From contig QWHN01000001.1 of assembly GCA_021404905.1 (NCBI GenBank), positions 258,810 to 322,809 on the forward strand: a DNA stretch of 64,000 bases, in the 5' to 3' direction. The DNA is from Candidatus Saccharibacteria bacterium CPR2 (GTDB lineage: Bacteria; Patescibacteriota; Saccharimonadia; Saccharimonadales; QWHN01). Shown here in pieces: positions 1 through 64,000 of this stretch (position 1 is the first letter of the stretch; each line of letters begins with the position of its first letter). The notes under the pieces are model-generated. The model did no database searches and was not told the DNA's origin. It saw only the letters and a list, made by a program, of their open reading frames with translations. A program made the position numbers and the translations under genes.

Positions 1-117
1 GCTCGAACAGATCAAGATTGGCATTTGATCAGCAATACACGCAAAAGAGAAATATCCCAAATTATTTTACAAGCAGAGCAGGAAACAGAAGGTCAAACAG
101 CATCAGAGTTGCTATAA
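1..117 (+). CDS. 3' end of an unidentified upstream CDS (partial, runs off the window start)
   Basis: Open frame from position 1 (…QAEQETEGQTASELL) ending at TAA 115-117. No recognisable family in 38 aa. Confidence 0.3.
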   Translation, partial: ARTDQDWHLISNTRKREISQIILQAEQETEGQTASELL

Positions 118-126
118 TTTATATAA

Positions 127-669
127 ATGAGTCAAAATCAAATTCCCAAAAAATTATTATGGATTGATCTGGAAATGACTGGGCTCAATCCCTTAAAAGA
201 CAAAATATTAGAAGTAGCAGCGATTGTGACTGATTTTGATTTTAATAGACTTGATAGCTATGAATGTGTAGTGCATCAATCTGAAGAAACAATTGCCGGT
301 TCGAATAACTGGGCAAAAAAAACTTTCACTGAATCCGGACTATTTAAAAAAGTTAGAGAGTCAAGCACGGATGAAAATGAAGTTCAGAGTAAATTAATTT
401 CCATAGTCGATAAACATTTTTCGGATTTAGCTATTCTTGCGGGTAATTCTATTCATCAGGACCGTTTATTTATTCGAAAATATTTTCCGAAACTCGAAAA
501 AAAATTACATTATAGAATGCTTGATGTTAGCTCGTTGAAAATTTTGATGCAGGGTAAATATAATATTGAATTTGAAAAAGTCGGCAAACACAGCGCCATG
601 GACGATATAAAAGAAAGCATGGTAGAACTGCGATATTATTTGGATTACTTACATGGGATTAAGTCATAA
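127..669 (+). CDS. orn: oligoribonuclease (DEDDh 3'-5' exonuclease)
   Basis: 180-aa ORF. The N-terminal LLWIDLEMTGL motif is the Exo I DEDD box of oligoribonuclease, and a C-terminal H-x4-D motif (HSAMDD) is present. A TATAAT hexamer at 113-118 sits 8 nt upstream of the ATG. Confidence 0.85.
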   Translation: MSQNQIPKKLLWIDLEMTGLNPLKDKILEVAAIVTDFDFNRLDSYECVVHQSEETIAGSNNWAKKTFTESGLFKKVRESSTDENEVQSKLISIVDKHFSDLAILAGNSIHQDRLFIRKYFPKLEKKLHYRMLDVSSLKILMQGKYNIEFEKVGKHSAMDDIKESMVELRYYLDYLHGIKS

Positions 670-1063
670 AAATTTAGAGAATTATATACTTGCAAAACCG
701 GGTGCGAAGCTTGATTATCCATTTGGCGAGGGGGTGGCAGTATATAAAATTGTTACGAGTCTAAAAAACCCTGATTTAAGTAAGGGCAAAATGTTCGCAC
801 TAATTGCAGAGAAATCTGATCCTCTACGAATAAGCTTGAAATGCGACCCGCTGCTAGCTCAAACTTTGCGTGAAAAATATGAGTCGGTAATGCCCGGATA
901 TCACTTAAATAAAAAACACTGGAACACCATAATTTGTTCCGGCCAGTTATCTGATCAAGAAATTTATGAATTTATTGATCACTCTTATACTCTTGTTTTT
1001 AACTCTTTTAGCTTTCAGGATAGGGCAAAAGTTGAAAGATTAAAAATTAACCAGCAAGCTTAA
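653..1063 (+). CDS. MmcQ/YjbR-family (DUF419-like) putative DNA-binding protein
   Basis: 136-aa ORF; length and sequence pattern match the small MmcQ/YjbR family. The start overlaps the orn stop by 17 nt. Confidence 0.55.
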   Translation: MGLSHKNLENYILAKPGAKLDYPFGEGVAVYKIVTSLKNPDLSKGKMFALIAEKSDPLRISLKCDPLLAQTLREKYESVMPGYHLNKKHWNTIICSGQLSDQEIYEFIDHSYTLVFNSFSFQDRAKVERLKINQQA

Positions 1064-1637
1064 TGAGCGTATCTTGACTCTCGTATATTTTTTCAAGTAT
1101 TTGCTTAAGATCATCTTTTTTGGTGCTGTTGTAGATTTCCGTAAGAGTATCTTTATTTTCAATAAGAAGAATTTTTATCTGCTCAAATAATTTCTCATCG
1201 AAGGCATTTGTTTGACTGGCTTTACTCAATTCATCCTCAACTTCTTGACGCAAGTACTTTTCTTGAATTTTTTTATCCAGCTTCGACTGATATTCGTTTT
1301 GAAAATATTGTTCCAATTGAGTGGAGTTACTCGTTAATATTGCCTGAGCTTCCCTTAAAAAATTCTGTCCTTTGGACGTTTGGGGCGTTTTTTCAAATTT
1401 TTTTAGTATTCTAAGGATTTCATTTTGCTGAGCAATTGCTTTTTGAATGTTAGATTTTGTACCTTCTCCGCTACTCAACATCGGTAGTATCGCAAATAAA
1501 ATAGCAAAGACAAGCAATACCCCAATAACCATCATTAGTATTTTTTGTTTTTTTGCTTGAGGGTTGGAGGGATCGGTTTGTATTAGTTGTTTGATATTGG
1601 GCAAATTCATCCTGACTATACTATAGACTAAATTCAT
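1047..1637 (-). CDS. hypothetical membrane-anchored coiled-coil protein
   Basis: 196-aa ORF with one N-terminal hydrophobic segment (ILMMVIGVLLVFAILFAILPML) followed by a K/E/Q-rich, predicted coiled-coil region. No family recognised. Confidence 0.4.
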   Translation of the reverse strand: MNLVYSIVRMNLPNIKQLIQTDPSNPQAKKQKILMMVIGVLLVFAILFAILPMLSSGEGTKSNIQKAIAQQNEILRILKKFEKTPQTSKGQNFLREAQAILTSNSTQLEQYFQNEYQSKLDKKIQEKYLRQEVEDELSKASQTNAFDEKLFEQIKILLIENKDTLTEIYNSTKKDDLKQILEKIYESQDTLIKLAG

Positions 1638-1745
1638 AAGCTTAAGAAGTATAGAACGTGTAAATGCCTAAAGTTTTTAACTAATTTCTAGTTTCTATTT
1701 CCTAATTCCTGGTCAGAGGTGCGCCTCATACTCTATACTTTAAAT

Positions 1746-3479
1746 ATGGATGTCAAAGAGGAGATTAAACAGAGGCTTAGCGTTGAAGAAGTTGTCGGAG
1801 ATTATCTGGAGTTAAAACGCTCTGGTCGTAACCTGAAGGCCCTCTCGCCTTTTACTAATGAGAAAACGCCCAGTTTTATGGTGAGCCCGGAAAAGCAAAT
1901 ATGGCATGATTTTTCTTCAAATCAAGGCGGAGATATTTTTACGTTTGTGATGCTTGTTGAAGGTGTTGACTTCAAAGGCGCCCTTGAGTTGTTAGCAAGA
2001 AAAGCAAACGTTGATCTTTCACAGTACCGCATGGATGGCGGGCTTGCCAGTAAAAAAAAGAAACTTTACGAATTACTGGAACTTGCAACCAGATACTATC
2101 AACACTGTCTTATAAAGAACTCTCATGCTCTGAAATATGTAGCAAAACAACGAGAGTACAAAAAAAGTACCGTAGTTGATTTTAGACTGGGATATGCTCC
2201 TTATACAGATAACGGTCTAACTACATTTTTGCTTAAAAAGGGTTTTAAAGCTGATGAATTAAGAATGGCTGGCATATCCGTTATGCGACGTAGTGGGTTA
2301 TCGGATATGTTCCATGGACGGATTATGATACCGCTTGCAGACGGCCAAGGTAGAACTATAGGATTTACAGCACGGATTTTACCCGGCGAGGAGTCAAACC
2401 AGGCGCCAAAATATATAAATACGCCTCAAACGATTTTGTATGACAAAAGCCGCCATGTGTTCGGTCTTCATCTTGCCAAGGAAGCAATTCGGAAACAAGA
2501 TGAAGCTATCATTGTTGAAGGTAATTTGGATGTAATCGCGTCTCATCAGGCGGGAGTAAATAACGTGGTGGCTACTGCGGGGACAGCTCTAACCCCGGGG
2601 CACTTAAAACAGGTTAATCTCTTAACTCAAAACATTTCTCTCGCGTTTGATAGTGATGATGCCGGGGTTGCCGCCACTGAACGGGCAATAGTTAGCGCTC
2701 AAGCTGCTGGAGTTAATTTAAAAATAATCGACATTGATGATGGCAAAGATCCAGATGAAATTATCAGGCAGGATCCTGAGTTATGGGAAAAAGCAATTGC
2801 GTCCGCCAGGCACGTTATGCCTTGGTTATTTGAACACTACCGGAAAAAGTTCGATTTAAAATCTGGCCCTGGAAAAGTTTCATACACGAATAAATTGCTG
2901 GATGTAATATCACAAATCGAAGATCCAGTTGAACAAGACCACTACATTAATGAGCTTGCCCAAATTGTTGATTCAACTAAGAAAGCAATAATACAGAAGC
3001 TGGAGACCAAAAAGTCTAAGCCTGTCAGGAAAAAAGTAATTATTAATTCCGCAAAACTAGAACCTGATAAATCCGCGTATAAAGATGCATATTTAGCATT
3101 AAATTTAGCTTTTAGCGGTCTTAGAGATAGTTTGAGTGATATCGAAGAAGAAATGTTTGAGAAACCTTGGAGAAGACAGGTATTCTCTTATATCATCAAA
3201 CACAACCAACCAGTAAATAATACTCCTAAAGAGTTGCAAGTTGTGGATGACTATGTCAAAATCTTGCTATTGAAAGCGCAGGAGCTTTATGGCGATTGGA
3301 CGGATCCAGACCGGCTAGTGGAAGCAGTTGGTCTAAAACATCGCCTTATTCGTGAAAATAAGCAAAAACTGAAAATAGAAATTAGAAATAAATTAAGTGA
3401 AGCCGAAGCTAAGGGCGATAATTTACGTGTTAGCGAGTTGCTTAAGAAATATCGAGAGTTATTAAGGGAGGATGCATAG
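1746..3479 (+). CDS. dnaG: DNA primase DnaG
   Basis: Primase zinc-binding/RNA-pol region (FTNEKTPSF…[16 protein letters not shown]) and TOPRIM block ([16 protein letters not shown]). It sits immediately upstream of rpoD, the classic operon. Start set at the internal ATG 1746; the track ORF begins at 1719. TATACT lies 6 nt upstream of that ATG. Confidence 0.9.
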
Positions 3480-4588
3480 TGAAACTAAGTAAGAAGAAAG
3501 TACAAGTTTCAGAGCCGGATCTTCAGGCTGTGAAGCAAAAGTTAATTGAAGATGCCAAGAAAAAAGGGAACATAGATCAAAAAGATATCTTTACAAATAT
3601 TCCTGATACCCCAGAGAATACCGAGATACTCGATGAGCTTTATACAGAACTTGTTGATATTGGCATTGAGATAGTTGGACGCGATGGGGAAAGTGAAGAA
3701 GAATGGGAAGAATATGAGGAAGAAGTTATCGAAGAAAATCCTGCGTATTTAGATGATATTGCTGATGATTCCGTAAGACTTTATTTAAGAGAAATCGGTA
3801 AAATTCCCTTGCTAACCGCTGATGAAGAAATTGAACTTGCCAACAAAGTTGCAAAGGGGGATAAGGAAGCTAAAGACAAAATGGCAGAGGCCAATATGCG
3901 TCTGGTGGTTTCCATTGCAAAACGTTATGTAGGAAGGGGTTTGGATCTTTTGGATTTGATCCAAGAAGGTAACACTGGCCTGCTGCGTGCTGTTGAGAAA
4001 TTTGACCCTTCAAAAGGATTTAAGTTTTCAACTTACGCGACTTGGTGGATCAGACAGGCGATTACGCGAGCTATTGCAGATCAGGCTAGAACCATTCGAA
4101 TCCCAGTTCATATGGTTGAAACCATAAATAAATTACTCAGAACTCAGCGTCGTCTAACCCAGGAGCTTAATCGCGAACCTTCAAACGAAGAGATTGCCGA
4201 GGCCATGGAGATGGAAGTTGAAAAAGTTGAACACATAATGAAGATCAAGCAAGATATAAGCTCGCTTGACGCCAGCGTAAGGGATGATGAAGAAGATTCG
4301 GTACTAGGTGATTTTATCGAAGACGAGGAAAGCGAGAGCCCGGACGAATCTGCTACAACCCAGTTGTTAAAAGAGCATGTAAACGATATTTTAACAATTC
4401 TTTCTGAGCGTGAGCAAAAAATACTAAAAATGCGCTTTGGCCTTGAAGACGGACGCAGTCATACGTTAGAAGAAGTTGGTAAGGAATTTAATGTTACTCG
4501 CGAGCGTATTCGACAAATTGAAGCCAAGGCTTTAACTAAATTGCGTAAGCACAAAGACGCTAAGAAGCTGCATGATTATCTGCAGTAA
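3479..4588 (+). CDS. rpoD: RNA polymerase primary sigma factor (sigma-70 family)
   Basis: Regions 2-4 are conserved ([54 protein letters not shown]; region 4 [25 protein letters not shown]). The GTG start overlaps the dnaG stop. Confidence 0.92.
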
Positions 4589-5138
4589 TTTCATCCATCA
4601 ACTCGTCGAGTTCTTTAAGCAATTCTCTAGGGGATTTAGTATTGGTTAAGCAATAGTCCGCTCGTGCGATAGGCCCGCCTTTTTCAAAATTTTCAATTTC
4701 ATCAATCTCACGATTTTTAATTTGCTCGACTGTATAGGCGCGATGAGAATCTTTACGGGAGATAACTCTTTGGTAACGAACATTTCGTGGGGTAAAAACG
4801 CAAATCACAACAAGCTCTTCCCCGTATTTCTTTTCAAGATACATATATTCCGACCAACTATATAGGCCATCAAGTATTACAGTTTTTTTCCCTTGCTTAA
4901 AATATTGATCTGCTTTTCGTGAAGCTCGTTTTGCAAGTACGCTTAATCCTTCTTTCCTTCGCATGTCCAGCCGGACAAATTTCTCATCTTTTACATTATC
5001 AAGTCCTCGTCGCTGGATTTCTTCATATACCATATTGCCAAAATGAATTACAGGGTAACCTTTGGATGCCAAATAATCCGTGCAAGTTCCCTTACCACTT
5101 CCGGGCATGCCAACAAAGGCAATAATTTTTTTACTCAT
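4560..5138 (-). CDS. P-loop nucleotide/nucleoside kinase (adenylate/dephospho-CoA kinase-like fold)
   Basis: Walker A motif at the N-terminus ([12 protein letters not shown]). Its 3' end converges on rpoD. TAGTAT lies 6 nt upstream of its ATG on the minus strand. Confidence 0.55.
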
Positions 5139-5175
5139 GGCGATATACTACATGAGGTGCGGTATACTCGTAAAT

Positions 5176-7851
5176 ATGGCTGATAAGAAAAGACTGGTGG
5201 TAATTGACGGGAAAAGCGTTTTTTATCGCGGCTATTACGCTATGCCAAACTTATCTACCAAAAATGGCACGCCGACTGGTGGCGTTTATGGTTTCGCTGT
5301 CATGGCTCTTGAAGTTATAAAAAAGATGAATCCAGACTTTGTTTGTGTTGCCTGGGACAAATCAAAAACAAACATAAGAAGGCGAAAAAAAATTTATCCA
5401 GAATATAAGGCAGGGCGCAAACCGCCTCCACCGGATTTTTATGAACAAATTCCGGTTCTGCATCGATTACTAGAAGCATTTAACTGGCCGCTTTATGAGA
5501 TTGATGATCACGAGGCTGATGACATTATGGGCACTTTTGCCAAACAAGCGGCCGGTAAAGGATATGAAACTTTGTTAATTACCAGTGATCTTGACGTGCT
5601 CCAGCTAGTTAATAGCTCTACCAAAGTGTGCGCTTTAAAACGGGGTTTGACTAACACCGAAGTGTTTGACGAGGAGCATTTTAGAGAAAAATATAGTATG
5701 CAGCCTCTCCAGTTTATTGATTTTAAAGCACTAAGGGGCGACGCCAGCGATAATGTACCCGGCGTGAAAGGCGTTGGAGAAAAAACAGCCGCTGAGTTAA
5801 TAGCAAAGTATCAAAATCTCGAAGGAGTGTACGCAAATTTGGATGAAATAAAGCCTAGTTTACGGCAAAAACTTGAAGCCGATAAGGACATAGCATTTTT
5901 ATCGAGGCAGCTTGTTACGCTCGATTTGGATATAGATCTACCTCTAGATTGGGAACACGCGAAAATGGACAACATTCATCCGGAGCAAGTTATTCAAATT
6001 CTTCAAGAACTGGAATTTCGGACATTAATCAACCAGTTGCCCGAAAGTTTACAATCATCCGTAGATGAGGCCATATCGACAGCTAGTACCAATCTGGGGC
6101 AAAAATGGATTACGGAAATAATCAGCGCGTCTGGCGAGCTTGAAAAAATTGATTTGCGGGATGATAGGCCCGTATTTATTCATGTACTTTGCAAAGGCAA
6201 ACAGGGGCAAGATTTGCAAACCTTGGCATTTAGCTGGGGAGAAAATAAAGTAACTTTAATTCACGTCAATAAAATCGCACCGAAACATCTAGTTAAATTT
6301 GTTACTAAGCTAGCGAGACATAAAATAGTTGGATATGACACGAAAAAAATAATCCAAGCGTTTTACAGGTTAGGGGCTAAAATTGAAAATGTCGAGCACG
6401 ATATATTAATTGGGGCGTTTTTACTGAATTCACTGATTCGAGATCAAAGTTTAAACGGCTTGGTTCGAGATAGCTTTGGTATAGAAACAGACAATCTGGA
6501 CTCCCCTATGCCAGATAGAATTGAAAGTGCCATGCCGTCAATCATTGATGCTGTTTTTAGGATTTATAACTTTCAGGTAGAAAAGCTAAGTAAACTACCT
6601 AAACTACAAAAATTAGCCGAACAAATTGAATGGCCATTTATTCCCGTTATCGCAAAGATGGAGCTCGATGGCATAAAGCTAGACACTAAGTATCTCAAAA
6701 AAATGGGGGACGAACTGGAAGGCATTATATCTGATACCGAGCAGCAAATTTATGGTTACGCAGAAGCTGAATTTAATATTGCGTCACCATCTCAACTAGC
6801 AGAGATTTTGTTTGGTAAGCTAAAACTCCCTGCCGACAATATCAAAAAAGGAAAAACTGGGTTTTCTACTGCTGCGAGCGAACTTAATAAGCTGAGACTT
6901 CTCCATCCGATTATTGACTTAATTTCAACATTTCGCGAGCTTACAAAACTGAAAAATACATATGTTGATGCTCTACCGAAATTAGTAGATGAAAATAATA
7001 AACTTCATACGACTTTCGCATTGACTGTGGCGCAAACTGGTCGCCTAAGTTCTCATGATCCGAATTTGCAAAATATTCCTGTGCGTTCTGAGATCGGGCA
7101 TAAAATCCGCCGGGCTTTTATCCCCGAGGAAGATAATTTGTTTGTTTCAGCTGATTATTCGCAATTTGAGCTTCGTCTGGCTGCGGCCTTGGCTGATGAT
7201 AAAGAGCTTATTCGCGAGTTTAATGAAGGCTTGGACGTACATACTCAAACCGCGGCTTTAGTCAACAATATCGACCCGAGTGAGGTTACAAAAAATCAGC
7301 GTCGCCAGGCTAAAGTTATTAATTTTGGGATTTTGTACGGGATGAGCCCCCATGGTTTGAGTGTAGCTACAGGAATGAGCCAACACGAAGCGGCTGGTTA
7401 TATAAAAAGGTATTTTGAGTATAGGGAGCCACTTCTTAAATACATTGAAAAAACTCGTTCTCAAGCCCATGAGCTTGGGTATGTAGAAACTATGTTTGGC
7501 CGCCGCCGTCCAACGCCGGATGTCAGGTCATCCAATTGGGTAGTGCGACAAGCAGCGGAACGGGCGGCCATAAATATGCCGATACAGGGAACGGAAGCCG
7601 ATATTATGAAAATGGCTATGATCAAAATCCAGCAGAAGCTGGATCAGTTTTTAGATCTTAGTTCTCAAACCTCAAACAATATAAAGCCAAGGATGCTGTT
7701 ACAAATACACGACTCTATATTGGTTGAATGTAAAAAAGAAGATGCCAAGGAGGTCGGTCAATTATTAAAAGACACTATGGAAGCTGTTTGTAGGCTTCCA
7801 GTCAAACTTGATGTTGATATCTCGGCTGGCAAGAATTGGGGCGAGCTTTGA
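5176..7851 (+). CDS. polA: DNA polymerase I
   Basis: 5'-nuclease domain, then a region lacking the DTET-type 3'-5' exo motifs, then polymerase motif A (DYSQFELR), motif B (RRQAKVINFGILYGMS) and motif C (QIHDSILVE). Start placed at MADKKRL (ATG 5176) rather than the upstream ORF start at 5080, which overlaps the divergent kinase gene. TATACT lies 7 nt upstream of the ATG. Confidence 0.92.
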   Translation: MADKKRLVVIDGKSVFYRGYYAMPNLSTKNGTPTGGVYGFAVMALEVIKKMNPDFVCVAWDKSKTNIRRRKKIYPEYKAGRKPPPPDFYEQIPVLHRLLEAFNWPLYEIDDHEADDIMGTFAKQAAGKGYETLLITSDLDVLQLVNSSTKVCALKRGLTNTEVFDEEHFREKYSMQPLQFIDFKALRGDASDNVPGVKGVGEKTAAELIAKYQNLEGVYANLDEIKPSLRQKLEADKDIAFLSRQLVTLDLDIDLPLDWEHAKMDNIHPEQVIQILQELEFRTLINQLPESLQSSVDEAISTASTNLGQKWITEIISASGELEKIDLRDDRPVFIHVLCKGKQGQDLQTLAFSWGENKVTLIHVNKIAPKHLVKFVTKLARHKIVGYDTKKIIQAFYRLGAKIENVEHDILIGAFLLNSLIRDQSLNGLVRDSFGIETDNLDSPMPDRIESAMPSIIDAVFRIYNFQVEKLSKLPKLQKLAEQIEWPFIPVIAKMELDGIKLDTKYLKKMGDELEGIISDTEQQIYGYAEAEFNIASPSQLAEILFGKLKLPADNIKKGKTGFSTAASELNKLRLLHPIIDLISTFRELTKLKNTYVDALPKLVDENNKLHTTFALTVAQTGRLSSHDPNLQNIPVRSEIGHKIRRAFIPEEDNLFVSADYSQFELRLAAALADDKELIREFNEGLDVHTQTAALVNNIDPSEVTKNQRRQAKVINFGILYGMSPHGLSVATGMSQHEAAGYIKRYFEYREPLLKYIEKTRSQAHELGYVETMFGRRRPTPDVRSSNWVVRQAAERAAINMPIQGTEADIMKMAMIKIQQKLDQFLDLSSQTSNNIKPRMLLQIHDSILVECKKEDAKEVGQLLKDTMEAVCRLPVKLDVDISAGKNWGEL

Positions 7852-8234
7852 TCAAAGCCATCATTTTTGATTTTTATGGGGTGATATTTAGAGATGGTAA
7901 ATTGGATAATGAGGTTTTAGAACTGATTGGAAAACTTCGGGGGAAATATAAGCTGGCAGTTGTTTCAAATATCAATCGTATTGTATTTGATGAAATGATG
8001 GATAGTAAAACTCAGGCTAAATTTAATGCCCTTTTGCTTAGTTCGGAAACTGGATACTATAAACCGGGGGAAGGGGCGTTTATAAATGCCGCAAAAATGC
8101 TCAATTTGAAACCAGAAGAATGCTTACTTATTGATGACTTGCAGCAAAATATTAACGGTGCGGTCCAAACGGGGATGCTCGGTGTTTTATACAAAAATCC
8201 GGAACAACTAAAATCTGAACTGAATAAAATTTAA
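7836..8234 (+). CDS. HAD-superfamily hydrolase (short, C-terminal-type)
   Basis: AIIFDFYGVI N-terminal HAD motif-I-like sequence and a downstream LIDD motif. TTG start overlaps the polA end; the alternative start at 7848 is equally plausible. Confidence 0.55.
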   Translation: MGRALIKAIIFDFYGVIFRDGKLDNEVLELIGKLRGKYKLAVVSNINRIVFDEMMDSKTQAKFNALLLSSETGYYKPGEGAFINAAKMLNLKPEECLLIDDLQQNINGAVQTGMLGVLYKNPEQLKSELNKI

Positions 8235-8289
8235 GTACTTTCCTATATTGTACTAGATACTCTATACGCCATACGTCATACTAATTTGT

Positions 8290-9192
8290 ATGCCAGAATT
8301 GCCAGAAGTAGAGACTATAAAAAGAGGCTTAAAAACCAGGGTTGTCGGCAAAGCGATTCGAAGCATAAAAGTACTTGAGCCAAAAAGTGCTTTTTTCAAT
8401 AAAGAAGACGAAAAATTTGCGATCAGTGAGATAAGTAAGATTAAAAGACGCGGCAAAGTATTAATTTTAAATCTTGCTAATGGATATTCTTTAATGTTTC
8501 ATTTAAAAATGACAGGTCAGATTGTGTTCGATGGCGCTAAACAGGAAAAAGAAATAAGAAGAAATAGGGAATATGAAATCCGTTTTGCGGGTGGACACCC
8601 GACTAGCAGTATGGCAGGCGAGCTGCCGGATAAAAGCACCCGTGTAATCTTTGAGCTTGATGATGGTTCGAAGCTGTTCTTTAATGATCAGCGCAAATTC
8701 GGATGGGTCAAAATAGTGCCTACAAAAGAAATAGTTAAGGACTCGTTGATAAAAAAGATGGGTCCGGAACCGGAAAAATTAACTGATAAACAAGTAAAAT
8801 CCTTGGTGAAAAACAAAATAAAAAACAGTTCAAGGATGATAAAATCCATAATTTTAGATCAAAATATCATTGCTGGCGTAGGTAATATTTATGCAGATGA
8901 GGCGCTTTTTTTCGCTCGAATACACCCAGAAACCAGAGGTAGAGACTTAACTGAATACAAAATTGATTCACTGTTGGATGCAGTAACGAGTGTGCTGAAA
9001 ACTGCTACTGGGCATGGCGGCACCAGTTTTACAAATTATGTAAAAGTTGATGGAGCGAAAGGCAGGTATCTTGAAAAAGCCTGGGTGTTTAGGCGAGAAG
9101 GTAACCCATGTAAAAGGTGTGGAGCGACTATTAAAAAAATACGGGTTGGAGCCAGAGGAACACATTATTGCCCGAATTGCCAAATTAAATAA
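8290..9192 (+). CDS. mutM: formamidopyrimidine-DNA glycosylase (Fpg/MutM)
   Basis: N-terminal MPELPEVE catalytic signature (Pro2/Glu3), H2TH region and C-terminal zinc finger (CKRCG…HYCPNCQ). About 30 aa longer than typical Fpg. Confidence 0.9.
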   Translation: MPELPEVETIKRGLKTRVVGKAIRSIKVLEPKSAFFNKEDEKFAISEISKIKRRGKVLILNLANGYSLMFHLKMTGQIVFDGAKQEKEIRRNREYEIRFAGGHPTSSMAGELPDKSTRVIFELDDGSKLFFNDQRKFGWVKIVPTKEIVKDSLIKKMGPEPEKLTDKQVKSLVKNKIKNSSRMIKSIILDQNIIAGVGNIYADEALFFARIHPETRGRDLTEYKIDSLLDAVTSVLKTATGHGGTSFTNYVKVDGAKGRYLEKAWVFRREGNPCKRCGATIKKIRVGARGTHYCPNCQIK

Positions 9193-9213
9193 AAAAGGCT
9201 GTAAAATATAGGT

Positions 9214-10137
9214 ATGGTAATTGGGTTAATCGGTCCAAATAGTTATGCCCTTTTCGAATCAGTTAGTTCTACAATCAGAGATTTTACTAGCAAGCATGGG
9301 CAAGGCAGCGTCATTAAAATGAATGCTGATGAAATTGAAGTGCCTGATCTAATATCTGCTTGCATGGAACAATCTCTATTCGCGAGCAAGCAACTAGTTG
9401 TGCTAAGAGATGTTTCGCAGAACAGTATTTTAAAAACAAAACTCAGCGAGATCATCGAAACTTTGCCAAACTCAACCACTCTTTTAATTTATGATTCTAG
9501 CCTCAAAAAAACCGACAAGTTAGCTAAACAAATAGAGAAAACAGGAGAACTTATATATCGGCCCTTGCCATCTCCATATGAACTGAAAACCTGGGCCAAA
9601 TCTCAAGCCAAAGAAAATAACGCTCAAATTGAAAGTGATGCAGTTGACGAATTAATAAAAAGGGTAGGAGAAGATCAATGGCGAATAAAAGAAGAGATTA
9701 AGAAACTGTCTTTGTATGATCAAAATATTAATAGAAAAAACGTGGCTAAACTTGTAGAAATAACCCCTCAAGAAAATATTTTTCATATGCTTGATTGTAT
9801 ATTAAAGGGAGATTATAAAACCGCGCTAAAAAAATATGAACTTTTAAGAGAGATGAAGCTTGAAGCTCAATATGTGTTTTCCATGCTAATCTGGCAAGCG
9901 CATAATGCCGCGTTGGTTGCCTATGCCGATAACAAAAATACGCAAGAAATTTCTGAAGAGGCCGGTGTTTCTTCGTATATCGCTCAGAAGATTAAACAAA
10001 TGCTCAGCAAAGAGCCAAAAAATAAGATCAGACAGATTATTAATAAACTTATAGAAGCAGATATTTTACTTAAGAAAACGGCAAATAATCCGGATCAGGT
10101 TGTAAAAAACGTGATCCTGAGAGTTTGCAGGATTTAG
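9214..10137 (+). CDS. holA: DNA polymerase III delta subunit (HolA-like)
   Basis: 307-aa ORF whose N-terminus (LIGPNSYALFESV) resembles HolA; size and an AAA+ lid-like C-terminus fit. The assignment rests on weak pattern similarity only. TAAAAT lies 6 nt upstream of the ATG. Confidence 0.5.
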   Translation: MVIGLIGPNSYALFESVSSTIRDFTSKHGQGSVIKMNADEIEVPDLISACMEQSLFASKQLVVLRDVSQNSILKTKLSEIIETLPNSTTLLIYDSSLKKTDKLAKQIEKTGELIYRPLPSPYELKTWAKSQAKENNAQIESDAVDELIKRVGEDQWRIKEEIKKLSLYDQNINRKNVAKLVEITPQENIFHMLDCILKGDYKTALKKYELLREMKLEAQYVFSMLIWQAHNAALVAYADNKNTQEISEEAGVSSYIAQKIKQMLSKEPKNKIRQIINKLIEADILLKKTANNPDQVVKNVILRVCRI

Positions 10138-10143
10138 GCGAAT

Positions 10144-10470
10144 TTAATTCTTAGTTTTTGCTTTCGCAGTTTTCTTAGGAGCAGATTTTTTTGTCGCCGG
10201 AGATTTTCCGACAACTTCGCGGGTAATTTTTGTGTATTTTGCTTTCATCCGAGCCGTTTTATTCTTGTGATAGAGGTTTCTCTTGACTGCTTTATCTAAA
10301 ACACTATATACGGATTTAAGATTTTCCTCAGTTTTTTTCTTGTCTTTGGCTGCAACGTTAGCCTGAAGCGACTTGACTGCTTGCCGTACTTCACGCTTAA
10401 GCCGCACATTTCTGGTTGTGCGTTTTTGCTGTTGTTTAACTCGTTTTATGGCTGATTTAATTATCGGCAT
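10144..10470 (-). CDS. rpsT: 30S ribosomal protein S20
   Basis: MPIIKSAIKRVKQ…LYHKNKTARMKAK matches S20. Start set at the internal ATG (MPIIKS). It carries a Lys-rich C-terminal extension. Confidence 0.85.
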   Translation of the reverse strand: MPIIKSAIKRVKQQQKRTTRNVRLKREVRQAVKSLQANVAAKDKKKTEENLKSVYSVLDKAVKRNLYHKNKTARMKAKYTKITREVVGKSPATKKSAPKKTAKAKTKN

Positions 10471-10708
10471 AACTAACAGATGCAAACTATACCGCAACAT
10501 CCGTAATATGTAAAGGGTTATCAAGTGGAAATATTTAAAAGACCATATTATTAACATAATCCTCTTGAATATATGGGGTATGTATGGTAATGTATTTGGT
10601 GAACATCACTACAAAAATAAACAGATGTCAAAAATAAAAATCATTGGTTTAAATTCGCATAAGAGCAAAGTCGTTGCTTTAGTTAAACGCGGGAAACATT
10701 ATTAAAAA

Positions 10709-12379
10709 GTGGAACAAAACCCTAAGCAACAAGTTGTAGAATCGCTAAAGAACGCATCTAATGTGCTGGTAACGGTTAGTCGTGATCCAAACGTAGATGC
10801 ATTGTCGGCTGCGCTTGGTTTCACTTTGATGCTCAACAAACTAGACAAACACACGACAGCTTTAGTTAGCGGTAAGGTGCCCCACACGATGGAGTTTATG
10901 GATCCTCAGAAAACATTTGAGAATTCAGTGGATTCTTTGCGTGATTTCATTATCTCTCTCGATAAAAATAAAGCCGACAAGCTTCGTTATAAGGTTGAAG
11001 ATGATGTAGTTAAGATTTACGTAACCCCTTATAAAACTCAAATTACCAAAGAAGACATTCAATTTAGCCAAGGGGATTACAACGTTGATGTAGTAGTTGC
11101 TCTGGGCGTTGAAAAAAGAGAGGATCTTGATGAGGCGCTAAAAGTTCATGGCCGAATTTTGCATGATGCAACTATTTTGACGATTAATTCTGGTGATAGA
11201 CAAAGCGGTATTGGATCTATAAATTGGCAAGATCCTCAAGCAAGTTCTATTTGTGAAATGCTGGTTAGCATATCTGAAGCATTTCAGGGCGGTTTGCTTG
11301 ATGAACAAATAAGTACAGCCTTTCTTACTGGAATAATTGCTGCAACTAACAGATTTAGCAGTCAAAATACGACCCCAAAAATAATGACAATGGCTGCCCA
11401 GCTAATGGCGACTGGAGCCAATCAACAGTTAATTGCTAATAATCTTCAAACTAGTGATTTACCAACCAATATTAATAGCGAATCTAAGCTTGCTGGCGTG
11501 GGCTCCTCCAGTGCTAAACCGGAAGAGATAAAGCTTGTTCATGACGAGGGGGTTAAAGAAAGTAAAACTGAGAGCACACCACAATCAGTGAGTGAGGTTA
11601 TTCAATCTAAAATATCCGGTAGTGAACCAAATATTGAATATACTTCTTCTGAAGAAAAACCAGTAATGACACCCCTGAAAGAAGACGAAGCTCTAACTGA
11701 CCAAAAAATAACAGAACTTGAAGAGCAATTGCATGCTCATCAACCAGATGACACCTTAGATAACAATAAGTCCGCTCTAATCAGCAAGCCAAAAGGTTTT
11801 GGGCCTCAAGACATTGCGCCATCTCCACTTCTGGGCGGTACTTTTAACGCGACGGCTGCAGCGGCTCAAAACGCTAATGAAGAAGAGAAAACCAGTCCTC
11901 TAAATAAAACAGTTTTATCTCATAGCAACACCAGTCTTAGCGAAACAGATCAACAAGAAAAAGCCTTACCAGCAGCATCTGCGCCTGTGTTTAATGATCT
12001 TAATCAGAGCATGGTGGCAAAGGAGCCTGAGCCAAGTCCAGGTAAGCTCGAACAAACTAATGAAACTAATAGTTCTACAATGGACTTAGACTCAATAAGA
12101 AAAGAAGTTGAAGCTGCAACAAGCGGTGCGCAGCCGCAAGTTCCGTCTTTTCCTGAACCGTCCGTAACCCCAACTCCGCCATCTCCTGAATCAGGGATGA
12201 CTTTGAATATTCCTTCTCTCCCGCCTCAACCGCAACAAAATACAGATACTTTGCAAAATCAAGCGTTCCAGCTTCCCCCTCAACCTCCAACTACCAACCT
12301 AACTTCTCAACCAACTCTTGATAATAATCAAACAAACACCAATCCACCCCCAATAAGCACACCTCCGCCAACGTTTTGA
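10709..12379 (+). CDS. DHH/DHHA1-fold (NrnA-like) protein with degenerate catalytic motifs and a ~300-aa P/T/Q-rich disordered tail
   Basis: The N-terminal ~240 aa align in pattern with NrnA (RDPNVDALSA vs R-PDPDAYGS; GIIAATNRF vs GIVGDTGRF), but the DHH triad and GGGH motif are replaced (TINSGD; FQGGLL). The C-terminal half is low-complexity (…PQPPTTNLTSQPTLDNNQTNTNPPPISTPPPTF). GTG start. Confidence 0.55.
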   Translation: MEQNPKQQVVESLKNASNVLVTVSRDPNVDALSAALGFTLMLNKLDKHTTALVSGKVPHTMEFMDPQKTFENSVDSLRDFIISLDKNKADKLRYKVEDDVVKIYVTPYKTQITKEDIQFSQGDYNVDVVVALGVEKREDLDEALKVHGRILHDATILTINSGDRQSGIGSINWQDPQASSICEMLVSISEAFQGGLLDEQISTAFLTGIIAATNRFSSQNTTPKIMTMAAQLMATGANQQLIANNLQTSDLPTNINSESKLAGVGSSSAKPEEIKLVHDEGVKESKTESTPQSVSEVIQSKISGSEPNIEYTSSEEKPVMTPLKEDEALTDQKITELEEQLHAHQPDDTLDNNKSALISKPKGFGPQDIAPSPLLGGTFNATAAAAQNANEEEKTSPLNKTVLSHSNTSLSETDQQEKALPAASAPVFNDLNQSMVAKEPEPSPGKLEQTNETNSSTMDLDSIRKEVEAATSGAQPQVPSFPEPSVTPTPPSPESGMTLNIPSLPPQPQQNTDTLQNQAFQLPPQPPTTNLTSQPTLDNNQTNTNPPPISTPPPTF

Positions 12380-12391
12380 TTAGCAACTGGA

Positions 12392-12423
12392 AAATAGCAA
12401 TTCCCAATTCCCAATTGCTATTT
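12392..12423. repeat. perfect 11-bp inverted repeat (AAATAGCAATT / AATTGCTATTT) with a 10-nt CCCAATTCCC loop
   Basis: Read directly from the sequence. It lies between the stop of the DHH-like gene and truB, inside a TTCCCAATT-type repeat spacer. Confidence 0.5.
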
Positions 12424-12461
12424 CCCAATCATACTTCAACCCTTGCGTTATACTTGCAAAG

Positions 12462-13109
12462 ATGAATGAGATTGTATTAATAGACAAGCCAGTTGGATGG
12501 ACGTCTTTCGATGTGGTGGCAAAAATGAGAAATGAACTCAAAAAAAAGACTGGCAAGAAAGTAAAGATTGGCCATGCAGGCACCCTTGATCCGTTAGCAA
12601 GTGGATTATTGATCGTTCTTATCGGAGATGCTACTAAAAAGCAATTTGAGTTTATGAAACTCGACAAAACATATCAAGTTGAAGCAAAGCTGGGAGAAGT
12701 TAGTAGCACGGGAGACGAAGAGGGAAAGAAAGAATTTGTTTCAAATTTAATTCCTACCGAAGAACAAATAAAGCAAGTAATAAAAAAATTTACGGGTGAA
12801 ATCATGCAAAAACCTCCGGTATTTTCGGCGATAAAGATCAACGGAAAACGTGCCTATGAGTTGGCGAGGAGCGGTAAACAAGTAAAGTTAAAACCGCGAG
12901 CGGTTAAGATATATGAGTTTGATGATGTAATTTATAAGTATCCAAACTTATCTTTTACAGTTAGTGTTTCAAGTGGAACCTATATTCGCTCATTGGTCGA
13001 GGACATTGGCGACTATATTAAAACGGGTGCGTATACAAAATCTTTAAGGAGAATTTCGATAGGCAAATATAGAGTTGAAGATGCCAAGCCAATTAATGAA
13101 AAGTATTGA
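12462..13109 (+). CDS. truB: tRNA pseudouridine-55 synthase
   Basis: [14 protein letters not shown] catalytic-Asp motif. truB-rpsO-pnp synteny. TATACT lies 7 nt upstream of the ATG. Confidence 0.9.
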
Positions 13110-13144
13110 TTAATAGGGGTGATCCTGCTATAGTAGTGGCTCGT

Positions 13145-13411
13145 ATGCTAAAAGGTGAAGAAAAAAGCAAGATAATTGCTGGTTTAGGTCAGCACAAGAA
13201 AGACACTGGTTCAACAGAGGTCCAGATTGGTATTTTGAGCAGAAGAATTCAGGAACTTACTGAACATTTGAAGCAACACAAGAAAGATCATCATTCGCGA
13301 AGAGGTCTACTCCAAATGGTTGGGAAGCGTAAGAGGCTAATAGCTTATCTTAAAAAACGTGATTTTTCAGCATACCAGGCTTTGATTCAGAAATTAGGCC
13401 TTCGTTCTTAA
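13145..13411 (+). CDS. rpsO: 30S ribosomal protein S15
   Basis: …[48 protein letters not shown]… matches S15. Start set at the internal ATG (MLKGEEK). Confidence 0.9.
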
Positions 13412-13579
13412 ATTTGTGAACGGTTGAGGGTTGTATCTCAAGCATCTTATAAAAAGAGTAGTTTTGGTGTAGAATGCTCTAATAAGGTAAAAATCTTGAG
13501 TGGCGAGGCATCAGATATTTCCAAGTAAGTAGGGAGATATTTGCACCTTGTTACTCAAGAAGAAAGGAATTGCCAGTTA

Positions 13580-15709
13580 ATGAGCAACATAAAAAATCCA
13601 ATGGGAAAACCCATTATTAAAGTTGAGACAGAATTTTGTTCTCGCAAACTTTCTTTAGAAATTAATAGGGTTGGTTTTAGAACCAGCGCGTCAGTCATAG
13701 CAAGATATGGCGATACAGTTGTACTCGGAACTGCTATGGTTAGCGATAAGCCGGCAGAAAATTGCGATTATTTTCCCCTAAGTGTTGATTATGAAGAAAA
13801 AATGTATGCGGCCGGTAAAATTTCCGGTAGTCGCTTTATTAAAAGAGAAGGTCGGCCTAGCGACGAAGCAATTCTAATTGGCAGATTGATAGATCGGCCC
13901 ATTAGACCCCTTTGGCCAAAAGGATATCGTAATGAAGTCCAGGGGGTAGCAACTGTTCTTAGCATGGATCCAGAATTCCGTCCGGACATGATAGCCATGA
14001 TTGCTTTAAGTACGGCCTTTATGCTAACAGGCGCGCCTTTTGATGGGCCCGTTGCTGGTTTAAGGGTTGGCATGAACTCTGATGGTAAGTTTGAAGCATT
14101 TCTTTCTTCTGAAGAAATAAAAAACAGCAAACTAGACTTAGTCGTTGCTGGTAAAGACGGTGCCATAATGATGGTTGAAGCCGGGGCCAGCGAAGTTGGC
14201 GAAGAAGACATTACAGGAGCTTTGGAATATGCGCTAAAAACTATGAAACCGGCTCTTGATTTGCAAAAAGAGCTGGTGGAAAAAGCTCAGGTTAAAAAAC
14301 AAGAGTATGAATTAGCACTTCCAGATAAAGCTATACAGTCACAAGTTGAGTCTTGGGTTGAAGGGAAATTGGGTGAAAAACTGCGAGTAAATTTACCGGA
14401 AAGAAACGAACTGATTAATGAACTCGAAAAACAAATGGAAGAATTTTTCCTGGATAAACTCGGCGAAGAAGATTTCTTAGTAAAAAAGAAAGACTTAAAA
14501 GAAGCGTTTGCTCTTGCGGCACATAAAGACGTAAGACAAGGAATTGTTAAATCTCAGGCAAGGCCGGACGGAAGAAAATTTGATGAAATCAGGCCACTAT
14601 CCAGTGAAGTCGGGTTGTTACCTAGAGCGCACGGCTCAAGTTTATTTACCAGGGGTGTTACCCAGGCGCTAAACGTGGTGACGCTTGCGCCCCTAAGCTA
14701 TGCTCAGGTTGTAGATACAATGGAGCACGAAGGCGAGAGACGCTATATGCATCACTACAACGCTCCAGGCTATACAGTTGGAGAAGTGCGCAGACTAGGT
14801 TCTCCTGGCCGTCGAGAAATAGGGCACGGCTACCTAGCAGAACGGGCAATCGCGCCAGTTTTGCCGGAAGAATCTGATTTTCCTTATACGATTCGCTCGG
14901 TAACGGAGATAATGAGCCAGAACGGTAGCACTAGCATGGCCGCGACTTGCTCGAGCTGTATGGCATTAATGGATGCCGGAGTGCCAATAAAAAGTCCGGT
15001 GAGCGGTATCGCGATGGGCTTGATTATGGAAGACGCCAAACCCTATATACTGAGTGATATTGCTGATGCTGAAGATTTTGCAGGAGACATGGATTTCAAA
15101 GTTGCTGGTACCACTAACGGAATCACGGCTCTTCAGATGGATATGAAAGTTCATGGACTTCCCATAGAAGTTCTAAAAATAGCTCTTGATAAGGCAAAAA
15201 TCGGCAGAGCAAAAATTCTTGAGCACATGCTTTCTGTAATCGAAAAACCACGCAGCGAAATCAGTCCTTACGCTCCTAGAGTTGAGTCGATAAAAATTAA
15301 TCCAGATAAAATTCGAGAGGTAATAGGTAAGGGCGGAGAGACAATTAACAAGATCATCAAAGAAACCGGCGCTGAAATTGATATCGATGATGATGGAACA
15401 ATTGCCGTATCTGCAATAGATAAAACCTCAATAGATAATGCGATTGCTTATATCAAACGGTTAACAGCCGAACCTGAGGTAGGAAAAATATATGATGGTA
15501 AAGTTGTAAAAGTAGTTGATTTTGGAGCTTTTGTTGAAATTATGCCCGGGAAAGAAGGCCTTGTGCATATATCAGAAATGGCTGATGAGAGAGTAAAAAA
15601 TAGCAGCGATGTAGCCAAACTAGGCGACACCGTAAAAGTTAAACTAACTACGATAGATGACCAAAATCGTCTAGTGTTATCCATGAAACGAGCAAACGGG
15701 AAAGATTAA
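13580..15709 (+). CDS. pnp: polynucleotide phosphorylase (PNPase)
   Basis: Two RNase PH domains, KH (IREVIGKGGETINKI) and S1 (GKVVKVVDFGAFVE) domains. Start set at MSNIKNP, which has an SD-like GAAAGGA upstream. Confidence 0.95.
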   Translation: MSNIKNPMGKPIIKVETEFCSRKLSLEINRVGFRTSASVIARYGDTVVLGTAMVSDKPAENCDYFPLSVDYEEKMYAAGKISGSRFIKREGRPSDEAILIGRLIDRPIRPLWPKGYRNEVQGVATVLSMDPEFRPDMIAMIALSTAFMLTGAPFDGPVAGLRVGMNSDGKFEAFLSSEEIKNSKLDLVVAGKDGAIMMVEAGASEVGEEDITGALEYALKTMKPALDLQKELVEKAQVKKQEYELALPDKAIQSQVESWVEGKLGEKLRVNLPERNELINELEKQMEEFFLDKLGEEDFLVKKKDLKEAFALAAHKDVRQGIVKSQARPDGRKFDEIRPLSSEVGLLPRAHGSSLFTRGVTQALNVVTLAPLSYAQVVDTMEHEGERRYMHHYNAPGYTVGEVRRLGSPGRREIGHGYLAERAIAPVLPEESDFPYTIRSVTEIMSQNGSTSMAATCSSCMALMDAGVPIKSPVSGIAMGLIMEDAKPYILSDIADAEDFAGDMDFKVAGTTNGITALQMDMKVHGLPIEVLKIALDKAKIGRAKILEHMLSVIEKPRSEISPYAPRVESIKINPDKIREVIGKGGETINKIIKETGAEIDIDDDGTIAVSAIDKTSIDNAIAYIKRLTAEPEVGKIYDGKVVKVVDFGAFVEIMPGKEGLVHISEMADERVKNSSDVAKLGDTVKVKLTTIDDQNRLVLSMKRANGKD

Positions 15710-15756
15710 GTATTAAAGAAAAGCCTCAGGCTAAGTGAGTAAATAAATTAGGTAAA

Positions 15757-16386
15757 ATGCCGCAGAATAAGTCAGAGATTTTGGCTCAAATCGAAGCAGA
15801 TATTATAAGCGATAATATCTGCGAAAATTTGGCCCAAACAGCCAAGAACCTTGTCATGGGCGAGGGTAGCTTAGATGCTCGAATTATGTTTATTGGTGAG
15901 GCTCCGGGGAAGACTGAAGACGAGCTTGGTCGGCCATTTGTAGGTGCTGCTGGTAAATTTCTTGATGAAATGCTCGATATGATAGACATGAAACGTAGTG
16001 ATGTCTACATAACCAATATAGTTAAATATCGCCCGCCTAATAATCGAGATCCAGAACCAGTAGAAAAACGTGCCTTTTTGCCATATCTGGTTAGACAAAT
16101 AGAAGTCATTCAACCAAAAGTTGTCGCTACGCTCGGAAAACATTCAATGAATCTATTTTTACCGGATATGCAGGTCTCAAAAATTCACGGTCAACCCAAG
16201 AGAATCAAGCTTCACTTGACTAATAAAGAGCAAGAAACAGGAAATAAGGACAACCAAAATACATTGGTCATCCTACCCTTGTATCACCCGGCGGCTGCAC
16301 TATATAACGGCGCAATGCGCTCTACGCTCTTAGAAGATTTTAAAAAGATCCCAAAAATTTTAGAAATTATCAACAAAAATAATTAA
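15757..16386 (+). CDS. uracil-DNA glycosylase, family 4
   Basis: GEAPG motif (MFIGEAPGKTEDELGRPFVGAAGKFL) and YITNIVKYRPP motif. Confidence 0.8.
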   Translation: MPQNKSEILAQIEADIISDNICENLAQTAKNLVMGEGSLDARIMFIGEAPGKTEDELGRPFVGAAGKFLDEMLDMIDMKRSDVYITNIVKYRPPNNRDPEPVEKRAFLPYLVRQIEVIQPKVVATLGKHSMNLFLPDMQVSKIHGQPKRIKLHLTNKEQETGNKDNQNTLVILPLYHPAAALYNGAMRSTLLEDFKKIPKILEIINKNN

Positions 16387-16404
16387 AAAGAAAGGAAATA
16401 ACGA

Positions 16405-18387
16405 ATGAACAAACAAGGCAATCAAAATAACAGACAACCAGATTCTAAAAACAATAAGAATCAACCAAAAGTTTTATTACAAACTAACGCACGGCGCGGT
16501 GAAGTGCAAGCGGCCTCTCGTCGTAATAGTGAGCTAGTTAACAAAAAAGCCTCGCAGCACATTATCGATATTCCTGTCAACAAATCGCCATTTAATGGTC
16601 TGGAAGGACGGCAATTCTCAGCTAGTGATCAAAAAAGAGTCATCACACTGCCAATCAAGCGAGAAAAAACTCTGAAAATAATTCCTATGGGCGGGCTTGG
16701 CGAAATGGGGATTGGTAAAAATATGACCGCAATTCAGTATGAAGACGAAATTATAGTCATAGATATGGGCATGTTATTTCCTGGCTCAGATTACCCCGGA
16801 ATTAATTACATTATTCCGGATACAAAATGGCTTGAAGAGCGTAAGAGTCAAGTGAAGGCTTTATTATTCACTCACGGGCATCTTGATCATATCGGCGCCT
16901 TTAAACACATTGTGCAAAAATTGAATGCGCCGGTTTACAGTACAAAATTTACTAACAATATGATGGAGCGGCAGCTTAAAGAAATTGAAGGTAGCGTAAA
17001 ACCATTCTTCAATAATGTAAACCCCGATACGCACGAAAAGATAAGAGTTGGGAAGCACTTTAGTATTGAATTTGTTAGAGTCAACCACTCCATACCGGAT
17101 AGTACAGCTATTATTATCCGGACCCCAATAGGGAATGTACTGCATAGTGGAGACTGGCGTTTTGAGAGAGATCCTATCGATGAAAAGCAATTTGATAAAA
17201 CCAGACTGAGCGAGGTTGCAGCCAAGGAAGGTTTCCTTGTAATGCTCAATGAAAGCACAAACTGTGAAGTAGAAGGTAGAAACGACCACTCGGAGAAAGA
17301 AATTGGAGAATCTTTCGACCAGCTTATGAAAAGGGAAGGTAGAATAATTATTTCATCTTTTTCTTCTCAGCTTCATCGTATTCAATCAATTCTTGAAGCT
17401 GCAAAGAAGAATGGCAGAAAAGTAGCCTTTAGTGGTCATAGTATGATACAGAACCTGGAAGTTGCCCTGAGAAGTAACGTTATACGGGTACCAAGCGATG
17501 TCATTATGAAAATGGAAGATATTATCAAACTGCCTGACAGACAAGTTACGGTTGTTTGTACCGGTTCTCAGGGTGAATTCGATGCGGTATTGGCGCGCAT
17601 GATTACAGGAAATCACAAGCACATTAAAGTAAAGAATACAGATACGATTGTACTAAGTTCTAACCCAATCCCCGGCAATGAACAATTTGTTGTTCGTACT
17701 GTTGATGGGTTGATGCGCGAGGGTTCTGATGTGGTTCAAAACAGGACAAGGCACCTCGATGATTGTGGTTTATTGCACATGTCCGGCCATGGAAGTTATG
17801 ATGACCATGTCGAATTAATTGAAATTGTAAATCCAAAATACTACGTTCCAATCCACGGTGAATTCCATATGCTTAATCATAATGCTGAGCTTGCCGTTAA
17901 TAGTGCCCGTATTGCGAAAAACCATGTCTTTGTTCTAGATAATGGTGACATTTTGGAATTAACTAAAAATGATGCTGCTCGTACTGGCAGAATCCCAGTC
18001 GGCGGGGTTATGTATGACCGAGCTGGCAGCGAAGTATCTGAAGTAGTACTCAAAGACAGAATTCATATGTCCCACGAGGGTATGTTTATAGTTGTATTGA
18101 CGGTTAGTAAAAAAACTGGACGTCTGCTAACGAGCCCAGATATTATTTCTCGAGGTTTTATCTATCTGCGAGATAGCGAAGAGATTATTAACACTATTCG
18201 TACATATTTAAGGCAGAAAATTACTCAGGAATATGCCGCCAAACCAAAAGTAGATATTGATGACCTTAAGAAATCTGTCAGAGAAGATGTTGCGCACATA
18301 TTGTTTGATAAAACTTCAAGAACCCCAATAGTCATTCCAGTCATTAATGAAATAGAAACGTCTTTACAATCCAAGCCCGCGAGTTAA
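16405..18387 (+). CDS. rnj: ribonuclease J (metallo-beta-lactamase/beta-CASP)
   Basis: HGHLDHIG motif, beta-CASP region and C-terminal domain. It has a ~90-aa N/K/Q-rich N-terminal extension. An SD (AAAGGAAA) is present. Confidence 0.9.
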   Translation: MNKQGNQNNRQPDSKNNKNQPKVLLQTNARRGEVQAASRRNSELVNKKASQHIIDIPVNKSPFNGLEGRQFSASDQKRVITLPIKREKTLKIIPMGGLGEMGIGKNMTAIQYEDEIIVIDMGMLFPGSDYPGINYIIPDTKWLEERKSQVKALLFTHGHLDHIGAFKHIVQKLNAPVYSTKFTNNMMERQLKEIEGSVKPFFNNVNPDTHEKIRVGKHFSIEFVRVNHSIPDSTAIIIRTPIGNVLHSGDWRFERDPIDEKQFDKTRLSEVAAKEGFLVMLNESTNCEVEGRNDHSEKEIGESFDQLMKREGRIIISSFSSQLHRIQSILEAAKKNGRKVAFSGHSMIQNLEVALRSNVIRVPSDVIMKMEDIIKLPDRQVTVVCTGSQGEFDAVLARMITGNHKHIKVKNTDTIVLSSNPIPGNEQFVVRTVDGLMREGSDVVQNRTRHLDDCGLLHMSGHGSYDDHVELIEIVNPKYYVPIHGEFHMLNHNAELAVNSARIAKNHVFVLDNGDILELTKNDAARTGRIPVGGVMYDRAGSEVSEVVLKDRIHMSHEGMFIVVLTVSKKTGRLLTSPDIISRGFIYLRDSEEIINTIRTYLRQKITQEYAAKPKVDIDDLKKSVREDVAHILFDKTSRTPIVIPVINEIETSLQSKPAS

Positions 18388-18389
18388 CG

Positions 18390-18656
18390 TTACGCATAGA
18401 GTATAGATGTTAGGAAACAGCAATTAGGAAATAGGAATTAGTTTTTAAAAATATACTATTTTCTATTTCCCAATTGCTAGTTTCTAGTTGCTAATTCCCA
18501 ACTTCTAGTTTTCAATTTTCATTCGCTTGGTAGCGAATCAATTTCCAAATTCTTTTTGCTAGTTTCCTAATTTCTAATTTCTAGTTGCCAATTCCTAATT
18601 GCCAATTGCTATTTTCCAGTTGCTAGTTACTAATTCCTGGCCCAATACTCTATACT
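18390..18656. repeat. AT-rich intergenic spacer built from reiterated short oligomers (TTCCYAATT, TTCTAGTT, TTGCYARTT)
   Basis: 267 bp of visibly reiterated 7-9-mers between RNase J and ftsK. It ends in AATACTCTATACTGTGCTT-ATG. Confidence 0.6.
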
Positions 18657-18662
18657 GTGCTT

Positions 18663-20831
18663 ATGGCGAAGAAAAGGAAGTCGCGAAAAGCTAAGCAGGA
18701 TAAGGGCAAAAAAGAGCAAACTTCAAAACCTGCTCATATATTACCCGACGGATTTTGGCCTCAAGCTGTTGCATTTATTCTAGGCGTAGTTGTGGCCCCA
18801 GTTTTGATATTCGCAATGTTTGGTTTAGGCGGTAATTTGCCCGAGACACTGCTTATTGCTGCTCGATGGTTAATCGGGTTTGCTGCTTTCCTCTTGCCCT
18901 TGGTTTTTGTCTTTGTCGCCGTAAAAATATTTACGTCTGAGGATGCTAAACTTCCTGGCGTGCTGGTAGTAGCAATAATAGTGTTTTTAACGTCTATCTC
19001 GGGATTTTTCCATCTTTTTGTAGATAAAGCTGCTTCTCTTAATGAGGCTTATAGTGGCAACGGAGGTGGGGTTGTTGGCCATTTGATAACTACTGGTTTA
19101 CTAACTTTAATCGCACCTTATATCGCTGGAATTATTCTTATATGTATCGCATTTATTGCGTTATTATTTATCTTAAGAATTGAAGTAAAAACAGTTTTAA
19201 AACCGCTACTGAATAGATTTAGTAAAGAGACTGGCGACGAGGATCTTGAAAAAGCAACAAGTATTGCTGAGGAAAATAAAGAATTTCAACTTAATGAGAA
19301 TGTTCCGGTACAAAAACATTCAAAATTTGGAAGTGTTGTTGCCAGTGAAGGCCAAAATGACGACCATGATGCTCTAACAAGCGTAAAAGATCCTGACTGG
19401 GAATTCCCTAGCCTGGACTTGCTGAATAAGAAAGAGGGTAAGGCAGATGCGGGCGACGTTAAGCACAACGCCAAGATAATCAAAGATACTTTGGCGGATT
19501 TTGGAATAGACGTGGCCATGGAAGGAGCGAACATAGGCCCTCGAGTAACTCAATATATGCTGCGACCGCCAAACGGTGTGCGATTAACTAAAATTACAGC
19601 TCTAGAGAATAATCTGGCCTTAAATCTGGCGGCTCAAACTATTAGAATTGAGGCTCCAATACCCGGCAAAAGAGCGGTAGGCGTGGAAGTACCAAACGAA
19701 GTGCCGGCATTGGTGCGAATGTATGGGATTCTGGAGTCCAAAAACTGGCAAAATTCTAATTCTCCACTTTCGTTTACAATCGGCAAGGACATCGCGGGAG
19801 ACCCGATAATTGGCGAGCTTGATAAAATGCCTCATCTTCTTATTGCTGGAGCTACCGGTTCGGGTAAGTCCGTTATGATAAATTCACTTCTTACCAGCTT
19901 TATGTTTAAAAATTCTCCTGCGGATTTAAGGTTAATTTTAGTTGACCCAAAGCAAGTTGAGCTAACACCGTATAATAATATTCCGCACTTACTAACACCG
20001 GTGATTACTGAACCGGAAAAGTGTATTTCTGCGCTAAAATGGGCGGTTGCTGAGATGGAACGTCGATACTCATTGCTTGCTGAAGCTGGTAAGCGCAATA
20101 TTGCCGAATATAATCGTATCAAAGGCAATGAGGGTATGCCTTATATTGTTATTGTAATTGATGAGCTTGCGGATATTATGATGGTAGCAGCCAGAGACGT
20201 TGAAGCGCTAATTGTGCGCTTAGCTCAAAAAGCAAGAGCTGTTGGCGTACATCTGGTGGTTGCTACGCAAAGGCCGTCAGTAGATGTGATAACCGGCTTA
20301 ATTAAAGCAAATATTCCAGCACGTTTGGCCTTTACGGTCACTAGCCAGGTCGATTCAAGAACAATTATTGACCAAATTGGCGCAGAAAAATTGCTTGGTC
20401 AAGGGGATATGTTGATGTCAACTTCCGACCTACCAAAACCTCGTCGCGTCCAAGGGGTTATGATTACTGAGAAAGAAGTTAATACAGTTTCAGATCATGT
20501 TCGCATGCAAAGGCCTCCAGAGTATGATGATGAGATAATCACGCAACCGGTACAAATTGGTGCTCGTGGAGGGATAGTTGCTGATATAGATATGGCGGAT
20601 GACAAAATGTATAAAGACGCGGTGCGTGTAGTCGTAGAAAGCGGCAAGGCCTCTGCTTCACTTTTGCAGAGAAGATTAAGAGTTGGATACGCCAGGGCGG
20701 CACGCTTGATAGAAGCTATGGAAGAGCAAGGGATTATTAGCCAAGCCGATGGAGCGAGGCCCAGAGACGTACTCGTGACCAGTATGGACGATGTATTTTC
20801 AAATGATGAACCAGCAGAAACAGAGCAATAA
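18663..20831 (+). CDS. ftsK: DNA translocase FtsK/SpoIIIE
   Basis: N-terminal TM segments, Walker A (LLIAGATGSGKSVMINSLLTS), Walker B (VIVIDELAD) and a C-terminal gamma wHTH domain. ATG 18663 lies 6 nt after TATACT; a GTG at 18657 is also in frame. Confidence 0.9.
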   Translation: MAKKRKSRKAKQDKGKKEQTSKPAHILPDGFWPQAVAFILGVVVAPVLIFAMFGLGGNLPETLLIAARWLIGFAAFLLPLVFVFVAVKIFTSEDAKLPGVLVVAIIVFLTSISGFFHLFVDKAASLNEAYSGNGGGVVGHLITTGLLTLIAPYIAGIILICIAFIALLFILRIEVKTVLKPLLNRFSKETGDEDLEKATSIAEENKEFQLNENVPVQKHSKFGSVVASEGQNDDHDALTSVKDPDWEFPSLDLLNKKEGKADAGDVKHNAKIIKDTLADFGIDVAMEGANIGPRVTQYMLRPPNGVRLTKITALENNLALNLAAQTIRIEAPIPGKRAVGVEVPNEVPALVRMYGILESKNWQNSNSPLSFTIGKDIAGDPIIGELDKMPHLLIAGATGSGKSVMINSLLTSFMFKNSPADLRLILVDPKQVELTPYNNIPHLLTPVITEPEKCISALKWAVAEMERRYSLLAEAGKRNIAEYNRIKGNEGMPYIVIVIDELADIMMVAARDVEALIVRLAQKARAVGVHLVVATQRPSVDVITGLIKANIPARLAFTVTSQVDSRTIIDQIGAEKLLGQGDMLMSTSDLPKPRRVQGVMITEKEVNTVSDHVRMQRPPEYDDEIITQPVQIGARGGIVADIDMADDKMYKDAVRVVVESGKASASLLQRRLRVGYARAARLIEAMEEQGIISQADGARPRDVLVTSMDDVFSNDEPAETEQ

Positions 20832-21483
20832 AAATGAGTTTAAATTGCCAGTATCTAGTCCCGGCAGTACGCTTAAAGACGAACGTTTATTAAAGCGCAT
20901 TTCACTTTCAAAGGCTTCCTCCAGTTTAAAAATTTCTAAAAAACAAATTCAGCAAATTGAGTCCTGGGATCTAGAAAATCTACCCAAGGGTATTTATTTG
21001 GAAGGTATTATTAAGAGATACGCTAAATTTCTATCTATAGATCCAGTGCCTCTCCTAGAGCGGATCAATGAATCTGACCATGAAAAAAAACTTTCCGGCA
21101 ACCTCAACAAAACTAATGTATTTAAGTCCAAAAGATATTTTGTTTTAAGCAAAGCAACAATAATCACCATTCTCTTAATTGTAGTTTTGTCTGCCTTTGG
21201 TTATATTGCCTGGCAAGGCGCTGTATTTACGGCTAAGCCACGTTTAGTAGTACATAGTCCAAAAAATGGTGAAAAAGTTAATTCGGAAATAGTCTCGGTG
21301 TCTGGCAATGTTTCTCAAAGTACCCAGGTGTATATAAACGGCGTGCCGGTTTTAGTTGAGCCAAACGGTGCATTTTCAGACGAAGTTGTATTGCAAAGAG
21401 GATCGAATAATATAGAGATATCGGCAATAAATAACATTTCGCGAGAATCAAAAATCCAGCGAGTGGTTATATTCGAGCCTTAA
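20803..21483 (+). CDS. RodZ-like cytoskeleton protein (HTH + TM + DUF4115-like C-terminal domain)
   Basis: N-terminal HTH resembling RodZ (…ENLPKGIYLEGIIKRYAKFLSIDP), a single TM (IITILLIVVLSAFGYIAW) and a beta-rich C-terminus. Start uncertain (20791-20806); it overlaps the ftsK 3' end. Confidence 0.5.
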   Translation: MMNQQKQSNKNEFKLPVSSPGSTLKDERLLKRISLSKASSSLKISKKQIQQIESWDLENLPKGIYLEGIIKRYAKFLSIDPVPLLERINESDHEKKLSGNLNKTNVFKSKRYFVLSKATIITILLIVVLSAFGYIAWQGAVFTAKPRLVVHSPKNGEKVNSEIVSVSGNVSQSTQVYINGVPVLVEPNGAFSDEVVLQRGSNNIEISAINNISRESKIQRVVIFEP

Positions 21484-21607
21484 GGGGCCGCCAGATATTG
21501 ACTAACAGGGGTTAGTGTTGTAGTGTATTAGTAATTAATATTTAAATTCCAGCTTGCGTGAAATAGCGTGAGCACCATCATAAGATGGAGCCAGAAAGGA
21601 AGATTAC

Positions 21608-21991
21608 ATGAAAGATTATGAGTTAGTAGTTCTCATACACCCGGATCTTGAGATAGATCTGGAAAAGCCGCTTAATAAAATTAAAAAAATTATCACAGAT
21701 AATAAAGGCAAAATCATAAAAGAGGACAATTGGGGTAAACGCAAACTTGCTTATCCTATCAAAAAGGAAGAGTTTGCAATTTATGTATACTATGACATTC
21801 AGCTCCCCGGCGATGCCGTAGAAAAAGTATCATCAACCTTTAATATTACTGACGAGGTACTTAGGTATTTAATAACACTTCCAGTTCCAAAACAGCATGA
21901 AGAAGATTCAGAGAAAGATAAAAAGTCGGAACCTGAAGTGGGAACAAAAAAAGCAGCGGATGCTAAAATAAAGAAAGTAAAGGGGGAGTAA
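21608..21991 (+). CDS. rpsF: 30S ribosomal protein S6
   Basis: MKDYELVVLIHPDL…KRKLAYPIKK…AIYVYYD matches S6. SD AAAGGAAG. Confidence 0.9.
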   Translation: MKDYELVVLIHPDLEIDLEKPLNKIKKIITDNKGKIIKEDNWGKRKLAYPIKKEEFAIYVYYDIQLPGDAVEKVSSTFNITDEVLRYLITLPVPKQHEEDSEKDKKSEPEVGTKKAADAKIKKVKGE

Positions 21992-21992
21992 T

Positions 21993-22466
21993 ATGGCAAA
22001 AGGATTCAACCAAGTCGTACTTATGGGTAACTTAACTCGCGACCCCGAGCTTAGAACTACTCCAAAAGGCCAATCAGTTTGTTCGTTTTCTGTGGCAGTG
22101 AATCGATCTTGGTCAAACGCACAGGGTGAAGCCCAGGACTCAGTTGATTATTTTGATATTGTAGCGTGGGCAAAACTAGCCGAGCTCGTTAACCAGTATT
22201 TACAAAAAGGCCGACGTGTTCTTGTGGTTGGCAGATTGCAAAATCAGACTTGGGAACAGGATGGTCAAAAACGCAAGCGAACTGAAATAGTGGCCAGCGA
22301 CATTACATTCCTAGATAGTGGTAGCGGGTCTGGGTCTTCTTTTGCGGATAATGATTCGCAGGCTTCGAGTGAGAGTAAAAGCAAAAAGAATAGCGCTGAT
22401 ACATCGGATGTAGTAATAGAAGACATTGACGATAAACCAGTTGATCTTAGCGACATCCCGTTTTAA
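21993..22466 (+). CDS. ssb: single-stranded DNA-binding protein
   Basis: OB-fold N-terminus (VVLMGNLTRDPELRTTPKGQSVCSFSVAVNRSW), Gly/Ser-rich linker and acidic C-terminal tip DIPF. Confidence 0.9.
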   Translation: MAKGFNQVVLMGNLTRDPELRTTPKGQSVCSFSVAVNRSWSNAQGEAQDSVDYFDIVAWAKLAELVNQYLQKGRRVLVVGRLQNQTWEQDGQKRKRTEIVASDITFLDSGSGSGSSFADNDSQASSESKSKKNSADTSDVVIEDIDDKPVDLSDIPF

Positions 22467-22493
22467 CAAATTTTTTTAAGGAGAAAATTATTC

Positions 22494-22682
22494 ATGAGTA
22501 AAGAAAAAATTGCAAAGGTGTTTGACTATAAGGATTTTAAAACTCTGCAGCGTTACGTTAATCCTTATGGGCAAATCGAAACCCGCAAGAAAACCAATCT
22601 TAGCGCTAAGCAACAGCGTCAACTTGCGGTGGCCATCAAGCGCGCCCGACACATAGCATTGCTGCCGTTTGTAGTGAAATAG
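22494..22682 (+). CDS. rpsR: 30S ribosomal protein S18
   Basis: [48 protein letters not shown] matches S18. rpsF-ssb-rpsR synteny. Confidence 0.9.
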
Positions 22683-22726
22683 ATTCTTGAATCTAGGAGC
22701 TCGATATTAGAAGACAAACAACACCT

Positions 22727-23098
22727 ATTAGTAAAATTAAGTCATTCACTGATTTAGTTTCATGGCAACACAGCCACCGGCTTGCCGTTGATGTATATGA
22801 GATTTCCAGAAAATTTCCCGAGAAAGACAAGTTTGGGCTTACTTCTCAGGTAAGAAGGAGTTCTTTATCAGTTACCAGCAACTTAGCTGAAGGGTTTGGC
22901 AGAAGATCCTCCAAAGAAAAAACACAATTTTATTATTTGGCCGCTGGATCTCTAACGGAATTACAAAACCAACTTCTTCTAGCCAGAGATGTGGGTATTA
23001 TAGACGATGAAACATTTAGACAATTAGCCAATCAGTCTATTGAGGCACTTAAATTAATACATGGATTGATAAGGTCTAACAAGGAAAGGAGAGTCTAG
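22727..23098 (+). CDS. four-helix-bundle protein (TIGR02436-like, '23S rRNA intervening-sequence protein' family)
   Basis: Open frame 22697-23098 encodes …IKSFTDLVSWQHSHRLAVDVYEISRKFPEKDKFGLTSQVRRSSLSVTSNLAEGFGRRSSKEKTQFYYLAAGSLTELQNQLLLARDVGII…, matching the family signature. A paralog lies at 38610-38975. No in-frame ATG/GTG/TTG exists, so the start was set tentatively at the ATT codon 22727. This is why it is missing from the ORF track. Confidence 0.5.
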   Translation: MSKIKSFTDLVSWQHSHRLAVDVYEISRKFPEKDKFGLTSQVRRSSLSVTSNLAEGFGRRSSKEKTQFYYLAAGSLTELQNQLLLARDVGIIDDETFRQLANQSIEALKLIHGLIRSNKERRV

Positions 23099-23128
23099 AA
23101 TCTAACATCTAGAATCAAAGATCTTGTT

Positions 23129-23692
23129 ATGTATAGCATTACTGATCTAAAAAAAGACACACTCATTCAGCTCGATGGTGTTCCGTATCGTGTTATTGAA
23201 TATGCTCAAAAACAAATGGGCAGGGGTGGATCCATTGTGAATACAAAATTAAAAAATTTGCTCGATGATAGTGTTATCCCTAAGACTTTTAAGGGCAGTG
23301 ACAAGATCGAACCAGCCCAAGTCTTAAATCAATCCGTGCAATTTCTTTATTCAGAGGGCGACAATTATTTTTTTATGGATGAAAAAACTTTTGATCAGTT
23401 TGAAGTCGAAAGAAGCATTGTGGGCAATGCATCGAATTATTTAAAAGAAGGCGATGCGGTTGTCGCTCAATTTTTTCAAAATCGGGTGATTAATATAGAA
23501 ATGCCAATTAAAACTACACTAAAAGTTGTTGAAGCAGATCCAGGTATAAAAGGCGACACAGTTGGCAGTGCTATGAAATCATGCATTTTAGAAACTGGCA
23601 TGCGAGTTATGGTTCCTTTATTTATTAATACTGGGGATGAAGTCGTTATAGATACAAGAGATGGCAGCTACGTTGAGCGTAAAAAATCCTGA
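23129..23692 (+). CDS. efp: elongation factor P
   Basis: MYSITDLKKDTLIQLDGVPYRVIEYAQKQMGRGGSIVNTKLKNLL matches EF-P, with the KOW-like and OB domains. Confidence 0.92.
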   Translation: MYSITDLKKDTLIQLDGVPYRVIEYAQKQMGRGGSIVNTKLKNLLDDSVIPKTFKGSDKIEPAQVLNQSVQFLYSEGDNYFFMDEKTFDQFEVERSIVGNASNYLKEGDAVVAQFFQNRVINIEMPIKTTLKVVEADPGIKGDTVGSAMKSCILETGMRVMVPLFINTGDEVVIDTRDGSYVERKKS

Positions 23693-23747
23693 GATATTTT
23701 ATTGAATAGTTAAAGCTTAGTCGATATAGTATCCACTATAAAAAGGA

Positions 23748-25265
23748 ATGAAAATGCCAGCAAAAGTTAAGTCGATGTGGCGGGTTAATCTTGTCTCTAT
23801 ATCTGTTTTTATGTTGGCTGGTGTAGTTGCTGGTTTACTATTACTGCGTAGCTTTGCAGCAGGTTCGGCGGCGCTATACGTTTCTCCTTCTAGCGCTACG
23901 GTTGACGTCAATTCAAACTTTACCGTTAATGTAATGGTAAATACAAATGGTTCTTCCGTATCGGCTGTGGATGTTAAAGTAACTTATGATACTGCCAAAC
24001 TACAGCTTGTTTCCAAAGATTACTCCAGCTCTGCTTTTACAGATTATGTTTCTTCGCCAAGCACTTCTGCTGGGACAGTTCAGTTTTTGCATGCTCAGTT
24101 TAGCCCTTTAAACGGGGATTTGTTAATAGGTCGCATTACATTTAAAGCTATAGCAGGGTCAGGATCAACTTCCTTATCATTTACGGGAGACTCTGAGGCA
24201 GCGTTTGAGGGTTCATCAATTGTCGGCTCAAGAACTGGCGCAACCATTAATTTAAATACTCCAGCAAGCACTCCGCCCCCGTCATCAGGCGGCGGGTCGA
24301 CTCAGCAAACCAACAATACAGGTTCATCGTCTGGTAGCAATTCGAGTAACAGCTCGGGGTCGAGCACCACGACTAATTCAGGCTCATCGAATACAACCAC
24401 TGGTTCTGAACCAACGACTAGCGCTTCACCCGAAAATCCTGAAGGCCCGTCTATTACAAATCTGGAAACTATTGAGGTAGGGTTTAAAAAAGCGATAATA
24501 AAGTTCAATACATCAAAGCCTGCAACCGCAACTGTTGAATATGGAGAAAGCCAGGATCTTGGCAGTGTTGCCGAATCAAAAGAAGCAAAACAAGAGCATT
24601 CTGTTTCACTAACTAATTCGCTTCTAAAGCCAGGCACAACACACTACTATAAGGTGACAGTGTCAGACGCAGATGGGAATAAAGCAACCAGCGATGTTCT
24701 TAAATTTACTACTCGAGGATACTACTTAATTATTAAACTGTCTCAACCTGACGGGAAACCGCTTGCGAAGGTTCCCGTACAACTTTTTTCAGAACCAAGA
24801 GAGGGCACGACTGATGACATAGGCCAAGTTGAGTTTGATAATGTGGCGTTCGGGGAACATACAATAAAGTACAATCATAATGGCAAAGATTATGAGCAGA
24901 AACTTGAAGTTAGCGATGTTCTTTCTCTTGCTAATGTCGATGTGGCAGATGACACCGAGGTGAATCCGCAAGTTTACCAAGTGTTTGCTGTAAAATCTAC
25001 TAGTTTCTCGAGCAAGACAGGATACCTAACGACTATCGCAATTGTCTTAATAATCGGCATGATCGGCTTTGGGGTGACATTATTCATAAAAAATCGTAAG
25101 TTAAGCTTGAATACTATCAGCTCTGGGGTCGGTGAAGTATCCGTTGGCGGAGTAGGCATAAAGCCAAAAATAAATGCTCAAAAAGACTCTGGGCAGAAAC
25201 AAGAAGATGATCCCATAAAGAGGCTTCTTGAAAGCGAAGACGATAAACCAAATAAATCACTTTAG
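23748..25265 (+). CDS. cell-surface protein: signal/anchor, cohesin-like domain, S/T/G/N-rich linker, FN3-like and prealbumin-like domains, C-terminal TM anchor
   Basis: An N-terminal hydrophobic segment is followed by a ~130-aa block with the cohesin beta-sandwich pattern (…ALYVSPSSATVDVNSNFTVNVMVNTNGSSVSAVDVKVTYDTAKLQLVSK…LLIGRITFKAIAGSGSTSLSFTG). A low-complexity linker runs 24280-24420. The C-terminal TM is IAIVLIIGMIGFGVTLFI, then a charged tail. SD AAGGAA. Confidence 0.6.
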   Translation: MKMPAKVKSMWRVNLVSISVFMLAGVVAGLLLLRSFAAGSAALYVSPSSATVDVNSNFTVNVMVNTNGSSVSAVDVKVTYDTAKLQLVSKDYSSSAFTDYVSSPSTSAGTVQFLHAQFSPLNGDLLIGRITFKAIAGSGSTSLSFTGDSEAAFEGSSIVGSRTGATINLNTPASTPPPSSGGGSTQQTNNTGSSSGSNSSNSSGSSTTTNSGSSNTTTGSEPTTSASPENPEGPSITNLETIEVGFKKAIIKFNTSKPATATVEYGESQDLGSVAESKEAKQEHSVSLTNSLLKPGTTHYYKVTVSDADGNKATSDVLKFTTRGYYLIIKLSQPDGKPLAKVPVQLFSEPREGTTDDIGQVEFDNVAFGEHTIKYNHNGKDYEQKLEVSDVLSLANVDVADDTEVNPQVYQVFAVKSTSFSSKTGYLTTIAIVLIIGMIGFGVTLFIKNRKLSLNTISSGVGEVSVGGVGIKPKINAQKDSGQKQEDDPIKRLLESEDDKPNKSL

Positions 25266-25291
25266 AACTCATTCGTATTAAAATTATTGAA

Positions 25292-26050
25292 ATGAAGCGT
25301 TTAGATTTATATTTGTTTGAAAAGGGCAAGGCAGCTACACGTTCCCAGGCGGAATCTCTGATTCGCATGGGGGCAGTTTTTGTAAATGGAGAGAAAGCAA
25401 CAAAGCCGGGTGCGCAGCTAAGAGATAACGATAAAGTCACCCTTTCTACTAAACAACAGTATGTTTCTCGTGGTGGTTACAAACTAGAGTCTGTTTCTAG
25501 ACGCTTTAAGCTCGATTTGCAGAATAAAATTGTTCTGGATGTGGGTTCCTCAACAGGTGGATTTACGGATTTTGCTCTGCAAAACGGAGCGAAAAAAGTG
25601 ATTGCCGTCGATGTTGGTACAAATCAAATGCATCCTGCGCTCCGAAACGACCCGCGAGTGGAATTACATGAAAAAACCAATATTTTAGAATTTGGACCTT
25701 CGACCGCAGAAATTGGAAGAAATAATTCTAAATTCAAAGATCTAACTTCTATGGTCGATGTTATCCTCATTGACCTTTCATTTACGTCAATCAGACCGGC
25801 TTTAAAACATATAATTTCTCTTTCCGACAAGGCAACCGAGATTGTTGCGATGGTAAAGCCACAGTTCGAGGCGGGGGACAAATACAAACACAAGGGTGTA
25901 ATAAAAAATGAAAGAATCAGGCGTGACATACTAAAAAATTTTGAAGAGTGGATAAAGCAATATTATGTAATTGTAAATAAGGCCGATTCTCAAATAACCG
26001 GCGAAAAAGGCAATAAAGAACGGTTTTATTTGCTAAGATTAAAACCATGA
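25292..26050 (+). CDS. tlyA: TlyA-family rRNA 2'-O-methyltransferase (S4 domain + FtsJ-like MTase)
   Basis: S4 domain (RLDLYLFEKGKAATRSQAESLIRMGAVFVNG) and SAM-binding motif VLDVGSSTGGFTDF. Confidence 0.85.
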   Translation: MKRLDLYLFEKGKAATRSQAESLIRMGAVFVNGEKATKPGAQLRDNDKVTLSTKQQYVSRGGYKLESVSRRFKLDLQNKIVLDVGSSTGGFTDFALQNGAKKVIAVDVGTNQMHPALRNDPRVELHEKTNILEFGPSTAEIGRNNSKFKDLTSMVDVILIDLSFTSIRPALKHIISLSDKATEIVAMVKPQFEAGDKYKHKGVIKNERIRRDILKNFEEWIKQYYVIVNKADSQITGEKGNKERFYLLRLKP

Positions 26051-26607
26051 AAATCTATTTTGTTACATCTAGTGACAATAAAGTCAATGAAATTGCCAAG
26101 ACACTTCATGGAACTTGTAAAGTCCAGCAGTTGAAAGCAGATTTATCAGAAATTCAATCTTTAGATCTACACGATATTATTCGTGCTAAATTGGAAAATG
26201 CTAAAGATTCACATCCAGAAAAAACCTTGATGGTAGAAGATACTTCTTTTGAAATTGATGTTTTGGGGGGCCTACCGGGGACTTTTATAAAATTCTTTGA
26301 ACAACAGGTAGATGACCAAGGCATATATGAGATGGCGCGCGGGAGGCAACCCTATGGTAATCTTTCGGCTCGTGCAAAAGTTTGTATAGGGCTGCTTCAT
26401 AATAATTCTGTAAATTTCTTTGACGGTACTTTAGAAGGAAAAGTAGTGGAACAAGAAGGTGATGGTTGGGGCTTTGATAGGATATTTATTCCCCATGGCT
26501 ATAACGAGAGGCTTGGCACACTTGGCATGGAGGTAAAATCTGCGATTAGCCACAGAGCACGTGCGGTGGAAAGTTTAAATAATTTTTTAGATTCGATTAA
26601 ACATTAA
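26047..26607 (+). CDS. rdgB: non-canonical purine NTP pyrophosphatase (RdgB/Ham1 family)
   Basis: Ham1 pattern (IYFVTSSDNKVNEI…EDTSFEIDVLGGLPGTFIKFF…SHRARAV). The start overlaps the tlyA stop. Confidence 0.8.
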   Translation: MKIYFVTSSDNKVNEIAKTLHGTCKVQQLKADLSEIQSLDLHDIIRAKLENAKDSHPEKTLMVEDTSFEIDVLGGLPGTFIKFFEQQVDDQGIYEMARGRQPYGNLSARAKVCIGLLHNNSVNFFDGTLEGKVVEQEGDGWGFDRIFIPHGYNERLGTLGMEVKSAISHRARAVESLNNFLDSIKH

Positions 26608-27664
26608 ACCTAAATTCAACGACATCATCAGGTTGCATCACGTAAGTCTTGCCCTCTGTTCGGACTTTGCCGTCGCTTTTTGCTTCAGAACGAGAACCGT
26701 ATTTTATTAAATTTTTATAATCTATAACCTCCGCCGCAATAAAACCCTTTTCAAAATCCCCATGAATCACACCGGCAGCTTGAGGAGCCGTAGAACCTTT
26801 TTTAATAGTCCAGGCACGTACTTCCTTATCTCCCGCGGTTAAATAACTCTGTAGCCCTAAAGTTTTATAAGCGGCATGGATGAGCTGGACTAGGCCTGAT
26901 TTATTTTGGCCTAAACCTTCAAGCAACTCTTTTGCTTCATGTTCGCTCAGCTCCTGCAATTCTTGTTCGACTTTCGCGCTCACAAAAACAGATTCTGATG
27001 GTTCGACTAATTTGGATAATTCTTGTTTTTTAGCTTTGTTGCCCAAGTCACTTTCACTGATATTAAACATATAAATAACTGGTTTTGTAGAGAGTAGTTG
27101 TGAAGATATGTCTGACAATTTTTTGGTATGATTTGGTAATTTTCCACTCTCAAGAGAGTTTTTAATAGATTCAAGTTCTTCAATTTCTTCTTTAATCTTT
27201 GGGTTGGCTTTTGCTTCTTTCTGCTTTTTGGGTAATACTTTCTCGAGCGTTTGCAAATCGGCAAGCATGAGCTCGGTATTTATAATTTCTATGTCTTCTT
27301 TGGGGTGGACGCGGTTTGCTACATGAACCACGTTCCCATCGTCAAAAGCCCGAACTACGTGGCAAATTGCTTGACAGTTTCTAACGTTTGCTAAGAATTG
27401 ATTTCCCAAGCCCTCGCCCTTGCTGGCACCGGCAACTAAGCCAGCAATGTCTACAAAAGTGACTGTCGCTGGTTTTATTGGTGCATTATTGTATATCTCT
27501 GATAACTTTTCTAATCGAGAATCAGGTATTGGAACAATACCAGTGTTTGGCTCAATCGTGGCAAAAGGATAATTTGCCATTAAAATGTTATTTTTAGTCA
27601 GGGCATTAAAGAGGGTAGACTTGCCAACATTGGGCAAGCCAACAATACCGATACTTAAACTCAT
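26597..27664 (-). CDS. ychF: ribosome-binding ATPase YchF (Obg family) with C-terminal TGS domain
   Basis: G1 motif IGIVGLPNVGKSTLFNALT, G3 DIAGLV, and the YchF coiled-coil insert. Confidence 0.92.
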   Translation of the reverse strand: MSLSIGIVGLPNVGKSTLFNALTKNNILMANYPFATIEPNTGIVPIPDSRLEKLSEIYNNAPIKPATVTFVDIAGLVAGASKGEGLGNQFLANVRNCQAICHVVRAFDDGNVVHVANRVHPKEDIEIINTELMLADLQTLEKVLPKKQKEAKANPKIKEEIEELESIKNSLESGKLPNHTKKLSDISSQLLSTKPVIYMFNISESDLGNKAKKQELSKLVEPSESVFVSAKVEQELQELSEHEAKELLEGLGQNKSGLVQLIHAAYKTLGLQSYLTAGDKEVRAWTIKKGSTAPQAAGVIHGDFEKGFIAAEVIDYKNLIKYGSRSEAKSDGKVRTEGKTYVMQPDDVVEFRFNV

Positions 27665-27743
27665 ACTCGACTCATTGTAATAGAGAAAAAAGATATTTAC
27701 TATTCTCTCTGTTTTTTAAGCAGAGAATCACGAAGCCCGTTTT

Positions 27744-27775
27744 TGTGTCCGATCGGACAAGAAACTGGGCAAATT
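27744..27775. promoter_or_regulatory. palindromic element TGTCCGATCGGACA followed by CTGGGCAAAT (copy a of three)
   Basis: A 14-bp perfect palindrome read directly from the sequence. Copies b and c flank the gene at 39880-40383. This copy lies in the divergent ychF / 27825 intergenic region. Confidence 0.5.
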
Positions 27776-27824
27776 AGTGGGCTCCAAATTGACAAAGCGC
27801 TTATGAATTAACTATGCTTAAACT

Positions 27825-28493
27825 GTGAAAAAGGCTAAAGATGAGGATGGGATAATAAAAGGTAGTGCAAAGACCTCAATTTTTAGGCTTAAATCACTAC
27901 CCAAGAGTTCTAAGATCAAGAGTCAAGAAGATAAAGATGTAAAAATTCAACCAAAACAAAATAGTAGAAAAAACAAATCAAAAGCTAACCCAAAGCAAAC
28001 TGTTTATAAATTGATATTTTCAGTATTGTTAGTTGCAATATTAATTACTGTTTTCTTAGTAATATTAAATTCCCAAAAACCTCAGCCATCACATGTTACA
28101 GACGCATATATCTATGAAGAAAATTTTCGAGACGCCAGATCACTTAGCATATCAGGTAAATATTCAGAAGCTGAAGAAAAAATAAGTTATATGCTTTCAA
28201 AAGAAAACGATGCAAATCGCAAAAAAGAGTTGCTTAGTCTGTTGGGGGCTAACCAAGCTAATAACAAAGAATATGATAAGGCTATTGAATCATATCGCCA
28301 GGTGGAGCAGCTAGAAGTAACACCCAGTTATGCAACTTTGTCCTCTATTGCGAAAACTGCCGAATTAAGCGGCAACAAAGATCTGGCAATACAATATTAC
28401 GGGAAGGTAATAGACCAACTAGATACAAACAGCTCTATGTACTTGGAAGAAAAAGCTTACTACGAAGATAAAATTAAAGAGTTACAGCAATGA
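27825..28493 (+). CDS. hypothetical membrane-anchored protein with TPR-like C-terminal region
   Basis: Lys-rich N-terminus, one TM (LIFSVLLVAILITVFLVIL) and helical repeats. Start ambiguous (GTG 27825 or ATG 27841). Confidence 0.4.
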   Translation: MKKAKDEDGIIKGSAKTSIFRLKSLPKSSKIKSQEDKDVKIQPKQNSRKNKSKANPKQTVYKLIFSVLLVAILITVFLVILNSQKPQPSHVTDAYIYEENFRDARSLSISGKYSEAEEKISYMLSKENDANRKKELLSLLGANQANNKEYDKAIESYRQVEQLEVTPSYATLSSIAKTAELSGNKDLAIQYYGKVIDQLDTNSSMYLEEKAYYEDKIKELQQ

Positions 28494-30400
28494 AGAAGTT
28501 AACTATTAGTTCGAATCTTGTAAGTATGCTTGTTTTATTTTCTATTTCATTCTTAGCAATTTCAATCAATATGGCTGTCAACCCATCCAGAGTGGAAGCA
28601 GCCGGTCATAGAGTTTGGGCATGTGGATTTTACCCAAATAGCATTGATGAGTTTATAGGAACAATATATGACAGGTTGTATAACGGTGATAATAATGTGG
28701 GGGGCGATTGTGGTACCGGTTATTCAACCGATGAACAATACATGTCTGGTGCAGCATTCATAATGTTGAATATGCTCAACGGCAAGTCTGATCATATAAC
28801 TGTGGCAAATGTCCCTGAAGCTAGGGAACGATTTGCTGAGTGGGAGGCAAAAGTTCGATATGTGGCATCTATAGGAGGAGTTAACCTAAATTGGGTAAAT
28901 TATGGGTATGGAGAAAATAGCCTTTGGGATGATGCGACTCTTGAAGACAGATATTATGGTGAAAATGGTAGTGCTGATTCTATAGTCTTTGACTTGCCTG
29001 GCATAATGCATATAGCTATAAAAAAGTATTGTGCTAACTTGGTTGCTGTAGCTGGTCGGCTTCCCGAGCCTGGTAACTTTGATCTAACACCAACCATCAA
29101 TAATATGCCAGCAACTGCAGTACGCGGACAAAATATAGATGTTGCTTCGTACGTAACAAATAACGGCAGTGGCCCATCTATACTTTCGGACAGATTAGGT
29201 GTGCTGGTAGCACGCTTTGTCGGTTATGCTGGCTCTGAAGTATTGAACCCTAATCCTATGTGGAGTAACCAAGTTATTCCGCAAGGAGCAACTTGGTCAT
29301 TTGGCGGACCCATTACAATACCATCTAATGCTACTTTGGGCAGCACATTTTGTGTAGTTTTACGTGTAAATCCTGGTGCGGGCCAGACTTATGGGCCGCG
29401 TACAGACAATTTAAGATGGGATGCTGCCTGCACCCGCATTGTCGACAAACCCTTCGTCCACGTAAATGATGGAGACGTATTCTCTGGAGCCAGGTTTAAT
29501 GTGGATTCTAACGGTTGCTCTAAAACAAGCTCGACTGTTGGCCTCATAAAATCTCAAAACTATAATATTGGTGGCAATATATTTGGCAGTAAAGATGAGT
29601 ACGCTCTTACTGCATTGGGTGCAATAGATAATTTTGGTTCAGCTAATAACCCAACCAGTGGCTTACTAAAATTTGCCAATAATCCTTCTCCCGAAGGTTT
29701 CTTCGATAATTTAGCCAATAGACAATGCTTGCCAGACTATTATGACAAGTTTGATGATGGTGCAACTGAAATTACTGCTAACGACTTTAATAATGGCATA
29801 CAAAGCATCACAACTTCTGGCATATATAAACTAACAGGCGGAACAGTAAAAATAAGCAACTTCCCATCTCCATCAGGTGCGACTCCATATAGAGGACAAG
29901 TCATTATGTTGGTAGATGCTGGTGATCTTATTCTCGATACTGATATGCAATATGCAGATATCTATGGCATTACCGATCCCAGCCAGATTCCATACTTCAT
30001 GGTAATAGTCAAAGGCGGTAATATTATTGTTAAGGACAGTATCACTAATATTGACGGTATTTTCATCACTATGCCGAGGGATAAAGATAATGATGGTGAT
30101 ATTGACGATTCAAATGAAGGCGGATACTTCAATACATGCGGTGTACCCTCCAGCTTCGCTACTCCACTACGACTTAGTACCAGTACTTGCAACCAACCTC
30201 TCACAATTAACGGGGCTGTCATGGCGCACAAAATACTGCTTAACAGAACCAGGATAGATGGTCCACCAAACTACCAACCAGCTGAAATAATTAACTTGCA
30301 TCCGGAAATGTATTTTTCAAGTCCGCTATTCAATCAACAGACTGAAACTAAGGGGCTTGGTCCCACCCGATCTGTCAGAGATCTGCCGCCAGTGTACTAG
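28490..30400 (+). CDS. large secreted protein of unknown function (signal peptide; beta-rich, CARDB-like segment)
   Basis: N-terminal signal peptide (MKKLTISSNLVSMLVLFSISFLAISINMAVNPSRVEAAG). No catalytic motif recognised. Its stop codon abuts the heptamer repeat and the IS30. Confidence 0.45.
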   Translation: MKKLTISSNLVSMLVLFSISFLAISINMAVNPSRVEAAGHRVWACGFYPNSIDEFIGTIYDRLYNGDNNVGGDCGTGYSTDEQYMSGAAFIMLNMLNGKSDHITVANVPEARERFAEWEAKVRYVASIGGVNLNWVNYGYGENSLWDDATLEDRYYGENGSADSIVFDLPGIMHIAIKKYCANLVAVAGRLPEPGNFDLTPTINNMPATAVRGQNIDVASYVTNNGSGPSILSDRLGVLVARFVGYAGSEVLNPNPMWSNQVIPQGATWSFGGPITIPSNATLGSTFCVVLRVNPGAGQTYGPRTDNLRWDAACTRIVDKPFVHVNDGDVFSGARFNVDSNGCSKTSSTVGLIKSQNYNIGGNIFGSKDEYALTALGAIDNFGSANNPTSGLLKFANNPSPEGFFDNLANRQCLPDYYDKFDDGATEITANDFNNGIQSITTSGIYKLTGGTVKISNFPSPSGATPYRGQVIMLVDAGDLILDTDMQYADIYGITDPSQIPYFMVIVKGGNIIVKDSITNIDGIFITMPRDKDNDGDIDDSNEGGYFNTCGVPSSFATPLRLSTSTCNQPLTINGAVMAHKILLNRTRIDGPPNYQPAEIINLHPEMYFSSPLFNQQTETKGLGPTRSVRDLPPVY

Positions 30401-30441
30401 TATGCGTATGGAGTATAGAGTATGAAGTATAGCGTATAATC
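30399..30441. repeat. tandem heptanucleotide repeat (TATRRNG) x6
   Basis: TAT recurs at offsets 6, 7, 7, 7 and 7 immediately after the TAG stop at 30398-30400: TATGCG TATGGAG TATAGAG TATGAAG TATAGCG TATAATC. The reverse complement (ATACTCTATACTCCATACGCATACT) nearly matches the element upstream of mutM at 8255-8282. Confidence 0.6.
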
Positions 30442-30496
30442 TGATGAACTTTTAACTAATTCCAAATTCCAGTTTCTAGCTTCTGATTGCTGGGCT

Positions 30497-31572
30497 CCCT
30501 AAATTCTAGAACCAAACGCAACCTGCGTTAAGTCTAGCGGTTGGTCGGGGTGTTGGACAAGCCAATCGTAAACTTCCTGCGGCGTGTGCCAGTTCAGGCG
30601 CCGTCTTGGCTTGTTGTTTAACTCCCAGGCTATGTTGTCGAGTTCTTTCTGGGTAAGGTTGCGTATGTCGCTGCGTTTTGGTAGATAGGCTCTAAGCTGG
30701 CGATTGCTGTTTTCATTGGCGCCGCGTTGCCAGGAGCTATACGGATCAGCAAAGTACACGCTTACACCAAGTACTTCGGTCATCTGACCATGCAAGGTAA
30801 ATTCGCTGCCATTGTCAAAGGTAATGGTGTGGGCTACGAGTGGCCGGAGCTTGGCAATAACCGCTTGGGCAGTTTGGACGGCCGTCTTCTGGGTGAGTTT
30901 GGTAAAAGCCACCAAGCTGCTTAAGCGCTCATTAACAGTGTTAATGGCGTGCTTGTGGGTGTAGGTAACACTGTCACCCTCCCAGTCGCCAACTCGGGAT
31001 TTTTCATCTACCACAGTTGGCCGCTCATGGATAGATACCCGATTCGGTATCTTAGATCTCTGAGACGAGCGGCCGGTATGTTTGGTGCGTCGTTTCTTGC
31101 CTTGGCGCAAGTATTGATACAGCTTTTCGGCAATAGCGTAGGCACTGTGGTAAATCCAGTCATAGACTGTTTCAGCACAGACGACCAGTTTAAAGCCCTC
31201 GGCTTTCAAGCGGCCGCAGATCATGCTCGGATCCCAGCCTTTCTGTAGACAAGCGACAATATGCGAGCGTAAGTGCCAGTTGGCTGGATGGTCTAGTTTT
31301 GGTATCTGCTTGCAACGTTTTCGGTTGGTTTCATAGGCTACCTGAGCTACCCAGGCTCGGTAGGTACCAGATCCATCCATACCTTTTTTAATCTCCCGAC
31401 TGATGGTACTTGGATCTTTACCGAGTCGCCTGGCTATCTCTTTGTTTGTATACTTCTCTTGGAGCAATGTTTCAATATTGCCCCGCTGCGCAGCCGTTAG
31501 GTGCTTCATCTTAACCTCCTAAGTTATTGATGATGTTATTCTAACGGTTGCGTTTGATGTTGGAACTTAAGC
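30497..31572 (-). mobile_element. IS30-family insertion sequence (~1.07 kb)
   Basis: A single DDE transposase ORF fills the element. Imperfect terminal inverted repeats share the core CAAACGCAACC (left ~30500-30530, right ~31543-31570). It is visibly GC-richer than the flanks. Boundaries are ±10 bp. Confidence 0.75.
30499..31509 (-). CDS. IS30-family DDE transposase
   Basis: N-terminal HTH, then the IS30 hallmarks GDWEGDSV, FDNGSEF and YFADPYSSWQRGANENSNRQLRAYLPK. Confidence 0.9.
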   Translation of the reverse strand: MKHLTAAQRGNIETLLQEKYTNKEIARRLGKDPSTISREIKKGMDGSGTYRAWVAQVAYETNRKRCKQIPKLDHPANWHLRSHIVACLQKGWDPSMICGRLKAEGFKLVVCAETVYDWIYHSAYAIAEKLYQYLRQGKKRRTKHTGRSSQRSKIPNRVSIHERPTVVDEKSRVGDWEGDSVTYTHKHAINTVNERLSSLVAFTKLTQKTAVQTAQAVIAKLRPLVAHTITFDNGSEFTLHGQMTEVLGVSVYFADPYSSWQRGANENSNRQLRAYLPKRSDIRNLTQKELDNIAWELNNKPRRRLNWHTPQEVYDWLVQHPDQPLDLTQVAFGSRI

Positions 31573-31629
31573 TCTATACACATTAGAAAAGCTTATGCTA
31601 AACTCTAAACAGAAATGTAAACAGAAAAT

Positions 31630-32667
31630 ATGAGCATATTAAGTCCAGGAAATTTTTTTGCAATAGATATAGGCACTACTGCGATTCGCGTAGTTGAGCT
31701 TAGAGGTGGCGGTGGATCCAAAGCCTTGGTTCGTTATGGCAGCATTCCAGTTGATTATAAAACTGCGCAAAGTGATTCGGCCGCTGACAGAACACATCTT
31801 TTAGAAGCACTTACCAAGTTAATTAACTCGGTCGGAGTCTCCACTAGAAACGTAGTCGTTGGTGTGCCGTCTAGCAGGATGTTTGCCACGATTGTTGATA
31901 TGCCAAAACTTGATAAGCCTGAGCTGGATAAAACGATTCAATACCAGGCTGAACAATATATTCCTATGTCTCTTGACGAAGCTGAAATTGACTGGCAGGT
32001 ACTAGGCGACAGCCCTGTAGCTGGTGATAAATCGGAAGTATTGCTGGTAAGTTCTACCAAGAAATTTACTGAGAGCAGACTGGATTTGCTTGAATCGATA
32101 GGGCTAAATGTTGTAGCCCTAGAACCAGACCCGTTAGCTCTTACCAGAGCACTACTTCCTTTTGGAAGTACCGGAGCAGTTATGCTTCTTGACATTGGCA
32201 ACCAGTCTACTGATCTAATTGTGGCAATTGACACAGCACCTAGATTGATAAGATCTATCCCGACTGGTGGAGCATCTTTTGTGCGCTCTGCTATGCAAAA
32301 CTTAAATGTGGATGAGAAGCAAGCTGAACAATTTGTATTTAAATTTGGCTTGAATCAACAAAAACTGGAAGGCCAAGTTTTCAAAGCGATAGAATCTACG
32401 GTTGATGGATTGGTTGCTGAAGTACAAAAATCAGTCAAATTCTTCACTAATAGGTATAAGAATGTTGCTATAGAAAAAATCGTTGTGAGTGGCGGAGCTT
32501 CTACATTACCAGAATTTCCTTTATATATTGCAAATAAGTTGAATATGCAAGTTGAGATTGGCAATTCTTGGCAAAATGTGAGTTATCCAAGCAACCTCAA
32601 CAATGATTTACTGGCAATATCTAGCAGGTTTGGAGTAGCTGTGGGTTTGGCGGAGAGAGAACAATGA
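31630..32667 (+). CDS. pilM: type IV pilus assembly protein PilM (actin-like ATPase)
   Basis: FFAIDIGTTAIRVVEL N-terminal actin-fold phosphate-1 motif. It is followed by PilN- and PilO-like genes with 4-nt overlaps. Confidence 0.85.
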   Translation: MSILSPGNFFAIDIGTTAIRVVELRGGGGSKALVRYGSIPVDYKTAQSDSAADRTHLLEALTKLINSVGVSTRNVVVGVPSSRMFATIVDMPKLDKPELDKTIQYQAEQYIPMSLDEAEIDWQVLGDSPVAGDKSEVLLVSSTKKFTESRLDLLESIGLNVVALEPDPLALTRALLPFGSTGAVMLLDIGNQSTDLIVAIDTAPRLIRSIPTGGASFVRSAMQNLNVDEKQAEQFVFKFGLNQQKLEGQVFKAIESTVDGLVAEVQKSVKFFTNRYKNVAIEKIVVSGGASTLPEFPLYIANKLNMQVEIGNSWQNVSYPSNLNNDLLAISSRFGVAVGLAEREQ

Positions 32668-33404
32668 GCATGGTACAGCTAAATCTATTACCTCGGATAA
32701 AAAAGGAATTTATTAAAGCTCAGCGAACTAAGCGCCTATTCATAGTAGGGTCTATATTAGTATCAGGCGTATTTGTCGGGCTTGTAGTATTGCTGCTTAT
32801 GTACACAATCACTCAGCGGGTGCTTATATCAAACCTTCAGACCAGTATTGATAAAAATGTAAAGACTCTTCAGGATGAAAAAGACCTGGATAAAATCTTG
32901 ACAGTACAAAACCAATTAAATTCCTTGCCGGAGCTTTATAAGCAAAAACCGACAACTGAGAGAGTATTCAGTTTTATTAATAGACTTGTTCCCTCTGGGG
33001 TTGAACTGCATGAATTTCAGCTTAATTTCAGTGAGTCTAAAATGACAATTAAAGGTGGAGCCATTACTATAAAAAACATTAATGTCTTCACCGACACAAT
33101 CAAATACGCTAAGTACAGGCTAAAAGATGGCAGTGATGATAATAAGAGCGAGAATGAATTACCGGCAGCGTTTTCTAACTTAGTATCAAACATAACCGCA
33201 AATGATAGATCTAACAGCGCATCAGAATCAGATGAAGGAGCCTCGTTTGAACTAACATTGAATTACGACGTGGCACTTTTTGATATTAACAAGCCAAATC
33301 TTGAATTGCTTATACCAGCCATAGAGAGCACAACTTCAGCTACTGAAAGACCAGGCGGAGTATTTAACGATCAGTTTGTACCCGAAGAAGGAGAAAGTCA
33401 ATGA
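32664..33404 (+). CDS. pilN: PilN-like pilus assembly protein
   Basis: Short cytoplasmic N-terminus, single TM (LFIVGSILVSGVFVGLVVLLLMY) and periplasmic coiled-coil. Translationally coupled to pilM. Confidence 0.7.
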   Translation: MSMVQLNLLPRIKKEFIKAQRTKRLFIVGSILVSGVFVGLVVLLLMYTITQRVLISNLQTSIDKNVKTLQDEKDLDKILTVQNQLNSLPELYKQKPTTERVFSFINRLVPSGVELHEFQLNFSESKMTIKGGAITIKNINVFTDTIKYAKYRLKDGSDDNKSENELPAAFSNLVSNITANDRSNSASESDEGASFELTLNYDVALFDINKPNLELLIPAIESTTSATERPGGVFNDQFVPEEGESQ

Positions 33405-34036
33405 AAGATAAAGGCACGGTAATAGTTGGGAAAAAGGCTTTAATCAAAAAAGCAGGAAGCCAGGTATTCATTGCTGTGGTAATAGGATCTATCGTTGTTT
33501 CTTTCTCAGTGATATTTATTAAGTTTCTGTGGGGGATAAAAGTTCATAATGATCATGTTTGGGCAGAAAAAAATACCGCGAAAATTGCGCTTGAGAATAA
33601 TGTTAAAAATCTGGATGAATTAAAAAGAAGTTATCTGCTGCTTGATAATAATGAAAGCGTAAATGCCCGCACAATTTTGGATGCTTTGCCCAGTAAATAT
33701 GACTATCCTGCATTAGCCACCAGTGTTGAAAACTTGGTTACAAAAGGATCTTCACCCGTAGTATTAACTGGTTTTACTGGGACGGATCAACAATTAGAGG
33801 CGCAACAAAAATCTTCTAACCCTCAACCAGTAGAAGTTCCGTTTACGGTTACCGTCAAAGGTTCTTATGATAACATCAAGGGATTTATTGAAAGATTACA
33901 GAAATCTATCAGGCCAATGAAAGTTGCGAATTTGTCACTCTCGGGCAATAACGCGGATATGGAAGCTACAATTGATGTAGTTACTTACTATCAGCCGGCG
34001 CAAGACTTAACAATTGAGACAAGGACAGTAGAATGA
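33401..34036 (+). CDS. pilO: PilO-like pilus assembly protein
   Basis: Single TM (VFIAVVIGSIVVSFSVIFI) plus periplasmic domain. The position in the pilMNO array supports the call. Confidence 0.6.
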   Translation: MKDKGTVIVGKKALIKKAGSQVFIAVVIGSIVVSFSVIFIKFLWGIKVHNDHVWAEKNTAKIALENNVKNLDELKRSYLLLDNNESVNARTILDALPSKYDYPALATSVENLVTKGSSPVVLTGFTGTDQQLEAQQKSSNPQPVEVPFTVTVKGSYDNIKGFIERLQKSIRPMKVANLSLSGNNADMEATIDVVTYYQPAQDLTIETRTVE

Positions 34037-34317
34037 AACAAAGTGATGTAGCATTATTAATAATTGTTATAGCAATAAGCTTGGCTGCTTCGTACTTAAT
34101 AGGAGGCAAAGTTATAAATAAACCAGAGAATCGCCAGACTCAAGTAGAAGTGGTAAGAGAGTATTCAACCTCTTTTCCAAGCCCTAATGAAGACCCTTTA
34201 AGCGAATCAGCAGATATTATCTATAATAGGATTTTTACAAAAGACGCCGTAAATCCAACCGAAACCATACAAATTGGCCCTGGACAAAACACAGATCCCT
34301 TTACGAATACCGAGTAA
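34033..34317 (+). CDS. small membrane protein of the pilus operon (unknown)
   Basis: 94 aa with one TM (ALLIIVIAISLAASYLIGG), coupled to the pilO stop. No family recognised. Confidence 0.35.
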   Translation: MKQSDVALLIIVIAISLAASYLIGGKVINKPENRQTQVEVVREYSTSFPSPNEDPLSESADIIYNRIFTKDAVNPTETIQIGPGQNTDPFTNTE

Positions 34318-34331
34318 CGAGGGTCTAGACC

Positions 34332-36116
34332 TTGAGTGTCTTAGTTAGCGAAAATCAAAATCAAGTTGAGAAGCTGTTAGTTGACGATGGTCTTATTTCA
34401 AATGTAGATCTGAAAAAATACCGCGATGAAGCCGCAAAAAAGAAACAGCCTTTGATGGCTTATCTTTTAGAAAATAAAGTTATTAATGATGAACAACTTA
34501 CCAAAGCAATTGCTAAAGTAGCAAAGATTCCTTATGTGAATCTTTCTCAAACTATCGTAAAAGCCGATATACTAAAGCTTCTTCCTAAAGAACATGCTGA
34601 GCGTTTTTTGGCTGTTCCTCTTGGGGAAATGGATGATCGGCTTGTGGTCGCAATGCTGGATGCCGACAATGTTCAGGCAGTAGACTTTCTGTCGAGTAAA
34701 ATTGGCCGCCCACTTAAAGTCTATATGGCTTCGGAACAAGGCATAAAACATGTTATTAGCCAGTATAAAGCAGATTTGGCTGAGGTAACGGCATTTGAAG
34801 AGGAGCAATCCAGGCAGGAAATAGAGGAATCCAAGGGTTCTAAAAAACCTGAAGCAGATATCAATTCTATAGTTGCTGATTCCCCAGTAAGCAAAGCGCT
34901 GAGCACCATACTTGAATATGCCGTAACGTCCAGAGCATCAGATATTCACATCGAACCTCTTGAGAATGAAGTTAAAATTCGCTGTCGAATAGATGGAGTC
35001 CTGCGAGAAATTATGAGACTGCCAAAATCAGTTGAGCCGGCACTCGTTTCGCGTATTAAAATTCTTGCCAGACTAAAGATTGACGAACACAGGAAGCCCC
35101 AGGATGGTGAGTTTGTCATTAAGGCTGCCGGACGTGAAGTTGATTTAAGAATAGCTATATCTCCCGTAGTTTGGGGCGAGCAAGTTGTAATTAGAATTTT
35201 GGATAAATCTGGGATGAGTCTTAAACTTGAAGATTTGGGTTACGCAGGGAGAGCCCTAAGATTAATAAGAGAAGGGCTGGCCAAACCAAATGGAATGATT
35301 CTAACCAGTGGCCCAACCGGATCTGGCAAATCAACTTCACTATATTCACTGATTCAGGAAATAGCAACTGATGAAATTAATATTGTTACTTTAGAAGACC
35401 CAGTTGAATATAAAATGCCAGGAGTTAATCAAATCCAGGTAAATGCAGATGTGGGTTTAACTTTCGCGTCGGGGTTACGTTCTATTTTGCGCCAAGATCC
35501 AGATGTAGTAATGGTAGGTGAAATGCGAGATCACGAAACTGCCAGGCTTGGCGTCCAAGCTGCGCTTACCGGCCATCTTGTATTTTCGACATTGCATACA
35601 AATTCTGCTGCTGGAGTATTACCCAGATTGCTCGACATGGAAATTGAACCGTTTTTAATTGCATCCACAGTCAACACCGTCATTGGCCAAAGACTAGTGC
35701 GAAGAATTTCAGAAAACAAAGAGCCTTATGAAACTGATGAAGTAACTACTAAAACTATTATCGATACAGTCGGACATCTGCTGCCCAAGAACAAAGAAGA
35801 AGCCGAAAAAGTTAGTAAAGAACTGGGTTATGAAAACTTGCCGTTGACGGGCCAAAAAGCTTATACTTTGTACAAGGGTGTAAGCGACAGCCAGGCACCT
35901 GGTGGTTATAAAGGGCGCATTGGCGTGTATGAAGTGTTTGATGTAAATGAGGAAATGGAAAAATTAATCCTCAAGAGGTCAACAAGCACCGAAATACAAA
36001 ACTTGGCGCAAAAGCAAGGTATGATATCAATGCGCGAAGACGGATATTTAAAAGCACTTAGCGGGTTGACTACTCTCGATGAAGTAAATAGAGTAGCGGC
36101 ACCGGATAGTGCGTAA
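34332..36116 (+). CDS. pilB: type IV pilus assembly ATPase PilB (GspE family)
   Basis: N-terminal GSPII_E_N domain, Walker A (GPTGSGKSTSLYSL), Asp/His boxes and a zinc-binding-like region. TTG start with SD GAGGG 8 nt upstream. Confidence 0.9.
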   Translation: MSVLVSENQNQVEKLLVDDGLISNVDLKKYRDEAAKKKQPLMAYLLENKVINDEQLTKAIAKVAKIPYVNLSQTIVKADILKLLPKEHAERFLAVPLGEMDDRLVVAMLDADNVQAVDFLSSKIGRPLKVYMASEQGIKHVISQYKADLAEVTAFEEEQSRQEIEESKGSKKPEADINSIVADSPVSKALSTILEYAVTSRASDIHIEPLENEVKIRCRIDGVLREIMRLPKSVEPALVSRIKILARLKIDEHRKPQDGEFVIKAAGREVDLRIAISPVVWGEQVVIRILDKSGMSLKLEDLGYAGRALRLIREGLAKPNGMILTSGPTGSGKSTSLYSLIQEIATDEINIVTLEDPVEYKMPGVNQIQVNADVGLTFASGLRSILRQDPDVVMVGEMRDHETARLGVQAALTGHLVFSTLHTNSAAGVLPRLLDMEIEPFLIASTVNTVIGQRLVRRISENKEPYETDEVTTKTIIDTVGHLLPKNKEEAEKVSKELGYENLPLTGQKAYTLYKGVSDSQAPGGYKGRIGVYEVFDVNEEMEKLILKRSTSTEIQNLAQKQGMISMREDGYLKALSGLTTLDEVNRVAAPDSA

Positions 36117-36129
36117 AAAGGGTGGGAAA

Positions 36130-37197
36130 ATGGCAACACAATTAAGAATAGAGTTACTGCTAGAAGAAGTTATTAAAAAGGATGCTTCGGATTTGCATCT
36201 TCAAGTTGCACTTCCTCCTATGATCCGAATTGATGGAGCTTTGTCTCCCATACCGAACACTGAAGTTTTAGACGAAGAAGCCGTTGAGGCACTGGTATTT
36301 TCAATACTTGATGAGGACCAAAAGCAGATTTTACTAAAAGATAAAGAATTTGATTTTTCTTTCGCGTTTGGGGATCTTGGTCGTTTTCGCGTCAATGCTT
36401 TTCATGAAAGAGGGAATCTGGCGGCAGCACTTCGCTTAATTCCAAATAAAATTAGAACCGTTGAGGAACTTGGTCTTCCCAAAATCGTAAATTCATTCGC
36501 TGAATATCCAAGGGGGCTTGTGTTAGTAACCGGCCCGACAGGTTCAGGCAAGTCTACAACTTTGGCAGCTTTAATAGACAGGGTGAATAATGACCGTCCG
36601 GCTCATATTATTACTATTGAGGACCCAATAGAGTATACCCACAAGTCCAAAAAAGGTGTCATAGTCCAACGCGAACTCCACTACGACACTTACTCGTTTT
36701 CTGCAGCTCTGCGTTCCAGTTTGCGTCAGGATCCAGATGTAGTTTTAATAGGTGAAATGCGCGATTTGGAGACTATAGCGGCGGCTATAACAATTGCAGA
36801 AACAGGTCACTTAGTTTTCGCTACGCTTCACACTAACTCGGCAGCCCAATCAATAGATCGCATGATTGATGTATTTCCGCCACACCAACAGCCGCAAATT
36901 CGAGCTCAGCTTGGCAATATGCTTATGGCAATAGCTTCTCAAAGACTAATTCCGGCAATAGGAGGAGGTAGGGTTGCTGCTGCGGAAATTTTAGTGGCTA
37001 CCCCAGCGGTCCGCAATATTATTCGTGAAGGAAAATCTCATCAACTGGATGCAGTTATACAAACTGGGGCAGAACATGGCATGCAGTCCATGGATAAAAC
37101 TTTAGTTCAGCTTATTCACAATGGCACGATAACTTATGACGAAGCCCGCAATTACGCCGTAGATCTTGAAGAGCTTGATAGGTTAATGAGAGGCTAA
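36130..37197 (+). CDS. pilT: twitching-motility retraction ATPase PilT
   Basis: MATQLRIELLLEEVIKKDASDLHL…, Walker A GPTGSGKSTTLAAL, and AIRNIIREGK. SD AAGGGTGGG. Confidence 0.9.
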   Translation: MATQLRIELLLEEVIKKDASDLHLQVALPPMIRIDGALSPIPNTEVLDEEAVEALVFSILDEDQKQILLKDKEFDFSFAFGDLGRFRVNAFHERGNLAAALRLIPNKIRTVEELGLPKIVNSFAEYPRGLVLVTGPTGSGKSTTLAALIDRVNNDRPAHIITIEDPIEYTHKSKKGVIVQRELHYDTYSFSAALRSSLRQDPDVVLIGEMRDLETIAAAITIAETGHLVFATLHTNSAAQSIDRMIDVFPPHQQPQIRAQLGNMLMAIASQRLIPAIGGGRVAAAEILVATPAVRNIIREGKSHQLDAVIQTGAEHGMQSMDKTLVQLIHNGTITYDEARNYAVDLEELDRLMRG

Positions 37198-37345
37198 AAA
37201 TGAGAATTCTCAAGTATCAAGTATCAGTTTTCAAAAAATACAAAAATAATCAATTCCAAATATTTGGAAATTGGAAACTGAGAACTGAAAACTCGCAAAC
37301 CGGCTTGCCCCTCGAAGCTTTAGCGAAGTGGGGAGGTTTGTGCCA

Positions 37346-38563
37346 GTGTTGACCTACAACTACAAGGCGCGTGATATGCAAACTGGTAAAGTTATTAGCT
37401 CTACAGTACAGGCAGAGTCGGAATCTGCTGCTGCTAAACTTATTAGTAAAGAAGGTCTTGCGCCAGTTGATATTAAACTTCAAGGCGGTGATGGCTCCGG
37501 TCTGTTGAGTAATTTCACGAATAGGGTACGAACAAAAGATAAAGTTCTGTTTTCCCGCCAGTTATCCACCCTTATTAATGCCGGTTTACCTCTTGCCCAG
37601 GCTTTAAGGACAGTAGCGGAACAAGCGCGCTCTAAACAGTTGAAATTAATTGTTAATCAAGTCATTGCAGATGTGGAGGCCGGCCGACCGCTCTCTGAAG
37701 CCTTTTCGCGTCACCCGGATACTTTCGATAACGTCTTTATCAGCCTCATAGCAGCCGGTGAAACCTCAGGTACTCTCGACCAGGCTCTGCTTCGGATAGC
37801 CAACCAGCAGGAAAAAGATGCTGATATAAAATCTAAAATCCGTGGTGCGATGGTATATCCGGCAATAGTTTTGGTTGTTATCACTGGTGTAATTATTTTT
37901 ATGATGACAACAGTACTGCCTCAGGTAGAAATTCTCTATAACGACCTCAATAAATCATTGCCTTGGTATACGGCGGGGTTAATGTTTGTGTCTAGAATTC
38001 TCATAAGATTCTGGTATTTGTTTATAATCAGCTTTTTTGTTGGAATATATTTCCTTGTCAGATATGGAAAAACTGAGGCAGGAAGGTCAACTTACGATAG
38101 TCTTAAGCTAAATACGCCCTTGTTTGGTAAACTTTTTCGTAAAATGTATATGGCAAGATTCTCTAGGACCGGACAAACCCTAATGTCTACCGGAGTACAA
38201 ATGCTAGAAACTTTAAAAATTACCTCTAAAGCAGTCAATAATGTTCACGTGGAGCAGAATATAATTAAAGCCTCGGAGAAAGTAAAAGGGGGCAAAGCGC
38301 TTTCTGATGGGTTGAAAGATCAGCCGTATATTGAATCGCTAGTTCCTCAAATGATAGCGATTGGAGAAAAATCTGGAGGTATAGACGAAATGATGGGTAA
38401 AACAGCGGATTATTACGAAAAAGAGTTGGATGCGCAGATAAAGGCCTTATCTACCACCATAGAGCCTGTTTTGATGGTAGTTTTGGCTGCTGTAGCAGCA
38501 TTTATGGTCGCCGCAATATTATTGCCGGTTTACGGACTGGTCGGCCAAAGCCTGGCTTTATAA
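37346..38563 (+). CDS. pilC: type IV pilus platform protein PilC (GspF family)
   Basis: Two GspF repeats, three TM segments, and a conserved N-terminus (LTYNYKARDMQTGKV). Start set at GTG 37346, 9 nt after SD GGGAGG. The track ORF starts at GTG 37328, which would overlap that SD. Confidence 0.85.
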   Translation: MLTYNYKARDMQTGKVISSTVQAESESAAAKLISKEGLAPVDIKLQGGDGSGLLSNFTNRVRTKDKVLFSRQLSTLINAGLPLAQALRTVAEQARSKQLKLIVNQVIADVEAGRPLSEAFSRHPDTFDNVFISLIAAGETSGTLDQALLRIANQQEKDADIKSKIRGAMVYPAIVLVVITGVIIFMMTTVLPQVEILYNDLNKSLPWYTAGLMFVSRILIRFWYLFIISFFVGIYFLVRYGKTEAGRSTYDSLKLNTPLFGKLFRKMYMARFSRTGQTLMSTGVQMLETLKITSKAVNNVHVEQNIIKASEKVKGGKALSDGLKDQPYIESLVPQMIAIGEKSGGIDEMMGKTADYYEKELDAQIKALSTTIEPVLMVVLAAVAAFMVAAILLPVYGLVGQSLAL

Positions 38564-38586
38564 AATAAACAAATTTTCAGTTATCA

Positions 38587-38611
38587 TCCGCTGGCCAGCG
38601 GACCAGTTTTC
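38587..38611 (+). terminator. GC-rich perfect palindrome TCCGCTGGCCAGCGGA + T-run (putative pilC terminator)
   Basis: A 16-bp perfect palindrome followed by ACCAGTTTTC. A near-identical palindrome (TCCACTGGCCAGTGGA) lies after the GT2 gene at 57410-57425. Confidence 0.4.
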
Positions 38612-38975
38612 AAACAATTGTCGATTTCATATTATCAGAATTAATTTTGCGAGTTATAGCCTGTAGTATTAGCAATATTTCCTTGCATTCAAGTAAACAG
38701 TTATCTATTAGTTTATTATTTGGTTCACATGTTTTTAATATTTTTAACCAGTATGTAGTTTCTTGTGCTTCTTTCTTTGCAATATATATTTTGTTTCGAA
38801 AATCTTTTTTAGAACTGGCATTGTTCGCTTCTGCATAGTTAGCGCCAATACTTGTACCCGAACGAATTAATTGAGTAACTATTGGACGGCTAATAATATC
38901 TATTTTTGCAGACCTACACAGTGTGATGATATCTTGCCCGAACTTTATAGTTCTATCTTCAAGTTGATACTTCAT
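38610..38975 (-). CDS. four-helix-bundle protein (TIGR02436-like)
   Basis: LIRSGTSIGANYAEANNASSKKDFRNKIYIAKKEAQETTYWLKIL matches the family signature. Paralog of the ORF at 22727-23098. Confidence 0.75.
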   Translation of the reverse strand: MKYQLEDRTIKFGQDIITLCRSAKIDIISRPIVTQLIRSGTSIGANYAEANNASSKKDFRNKIYIAKKEAQETTYWLKILKTCEPNNKLIDNCLLECKEILLILQAITRKINSDNMKSTIV

Positions 38976-39071
38976 TTAAAGGTAATATACGCAAATATTA
39001 ATATTTATACACAAGAATTATGTTTGAAAACTGAAAACTGATTCTTGAAAACTATTATCATATTTTCCCTA

Positions 39072-39101
39072 TTGACGTCCTCATAACTACTCAAGTACAA
39101 T
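39072..39101 (+). promoter_or_regulatory. sigma-70-type promoter for the major pilin (TTGACG-N18-TACAAT)
   Basis: Hexamers and spacing read from the sequence. It is followed by a ~45-nt leader with SD AAAGGGTG before ATG 39149. Confidence 0.5.
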
Positions 39102-39148
39102 TTCAACCATAAGCATATAATGCATAAATTTAGAAAGGGTGTGGCATT

Positions 39149-39667
39149 ATGTATAAAAATCTAAAATCTAAAGAAGAAGGCTTTACTATCATCGAGGTAG
39201 TCTTAGTGCTTGCCATAGCAGCCTTGATATTCCTGATTGTGTTTCTAGCCCTGCCTGCGTTACAAAGATCACGACGCGACACTCAACGTAAGGACGATGC
39301 GGGTAAAATCGTATCGTCACTAGAGACTTATGCCTCGGCGAATAATGGTGATTATCCTGCGGCGGCCACGGGTAATGCTAATACAAACTTCGGTACGAAC
39401 GGTGCTGGTAACTCATTTTGGGAACGGTATGTTGATATTGACGATACCGTAAGAGATCCATCTACAGGTAATCCGTATACTATAGAAGTAGGAGTAAATA
39501 ATGGAGATGCGTCAGCTGATTTTGCTGCTCCGAGGGGGAATGAAGTTGTTTATGGTCTCAATGCTCGATGCAACGGTGAATTTATGCAAGCTGGTGGTGG
39601 CAACAGGGAAGTGGCCGTTGTTGTAGAGATGGAAAACGGACAAGCGTTTTGCCAAGACAACAGATAG
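39149..39667 (+). CDS. pilA: type IV (major) pilin
   Basis: Class III signal with prepilin cleavage/methylation motif (KSKEEG|FTIIEVVLVLAIAALIFLIV) and Glu+5. It has its own strong promoter and terminator, and a C-terminal Cys pair (C…C). Confidence 0.8.
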   Translation: MYKNLKSKEEGFTIIEVVLVLAIAALIFLIVFLALPALQRSRRDTQRKDDAGKIVSSLETYASANNGDYPAAATGNANTNFGTNGAGNSFWERYVDIDDTVRDPSTGNPYTIEVGVNNGDASADFAAPRGNEVVYGLNARCNGEFMQAGGGNREVAVVVEMENGQAFCQDNR

Positions 39668-39686
39668 TCTAGTCCTGGATGGTTAA

Positions 39687-39722
39687 GGAGCCTGGTGTTG
39701 AAACTGGGCTCTTTTCTTTTCA
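39687..39722 (+). terminator. rho-independent terminator after the pilin gene
   Basis: GAGCC-N13-GGCTC stem followed by TTTTCTTTT. Confidence 0.65.
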
Positions 39723-39829
39723 TTCTTTAGTATTACTCTGCGCCAATCGTTCCCTCACACCAATTCAAGCCTAATAATAACCAGCTCAATAATCAACCTA
39801 TATCAAACACGCGCTACCTTGCCCATTTA

Positions 39830-39861
39830 CTTGTCCGATCGGACACAAAACCGGGCAATAT
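39830..39861. promoter_or_regulatory. palindromic element TTGCCC-N6-TGTCCGATCGGACA-N6-GGGCAA (copy b)
   Basis: 14-bp perfect palindrome plus an outer inverted TTGCCC/GGGCAA pair. It lies just 3' of the gene at 39880-40383. Confidence 0.5.
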
Positions 39862-39879
39862 AAAAAGAAATTAAACTAG

Positions 39880-40383
39880 CTATTTCTTGTAAATATCAAG
39901 TTTATGGGCTTCATATACATCTATGTAGTCTTCAAGACCTAGCTCTTTAATCTCTGATAAAAGTAGCGTCCTAAAGTCATATTTACTTATCCATACGCTC
40001 TTTTGGGCTTGCGAAAAACGAAATTCCCTAAGTACAGCCCTAAATCTTCGTCTTTTCCATCTTTCAGACTCTGGAATGTCAAATGTTACCATAAGGCATA
40101 CATTCTCTTTTAGCAATTTTGGTTTATAAATCTTTGCTTTTTGCAGTCCTTTATTAGTTAGTCTAGGTATGCCTTCACGATCCAGCTCAACTAGTCCACG
40201 TTTTATGGCTTGATAATAGGAGTTCTTAATTGTTTTTGATTTACGTTTAGATATTTTTTCAAGATCATAGAAGAATTTACTTGGCACAAATGCCAGCTTT
40301 AAATTAGCTTCAGTGTAGGGAATAAGTGCGGATAAAACATAGGTCAAAGCTGATTTACTTCTAGGCTTGTTGTTGTGGCTCAT
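39880..40383 (-). CDS. PaaX-like protein: N-terminal winged-HTH-like region + C-terminal Cas2-like (ferredoxin-fold) domain
   Basis: The C-terminal ~90 aa follow the Cas2 core pattern (LMVTFDIPESERWKRRRFRAVLREFRFSQAQKSVWIS … EDYIDVYEA, compare LVLVTYDV…[25 protein letters not shown] … EDSIRIY). No CRISPR array or cas1 is in the window. It is flanked by palindrome copies b and c. TACTAT lies 6 nt upstream of its ATG. Confidence 0.55.
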   Translation of the reverse strand: MSHNNKPRSKSALTYVLSALIPYTEANLKLAFVPSKFFYDLEKISKRKSKTIKNSYYQAIKRGLVELDREGIPRLTNKGLQKAKIYKPKLLKENVCLMVTFDIPESERWKRRRFRAVLREFRFSQAQKSVWISKYDFRTLLLSEIKELGLEDYIDVYEAHKLDIYKK

Positions 40384-40402
40384 AAAAACATAGTAACACT
40401 TT

Positions 40403-40434
40403 TATGTCCGATCGGACATAAAAGTGGGCAAAGT
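40403..40434. promoter_or_regulatory. 28-bp perfect palindrome ACTTTTATGTCCGATCGGACATAAAAGT followed by GGGCAAAG (copy c)
   Basis: Read directly from the sequence. It overlaps the -35 region of the Cas2-like gene's promoter, in the divergent region shared with pilD. Confidence 0.55.
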
Positions 40435-40508
40435 AACTGTTAGTTACTAGGGTTGTAGATAGATTATAAAATGGTTCGTTACGGGGCATTATGCTAACAT
40501 AATAGCTA

Positions 40509-41360
40509 ATGGAATTTGTTGTACTCATAGTTTTGGGGCTATGTGCTGGCAGTTTTGCCAACGCTGCCATTTGGCGAATCCACGAGCAAAGCAAATTAAA
40601 GTCAAAAAAACCTGCAAATTGGTCCGCTGACCAGCGGATGAAAACTGAAAACTTGAGCGTCCTGAGGGGCCGTTCCATGTGCCCAAACTGTAAGCACCAG
40701 TTAGCCGCAAAAGACTTAGTGCCAGTTCTTAGCTGGGTATCTCTTGGCGGAAAGTGTCGATATTGCAAAAAGCCGATATCGATCCAATATCCATTGGTAG
40801 AGATAACAGGAGCATTATTGTTTCTTGCAAGCTATATCTGGTGGCCATTTGGTTTGAGCGGTTTTGTGGATTACGCAAGATTTGGCATTTGGCTAGTTGT
40901 GCTTACCGGACTTTTAATACTGTTTATCTATGATTTAAAGTGGCTGATTTTGCCCGATGCCGTTACTTTGCCCCTGATAGCCTTGGTTGTCTTTGAAATA
41001 GCGTTCCGCGGTATATTTCAGGAAGGCCCGGAAGCTGTTCGCGGTGCGATATTAGGAATGCTAACCATCGGCGGTTTCTTCTATGTTTTATTTGTTGTAT
41101 CAAAAGGAAAATGGATAGGCGGAGGCGATGTAAAACTTGGCATCTTACTGGGGCTTTTACTGGGCTGGCCGGCAGCTCTCGTTGGTATGGCCATTGGTTT
41201 TTACAGCGCAACTATAATAGTGATTGTATTAATGCTTCTAAGGGTTGTAAAACGCTCTCAGCACATTCCTTTTGGGCCATTTCTGATAGTTGGAGCAATA
41301 ATAGCTATGCTCTTTAGCGAGCAAATAATCGGGCTATACTACGAATTACTCTTGTACTAA
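40509..41360 (+). CDS. pilD: prepilin peptidase / N-methyltransferase PilD (A24 family)
   Basis: N-terminal TM, tetracysteine motif (CPNCKHQ…CRYCKKPI) and polytopic membrane domain with conserved Asp residues (LILFIYDLKW; GGGDVKLG). Confidence 0.88.
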   Translation: MEFVVLIVLGLCAGSFANAAIWRIHEQSKLKSKKPANWSADQRMKTENLSVLRGRSMCPNCKHQLAAKDLVPVLSWVSLGGKCRYCKKPISIQYPLVEITGALLFLASYIWWPFGLSGFVDYARFGIWLVVLTGLLILFIYDLKWLILPDAVTLPLIALVVFEIAFRGIFQEGPEAVRGAILGMLTIGGFFYVLFVVSKGKWIGGGDVKLGILLGLLLGWPAALVGMAIGFYSATIIVIVLMLLRVVKRSQHIPFGPFLIVGAIIAMLFSEQIIGLYYELLLY

Positions 41361-41542
41361 TAGCAAAGTTTTCAAAAATCAGTTTTCATTTTTCAAACTA
41401 TTTATAGATTTTAATTAGCAGTAAATATTTGAAAACCTACCTGCCGGTAGGCAGGCTGGAACTTGAAACTTGGAAACTGCATTCTGTTTACAACAGAATG
41501 CTTATGCTATAATTCCTATAAGATGAAAAGAGGTTTTTAGGG

Positions 41543-42172
41543 GTGTTGGAAAACCAAAAAGGCTTTACTCTTACTGAAGTTATGTTGTTCTTGGCTGTAT
41601 CGGGTTTTTTAATTATGATCGCCTTCGCCGGCCTCAGCGGGCGAATTAACAGAGTAAGATTTGCAGATTCCATGCGAAATTTGGAGAGTTTTTTTGAGAG
41701 TGAAGAGTCCAAAGTTCGTAATGGCGTATTTGGACCCATACCTGGCGACTGTAACGGTGGCGCTGTGGTTAGTGGAGAGTGTGTATTGTTGGGTAGACGG
41801 ATTACGTTTACGAATGTACCTCCTGATTCTTCCATAGCAAGAATAGATAATATTGTTGGTGAACGTCTACGCACAAACAGTGCTGTTCCTACAACAATAA
41901 ATGATGCTTTAAATGCTTCAAACTTAACGTATTCAAGTGCTAGTACGTATAATCTTGATTGGGGGGTGCGTTTGATAAATTCAACTGGTAGTAACATGGT
42001 TGGCTATATAAGGGATCCAAGAGCTTCTGTTATATTGCCATTTACAGGTGATCCGCCGGGAATTTCAACCTCTACTACTTTGTGTTTTAGCGATCCGGAT
42101 AATAACAACAAGGCTACCATCACCTTTAGTCCCAACGCTCAGGGCGTGGATCTAAGGTTCGAGGATTGTTAG
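41543..42172 (+). CDS. minor pilin / pseudopilin (prepilin-type N-terminus)
   Basis: QKG|FTLTEVMLFLAVSGFLIMIAFA class III signal. GTG start 9 nt after the AAGAGG SD. Confidence 0.65.
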   Translation: MLENQKGFTLTEVMLFLAVSGFLIMIAFAGLSGRINRVRFADSMRNLESFFESEESKVRNGVFGPIPGDCNGGAVVSGECVLLGRRITFTNVPPDSSIARIDNIVGERLRTNSAVPTTINDALNASNLTYSSASTYNLDWGVRLINSTGSNMVGYIRDPRASVILPFTGDPPGISTSTTLCFSDPDNNNKATITFSPNAQGVDLRFEDC

Positions 42173-42178
42173 TAGAAG

Positions 42179-42694
42179 ATGAAAATAATTAACCATTTTC
42201 AACTGAAAGAAAAAGGCGACACAATGGTGGAAGTTATGCTGGGCGTGGTAATACTCTCGATTGTTCTTGCTGCTGCTTATACTCTGGGAAATCGTGCTAC
42301 GCGAATTGGCGGAGATGCTTCGGAAAAAACTATGGTCGCTAATCTACTTCAGGAACAAGTAGAGAGAATAAAAGCAGCAAAGAAAGATGAGACATTTTGG
42401 ACAAATAATATCAATAGTAATTTATATCCGTCACCGGGCTCACCAAATTTTAACACGTGTAGCCCACCCGCAAGTGGCACTAGTGCTGGTAACCCTTTTA
42501 GACTCAATGACGGCCCGTTAAGTGTCGAAATCGTCAATGCGGGGAATCTTAGATTAAGTAACTTTTATGACGTTTGGATTGAAGGTTACCAGTATGCAGG
42601 ATATGCAGATTTCTATGTTCGCGCATGCTGGCAAAGCAGAGGAGGGGGCACAGTAGAAAAACGCGCCGACATGTTTATTAGGGTGAATCTATGA
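42179..42694 (+). CDS. minor pilin-like protein (variant prepilin N-terminus)
   Basis: EKG|DTMVEVMLGVVILSIVLAAAY. The hydrophobic N-terminal helix has Glu at +5, but Asp replaces Phe/Met at +1. Confidence 0.5.
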   Translation: MKIINHFQLKEKGDTMVEVMLGVVILSIVLAAAYTLGNRATRIGGDASEKTMVANLLQEQVERIKAAKKDETFWTNNINSNLYPSPGSPNFNTCSPPASGTSAGNPFRLNDGPLSVEIVNAGNLRLSNFYDVWIEGYQYAGYADFYVRACWQSRGGGTVEKRADMFIRVNL

Positions 42695-43284
42695 ATATAA
42701 AAAAATTCATAAAACAACAAAGCGGATTTACTATAATTGAACTTCTTTTAGCGATGGCGGTTTTTTCATTTGTGTTGATGATAACCGTAGCAGGCTTTAT
42801 TCAAGTAAATAGATCATATACTAAAGGGATAACTGTCCGCAGGGCGCAAGATTCTGCCAGAACTATCGTCGAACAACTTTCGCGCGAAATCAGGATTAGC
42901 AAAAAGGTTGCCTACGATTCTGCTTCGCGAAAATTATGCATAGATGGTGGTATTTTATATGAATGGAGCTTGGTTAACCCCGGAGTGACAATTACTGGAA
43001 CCCCAGGTACTCGTTTGGTCAGATCTGAGGGTCTAAGTTCAGATTGTAATACGGGGCCAGCTACTAATCAAACAGAGTTAATGGTTCCTAATACCTATTT
43101 AAACTCGTTTAATGTTGACGTGTCCTTGCCAGGAGATAATCTTTATAATATATCTCTCACAATAGTAGTTGAGTCAGATAACAATTTAATAAATGGCAAT
43201 TTTATGAACAACTGCTCAACTAACCCCGCAGATTCAGCGTTTTGTTATTTTGTGAGTTACTCTACAAGTGTTAATTCATTCTAA
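42691..43284 (+). CDS. minor pilin (PilW/PilV-like)
   Basis: QSG|FTIIELLLAMAVFSFVLMITVAGF prepilin motif. Coupled to the upstream gene by a 4-nt overlap. Confidence 0.65.
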   Translation: MNIKKFIKQQSGFTIIELLLAMAVFSFVLMITVAGFIQVNRSYTKGITVRRAQDSARTIVEQLSREIRISKKVAYDSASRKLCIDGGILYEWSLVNPGVTITGTPGTRLVRSEGLSSDCNTGPATNQTELMVPNTYLNSFNVDVSLPGDNLYNISLTIVVESDNNLINGNFMNNCSTNPADSAFCYFVSYSTSVNSF

Positions 43285-43321
43285 GTAGTTTAAGTGATAA
43301 AAAAATGCTAACATAACCAAT

Positions 43322-44878
43322 ATGTGTACAAGAGAGCGAAGAATGGGAGAGAAGGGCGCAGTTGCTTTCTTAACTGTTATAGTAATATCGTTAATTCTTA
43401 CCACAATTACTCTTGGATTTATCCGATTGATGACTAGCGAACAACGCCAGGCAACTGATGATGAACTTACAAAACGTGCATATTATGCAGCTGAATCTGG
43501 CATTGAAGATGCCAAGCGTGCTATTCAAGAATATTTAACTGATCCGACCGCTTATCCTAGATCAAACCTAACGGAAAATGATTGCGACCCCGCTGTGGGT
43601 TACAATCGAATTTTGTCGGCGGACTTAGATATTGAGTATGAATGTCAGCTAATTAACTTAGATGGGCTATACTACACTGCCAAATTAGGAGAGCGTGAAA
43701 CAGCTTTTTTGAAATTAAAGGTTGCCCCATCAGCAACTCAGCCGATAGCCAGTGTAAGAATTTCTTGGCATGATAAAGCTGCCGTTACTGATGGTGGCAA
43801 TGGTGCTGTTACGGGTTCCCCTAGACCAAATAACACTTTCCCTCCTCATGCTAGTTGGGGCACGAATGTGTCATTATTACGAGCGGAATTTGTAGCGCAC
43901 AATAGTCCAATAACCAGGGGGGGGATAGAAAATCTAGCAGGCTTTATTGTGCCCAGAAACTCTGGAAATATGAATTTGGGGGCTTTAAATCAAAATGTTA
44001 ACGGAGCAAGCAGTTGTGATTATTCAGCTGTAAATTCAGGTTATGCATGTCAGATAACGATAAATAATTTAGGCTCATGGAGGCAGAGCGATGAAAGATA
44101 TCTTAGACTTACCCCAGTTTATGCTGGAACAAATGTTCAAGTTGAACTTCTTGATGCCGGTGGAAGTCCAATATTAATGACAGAAGCCCAAGCGGTTATA
44201 GATGTTACCGGTAGGGCAACTGATGTTTATAGAAGGGTTGAATCCAGAATAGACATATTAAGTGAAGCAGAATTCATAAGTCCTGCAGCGATGGTTGCAG
44301 ATGAAATATGTAAAAAATTTTATATAACCAATAACGATGTTGATTTTAATAATGAATGCTATCCAGCTGCCACAACAGATCCATCCGGCAATCCAACTGG
44401 AGGTATCCCCGGCGCTGGCGGCAGCGTAGCAGGTAACGCTGCAATAGGTAATTTTGGCGGAGGGGGGGTAGTTAACGGTCCAGTAAGGCACTGGATGAGA
44501 TCATGGCCGAACGCTTCTGTTTATAATGATCCGAATACAATAAGAGGTTGCAAGTGGGAATTTGGACATAACGGACAAAATGTAGGAACTCCTCCGGGGT
44601 TTCAACTTCCAGACAATCCTGTTATAGATAGGAGTAATTCAGGTCCTGTTTCACCATGTAGAAATGGCGATAGAATGAGTCATGAATTCCCAATTATTTG
44701 TACTGGGGCAGGAGGTACGTTTAGCTCCCAAGATTCAAGAGCTTATACAATTAGATTAACAATGTATTATACCAATGGTGCTACCGTTACGGATCAAAGA
44801 ACAGAGTGGATACCTCGTCACACTTCTCAACATTCTCCTCTTTCGACTTTGCCTTGCAGAAGAGAACAAATGCCCTAG
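43322..44878 (+). CDS. large PilX-like minor pilin / pilus-tip protein
   Basis: PilX_N-like N-terminus (GAVAFLTVIVISLILTTITLGFIRLMTSEQRQATDDELTKRAYYAAESGIEDAKRAI), then a ~450-aa Gly/Asn-rich beta region. Confidence 0.5.
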   Translation: MCTRERRMGEKGAVAFLTVIVISLILTTITLGFIRLMTSEQRQATDDELTKRAYYAAESGIEDAKRAIQEYLTDPTAYPRSNLTENDCDPAVGYNRILSADLDIEYECQLINLDGLYYTAKLGERETAFLKLKVAPSATQPIASVRISWHDKAAVTDGGNGAVTGSPRPNNTFPPHASWGTNVSLLRAEFVAHNSPITRGGIENLAGFIVPRNSGNMNLGALNQNVNGASSCDYSAVNSGYACQITINNLGSWRQSDERYLRLTPVYAGTNVQVELLDAGGSPILMTEAQAVIDVTGRATDVYRRVESRIDILSEAEFISPAAMVADEICKKFYITNNDVDFNNECYPAATTDPSGNPTGGIPGAGGSVAGNAAIGNFGGGGVVNGPVRHWMRSWPNASVYNDPNTIRGCKWEFGHNGQNVGTPPGFQLPDNPVIDRSNSGPVSPCRNGDRMSHEFPIICTGAGGTFSSQDSRAYTIRLTMYYTNGATVTDQRTEWIPRHTSQHSPLSTLPCRREQMP

Positions 44879-44883
44879 CAACT

Positions 44884-45804
44884 CTACTTAGATCTATGAA
44901 ATTTTTGATGTACCTCTTTAAGATGAGGGTCTGTTATATGGGTGTAGATTTGAGTTGTAGCAATATTGCTATGCCCAAGCATAGATTGAACAGAGCGAAT
45001 GTCAGCCCCATTCATTAATAAATCCGTGGCGAACGAGTGCCTCAACGTATGGGGAGATACTTTTTTAGTGATGCCAGCTTTGCGTGCATAATTACTGATG
45101 AGCCTCTGGATACTACGTGCCGTAAGCCTCATGTATTCTCCGTCATTTGTTATGTCTTGCGATCCCGAATAGCGAATAAAAAGAGGCTGAATATTATCCG
45201 TTCTTTTTGACAGATATTCTGACACCCAGTTTGCGGCTAAATCATCAATAAATACTGGCCGGTCTTTTTGACCTTTGCCGCGTACCATAAATTCTTTTCG
45301 TTTAAGATTAATATGATCTCTGTTAAGGTTTACAAGCTCAGATATCCGAAGTCCGCTGGAAAATAAAAGCTCCAGGATCGCGCGGTCTCTTAGGCCAGTT
45401 AATGTGTTTGTGTCCGGTTGTTCAAATAATCTCTTAAGCTCATTTGGGCTCAGGAAAGTAACTTGTTTACGCCGGACTTTAGCAAGTTCAATTTTGTCAG
45501 CTGAAAGTGAGGTAATATCGCGTTTTGCCAAGTACCTCAAGAAGCTTCTGAGTGCTATTAAGTGGTAATTTTGCGTGGTTTTGGAGATTTCTTTTCCTTG
45601 CTCATCTTCGTAGCGATTTAACCAAAGGCGCCATTTTCGAACAAGCTCATTATCTATTTTGTTTATATCAACGTCATCAGCAAATTCAACTAAACGCATT
45701 AGATAAAGATGGTAGTTTGAAATAGTTTTTTGCGATCTGTTTTGCTCGACTTCCAGATATTCGAGGAAGTCAACAATGGCATCAGACAGGTAGTAACTGC
45801 TCAT
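44884..45804 (-). CDS. xerC: tyrosine site-specific recombinase (XerC/XerD family)
   Basis: N-terminal SAM-like core-binding domain. Catalytic R…HxxR…Y pattern present (LRHSFATDLLMNGADIRSVQSMLGHSNIATTQIYTHI). TACAAT lies 6 nt upstream of its ATG. Confidence 0.85.
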   Translation of the reverse strand: MSSYYLSDAIVDFLEYLEVEQNRSQKTISNYHLYLMRLVEFADDVDINKIDNELVRKWRLWLNRYEDEQGKEISKTTQNYHLIALRSFLRYLAKRDITSLSADKIELAKVRRKQVTFLSPNELKRLFEQPDTNTLTGLRDRAILELLFSSGLRISELVNLNRDHINLKRKEFMVRGKGQKDRPVFIDDLAANWVSEYLSKRTDNIQPLFIRYSGSQDITNDGEYMRLTARSIQRLISNYARKAGITKKVSPHTLRHSFATDLLMNGADIRSVQSMLGHSNIATTQIYTHITDPHLKEVHQKFHRSK

Positions 45805-45923
45805 GGATATATTGTAACAGCTAAAAAAATAAAGTTTTCAAATACCATTTTCTGTATGAACAAATCAATTTTCAAACTTTTAGTAAACTTAAAAATTACC
45901 GTTTATGTTTATCAATTTTTAGA

Positions 45924-46139
45924 TTATGAGATATTGATTTTTAAATGCTTAATATCTAATTCTTGATCTCGAACAACCTTTTCTAGTACTTGAAGCCTGT
46001 TATTGACTTGGTCAACCTTAATGTGTACTTGATTTAAATCCGATCTTATTGATGGGACATCTTTAACACACCCTTGAATTGCTTTAAGTTCATCCATAAT
46101 TGCTTCGCCTAGTACGAGTTTTCTAATTGCGTCATCCAT
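45924..46139 (-). CDS. small hypothetical coiled-coil protein
   Basis: 71 aa, heptad-rich, located upstream of xerC. TACAAT lies 6 nt upstream of the ATG. No family recognised. Confidence 0.3.
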   Translation of the reverse strand: MDDAIRKLVLGEAIMDELKAIQGCVKDVPSIRSDLNQVHIKVDQVNNRLQVLEKVVRDQELDIKHLKINIS

Positions 46140-46220
46140 GCCAGTATTGTATACAAAACGTTTGAAAACTGAAAACTGAAAAAAATGAAAATTTAACAGT
46201 ATCTAGGTATAATTATTCTT

Positions 46221-47006
46221 ATGGAAATAATTGATGCCCTGGTACTTGGGCTAGTGCAGGGTCTCACTGAGTTTATTCCGGTTTCCAGCTCTGGACACTT
46301 AGTAATATTAGATGCCTTCACCCCCATTAGAAGTGAATTTGATTTTGACGTCTTAATTAATATTGGGACTTTGGTCGCACTGATTTTATATTTTAGGTTA
46401 ACAATTGGAGAAATAATTACTCATATTACTAGGGAGCGTGACTATAAGTTGCTACGGAACATAATTTTATCTACGATTCCGGCAGTGATTGTAGGTGGTT
46501 TATGGTCGGGATATTTGGAAAATATAAGAGTAGGGGAAGTCACCATAGCTATGTTGTTGTTTGTGGGCTTAATTATGGTCATTCTTCCCAAAATAAAATT
46601 ACCTGAACAATATTCCAAAACAAGTGATTTACCATATATCCGCGCAATTTGGATCGGTTGTGCTCAAGCCATTGCTTTAATACCTGGCACTTCAAGATCT
46701 GGTGCTACGATAATCGCAGGGCGTCTTGCCGGGTTTAGTTATAAACGGGCTGCCGAGTACAGTTTCATAATAGCAATTCCGGTTTTATTTGGAGCAATAA
46801 TGCGTACGTTGCTTACTATGGAAGGACAAACTTTTGTTCTCAACAATCTTACTCCTTTAATTCTTGGGAATATTGTTGCGTTTGCCAGCAGCTACTTTGC
46901 CATTAATTTTATGATTGGATATTTACAGAATAAAGGTTTGGCTATCTTCGGGTGGTATAGAATAGCACTTGCCTTGATGTTAATATTGGTGATAATAGTC
47001 AAATAA
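46221..47006 (+). CDS. uppP: undecaprenyl-diphosphate phosphatase (UppP/BacA)
   Basis: GLVQGLTEFIPVSSSGHL and PGTSRSGATI motifs, with 7-8 TM segments. TATAAT lies 7 nt upstream of the ATG. Confidence 0.88.
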   Translation: MEIIDALVLGLVQGLTEFIPVSSSGHLVILDAFTPIRSEFDFDVLINIGTLVALILYFRLTIGEIITHITRERDYKLLRNIILSTIPAVIVGGLWSGYLENIRVGEVTIAMLLFVGLIMVILPKIKLPEQYSKTSDLPYIRAIWIGCAQAIALIPGTSRSGATIIAGRLAGFSYKRAAEYSFIIAIPVLFGAIMRTLLTMEGQTFVLNNLTPLILGNIVAFASSYFAINFMIGYLQNKGLAIFGWYRIALALMLILVIIVK

Positions 47007-47026
47007 ATTATAAAAGAGGAGTATCT

Positions 47027-47536
47027 ATGGAAAGGACTTTAGTTGTTTTAAAACCAGATGCTGTAAAAAGAGGTATTGTAGGCGAAATTATTATGCGTTT
47101 TGAAAAAGCTGGGATGAAAATGATTGGCATTAAAATGCTGCATCCTAATCAAGAGCATTATCATAAGCATTACGAAGGTATTAGTAAAATGATCAGCCGT
47201 CGTGGCCAGAAAGCCTTTGATCTTACTTTAAAATTTATGATGGAAGGCCCGGTAATTGCTATAGTTTTGGAAGGTGTTGAGGCGGTTTCTCAAGTCAGAA
47301 AAATGGTTGGCGCAACCGCTCCAAAAGACGCAAGTCCGGGTACAATTCGAGGTGACTATGCTCATATGAGTTTTGATTATGCGGATAAAATTGACACTGG
47401 TGTGCCTAATCTAATTCATGCGTCGGGCGATACCAAAGAAGCTGAAAAAGAAATTTGGCATTGGTTTAATGAAGATGAACTGTTTGACTACCAAACCGTT
47501 CACGAATATTTTATAGTGGGTAAAAACAAAAACTAG
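47027..47536 (+). CDS. ndk: nucleoside diphosphate kinase
   Basis: TLVVLKPDAVKRGIVGEII…, an active-site His region (NLIHASGD), and a ~25-aa insertion. SD AAGAGGAG. Confidence 0.9.
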   Translation: MERTLVVLKPDAVKRGIVGEIIMRFEKAGMKMIGIKMLHPNQEHYHKHYEGISKMISRRGQKAFDLTLKFMMEGPVIAIVLEGVEAVSQVRKMVGATAPKDASPGTIRGDYAHMSFDYADKIDTGVPNLIHASGDTKEAEKEIWHWFNEDELFDYQTVHEYFIVGKNKN

Positions 47537-47562
47537 CTTGAGTGCTGATAGTACTCCGACGC

Positions 47563-47637
47563 GCCCCCATAGTTTAATGGATAAAATACCTCCGTCCTAA
47601 GGAGTAGCTCCTCGTTCGAGTCGAGGTGGGGGCGCCA
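47563..47637 (+). tRNA. tRNA-Arg (anticodon CCU)
   Basis: Hand-folded cloverleaf: acceptor GCCCCCA/UGGGGGC, anticodon loop GUCCUAA, T-arm CCUCG-UUCGAGU-CGAGG, encoded CCA. There is one C·U mismatch at the base of the anticodon stem. Confidence 0.75.
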
Positions 47638-47707
47638 TCTGAAAATTTTCCATAAAAAACTATTGTAAAATATTACGTTTAAGCTTATCTTTATTCTAGA
47701 TAGATAA

Positions 47708-48748
47708 ATGTCTAATAGACAGAGACATAATGTGATAAAAAAAATTAAAAGCCAATTTAATGTAAACAAGGTAGCACTTGTACTAACAATTGTTTCATTT
47801 GGTGCCATCGGATATGTTCTACTTCGAGGTTCATTAGCAGCTGATTCTATAGTTGATGTACAGGCAGAAAATATGACTGCTACTGGAGGTGCAAGTACTG
47901 GGAGTGATACGAATGCATCAAGTGGGCAATACTTTAAGTTTGGTAGCGCCAGTGGCAGTTTAGAGCCGATTCTACCCAATTTTACAGGAACGTGTCCTAC
48001 CATAAAGTCTGGTCAGGTTAGTTTTCCTTCTGATAGTAATCGTGTTGTCCATTTTCGGATGGACAGTAATGCAAGCACCAAAGGTCCTCTTATATTTCTC
48101 TGGCATGGCCAACAAACAGCCGACACTACTGATTCAGAAGCTAATTCCATTGGTAATAATTTACTAGGAAGTACTACAGTTACAAATTTAGTTAATGCTG
48201 GCGCGGTATTAGCAATAATGAAAATGCATACTGCTAGCACTTGGGATAATGCTAGTAGTTGGAGTACATCAAATCGTGACTTAAATTTAGTAGATGCTGT
48301 AACTGCTTGCGCAAACAACCAAGGACACATTGATAGTAAAAGAATACACTCCATAGGTATGAGTTGGGGTGGTTACCAAACCTCTCATTTGGCATTTCTA
48401 AGAGCAAACTATATAGCAAGTGCGGTAGTAATGTCGGGTGGTTTTACTGGAAGTCCTCCTTCAAGTGCCATTCAGCGACCAGAAAATAAGTTTGCAACAA
48501 TTACTACATTAGGTTCTACTTCTGCGGGTGAGCTACAGGTTGTTGTATCACCATTACAAGGGTATCGCGATTATGCAAAATCTGCCGGACATTTCGTAGT
48601 ACATTGTCAACACAGTGGAGGGCACATACCTATTTCTGGTGGTGGTCCGATGCATCAAAGATTTTTCCAAGATCATTATTATGGAGTTCCCAAAGCATAT
48701 ACGACACTTCCTGTACCTCCATTCTTAAGTTCCTGTTCAATTTATTAA
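47708..48748 (+). CDS. secreted alpha/beta-hydrolase (esterase/depolymerase-like)
   Basis: Signal-anchor (VALVLTIVSFGAIGYVLL), an N-terminal beta-rich segment, and a GxSxG nucleophile elbow (GMSWGG) with downstream His. Confidence 0.55.
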   Translation: MSNRQRHNVIKKIKSQFNVNKVALVLTIVSFGAIGYVLLRGSLAADSIVDVQAENMTATGGASTGSDTNASSGQYFKFGSASGSLEPILPNFTGTCPTIKSGQVSFPSDSNRVVHFRMDSNASTKGPLIFLWHGQQTADTTDSEANSIGNNLLGSTTVTNLVNAGAVLAIMKMHTASTWDNASSWSTSNRDLNLVDAVTACANNQGHIDSKRIHSIGMSWGGYQTSHLAFLRANYIASAVVMSGGFTGSPPSSAIQRPENKFATITTLGSTSAGELQVVVSPLQGYRDYAKSAGHFVVHCQHSGGHIPISGGGPMHQRFFQDHYYGVPKAYTTLPVPPFLSSCSIY

Positions 48749-48775
48749 ATGGAGTAATAAGGAATTACATAAAAT

Positions 48776-51073
48776 ATGAATATCCAAAAATTATCAACAA
48801 AAAACTTAGTTCGATTGCTTTGGGTAATATTTGTCTTGGCTTTGTTTGCTACTGCATTTGTATTTCAGAACAGGCTTGATGTAAACGCCGCATGTGCTGG
48901 TTCTAACTATGGCAGTGGTACAACGCAAATAAATGTTAGCGGAAGTGGTACGCATAGGGTTTGGGCAAGAGTTATGCCATCAACATCTACCGGCAATTCG
49001 TTCTTTATGCAAATAGATAGCGGTACGTGTATTGAAGTTGGTACGAACAATTCGGTAACTGCTAACCAATGGACTTGGATAGATTATAAAAATAGTAATG
49101 AATCCACCAAAAACGATGTTAGTTTAAGCACTGGTAATCATACACTCAGTATTTATGGCAAAACAGCAAATCTAAAAATTGATAGGATAATAATGACAAG
49201 TAGCACATCTTGTGTTCCGACAGATAAAGGTGATAATTGTGTATCCGTGACTCCTCCACCTGTTAGCGGAGATTCAAGTGAAGTTTGTGGAACCTGGGTG
49301 ATCCAACAAGTTTCAAGTGTATCAGAGTTAAATAGTCTAGAGTCTAAGATTAAAGACGCATTAGATTTGCCGGGAGTTGTTGGTTTCTCTGTTAGGTTTC
49401 CTTGGAACGCAGCTGATATATCCGGTTCTGCTACTACTCATCCTCTACTTGATAAGGCAAAACAAATTGCCGATAGCAAAGGGAAAGCCCTTTCAATTCG
49501 TTTTATGGCAGGCCGCCACGTGCCGACAAGAGTATTTGATGCCGGGGCTAAATACTATCTCTTTAATAATCAAAAAGTTGGTATACCCTGGGATTCAAGC
49601 GACCCTAATATATACCGCAAAAATCAGATCTGGTTAGACGAATTCGACAAATATACAGCCAAACTTGTTAACTGGTCTAAACAAAATAATGTCAAGCTTA
49701 TTCATCTTTCATGGTGGGCCCAAGATTGGGCGGAATTAAATCATGGCAAGGAGGTCCGCGCTTTGCCTGGGTATTCAAAAAGCAACTGGCTTTCAGGCCA
49801 CAAAGAAATAATTGATATTGGTGCAAAGTATGCAAACGATGCTTCTAGTGGCGTAATTATGGAATTGCCGATGTCTGGTTATGGTCCTGTTGCCACGGAC
49901 ATGTCACCTGCTTTAGCGGATCATATTGTATCTAAGGTTGGTCAAAATACCGACAAATTTTTCATCCAGGCCAATGGTTGGAGCAACTCTCAGGAATGGG
50001 GAGCACCGGATACTACAACTGAAGCGTCATTTGATCAAATTTGGGCTAAGCCTGTAAAACGGGGCTTGCAGGCGATCCAACCAGATGGGTATGATTGGAC
50101 AGCAGCCTATGCGCGCCTCGGTGACCCATCAAAATTACCAACGCAGTCTAGTAAAGATTCAGTAAACGCGACTTATGCTGAAGTTTATCTACCAAGCTTT
50201 TGGCAAATACCAGGCCCTATGGGGAATAACACCCAAGTTAAAATAGACCAATTAAAATCTGAAATCGCAAAGTTTGGGCAAAAATGTCCAACCGGACAAC
50301 CGCCACAAGACACTACACCCCCAAACATTTCGCTTTCAGCCAATCCCACTACTGTGACTGTTGGTAGCAACGTCTCGCTAAACGCTACGGCGTCAGATAA
50401 CATAGGTGTGACTAACGTTGAATTTTATGATGAAAGCACGTTGATTGGCAGCGACTCTTCATCTCCATATACGCTTACCTGGAATACTACAGGCGCGTCA
50501 ACCGGAGCCCATAGTATGACCGCTAAAGCGTTTGATATGGCCGGAAACACAAAAACCAGCACGGCGGTGTTCGTAACCGTACAAAACTCTACGCCTTCGG
50601 ACACAACGGCTCCGAGCGTAGCACTTACTAGTCCTTCTGCCGGCGCGACTGTTTACACCGGCAGCGCTCAGACGCTAACGGCAACCGCTTCGGATAATAC
50701 AGGTGTAACCAAAGTTGAGTTCTATAGAGCAGGACAATATCTACTCGGTACGGCTACCAGAAGCTCGGGTACGGCGCAGAACGGTACCTGGACAGCCAGT
50801 TGGTCACCAACTACCGCGGGCTCAGCGCCATTGACAGCCAAAGCCTACGATGCGGCCGGTAATGTTACCGATTCATCTATTGTTACTGTTACTATATCTG
50901 ATCAACCCCCACTAGTTCCTGCAGATTTGAATAATGACGGTAAAGTAGATATCTTTGATCTTTCAATACTGCTATCTAAATGGAATACGAGCGACCAAAC
51001 CGCGGATATTAACAATGACGACAAGGTTGACGTGTTTGATCTTTCCATCATGCTGTCGAGCTGGTCTTCGTAA
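48776..51073 (+). CDS. secreted multidomain protein: CBM-like beta-sandwich + TIM-barrel-like (putative glycoside hydrolase) region + two Ig-like repeats + C-terminal dockerin
   Basis: Signal peptide present. Two ~95-aa tandem Ig-like repeats (…ASDNIGVTNVEFYDES… / …ASDNTGVTKVEFYRAG…). The C-terminal pair of Ca-binding dockerin segments reads DLNNDGKVDIFDLSILLSKW and DINNDDKVDVFDLSIMLSSW. Confidence 0.6.
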   Translation: MNIQKLSTKNLVRLLWVIFVLALFATAFVFQNRLDVNAACAGSNYGSGTTQINVSGSGTHRVWARVMPSTSTGNSFFMQIDSGTCIEVGTNNSVTANQWTWIDYKNSNESTKNDVSLSTGNHTLSIYGKTANLKIDRIIMTSSTSCVPTDKGDNCVSVTPPPVSGDSSEVCGTWVIQQVSSVSELNSLESKIKDALDLPGVVGFSVRFPWNAADISGSATTHPLLDKAKQIADSKGKALSIRFMAGRHVPTRVFDAGAKYYLFNNQKVGIPWDSSDPNIYRKNQIWLDEFDKYTAKLVNWSKQNNVKLIHLSWWAQDWAELNHGKEVRALPGYSKSNWLSGHKEIIDIGAKYANDASSGVIMELPMSGYGPVATDMSPALADHIVSKVGQNTDKFFIQANGWSNSQEWGAPDTTTEASFDQIWAKPVKRGLQAIQPDGYDWTAAYARLGDPSKLPTQSSKDSVNATYAEVYLPSFWQIPGPMGNNTQVKIDQLKSEIAKFGQKCPTGQPPQDTTPPNISLSANPTTVTVGSNVSLNATASDNIGVTNVEFYDESTLIGSDSSSPYTLTWNTTGASTGAHSMTAKAFDMAGNTKTSTAVFVTVQNSTPSDTTAPSVALTSPSAGATVYTGSAQTLTATASDNTGVTKVEFYRAGQYLLGTATRSSGTAQNGTWTASWSPTTAGSAPLTAKAYDAAGNVTDSSIVTVTISDQPPLVPADLNNDGKVDIFDLSILLSKWNTSDQTADINNDDKVDVFDLSIMLSSWSS

Positions 51074-51114
51074 TTTTAATATCTGCATTCAAACATAATT
51101 CAATCTGATAAAAT

Positions 51115-51639
51115 ATGCTTATGGCAGAAAAACTGTTCGAAGGTCAGCATGATGACGAAGAAGTTCTTTTTGATTTCCGACAGCATCCAATAGTAATGAG
51201 AAAAGGCCTTTTGGCTTTGCTGATTTTTCTGCTTATATCTATGATTCCAACTGCAATCTGGCCCGAAAAACTGTGGCTGCTCTGGTTTGTACTCGTTGGT
51301 CTAGTATTGGGCATGATAGCCATGTTTCATTCGTGGATAAGCTGGTATTTTAGTATTTTTATAGTTACGGATCAAAGATTCATCAAAATAAAGCAGGTCG
51401 GGCTGTTTAAGCGCAGCGTAGTTGATTTGGGGCTAGGCAAGATACTCAGTATTAACTATCAAATAGAAGGCATTCAACAAACCGCCCTTGGATTTGGTAC
51501 AATAATTATGCAAACTTATGTCGGTGACTTAGTGCTGAATAACATTTATCATCCAGCTAAGACACACGCTAAACTTGTAAAGGTTATAAAAGATTGTGGA
51601 TATGATCTCAAGACGCCCGAGACGGACTCAGGCGTATAA
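51115..51639 (+). CDS. membrane protein with bacterial PH-like (bPH_2/YdbS-type) domain
   Basis: Two TM helices followed by a short beta-rich domain; pattern similarity only. Confidence 0.45.
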   Translation: MLMAEKLFEGQHDDEEVLFDFRQHPIVMRKGLLALLIFLLISMIPTAIWPEKLWLLWFVLVGLVLGMIAMFHSWISWYFSIFIVTDQRFIKIKQVGLFKRSVVDLGLGKILSINYQIEGIQQTALGFGTIIMQTYVGDLVLNNIYHPAKTHAKLVKVIKDCGYDLKTPETDSGV

Positions 51640-52738
51640 AAAAAAGACATTAAAGGCGAAATCTGCCGCTTTGACTACCAAAGCAAAAACGCTGATTAAG
51701 GGTGACGATAAAGCTCCGATAGAAAATGCCAGCGGCCGCATTACAAATGAGACTGTAGCTAAGCATAGAGAAGAAGTGTTAAAAGGGGCAAAGCGCTTCA
51801 TTTATCCATTGCAACATTCAAAACACAGGATTGCTATTATATCCACCGCTATCGCTGTCTTGGCTCTAGTGAGCCTAGTGATATACATTAGTTTAATTCT
51901 ATATAGATACCAACACACAGGAATATTTGCCTATAATTTAACAAAAATTATTCCCTTGCCAGTTGCGCGCGTAGATGGACAATTTGTTTCATATGAGGAT
52001 TATCTGTTTGAATTGCGCCACAGTATGCATTTTCAGAGAACACAGGAAGCTGTAGATTTTTCCACTGAGGAAGGACAAAAAATGCTTGTTTACCTAAAAC
52101 AACAAGCGTTGGAACGCGCAAAAGACAACACAGTTGTTCGTGAGCTGGCAAAACAAAATAACATTAAAATAACTGAACAAGAAATTAATGCACAAATGGA
52201 TCTGATATTAAAACAAGGCACAAGTGGCCAATCTTTAGATGCGATCGAGAAAACTTTAGCTGAGTTTTATGGTTGGTCGATTAAAGATTGGAAAAGAGTA
52301 TTAAAGATGCAATTAATGAAACAGCGGCTAATTCCAAATCTGGACACAGAAACTACTCAAAAGGGAGATAATATCCTTAATCAATTAACAGGCGGCGCTA
52401 GTTTTGCTGATTTGGCTAAACTCAATTCTCAAGATGATCTTAGTAAGGATAAAGGTGGCTCCTTGGGTATTATAAATATAGATAACACAAATTTGCCCCA
52501 GAGTTTTATAGATGTAGCTTTTAACTTAAATGAAGGCGAATATTCTAATTTGGTTGAATCAACAATAAAGGATGAAAAGGGTAAAAATATTCTTGTAGTT
52601 CAAATAATTAGAGCCGATAAGGTTATAAACGACAAAGAAAGAGAGATATCGCATATTTTATTAAAGTATAAAAATATCGATGAAAAAATTAATCAATATA
52701 AAACTGACTATGGGGTTACTAACTATATAAAAGTTTAG
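51596..52738 (+). CDS. membrane-anchored parvulin-type peptidyl-prolyl isomerase (PrsA/SurA-like)
   Basis: N-terminal TM (IAIISTAIAVLALVSLVIYISLILY), chaperone-like helical region and PpiC domain (ASFADLAKLNSQD…GGSLGII…FNLNEGEYSNLVES). Start uncertain; it overlaps the upstream ORF end. Confidence 0.65.
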   Translation: MDMISRRPRRTQAYKKKTLKAKSAALTTKAKTLIKGDDKAPIENASGRITNETVAKHREEVLKGAKRFIYPLQHSKHRIAIISTAIAVLALVSLVIYISLILYRYQHTGIFAYNLTKIIPLPVARVDGQFVSYEDYLFELRHSMHFQRTQEAVDFSTEEGQKMLVYLKQQALERAKDNTVVRELAKQNNIKITEQEINAQMDLILKQGTSGQSLDAIEKTLAEFYGWSIKDWKRVLKMQLMKQRLIPNLDTETTQKGDNILNQLTGGASFADLAKLNSQDDLSKDKGGSLGIINIDNTNLPQSFIDVAFNLNEGEYSNLVESTIKDEKGKNILVVQIIRADKVINDKEREISHILLKYKNIDEKINQYKTDYGVTNYIKV

Positions 52739-52799
52739 TCTAAACTTGAAAAGCAAAGTCTGAATTGTATAATAAAACCATAAAAACTAAAAAACAAAA

Positions 52800-54068
52800 A
52801 TGAAAATTACTAAAACCATTGGATCCGTTAATGCTGTTACTTTAGCGGATATTTTGTTTCATAAAACAAAAAGGACTGAGCTATTCTTACAGTTGCCTCA
52901 AGACCAGAGGATAGAATTATTAGGCGCCGTTACTAAGCATGTAAAAAAAGAGATACTTACTCACTCTCCAGATGAAGACCTTATAAATATATTGGAAGCC
53001 GTTGGTCCAGATGAAGCAACTGATATGTTGCAGCTTCTGTCGCGTCATAAACGCGAACATGTTTTGCAGCTTCTAAGCAAAGATGTAAAAGATTCACTTT
53101 CCGTACTCCTTGAGTTTGATCCAGATACAGCGGCCGGGCTAATGACATTGGATTATATCCAGGTGGATGCTTCAGATAATATTGCAAACGTTGCAAAAAA
53201 ATTTAGACAACATGAAAAAAAGACTGGCAGACCACCGATAATTTTAGTTATGAGGGAAAACAAACTTGCTGGTTTTTTGCCTGGACACGAACTGGGGTTT
53301 GCCGCTAAAAGCGAGTTGATAGGCAAATATGTGAAACGGATTCCATCTATTTCATACGCTGCCTCACACGATGAAGTTATTCAACTGTTCAAGGCTCATC
53401 CTCATGGCAAAGTAGCTGTCCTAAACGATGCGAATGATGTATTGGGAATAATATATTCTGATGATGTACTGAGAATTATGCATGATCAAGGCGCCTCATC
53501 CCTTTATGATTTTGCTGGTGTTAGTGCAGAAGAAAGTGTTACCGATGGAGCAAAAACCAAAGTAAAGTTCCGTTATAAGTGGTTGATAATAAACCTTGCA
53601 ACCGGATTTTTGGCGGCTTTTACTGTTGGACAGTTTGAAAGTACGATCTCAAAATACGTGCTTTTAGCTGTTTATATGCCTATTGTTGCTGGGATGGGGG
53701 GTAATGCTGCTACCCAAACCCTGGCTGTTTTGGTGCGAGGTATAGCGCTTAAGCAAATTAGCCTTGGTACGGCACTTAAAACTCTAAAGAATGAGGTGGG
53801 AGCTGGGTTTGTGAACGGACTGCTTAATGGTTTTTTAGTTGCATTTATAGTTTTAATTAAAGATGGAGATGCAAAAATTGCTTTCATCTTGGCCACTGCC
53901 ATGATAATTAATCTTATAGTCGCAGCTATTTTTGGTACTATGGTGCCTCTGGTAATGCAAAAACTCGGTAAAGACCCAGCCGCTTCTGCTACTATATTCA
54001 TAACCACAGCTACAGATGTGCTCGGCTTTATGGCTTTCCTTGGGATAGCAACACTAATTCTAACCTAG
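52800..54068 (+). CDS. mgtE: magnesium transporter MgtE
   Basis: MgtE_N domain, tandem CBS domains and TM domain with the hallmark PIVAGMGGNAATQTLAV. Confidence 0.9.
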   Translation: MKITKTIGSVNAVTLADILFHKTKRTELFLQLPQDQRIELLGAVTKHVKKEILTHSPDEDLINILEAVGPDEATDMLQLLSRHKREHVLQLLSKDVKDSLSVLLEFDPDTAAGLMTLDYIQVDASDNIANVAKKFRQHEKKTGRPPIILVMRENKLAGFLPGHELGFAAKSELIGKYVKRIPSISYAASHDEVIQLFKAHPHGKVAVLNDANDVLGIIYSDDVLRIMHDQGASSLYDFAGVSAEESVTDGAKTKVKFRYKWLIINLATGFLAAFTVGQFESTISKYVLLAVYMPIVAGMGGNAATQTLAVLVRGIALKQISLGTALKTLKNEVGAGFVNGLLNGFLVAFIVLIKDGDAKIAFILATAMIINLIVAAIFGTMVPLVMQKLGKDPAASATIFITTATDVLGFMAFLGIATLILT

Positions 54069-54077
54069 TTGCTGTTT

Positions 54078-54566
54078 TTAAAACCTAGAACCACTCTGTG
54101 TGACACCGTGAAATTCATTATATGCTTGCTCGGCCTTATATTCTTCAGGTACTTTTTTTACCTTTGAATAAAAGTCGCGAAGTTCTTCAAAACTGACTGA
54201 ATCAACCTTCCGTGCAACTGTAGAAGAGGGTTGAGATTCACTACCTATAGGTCGCCATATTCGCTCGAGCTCGCTACTGCCTTCTGTCCATCTTACACCT
54301 CTAACGGCGCCTTCCTGATGGTATGATATTTCATAGAACTCATAGCTTTTGTTGCCCTCTGCATCAGTTTTCTCTATTAGCTTAACAGCGATGGGATCTA
54401 TACTATTCCGAAACGTAGTTTCTACACTTTTTTCACTACTGCTATCATCAAGCTGTACGGGTTCAATGCCACACTCACTAAAAGCTACCTGCATTGCTGT
54501 ACTCATAGCTCCAATAATTTTTTCTGGGCTGTCTACTGTTTCTGGTTGTTGTATTGATTCTGCCAT
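54078..54566 (-). CDS. hypothetical acidic protein
   Basis: 162 aa with no recognised motif. Confidence 0.3.
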   Translation of the reverse strand: MAESIQQPETVDSPEKIIGAMSTAMQVAFSECGIEPVQLDDSSSEKSVETTFRNSIDPIAVKLIEKTDAEGNKSYEFYEISYHQEGAVRGVRWTEGSSELERIWRPIGSESQPSSTVARKVDSVSFEELRDFYSKVKKVPEEYKAEQAYNEFHGVTQSGSRF

Positions 54567-54603
54567 AAAACCACACTAACATAAATATAAATATTTGTCA
54601 ATT

Positions 54604-54899
54604 TGGCGGGCCCGACCCTCCTTCGCTAAAGCTTCGGGAGGGCAGACCGGATGCGCTTCGCTTGCACGGACTTCACTTATCGATGCAAGCATCTGCACGC
54701 TCAGTCCTGTACGAACCGGCGATCTCATTCACTTCGTTCATGGATCGCCTCGTTTGAACCGAGTAAGACCGGATATCGCGTTCTCCGCCTCTTGGCGGAT
54801 CACACTCCTTCCTGCGATGCTCGGTAAAAACATGTGAACACGTTTTTAACCTGCGCTTCTCGTCCGCCGAACCTCCGGTTCTCATCCGGGACGGTGCAC
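54604..54899. other. GC-rich non-coding island (candidate structured RNA or remnant of a tRNA-targeted integrative element)
   Basis: About 300 bp, visibly above 50% GC in a genome of roughly 38% GC, with multiple local hairpins. It begins with TGGCGGGCCCGACC (54604-54617), an exact 14-nt copy of the tRNA-Asp 3' end at 54940-54953. Only Arg/Ser-rich ORFs lie within it. Confidence 0.4.
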
Positions 54900-54939
54900 A
54901 AAATAAAAAATGAGCTGCCAATAAGGCAACTCACTTTTT
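54900..54939 (-). terminator. rho-independent terminator immediately 3' of tRNA-Asp (bidirectional geometry)
   Basis: GAGCTGCC-AATAA-GGCAACTC stem-loop, flanked by an A-run on one side and a T-run on the other. Confidence 0.6.
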
Positions 54940-55017
54940 ATGGCGGGCCCGACCGGATTCGAACCGGCGATCTCCTCCGTGACAGGGAGGCGTGATAGGC
55001 CAACTTCACTACGAGCC
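54940..55017 (-). tRNA. tRNA-Asp (anticodon GUC)
   Basis: Hand-folded: acceptor GGGCUCG/CGGGCCC, D-stem GUGA/UCAC, anticodon stem CCUCC/GGAGG with loop CUGUCAC, T-arm GCCGG-UUCGAAU-CCGGU, discriminator G, encoded CCA. A 10-bp perfect hairpin (CAGATAGAGG…CCTCTATCTG) abuts the 5' end at 55018-55044. Confidence 0.85.
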
Positions 55018-55190
55018 CAGATAGAGGCTTCGCCTCTATCTGGGCGAGCCATCATTCGTCTCAACGAGGATTCTGTTTCGACTTGGTAAATACTAGCAAT
55101 AATTGCCTCTGTTTGCAATCTGCCAAGTCTGTTAAAATTATCTCGCGCGGTATGCTACCTTAGCTCAGTTGGCTAAACCTACTCGCCATT

Positions 55191-55266
55191 TGCCGGAGTA
55201 ACTCAGTTGGTAGAGTAGCTGTTTCGTAAATAGCAAGTCGTGGGTTCGAGTCCCATCTCCGGCTCC
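55191..55266 (+). tRNA. tRNA-Thr (anticodon CGU)
   Basis: Hand-folded: acceptor GCCGGAG/CUCCGGC, D-stem ACUC/GAGU, anticodon stem GCUGU/AUAGC with loop UUCGUAA, T-arm GUGGG-UUCGAGU-CCCAU, encoded CCA. Confidence 0.88.
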
Positions 55267-55270
55267 ATAA

Positions 55271-55344
55271 CGCGAGTATAGTTTAATGGCAGAATGCAAC
55301 CTTCCCAAGGTTGAGGTGAGGGTTCGATTCCCTCTACTCGCACC
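55271..55344 (+). tRNA. tRNA-Gly (anticodon CCC)
   Basis: Hand-folded: acceptor GCGAGUA/UACUCGC, anticodon stem CAACC/GGUUG with loop UUCCCAA, T-arm GAGGG-UUCGAUU-CCCUC, encoded CCA. It lies 4 nt after tRNA-Thr. Confidence 0.85.
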
Positions 55345-55393
55345 AAGAAGTCAATTTGCTGCTATAATAATTACGAACTGTTAATCATATCTC

Positions 55394-55756
55394 ATGCTTG
55401 CATTTATTTTCAAAAGAACATTTTTTAGTGACAAATATGCTGTAATTTTACTAGTTGGATTTTTACTTTTTACTGTGGCTAATATATTACTGGTTTTGCT
55501 CATGTTATCTAGCCGTAATTACCAAATTCCGATACGTTTTTCGGGCTATGAAGGCATTGGGGTGTTTGAGCGCGGTCAGTGGTACTATCTCTATGTTCTA
55601 CCAGTTTTTTCATTTGTAGTTTTTGCCGTTAACTCAGTGCTGTCTATAAAAATACATCAGCTTCGGAGGGAGTATTCAATAGCAATTCTTGTGTTGTCAT
55701 ATCTAGTAGCGACATTTAATATGGTTGTTAGTTATGCTTTTATGCGTGCTGCGTAA
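55394..55756 (+). CDS. small integral membrane protein (3 predicted TM)
   Basis: Hydrophobic profile only. Immediately upstream of the GT2 gene with a 4-nt gap. Confidence 0.4.
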   Translation: MLAFIFKRTFFSDKYAVILLVGFLLFTVANILLVLLMLSSRNYQIPIRFSGYEGIGVFERGQWYYLYVLPVFSFVVFAVNSVLSIKIHQLRREYSIAILVLSYLVATFNMVVSYAFMRAA

Positions 55757-55760
55757 ATAG

Positions 55761-57383
55761 ATGAAAAACATAGAAATACCCATAGAAAATAAAACCAAAA
55801 CTTATCGTTTTTTTGAAATTTTGCCGGGCACTATGAGCTGGCTGATTTTGTTTTTGCCGATAATCTTAAGCGTCATCAATCCATCACTTGCGGCATATTT
55901 CATCATTATGTATATGGTTACCTGGCTTTTAAGGGCTGCGGTGATGTCGTTTAGAATTTTTCAAGCCTATCACAAGATGCAATGGCGCCAGGGCCTTAAT
56001 TGGCAGAAAATGCTTAGTGATATAGAGAATTTTGATAAAGCTATATGTGAATTGCACAATAAAAAACGCGATAGATTTGAAAGATGGCATTATGAGAATT
56101 TGCTGAGTTATAAGATAAGCGATCAAGAGAAGGTGAAGCCATCGGATCTTTTTCACGCGATTATAATAGCTATTTACAATGAAAGTATTGAAATCGTAGA
56201 ACCAACCGTGAAAGCCGTTATAAATTCTAATTACGATACTTCAAAAATCATTTTGTACCTTGCCTATGAAGAAAGAGGTGGCGCTCAAACCGAGGAAGTT
56301 GCCAGTAGGCTTAAAAGTAAATATGGCGATAAATTTTTTATTATGAAGACCACAAAACATCCTAAGGACATACCAGGTGAGGTAATAGGTAAAGGTGGCA
56401 ACATAACCTATGCTGGTCTGGATCTTAAGAAAGAGATTGAGAAGCGTAACATCGATCCAATTAATGTATTGGTCACGACTTTGGATGCAGACAATCAGCC
56501 GCACGAAAATTACCTCGCGTCGATAGCATATGCGTATTTAACAGAAGAAAATCGGCAGTATAAATCGTTTCAACCAATACCTATGTACACAAATAACATT
56601 TGGGATGCGCCAGCACCTATGAGGCTAATAGCTGTAGGGAGCTCGTTTTGGTGGTCCATTCAATCAGTTCGCCCGCATTTACTGAGAAATTTTAGCTCTC
56701 ATGCGCAGGGGCTAAGGGCTCTAATTGACACGGATTTTTGGAGTACCAGAACTATTGTAGAAGATGGTCATCAGTTTTGGCGCACATATTTTAGATATGA
56801 CGGCAAACATGAGGTAATACCAACGTTCGTACCTATTTACCAGGATGCGGTTTTATCTGATACTTACGTGCGAACATTTAAAGCTCAATTCGTTCAGCTT
56901 AGGAGATGGGCTTGGGGAGCAACAGATGTTGCGTATGTCGCGACCAAAAGCATGGAGGAAGCTTGCAATGCGCCAGCCTGGGACAGAATATTTAAATTCT
57001 TTAGACTTCTCGATAGCCATGTCAGTTGGGCTACAGCGCCTTTGATACTAGCCGGAGCAGCTTGGGCCCCAATTCTTTTTAGCCCTGTGGGCAGGGAAAG
57101 TATCGTTGCCCACCAGTTGCCTTCTATAGCCAGTTTCTTGCAAACCGTTGCCTTGTTCGGAATTCCGGCGATGATTTATCTCAGCTTCCAAATGCTGCCT
57201 CCAAGGCCAAAGCACTACAAAAGAAGAAGAAGCTTACTAATGCTTGTACAGTGGATCTTAACACCAGTGGTCAGCATACTCTATGGGGCGTTTTCGGCAC
57301 TTTACTCTCAAACCCGCCTTATGTTTGGGAAGTACTATGGTCAATTTGATGTCACAAAGAAGGTAAAAAAAGGCACAAGCTAA
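55761..57383 (+). CDS. family 2 glycosyltransferase, processive synthase type (membrane-embedded)
   Basis: N- and C-terminal TM segments, DxD motif (TLDADNQP), and the Q-x-x-R-W motif (QLRRWAWG) typical of cellulose/chitin/hyaluronan-synthase-like enzymes. Confidence 0.75.
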   Translation: MKNIEIPIENKTKTYRFFEILPGTMSWLILFLPIILSVINPSLAAYFIIMYMVTWLLRAAVMSFRIFQAYHKMQWRQGLNWQKMLSDIENFDKAICELHNKKRDRFERWHYENLLSYKISDQEKVKPSDLFHAIIIAIYNESIEIVEPTVKAVINSNYDTSKIILYLAYEERGGAQTEEVASRLKSKYGDKFFIMKTTKHPKDIPGEVIGKGGNITYAGLDLKKEIEKRNIDPINVLVTTLDADNQPHENYLASIAYAYLTEENRQYKSFQPIPMYTNNIWDAPAPMRLIAVGSSFWWSIQSVRPHLLRNFSSHAQGLRALIDTDFWSTRTIVEDGHQFWRTYFRYDGKHEVIPTFVPIYQDAVLSDTYVRTFKAQFVQLRRWAWGATDVAYVATKSMEEACNAPAWDRIFKFFRLLDSHVSWATAPLILAGAAWAPILFSPVGRESIVAHQLPSIASFLQTVALFGIPAMIYLSFQMLPPRPKHYKRRRSLLMLVQWILTPVVSILYGAFSALYSQTRLMFGKYYGQFDVTKKVKKGTS

Positions 57384-57478
57384 ATCTTGCATAAGTGTTT
57401 TTTCATCAATCCACTGGCCAGTGGAGCCAAATGCCTAAAAATAGGAAATAGCAACCAGGAATTAGGAATAAGTTTTTA

Positions 57479-57916
57479 CTAAAGCCTCTTCTTAAGAGAC
57501 CGCTTATCCAATTGCTCTTGATAAGAAAGATATTTAACGTATGCGCTCATGTCGAACTTCTTTAGAACGCCTAAGCAGGTATTGGCTATGTCTCTTGAGG
57601 TAATAATATCGGCATAACTAGCGCCGATAAGATTTATTTCGACAGTATCCGTTAGGGCGCCAGCCAGCTCAGAACTGTTTTGCATGTGGTCGAGCGACTT
57701 GAGCAAACTAATGAGGATTTTACTTTTCAAATAGGGTTCTAACTCACTATTAAATTTCCTAACACGAAAAACACCCGATAAATCAATTATCTCTCGGGTT
57801 GTTATAGTATTTTGGCATGTCGTACAATTACGCCTCCTCCAAACCTGATTGTTGCGCTTAACGGGGCGAGAGTTAGTAACTTGAAGTTTTTTTGAACCGC
57901 ATTTTGGGCAAACCAT
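57479..57916 (-). CDS. nrdR: transcriptional repressor NrdR (zinc ribbon + ATP-cone)
   Basis: MVCPKCGSKK…NCTTCQ zinc ribbon followed by an ATP-cone domain. Confidence 0.85.
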   Translation of the reverse strand: MVCPKCGSKKLQVTNSRPVKRNNQVWRRRNCTTCQNTITTREIIDLSGVFRVRKFNSELEPYLKSKILISLLKSLDHMQNSSELAGALTDTVEINLIGASYADIITSRDIANTCLGVLKKFDMSAYVKYLSYQEQLDKRSLKKRL

Positions 57917-57988
57917 GTCTATATATTGTCATCACGCTATGAAAAAAGCTAGTGGAAAAGCGGCCAAATATTGTGGGGGAATAAACTG

Positions 57989-58246
57989 CTACTTGTTTTT
58001 GCGGTGCCGATGTATACGCTTAACGGGGAGAATAGGGGATTTTTCCTGTGCTTCTAAAAATTCTTCAGATAAACGCTCATGAGGAGCTTCTTTAGGAAGT
58101 TCCTCAAAGAAAAGTCGAAATGTTTGCAGTTTTGATTTTTGAGCCGCATTACTCATACGATTATTATAACCATAAACAACAAAAAAAGTCAATAAAGACA
58201 AAAACTGTTTATACATCATATATGTTATAAGATATGTCATAGGCAA
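57989..58246 (-). CDS. small hypothetical protein
   Basis: 85-aa ORF between nrdR and tRNA-Val, with a hydrophobic N-terminus and basic tail. Weak support. Confidence 0.25.
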   Translation of the reverse strand: MPMTYLITYMMYKQFLSLLTFFVVYGYNNRMSNAAQKSKLQTFRLFFEELPKEAPHERLSEEFLEAQEKSPILPVKRIHRHRKNK

Positions 58247-58276
58247 AATAAAAAACCCTTATTACCCCAGGGTTTC

Positions 58277-58353
58277 TGGTGGGCGATGAGGGATTCGAAC
58301 CCCCGACCTCATCAACGTCAATGATGCGCTCTAGCCAACTGAGCTAATCGCCC
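58277..58353 (-). tRNA. tRNA-Val (anticodon GAC)
   Basis: Hand-folded: acceptor GGGCGAU/AUCGCCC, D-arm GCUC-AGUUGGCUA-GAGC, anticodon stem CAUCA/UGAUG with loop UUGACGU, T-arm GGGGG-UUCGAAU-CCCUC, encoded CCA. Confidence 0.88.
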
Positions 58354-58535
58354 TTCAACTTATATTACAGATGAAACTCCGCAATAAACTTCCTGGCACC
58401 AGTACAATATAGTAAATTGAACGGAGTAGGGCAAGTTTTCCAGATAAAAAGGTAACTAAAGGCTAGTATTATAATACCAGTTTAGTATGGCCAAAGGTTT
58501 TGATATAGTAGTAATCAAGTTTTGGAGACAAAAGA

Positions 58536-60389
58536 TTGAACGATCAGCAAGATAATTTATATGCAAAGAGACATAGCTTGGCTCATATTATGGCGAGCTC
58601 CATAAAACGAAAGTGGCCGGAAGTTAAATTCGGTGTAGGTCCAGTGGTAGAAAATGGCTTTTATTATGATGTTGATGTCCCAAACCACACCTTGGGGGTA
58701 GATGACCTGTCCGATATAGAAGCTGAAATGAAAAATATAATCAAAGAAAATCAAACATTCGAACAGTTTAATAAACCTATAGATGAAGCTATCTCTTGGG
58801 CAAAAGAAAATAATCAGCCCTATAAAGAAGAGTTACTTAATGATTTAAAGCGTGAAGGCACCACTGTTGCAAAAGATCTGGATGCCGCAGAGCTTGGATT
58901 GAGCACTGACACCGGAAGTAAGGTAGAGGAGGTATCTTTTTATAAAAATGGTGACTTTACTGATCTATGCCGGGGTCCTCACGTAGAGTCAACTTCTCAA
59001 GTTGGGCCGTTTAAGTTGCTAAGAGTGTCCGGAGCGTATTGGAGGGGAAACGAGAGCAACCCCCAGATGCAAAGGATCTATGGAGTCGCATTTAATACCC
59101 AAGAAGAACTAGACCAACATCTAAACGCTTTAGAAGAGGCAAGAAATCGCGATCATAGAAAATTGGGTAAAGATCTGGATTTGTTTGTATTTTCCGATTT
59201 AGTAGGATCCGGGTTGCCTCTTTGGACTCCTAGGGGTACTTATCTGCGCGGTAAACTGGACAGTTTTGTTCAGGATCTAAGAAATGAATATGAATTTGCG
59301 GAAGTGACAATTCCTCATATTACAAAAAAGGATTTATACGAAAAAAGCGGTCATTGGCAAAAGTTTGAAGATGAACTTTTCAAGATCACTACTAGAGAGG
59401 ACCATGAATTTGCCATGAAACCCATGAATTGTCCCCACCACGCCCAGATTTATGCTTCAAGGCTAAGAAGTTACAGAGAATTGCCTATAAGATATCGTGA
59501 GACCACAATGGTTTATCGAGATGAACAAACGGGGGAGCTTGGGGGGTTGGCGCGCGTTCGTTCAATTACTCAGGATGATGCCCATGTTTTTTGCAGAGAA
59601 AACCAAATAGTTAATGAAGTAAAAAATATCTGGCAAATTATAAGAGATTTTTATGGCAGATTTGACTTGCCGTTGAGCTTGAGACTATCTCGTCATGATC
59701 CGGCTAATATGAATAAATACGCAGGTAGCGAGGAAATGTGGCAAAAAGCAGAAAAACAGTTGAGAGAAGTCATTGATCAACAACTGGACGTAAAAATAGA
59801 GGAAGACGCCATCGGCGAAGCCGCGTTTTATGGGCCAAAACTGGATTTTATCGCTAAAGATTCCTTGGGGCGTCTCTGGCAGGTAGCTACCATCCAACTT
59901 GATTTTGCTCAGCCTGAAAGCCTGGATCTTTATTATATTGATGAATCAGGAGGCAAAAAACGCCCGGTTATGATCCACTGTGCAATCATGGGTTCTCTTG
60001 AGCGTTTTATCGCGATTCTTATAGAGCATACTGCAGGTAGATTCCCGATCTGGCTTGCGCCAGAACAAGTAAGAGTAGCCACTATCAATCAAGAACAGGA
60101 GATTCTGGAATTTTCAGATAAAATCAAGGTAAGAGCAAAAGAGTTGGGAGTAAGGGTTTTTGTTGATGACAACAATGAGTCTATAGGCAAGAAAATCAGA
60201 TCTGCTGAGATGATGAAAGTTCCTTACACTTTGGTCATTGGCAACAAAGAAGTCCGCAGAGGTGTAGTTCAACCCAGGATTCGTCAAGATTTGGCAGTTG
60301 TTGCAGCTCATCCGGAGCTTGGGGTTGAGGAATTCCTGAAAACTGTTGTCAATGAAACAAAAAGTCGTGCATCAAAAACATCTTTATAA
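58536..60389 (+). CDS. thrS: threonyl-tRNA synthetase (lacking the N-terminal TGS domain)
   Basis: It starts directly in the editing domain (RHSLAHIMASSIKRKWPEVKFGVGPVVENGFYYDVD), followed by class II motifs 1-3 (…FRDE…; GAFYGPKLDF) and an anticodon-binding domain. TTG start. Confidence 0.92.
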   Translation: MNDQQDNLYAKRHSLAHIMASSIKRKWPEVKFGVGPVVENGFYYDVDVPNHTLGVDDLSDIEAEMKNIIKENQTFEQFNKPIDEAISWAKENNQPYKEELLNDLKREGTTVAKDLDAAELGLSTDTGSKVEEVSFYKNGDFTDLCRGPHVESTSQVGPFKLLRVSGAYWRGNESNPQMQRIYGVAFNTQEELDQHLNALEEARNRDHRKLGKDLDLFVFSDLVGSGLPLWTPRGTYLRGKLDSFVQDLRNEYEFAEVTIPHITKKDLYEKSGHWQKFEDELFKITTREDHEFAMKPMNCPHHAQIYASRLRSYRELPIRYRETTMVYRDEQTGELGGLARVRSITQDDAHVFCRENQIVNEVKNIWQIIRDFYGRFDLPLSLRLSRHDPANMNKYAGSEEMWQKAEKQLREVIDQQLDVKIEEDAIGEAAFYGPKLDFIAKDSLGRLWQVATIQLDFAQPESLDLYYIDESGGKKRPVMIHCAIMGSLERFIAILIEHTAGRFPIWLAPEQVRVATINQEQEILEFSDKIKVRAKELGVRVFVDDNNESIGKKIRSAEMMKVPYTLVIGNKEVRRGVVQPRIRQDLAVVAAHPELGVEEFLKTVVNETKSRASKTSL

Positions 60390-60442
60390 TTGCGAGTCAG
60401 CAAGAGCTGGAAAGCATCGAGATAAATATAGATGAAAAGTGA

Positions 60443-60826
60443 TTGATAAATTTCATGTCAAGCCAGAACGAGAAATTTAAATTAAAGGTTTACGATTTAG
60501 TAAGTACAATTCCGAGAGGCAGGATTATGACCTATGGGCAAATTGCCACACTTTGCGGTAGGCCGAGAGCTGCTCGAATCGTTGGTGGTATAGCCCATTA
60601 CGGTCCATCAGACTTACCGTGGCAGAGAGTGGTAAAGAAATCAGGGGATCTGGCAAGTGGTTTTCCAGGTGGTAGAGAAAATCATAAACTTATGCTTGAG
60701 AACGATGGTGTTAAAGTGGCAGATAATTACACTGTTGATGTTGAAGAACTAATATGGTGGCCCTCCTCCGCTAAAGCTTCGGAGAGTAGGCCAAAGCCAG
60801 CCAAACCGGCAGAAAATAGTAAATAG
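60443..60826 (+). CDS. alkyltransferase-like protein (ATL; MGMT-fold with Cys-to-Trp active site)
   Basis: O6-alkylguanine-DNA-alkyltransferase DNA-binding domain with PWQRVV in place of the catalytic PCHRVV motif. Confidence 0.7.
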   Translation: MINFMSSQNEKFKLKVYDLVSTIPRGRIMTYGQIATLCGRPRAARIVGGIAHYGPSDLPWQRVVKKSGDLASGFPGGRENHKLMLENDGVKVADNYTVDVEELIWWPSSAKASESRPKPAKPAENSK

Positions 60827-60856
60827 GAACCAAAAATAGAATGTTGTAAAATTATT

Positions 60857-61771
60857 ATGAATTTAAAAGAACAAATTTCTAATTCCAAATTTCCAGTTTC
60901 CCGACAACCACTAGTTGTTGTCGTTGGTGAAACAGCTAGTGGTAAGTCTGATCTCGGCATGAAAATCGCCAAAGAATTTAAGGGTGAAATTATCGCAGCA
61001 GATTCCAGAACGGTTTACAGAGGCATGGATATCGGCACAGCGAAACCTATGCCTCAAGATCAAAAACAAATTCCTCATCATCTAATTGACGTTGTAGAAC
61101 CGAACCAACAATTCACCGCAGCGGACTTTAAAAAGCTTGCGAATCAGGCAATTAAAGATATTCGCTCTCGCGGCAATTTGCCTGTTATAGTTGGGGGTAC
61201 TGGGCTATATGTGGATTCAGTTATTTTTGATTTTAATTTTGCTCCCAAGGCCAATCAAAAAATTAGATCCCATCTGGAGAAATTGAGCGAAGAAGAATTA
61301 AAAAATGAGGTTTTGGAAAGGGGTGGAGCAGAAGTGGATCTCAACAATCGGCGCCATATGATTAGATATCTGGAAACTGGTGGTACGCCAAAAAATAACA
61401 CCAAGCTTATACCCAATATTTTATTGATTGGCCTAAGATTACCTCGTCAAGAGTTGCGAGAAAGAATAAATTCTAGGGTAGAGAAAATGTTTAGAACTGG
61501 TCTTAGAAAAGAAATTGATGATTTAGTTGAGAAATACGGATGGGACGCTCCTGGTATGGAGGGGATTATTTATAAACTCTTTAGGCAGTATAAGGATAAG
61601 AAAATCAGTATGGGGGAAGTAAAACGACAGTTTGCTCAAAAAGATTATCTGTTAGCAAAGCGTCAACGGACTTGGTTCAAACGAAACCCGAATATAGAGT
61701 GGTTTGATAATCCTAATGATGCTTTAAATTATGCCAGGGAAAAGTTACGCTGCGCTAAAGACGGCGCTTAG
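60857..61771 (+). CDS. miaA: tRNA dimethylallyltransferase
   Basis: P-loop VVVVGETASGKSDL, and DSRTVYRGMDIGTAKP. Confidence 0.9.
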   Translation: MNLKEQISNSKFPVSRQPLVVVVGETASGKSDLGMKIAKEFKGEIIAADSRTVYRGMDIGTAKPMPQDQKQIPHHLIDVVEPNQQFTAADFKKLANQAIKDIRSRGNLPVIVGGTGLYVDSVIFDFNFAPKANQKIRSHLEKLSEEELKNEVLERGGAEVDLNNRRHMIRYLETGGTPKNNTKLIPNILLIGLRLPRQELRERINSRVEKMFRTGLRKEIDDLVEKYGWDAPGMEGIIYKLFRQYKDKKISMGEVKRQFAQKDYLLAKRQRTWFKRNPNIEWFDNPNDALNYAREKLRCAKDGA

Positions 61772-61788
61772 TTATATAATTATGATTA

Positions 61789-63078
61789 ATGAAGCTAGCA
61801 GTAATTTTACTCGTCAAAATTATAATTAAAATTAGTCGACTGTTCGGGCACAATGGCTCGGCGCTACCTGGTTTAATTGCAGAAAAACTTTATCCTAATT
61901 TGCTCAAAGATACTCTTATTGGTTTGAAATCAGGAATTATTGTGGTAACTGGAACAAACGGCAAAACGACCACTACAAAAATTATTTCTGAACTCTTATC
62001 TGCGAGCGATAAAAAAGTTTTAACTAACAGGAGCGGGAGTAATTTTACCAGAGGCATATTGTCTACCGTAATAGAAAAATCAACGTTAACCGGTGAATTG
62101 CCATATGACATTGGGGTATTTGAATTAGATGAAGCGTATGCTCGTTTGTTTACCAAGGAAGTGAAGCCTAGAATTTTAGTAGCTCTGAATGTTTTAAGAG
62201 ATCAGCTAGATAGATATGGGGAAATTACCAAAACAGCTGATCTTATAGGCGAGGCTGCGAAAAGTGCAGACTATGTAGTACTGAACGCTGATGATCCACC
62301 CATATCTAATTTAAGTAAAAAGCTTTCTTTCAGTAGAACTAAATTTTTTGGGATGAGTTCTGACTTGAAGCTGCATCTACCCTCTGATGATGAACTGCAT
62401 GGTTCTGTAGCCACAAAAAATAGTAATCAAAAAGTTGATTTAAAGTTGATCGCAGCCGAAGATCTTGGATCAAATCAAAAGATAACATTACAGGCAGGTA
62501 AAGAGAAATTTTTAACCAATTTTAATCTAAAAGGAATCTATAACGCTGTTAATGCGGCGGCTGCTATTCTTACAGTAAAAACAGCTTTTCCAGAAACATC
62601 TTACAGCAATGTTGCCTGCAAATTGAGTCAAATTCAGCCTGCATTTGGCAGGGGTGAAGTCATTGACGTCGAAGGGAGAAAAATAGTTTTGGGGTTAATT
62701 AAGAATCCAGCTGGCTTTAATCAAAATATAAGATCATTTATAGACAGTGATGTAGATGCTATTTTGATAGTAATAAACGATAAATATGCGGATGGCCGTG
62801 ATGTCTCTTGGTTGTGGGACGTTAACGTAGATAAATTAGCAAAAGTTTCCCATATTCACACTAGCGGCATTAGGACATATGATATGGCGCTGCGGCTAAA
62901 GTATTCAGATATTGATATTAATCCAGATTTTATTGACCAAGATATAAACAGAAGCTTAAAAAAAATAATTAACCTAACCAAACCAGGGGACAAAATAGTG
63001 ATTTTTCCAACTTATACTGCCATGCTTAAGATAAGAAAAATTTTTTCTAAAAATGTTAAGGTGGATTCAATATGGTAG
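61789..63078 (+). CDS. murT: Mur-ligase-family lipid II isoglutaminyl synthase subunit MurT
   Basis: Mur ligase central domain P-loop (VTGTNGKTTTTKIISELL) plus a C-terminal DUF1727-like region. It is immediately followed by an overlapping gatD-like gene. Confidence 0.7.
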   Translation: MKLAVILLVKIIIKISRLFGHNGSALPGLIAEKLYPNLLKDTLIGLKSGIIVVTGTNGKTTTTKIISELLSASDKKVLTNRSGSNFTRGILSTVIEKSTLTGELPYDIGVFELDEAYARLFTKEVKPRILVALNVLRDQLDRYGEITKTADLIGEAAKSADYVVLNADDPPISNLSKKLSFSRTKFFGMSSDLKLHLPSDDELHGSVATKNSNQKVDLKLIAAEDLGSNQKITLQAGKEKFLTNFNLKGIYNAVNAAAAILTVKTAFPETSYSNVACKLSQIQPAFGRGEVIDVEGRKIVLGLIKNPAGFNQNIRSFIDSDVDAILIVINDKYADGRDVSWLWDVNVDKLAKVSHIHTSGIRTYDMALRLKYSDIDINPDFIDQDINRSLKKIINLTKPGDKIVIFPTYTAMLKIRKIFSKNVKVDSIW

Positions 63079-63739
63079 GTTCGAAATTCATTACCATTGC
63101 TCAGCTCTATGGTCAGGATATGAATATTTATGGCGACAATGGCAATATTTTAACGTTAGTTAAACGTCTTGAGTGGAGAGGATATAAAACTAAGCTTGTC
63201 CACCTTGAGGTGGGCAGTAAATTACCAGTTGATGTCGACATTATTGTGGGGGGTGGAGGTCAGGACGCAGGACAGGATAAGGTCAAGGTTGACTTAAAAA
63301 GAAAAAAAGACGAACTTACGACTGCTGCGAATAATGGCGTCGTAATGCTCATGATATGTGGTATGTATCAGCTTTTTGGGCATAAATTTATTACGTCGGA
63401 AAATGTGACGATTGAAGGCATATCTATCTTTGACATGATCACCAAAGCCGGGAATAAACGCATAATAGGTAATGTTGTTGTTAGGACTGATGAATTTGGG
63501 AAATTAGTCGGTTTTGAAAGGGCGAGGGTAATAATGACGGGACAAATGAAGAGGGTGCGGTAACAAATAATGTGTTCGGGACTTACCTCCATGGTCCGGT
63601 GCTGCCTAAGAACCCACTTTTTGCTGACGGCTTAATCAAGAGAGCTTTGCAGAGAAAATATGGGGTAGATAATATACATGATATTGATGACAAAATTGCA
63701 ACGAAAGCTTCCAAAATAGCGATGAAAAGACCCAGATAA
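63072..63739 (+). pseudogene. gatD: GatD (glutamine amidotransferase partner of MurT) interrupted by a frameshift at an A-run near 63516-63520
   Basis: The N-terminal part is in frame 63072-63563 (catalytic Cys in MICGMYQLFG). The conserved C-terminal part (GEGNNDGTNEEGAVTNNVFGTYLHGPVLPKNPLFADGLI…) is in the -1 frame, up to TAA 63737-63739. Restoring one A in GAAAGGG would rejoin the frames. Confidence 0.65.
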
Positions 63740-63801
63740 ATAGTTTGTTCATTGCGTTATTATTGGTACAATAGCTATATAAGGGGTGTTAGATACTTTC
63801 T

Positions 63802-64000
63802 ATGATTGACCAGTTATTTGGTTCAAAAACCAGAGTTAAACTACTTCATTTATTCATGAACAATCCAAACCGTTCATTCTATGTGCGCGAGATTACTAGG
63901 AAAATTGATGAACAAATTAATTCAGTAAGACGCGAGCTTTCGAACATGCTTTCCATCGGCATCATATCTTCAGATACTGCAGAAAACAAGCTATACTATG
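63802..64000 (+). CDS. putative winged-helix transcriptional regulator (5' part; runs off the window end)
   Basis: MIDQLFGSKTRVKLLHLFMNNPNRSFYVREITRKIDEQINSVRRELSNMLSIGII has a wHTH-like pattern. Partial. Confidence 0.35.
   Translation, partial: MIDQLFGSKTRVKLLHLFMNNPNRSFYVREITRKIDEQINSVRRELSNMLSIGIISSDTAENKLYY

Follow-up and report, generated by a model that had tools for sequence, protein, structure and literature searches.

The GC-rich island beside the tRNA-Asp gene of Candidatus Saccharibacteria bacterium CPR2 belongs to a previously uncatalogued family of short, hairpin-rich elements that occur directly past a tRNA gene in many Saccharibacteria and end in a copy of a tRNA 3′ end. In the window, by which we mean the whole stretch of 64,000 nucleotides that was analyzed, the island lies downstream of the tRNA gene on the minus strand and comprises two tandem units, here called E1 (54765-54892) and E2 (54604-54764). 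As to what these units are, we give an even chance to the reading that they are small, integrase-less structured elements that target tRNA 3′ ends and form a Saccharibacteria-wide family.

The tRNA-Asp(GTC) gene occupies 54941-55018 on the minus strand, encodes its CCA, and was called by both ARAGORN and the Rfam tRNA model (62.5 bits). It is followed by a bidirectional terminator-like hairpin (54903-54941) with 17-nt arms, a 5-nt loop, and flanking A and T runs, in agreement with the bidirectional terminator that the initial annotation had placed between the island and the tRNA. The hairpin emerged from folding and an inverted-repeat scan and was uncalled by a simple terminator scan; equivalent hairpins come after tRNA-Asp in nearly all relatives. 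A sequence resembling a tRNA 5′ fragment lies near the island at about 55153-55185. The initial annotation also described the island as GC enriched, full of stem-loops, and free of any credible open reading frame (ORF), and these descriptions were borne out: GC content was 0.55 to 0.57 against a window mean of 0.40, fold z-scores relative to shuffles were −6.55 (minus strand) and −4.53 (plus strand), and the island was spanned, on both strands, by short overlapping ORFs of at most 82 amino acids alone.

The island ends at 54604-54617 in an exact direct repeat of the 14-nt tRNA 3′ end, TGGCGGGCCCGACC, as had been reported; the copy within the tRNA is at 54941-54954, so that the earlier position of 54940-54953 was off by one. 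No additional copies were found in the 64-kb window with up to two mismatches allowed, and shuffled sequences averaged 0.06 matches, with 1 of 100 shuffles reaching two. Similarity that had been thought to extend a further ~8 nt (CGAAGGAGG versus CGAATCCGG) is not tRNA homology and is instead the 3′ side of an inserted hairpin. Two other repeats had been overlooked, namely, an exact 15-nt repeat, CGAACCGGCGATCTC, at 54712-54726 and 54960-54974, and GACCGGAT at 54645-54652 and 54951-54958. Together with the 14-mer, these repeats make up a full copy of the 34-nt 3′ half of tRNA-Asp. Repeat scanning with coordinate mapping placed this copy in the island, colinear and co-oriented with the gene, in three pieces: GAGATCGCCGGTTCG (54712-54726, exact over 15 nt and equivalent to tRNA positions of about 45 to 57), ATCCGGTC (54645-54652), and GGTCGGGCCCGCCA (54604-54617).

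The copy of the tRNA 3′ half is interrupted twice, by a 59-nt hairpin-bearing segment that splits the T-loop (54653-54711) and by a 31-nt hairpin inserted between the T-stem and the acceptor strand (54614-54644). The 31-nt hairpin reads TGCCCTCC-CGAAGCTTTAGCGAAG-GAGGGTC with a GTC duplication as flanks, and its excision gives back CATCCGGTCGGGCCCGCCA. The hairpin motif has three copies in the window (its 16-mer occurs 3 times against 0.07 expected), and in IMG/VR contigs its loop is found with different complementary stems.

One of two interpretations in the initial annotation was that the island encodes a stable RNA of a known class, and its size, its GC content, and a 3′ end like a tRNA acceptor strand with CCA would fit a tmRNA, SRP RNA, RNase P RNA, 6S RNA, or group I or II intron; nothing more speaks for it. 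Rfam 15 returned tRNAs alone, at gathering score over the window and at an E value of ≤10 over 54500-55200, and there was no covariance-model match on the island for any of the classes just named. Loci from six relatives likewise produced no Rfam family beyond tRNAs, and ARAGORN reported five tRNAs and zero tmRNA in the window. Expected tmRNA features are missing from the island, which has no tRNA-type 5′ acceptor strand or GGGCYCG-type 5′ strand, no G3:U70 pair (position 70 would be C), a T-arm that is split by 59 nt rather than intact, and no plausible tag reading frame in three-frame translation. Moreover, the island contains no SRP domain IV motif, to which one of its segments had been loosely likened, and no RNase P conserved-region motifs. 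Membership in a known stable RNA class is exceedingly improbable, and what is left of that interpretation is the weaker idea of a structured RNA with a tRNA-like 3′ end, which is a serious rival considered below. Several other candidates were rejected: a permuted tmRNA on its terminal CCA and the negative ARAGORN result, a disrupted full tRNA pseudogene because the 5′ half is missing, a primer-binding-site-like antisense RNA because there is neither a promoter nor a reverse transcriptase, a class C group II intron after the terminator because the island is far too small and has no Rfam match, and CAST-type homing because transposon genes are absent.

To place the island among relatives, metagenome contigs were scanned with a tRNA-Asp D-arm pattern, which yielded 120 loci, designated below by L numbers. 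The tRNA-Asp gene was nearly invariant across these loci, and in 29 it was identical to that of the window. Most loci consist of the tRNA, the terminator, and then directly the next gene. About 10 of the 120 carry, after the tRNA and terminator, an element of 120 to 150 nt that is GC richer and homologous to parts of the island (L163, L187, L201, L202, L216, L258, L260, L261, and L277, and further downstream in L212). The search for the island in other genomes thus recovered homologous elements in Saccharibacteria metagenome contigs, and the island is not unique. An MgtE synteny anchor was also tried and abandoned, as the 80 genome loci that it gave had no tRNA-Asp beside MgtE and no island homologue; the MgtE-anchored relatives were 59 to 73% identical.

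The elements are not confined to tRNA-Asp. They have a hairpin-rich body or unit of about 130 nt (range, 90 to 160 nt) that ends in a tRNA 3′ tail, and they sit past the terminator hairpin after tRNA genes for Asp, Arg, Lys, Leu, and Ser and, without a terminator, after tRNA-Gly. In most cases the tail is that of the adjacent tRNA (Arg, Lys, Leu, Ser, Gly, and Asp architectures), and for tRNA-Asp the copied tail is the last 18 nt of the gene (54941-54958). When 322 tRNAs in the fetched Saccharibacteria loci were scanned, the last 16 to 21 nt of the tRNA itself recurred at +123 to +166, preceded by a hairpin-rich body, for Leu(TAA), Ser(GGA), Lys(CTT, in two genomes), Arg(CCT), and Asp. Polarity was assessed with 13-nt tRNA 3′ cores and at most one mismatch. 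On the same strand, 1.6 Mb of downstream sequence contained 11 recurrences of the cores and 1.4 Mb of upstream sequence contained none; a single recurrence was on the opposite strand. The tail spacing was 126 to 169 nt in 9 of the 11 downstream recurrences and 57 nt and 3.3 kb in the remaining two. Neither Rfam 15 nor the literature searched on the hairpin 16-mer and on tRNA integration in Saccharibacteria or Patescibacteria held a description of the family.

Recurrence of this kind bears on the other initial interpretation, that the repeat is an attL/attR-type duplication left by a tRNA-targeting integrative element of which a short remnant survives. The direction of that proposal was right, as the tails are downstream and co-oriented, the distribution is patchy, arrays occur, and one locus, L183, carries a foreign allele. 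What did not survive is the one-off remnant of a large integrase island, as the island consists of two copies of a conserved element of about 130 nt; because this discrete element recurs at many tRNA genes without an adjacent recombinase, the strict form of the proposal does not fit. A decayed remnant of an integrase-encoding island or prophage, peculiar to the tRNA-Asp gene of this genome, would account for the downstream, co-oriented repeat of the tRNA 3′ end, for the orphan genes that flank the tRNA cluster, and for the 5′-fragment-like sequence near 55153-55185. The supposed remnant, however, has homologues of equal size, by both sequence and structure, in other genomes and beside other tRNAs, which random decay would not reproduce. 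Moreover, the co-oriented repeat is present with no recombinase between or beside its copies, no integrase or phage gene can be traced, and similarity to phages or plasmids is lacking: the island had no match in phage and plasmid collections searched by blastn in "distant" mode, and scans of viral contigs for the tRNA-Asp tail or body motifs gave chance or coding matches alone. Given the recurrence of units of about 165 nt, the strict decayed-island reading is largely refuted, and we consider it improbable.

The division of the island into two units was drawn from homology to these relatives. A covariance model, R1, made from the two element copies at L187 and containing helices P1 to P4, matched E1 at 54751-54897 on the minus strand (21.5 bits, E = 0.0035 in 0.79 Mb) and also matched L202 (37 bits, E = 1.4e−7). 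Local alignments connected E1 with L261b (z = 6.0), L260 (z = 3.9), and L260Arg (z = 3.2), and the E2 body with its tail excluded was similar to L277 (z = 7.3) and L163 (z = 6.1), with 0 of 300 shuffles reaching the score. We conclude from the R1 and local alignment matches that the island is made of two tandem, partly degenerate units, E1 running from 54892 to 54765 and E2 from 54764 to 54604, with further support from the fold of each unit and, for E2, from the repeats.

All parts of the units are read on the minus strand. E1 contains a 5′ anti-T-loop motif, CCGGATGAGAACCGG (54875-54889), the P2 helix GAACC-GGA-GGTTC (54869-54881), a P3 hairpin (54823-54851), a P4 hairpin, TCCGCC-AAGA-GGCGGA (54784-54799), and a truncated tail, GATATCCGGTC (54767-54777). 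E2 is irregular and contains a 5′ hairpin, CTCGGTTCAAACGAG (54749-54763), and a hairpin of the form GGCGATC...GATCGCC (54718-54749), together with the three tRNA-derived pieces and the two segments that separate them. In tRNA orientation, the features shared among elements are a 5′ motif that is the reverse complement of the T-loop (..GAUNNGAACC..), a GAACC...GGUUC helix whose cap varies in length, the sequence GGUUCGGYGKAGCG, one or two further hairpins, a AGCGAAGG-type motif, and (G)AUAUCCGGUC, often running on to GGGCCCGCCA.

The folded form of the body is conserved. Between copies 1 and 2 at L187, pairing in P3 and P4 is kept by seven compensatory double changes, and four more separate L258 from L261, as counted by pairwise comparison in a small sample. 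In elements linked to Asp and Lys, the predicted pairing of the 5′ anti-T-loop motif with both halves of the split T-arm would re-create a duplex equivalent to the T-arm of the target gene in its double-stranded state, and the hairpin module would bulge from its center. The resulting shape is reminiscent of folded attachment sites such as integron attC and CTX attP. Pairing of the ends through P1 and P2 is poor in the Arg and Ser elements.

Because the hairpins are maintained by compensatory changes, the structured-RNA idea is retained as a rival. According to this idea, the elements are chromosomal noncoding RNA genes in tRNA orientation, perhaps read-through or 3′-trailer products, whose 3′ end imitates the acceptor strand and CCA of the neighboring tRNA and for which mobility is incidental. 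Such an RNA could be a tRNA-end decoy, a partner of tRNA 5′ halves, a scaffold with a 3′ guide, or a substrate mimic for CCA-adding or 3′-processing enzymes. Consistent with an RNA gene, element bodies are 44 to 61% GC, mostly above 50%, compared with about 40% for the window, the fold z-score of the island on the minus strand is strong, G-U pairs occur in the covarying helices, and unit size is uniform. Furthermore, many tails end in CCA, and in some elements the acceptor strand is paired such that an NCCA overhang is left. Folding of the tRNA-sense strand is favored by body GC content, by the compensatory changes, and, marginally, by folding energy summed over 17 elements (−801 versus −737 kcal/mol for antisense), although for several elements the antisense fold is the better one. 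Against an RNA gene, the terminator and the body are too close together to accommodate a promoter, no convincing antisense promoter was seen, and in most copies the terminator is directly upstream of the body. Moreover, the element is present at only about 10% of tRNA-Asp loci and absent from syntenic relatives, and one tail, that of L183, derives from a foreign allele. Tails are often truncated or mutated past ATCCGGTC (L163, L260, L216, L201, and E1 of the window), which argues that the tRNA-like end is not under consistent selection. We regard RNA genes with incidental mobility as a serious but somewhat unlikely explanation.

The arrangement of the elements in genomes is suggestive of mobility. 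Arrays in which a tail, a terminator, optional cargo, and a body are repeated before a last tail were observed at L187, L261, and L212 and in the window. At L187, the tRNA and its terminator are followed by a body and tail, a second terminator, four genes (3.1 kb), a third terminator, and another body and tail; L261 has two units, and at L212 a tail fragment, terminator, and body are found together 1.3 kb from the tRNA. Presence is variable within conserved synteny, as the interval from tRNA-Asp to SOD contains the element in L163 and lacks it in L268, L245, L238, and L186. A sign of horizontal origin comes from L183, where the element behind tRNA-Gly(CCC) ends in ATTCTCTGTACCCGCACCA, the exact 3′ end of another tRNA-Gly allele found in L277, L179, L207, L231, and L244, while the adjacent L183 gene ends in ATTCTCGTATCTCGCACCA. 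The internal module of the same L183 element is homologous to that of the Asp element at L277 (E = 2e−5). The foreign-allele tail and the L277-homologous module together indicate that a tail can travel with its element. A megablast search with flanks for empty versus occupied sites gave no sufficiently close pairs among the loci, and six Logan contigs from the organism of the window, anchored on the orphan protein encoded next to the island, were 100% identical across the island and so offered no variation to use.

Most genes past the last tail are orphans that have their own near-consensus promoter right next to the tail (window, L277, L258, L187, L201, and L212). In the window, a promoter-like TTGACA-17-TAGTGT, noticed by reading the sequence and unlisted by a consensus promoter scan, is situated on the minus strand directly past the last tail (54573-54601), and promoter-like sequences follow the tail likewise in L277, L258, and L187. 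It precedes an ORF of 162 amino acids immediately downstream of the island (54078-54566, minus strand) that had no Pfam match, matched itself alone among 5.8 billion proteins, and has no homologue at the 120 tRNA-Asp loci; it may be accessory cargo or merely flank. The cargo of L187 consists of NUDIX-like proteins and proteins of unknown function, and Pfam analysis of cargo ORFs found NUDIX, PRiA4_ORF3, or nothing.

Neither a recombinase nor a transposase nor a reverse transcriptase adjoins any copy, as judged by a tyrosine-recombinase motif scan and by Pfam on the cargo ORFs. Tyrosine recombinases lie several kilobases from elements and look like housekeeping Xer proteins, and the sole Phage_integrase ORF of the window (44884-45804) is 9 kb away and Xer-like. 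With no recombinase linked to the elements, mobility would have to be provided in trans. Three further features run against the standard model of integration at an attB site. First, distal tails in L277, L258, and the window lead into a promoter, where the model calls for the native terminator. Second, crossover by a tyrosine integrase predicts an uninterrupted distal T-arm, and here the T-arm is split by 60 to 100 nt. Third, the units vary remarkably little in size. Uniform unit size and conserved folding would suit an RNA gene equally.

A different source of mobility would be a miniature derivative of an IS200/IS605-type or other hairpin-dependent or RNA-guided transposon, in which the body is a transposon end or an omega-RNA-like scaffold, the tail is the flanking "guide," and TTCGA of the T-loop is the target-adjacent motif. 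The geometry fits, with GGTTCG(A), a two-hairpin module, and 16 to 18 nt of tRNA end in succession, such that a structured scaffold of about 130 nt leads into 3′ sequence that is the same as the target. Also in keeping with a transposon, target duplication is missing in most copies and a module is common to Gly and Asp contexts. No TnpA, TnpB, or IscB-like ORF adjoins any copy, however, and the omega-RNA and IS605-associated families of Rfam gave no match. Moreover, GGTTCG belongs to a conserved internal helix rather than marking a clean target boundary, and adjacency of tail and terminator inside arrays is not predicted. A transposon derivative is therefore, in our estimation, quite improbable.

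Returning to small integrase-less elements that target tRNA 3′ ends, the closest precedent is the class of genomic islands, prophages, and satellites that integrate in tRNA genes and are flanked by direct repeats of the tRNA 3′ end (attL/attR); sites of sublocation within the T-loop and tandem island arrays at tRNA genes are likewise familiar. As with such islands, an intact tRNA has a copy of the tRNA 3′ end in the same orientation downstream of it, and the elements display strict polarity, patchy distribution, tandem arrays, orphan genes, and, in one case, a foreign-allele tail. Unlike such islands, the units are only about 130 to 165 nt and uniform in size with an integrase nowhere nearby, the distal T-arm copy is split by a hairpin module of 60 to 100 nt instead of being contiguous, the body is GC rich and structure conserved with compensatory changes, and related bodies are used with at least six tRNA species.

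Integron attC sites and the attP site of CTX phage are folded single-stranded recombination sites used by tyrosine recombinases. The elements may be analogous: sequence is conserved near the two ends alone around a variable structured center, the ends are inverted relative to each other and, in the Asp and Lys elements, are predicted to pair (the anti-T-loop motif with the T-arm halves), and the site would lie at the distal end of gene cassettes in arrays beside a fixed site. Unlike those sites, the elements have no RYYYAAC/GTTRRRY consensus, their end motifs being GAUNNGAACC and (G)AUAUCCGGUC, and there is no IntI or attI, a branched P3/P4 module sits inside the target mimic, and the cassettes have their own promoters. 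RNAs with a 3′-terminal tRNA-like structure (the tmRNA domain, YrlA/Y RNA, and viral and retroplasmid 3′ ends) share with the elements an acceptor strand and CCA end after a structured domain, and some element copies share a paired acceptor strand with an NCCA overhang. The elements differ from these tRNA mimics in lacking a tRNA-type 5′ acceptor strand, an intact T-loop, and any Rfam match, in their often truncated tails, and in having no linked smpB context, rsr, or reverse transcriptase.

We infer from this combination of features that a unit may enter through recombination at its cognate tRNA gene, in the T-loop region or at the 3′ end, so that the tRNA stays intact and is followed, usually after a terminator, by the structured body and a second tail. 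Arrays would then arise from further events of this kind or from unequal exchange among tails, and accessory genes would sometimes be trapped. The body, with its anti-T-loop motif, GAACC/GGTTC helix, and two or three further hairpins, would be held by selection on pairing and, once folded as a single strand, would bring together sequences resembling the target's T-arm in double-stranded form. The body probably serves as the element's recombination site or guide-like part, whether its active form is RNA or folded DNA, and many copies may now be inert scars. The 14-nt repeat first reported in the window would be the last tail of such an array, later split by the unrelated, mobile-looking 31-nt hairpin.

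A more specific proposal, which we offer as speculative and rather unlikely, is that the structured modules of about 130 nt with tRNA-specific 3′ tails constitute an undescribed cassette-type mobility system in Saccharibacteria. The modules would act as folded single-stranded attachment sites or guide-like RNAs and direct the insertion of themselves and of accessory genes to the position directly downstream of the cognate tRNA gene, with a recombinase or nuclease acting in trans. Such a system would be comparable to integrons or to RNA-guided transposition, tRNA T-arms being its docking sites.

Genomes of the candidate phyla radiation (CPR) carry few recognizable mobile elements. If the elements described here are mobile, they would represent a compact route by which tiny episymbiotic CPR genomes gain and shuffle accessory genes at tRNA genes with no linked integrase. 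If they are RNAs, they would form a lineage-wide class of tRNA-end mimics. Either way, the elements explain GC-rich "orphan" intergenic islands beside tRNA genes of Saccharibacteria and supply a signature for their annotation, namely, a terminator (in most copies), an anti-T-loop motif, hairpins, and a tRNA tail.

In the hairpin motif, the 16-nt loop, CGAAGCTTTAGCGRAG, is invariant, and the closing stem of 5 to 8 bp is GC-rich and variable; stem variants include CCCTC/GAGGG, CCCTG/CAGGG, CCCGC/GCGGG and CCCTA/TAGGG. Three copies were observed in the window (37303-37335, plus strand; 54614-54644, minus strand; and 60756-60790, minus strand) versus 0.07 expected, and the motif was also carried by IMG/VR viral contigs (loci L088, L099, L103-L105, L122, L125, L126, L144, L157, L161 and L162, among others). 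Among 59 distinct contexts examined, 56 from viral contigs and 3 from the window, at least five complementary flanking pairs, differing in sequence, were present in 19. The hairpins were often intergenic, and some lay directly 5′ of a start codon, their 3′ stem overlapping GGAGG. Rfam returned no match for the motif.

At L183 (8500-8720, minus strand), a Saccharibacteria metagenome locus, an 85-nt element lay directly 3′ of tRNA-Gly(CCC) with no terminator between them and was bounded by a 10-nt direct repeat, CGCACCAAGA. The T-arm halves and tail of the element corresponded to the tRNA-Gly allele of five other genomes (L277, L179, L207, L231 and L244) and did not match the adjacent tRNA-Gly(CCC) gene. 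Another locus, L187, contained two element copies separated by a 3.1-kb segment (about 400-3560 from the oriented start, reverse strand). Four proteins are encoded there, two NUDIX-like and two of unknown family, and the second copy is followed by a pRiA4b ORF-3-like protein; there is no recombinase. In the window, a motif scan indicated a single tyrosine recombinase ORF, an Xer-like protein of 306 aa with Phage_integrase and SAM-like N-terminal domains (44884-45804, minus strand), 9 kb from the island. Eight other loci carried similar ORFs several kilobases away from tRNA-Asp.

Among Saccharibacteria metagenome contigs (loci L163-L282), tRNA-Asp(GTC) was near-invariant except for compensatory acceptor-stem variants (GGGCTCG/CGGGCCC, GCGCTCG/CGAGCGC and GCGCCCG/CGGGCGC), and nearly every copy had, on its 3′ side, a hairpin whose A and T tracts were symmetric. 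In the window, a perfect 14-bp inverted repeat, GCCCAGATAGAGGC / GCCTCTATCTGGGC, was present at 55015-55045, one arm of which takes in the first four bases of tRNA-Asp. Its centre reads GGCGAAGCC on the tRNA strand, a GCGAAG-type motif that also recurs in tRNA-tail elements and in the 16-nt-loop hairpin family.

A sequence resembling a tRNA 5′ fragment (GCTACCTTAGCTCAGTTGGCTAAACC...) was noted 38 nt upstream of tRNA-Thr (55153-55190, plus strand), on which neither ARAGORN nor Rfam made a call; it may be another rearrangement scar of this tRNA cluster. ORFs without a significant Pfam family flank the Asp/Thr/Gly cluster on either side (54078-54566, minus strand; 55394-55756 and 55761-57383, plus strand), and the 540-aa ORF among them had only a sub-threshold glycosyltransferase match. 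The 162-aa product of 54078-54566 matched only itself among 5.8 billion proteins. These flanking ORFs suggest that the Asp/Thr/Gly cluster lies in a variable, insertion-prone neighbourhood.
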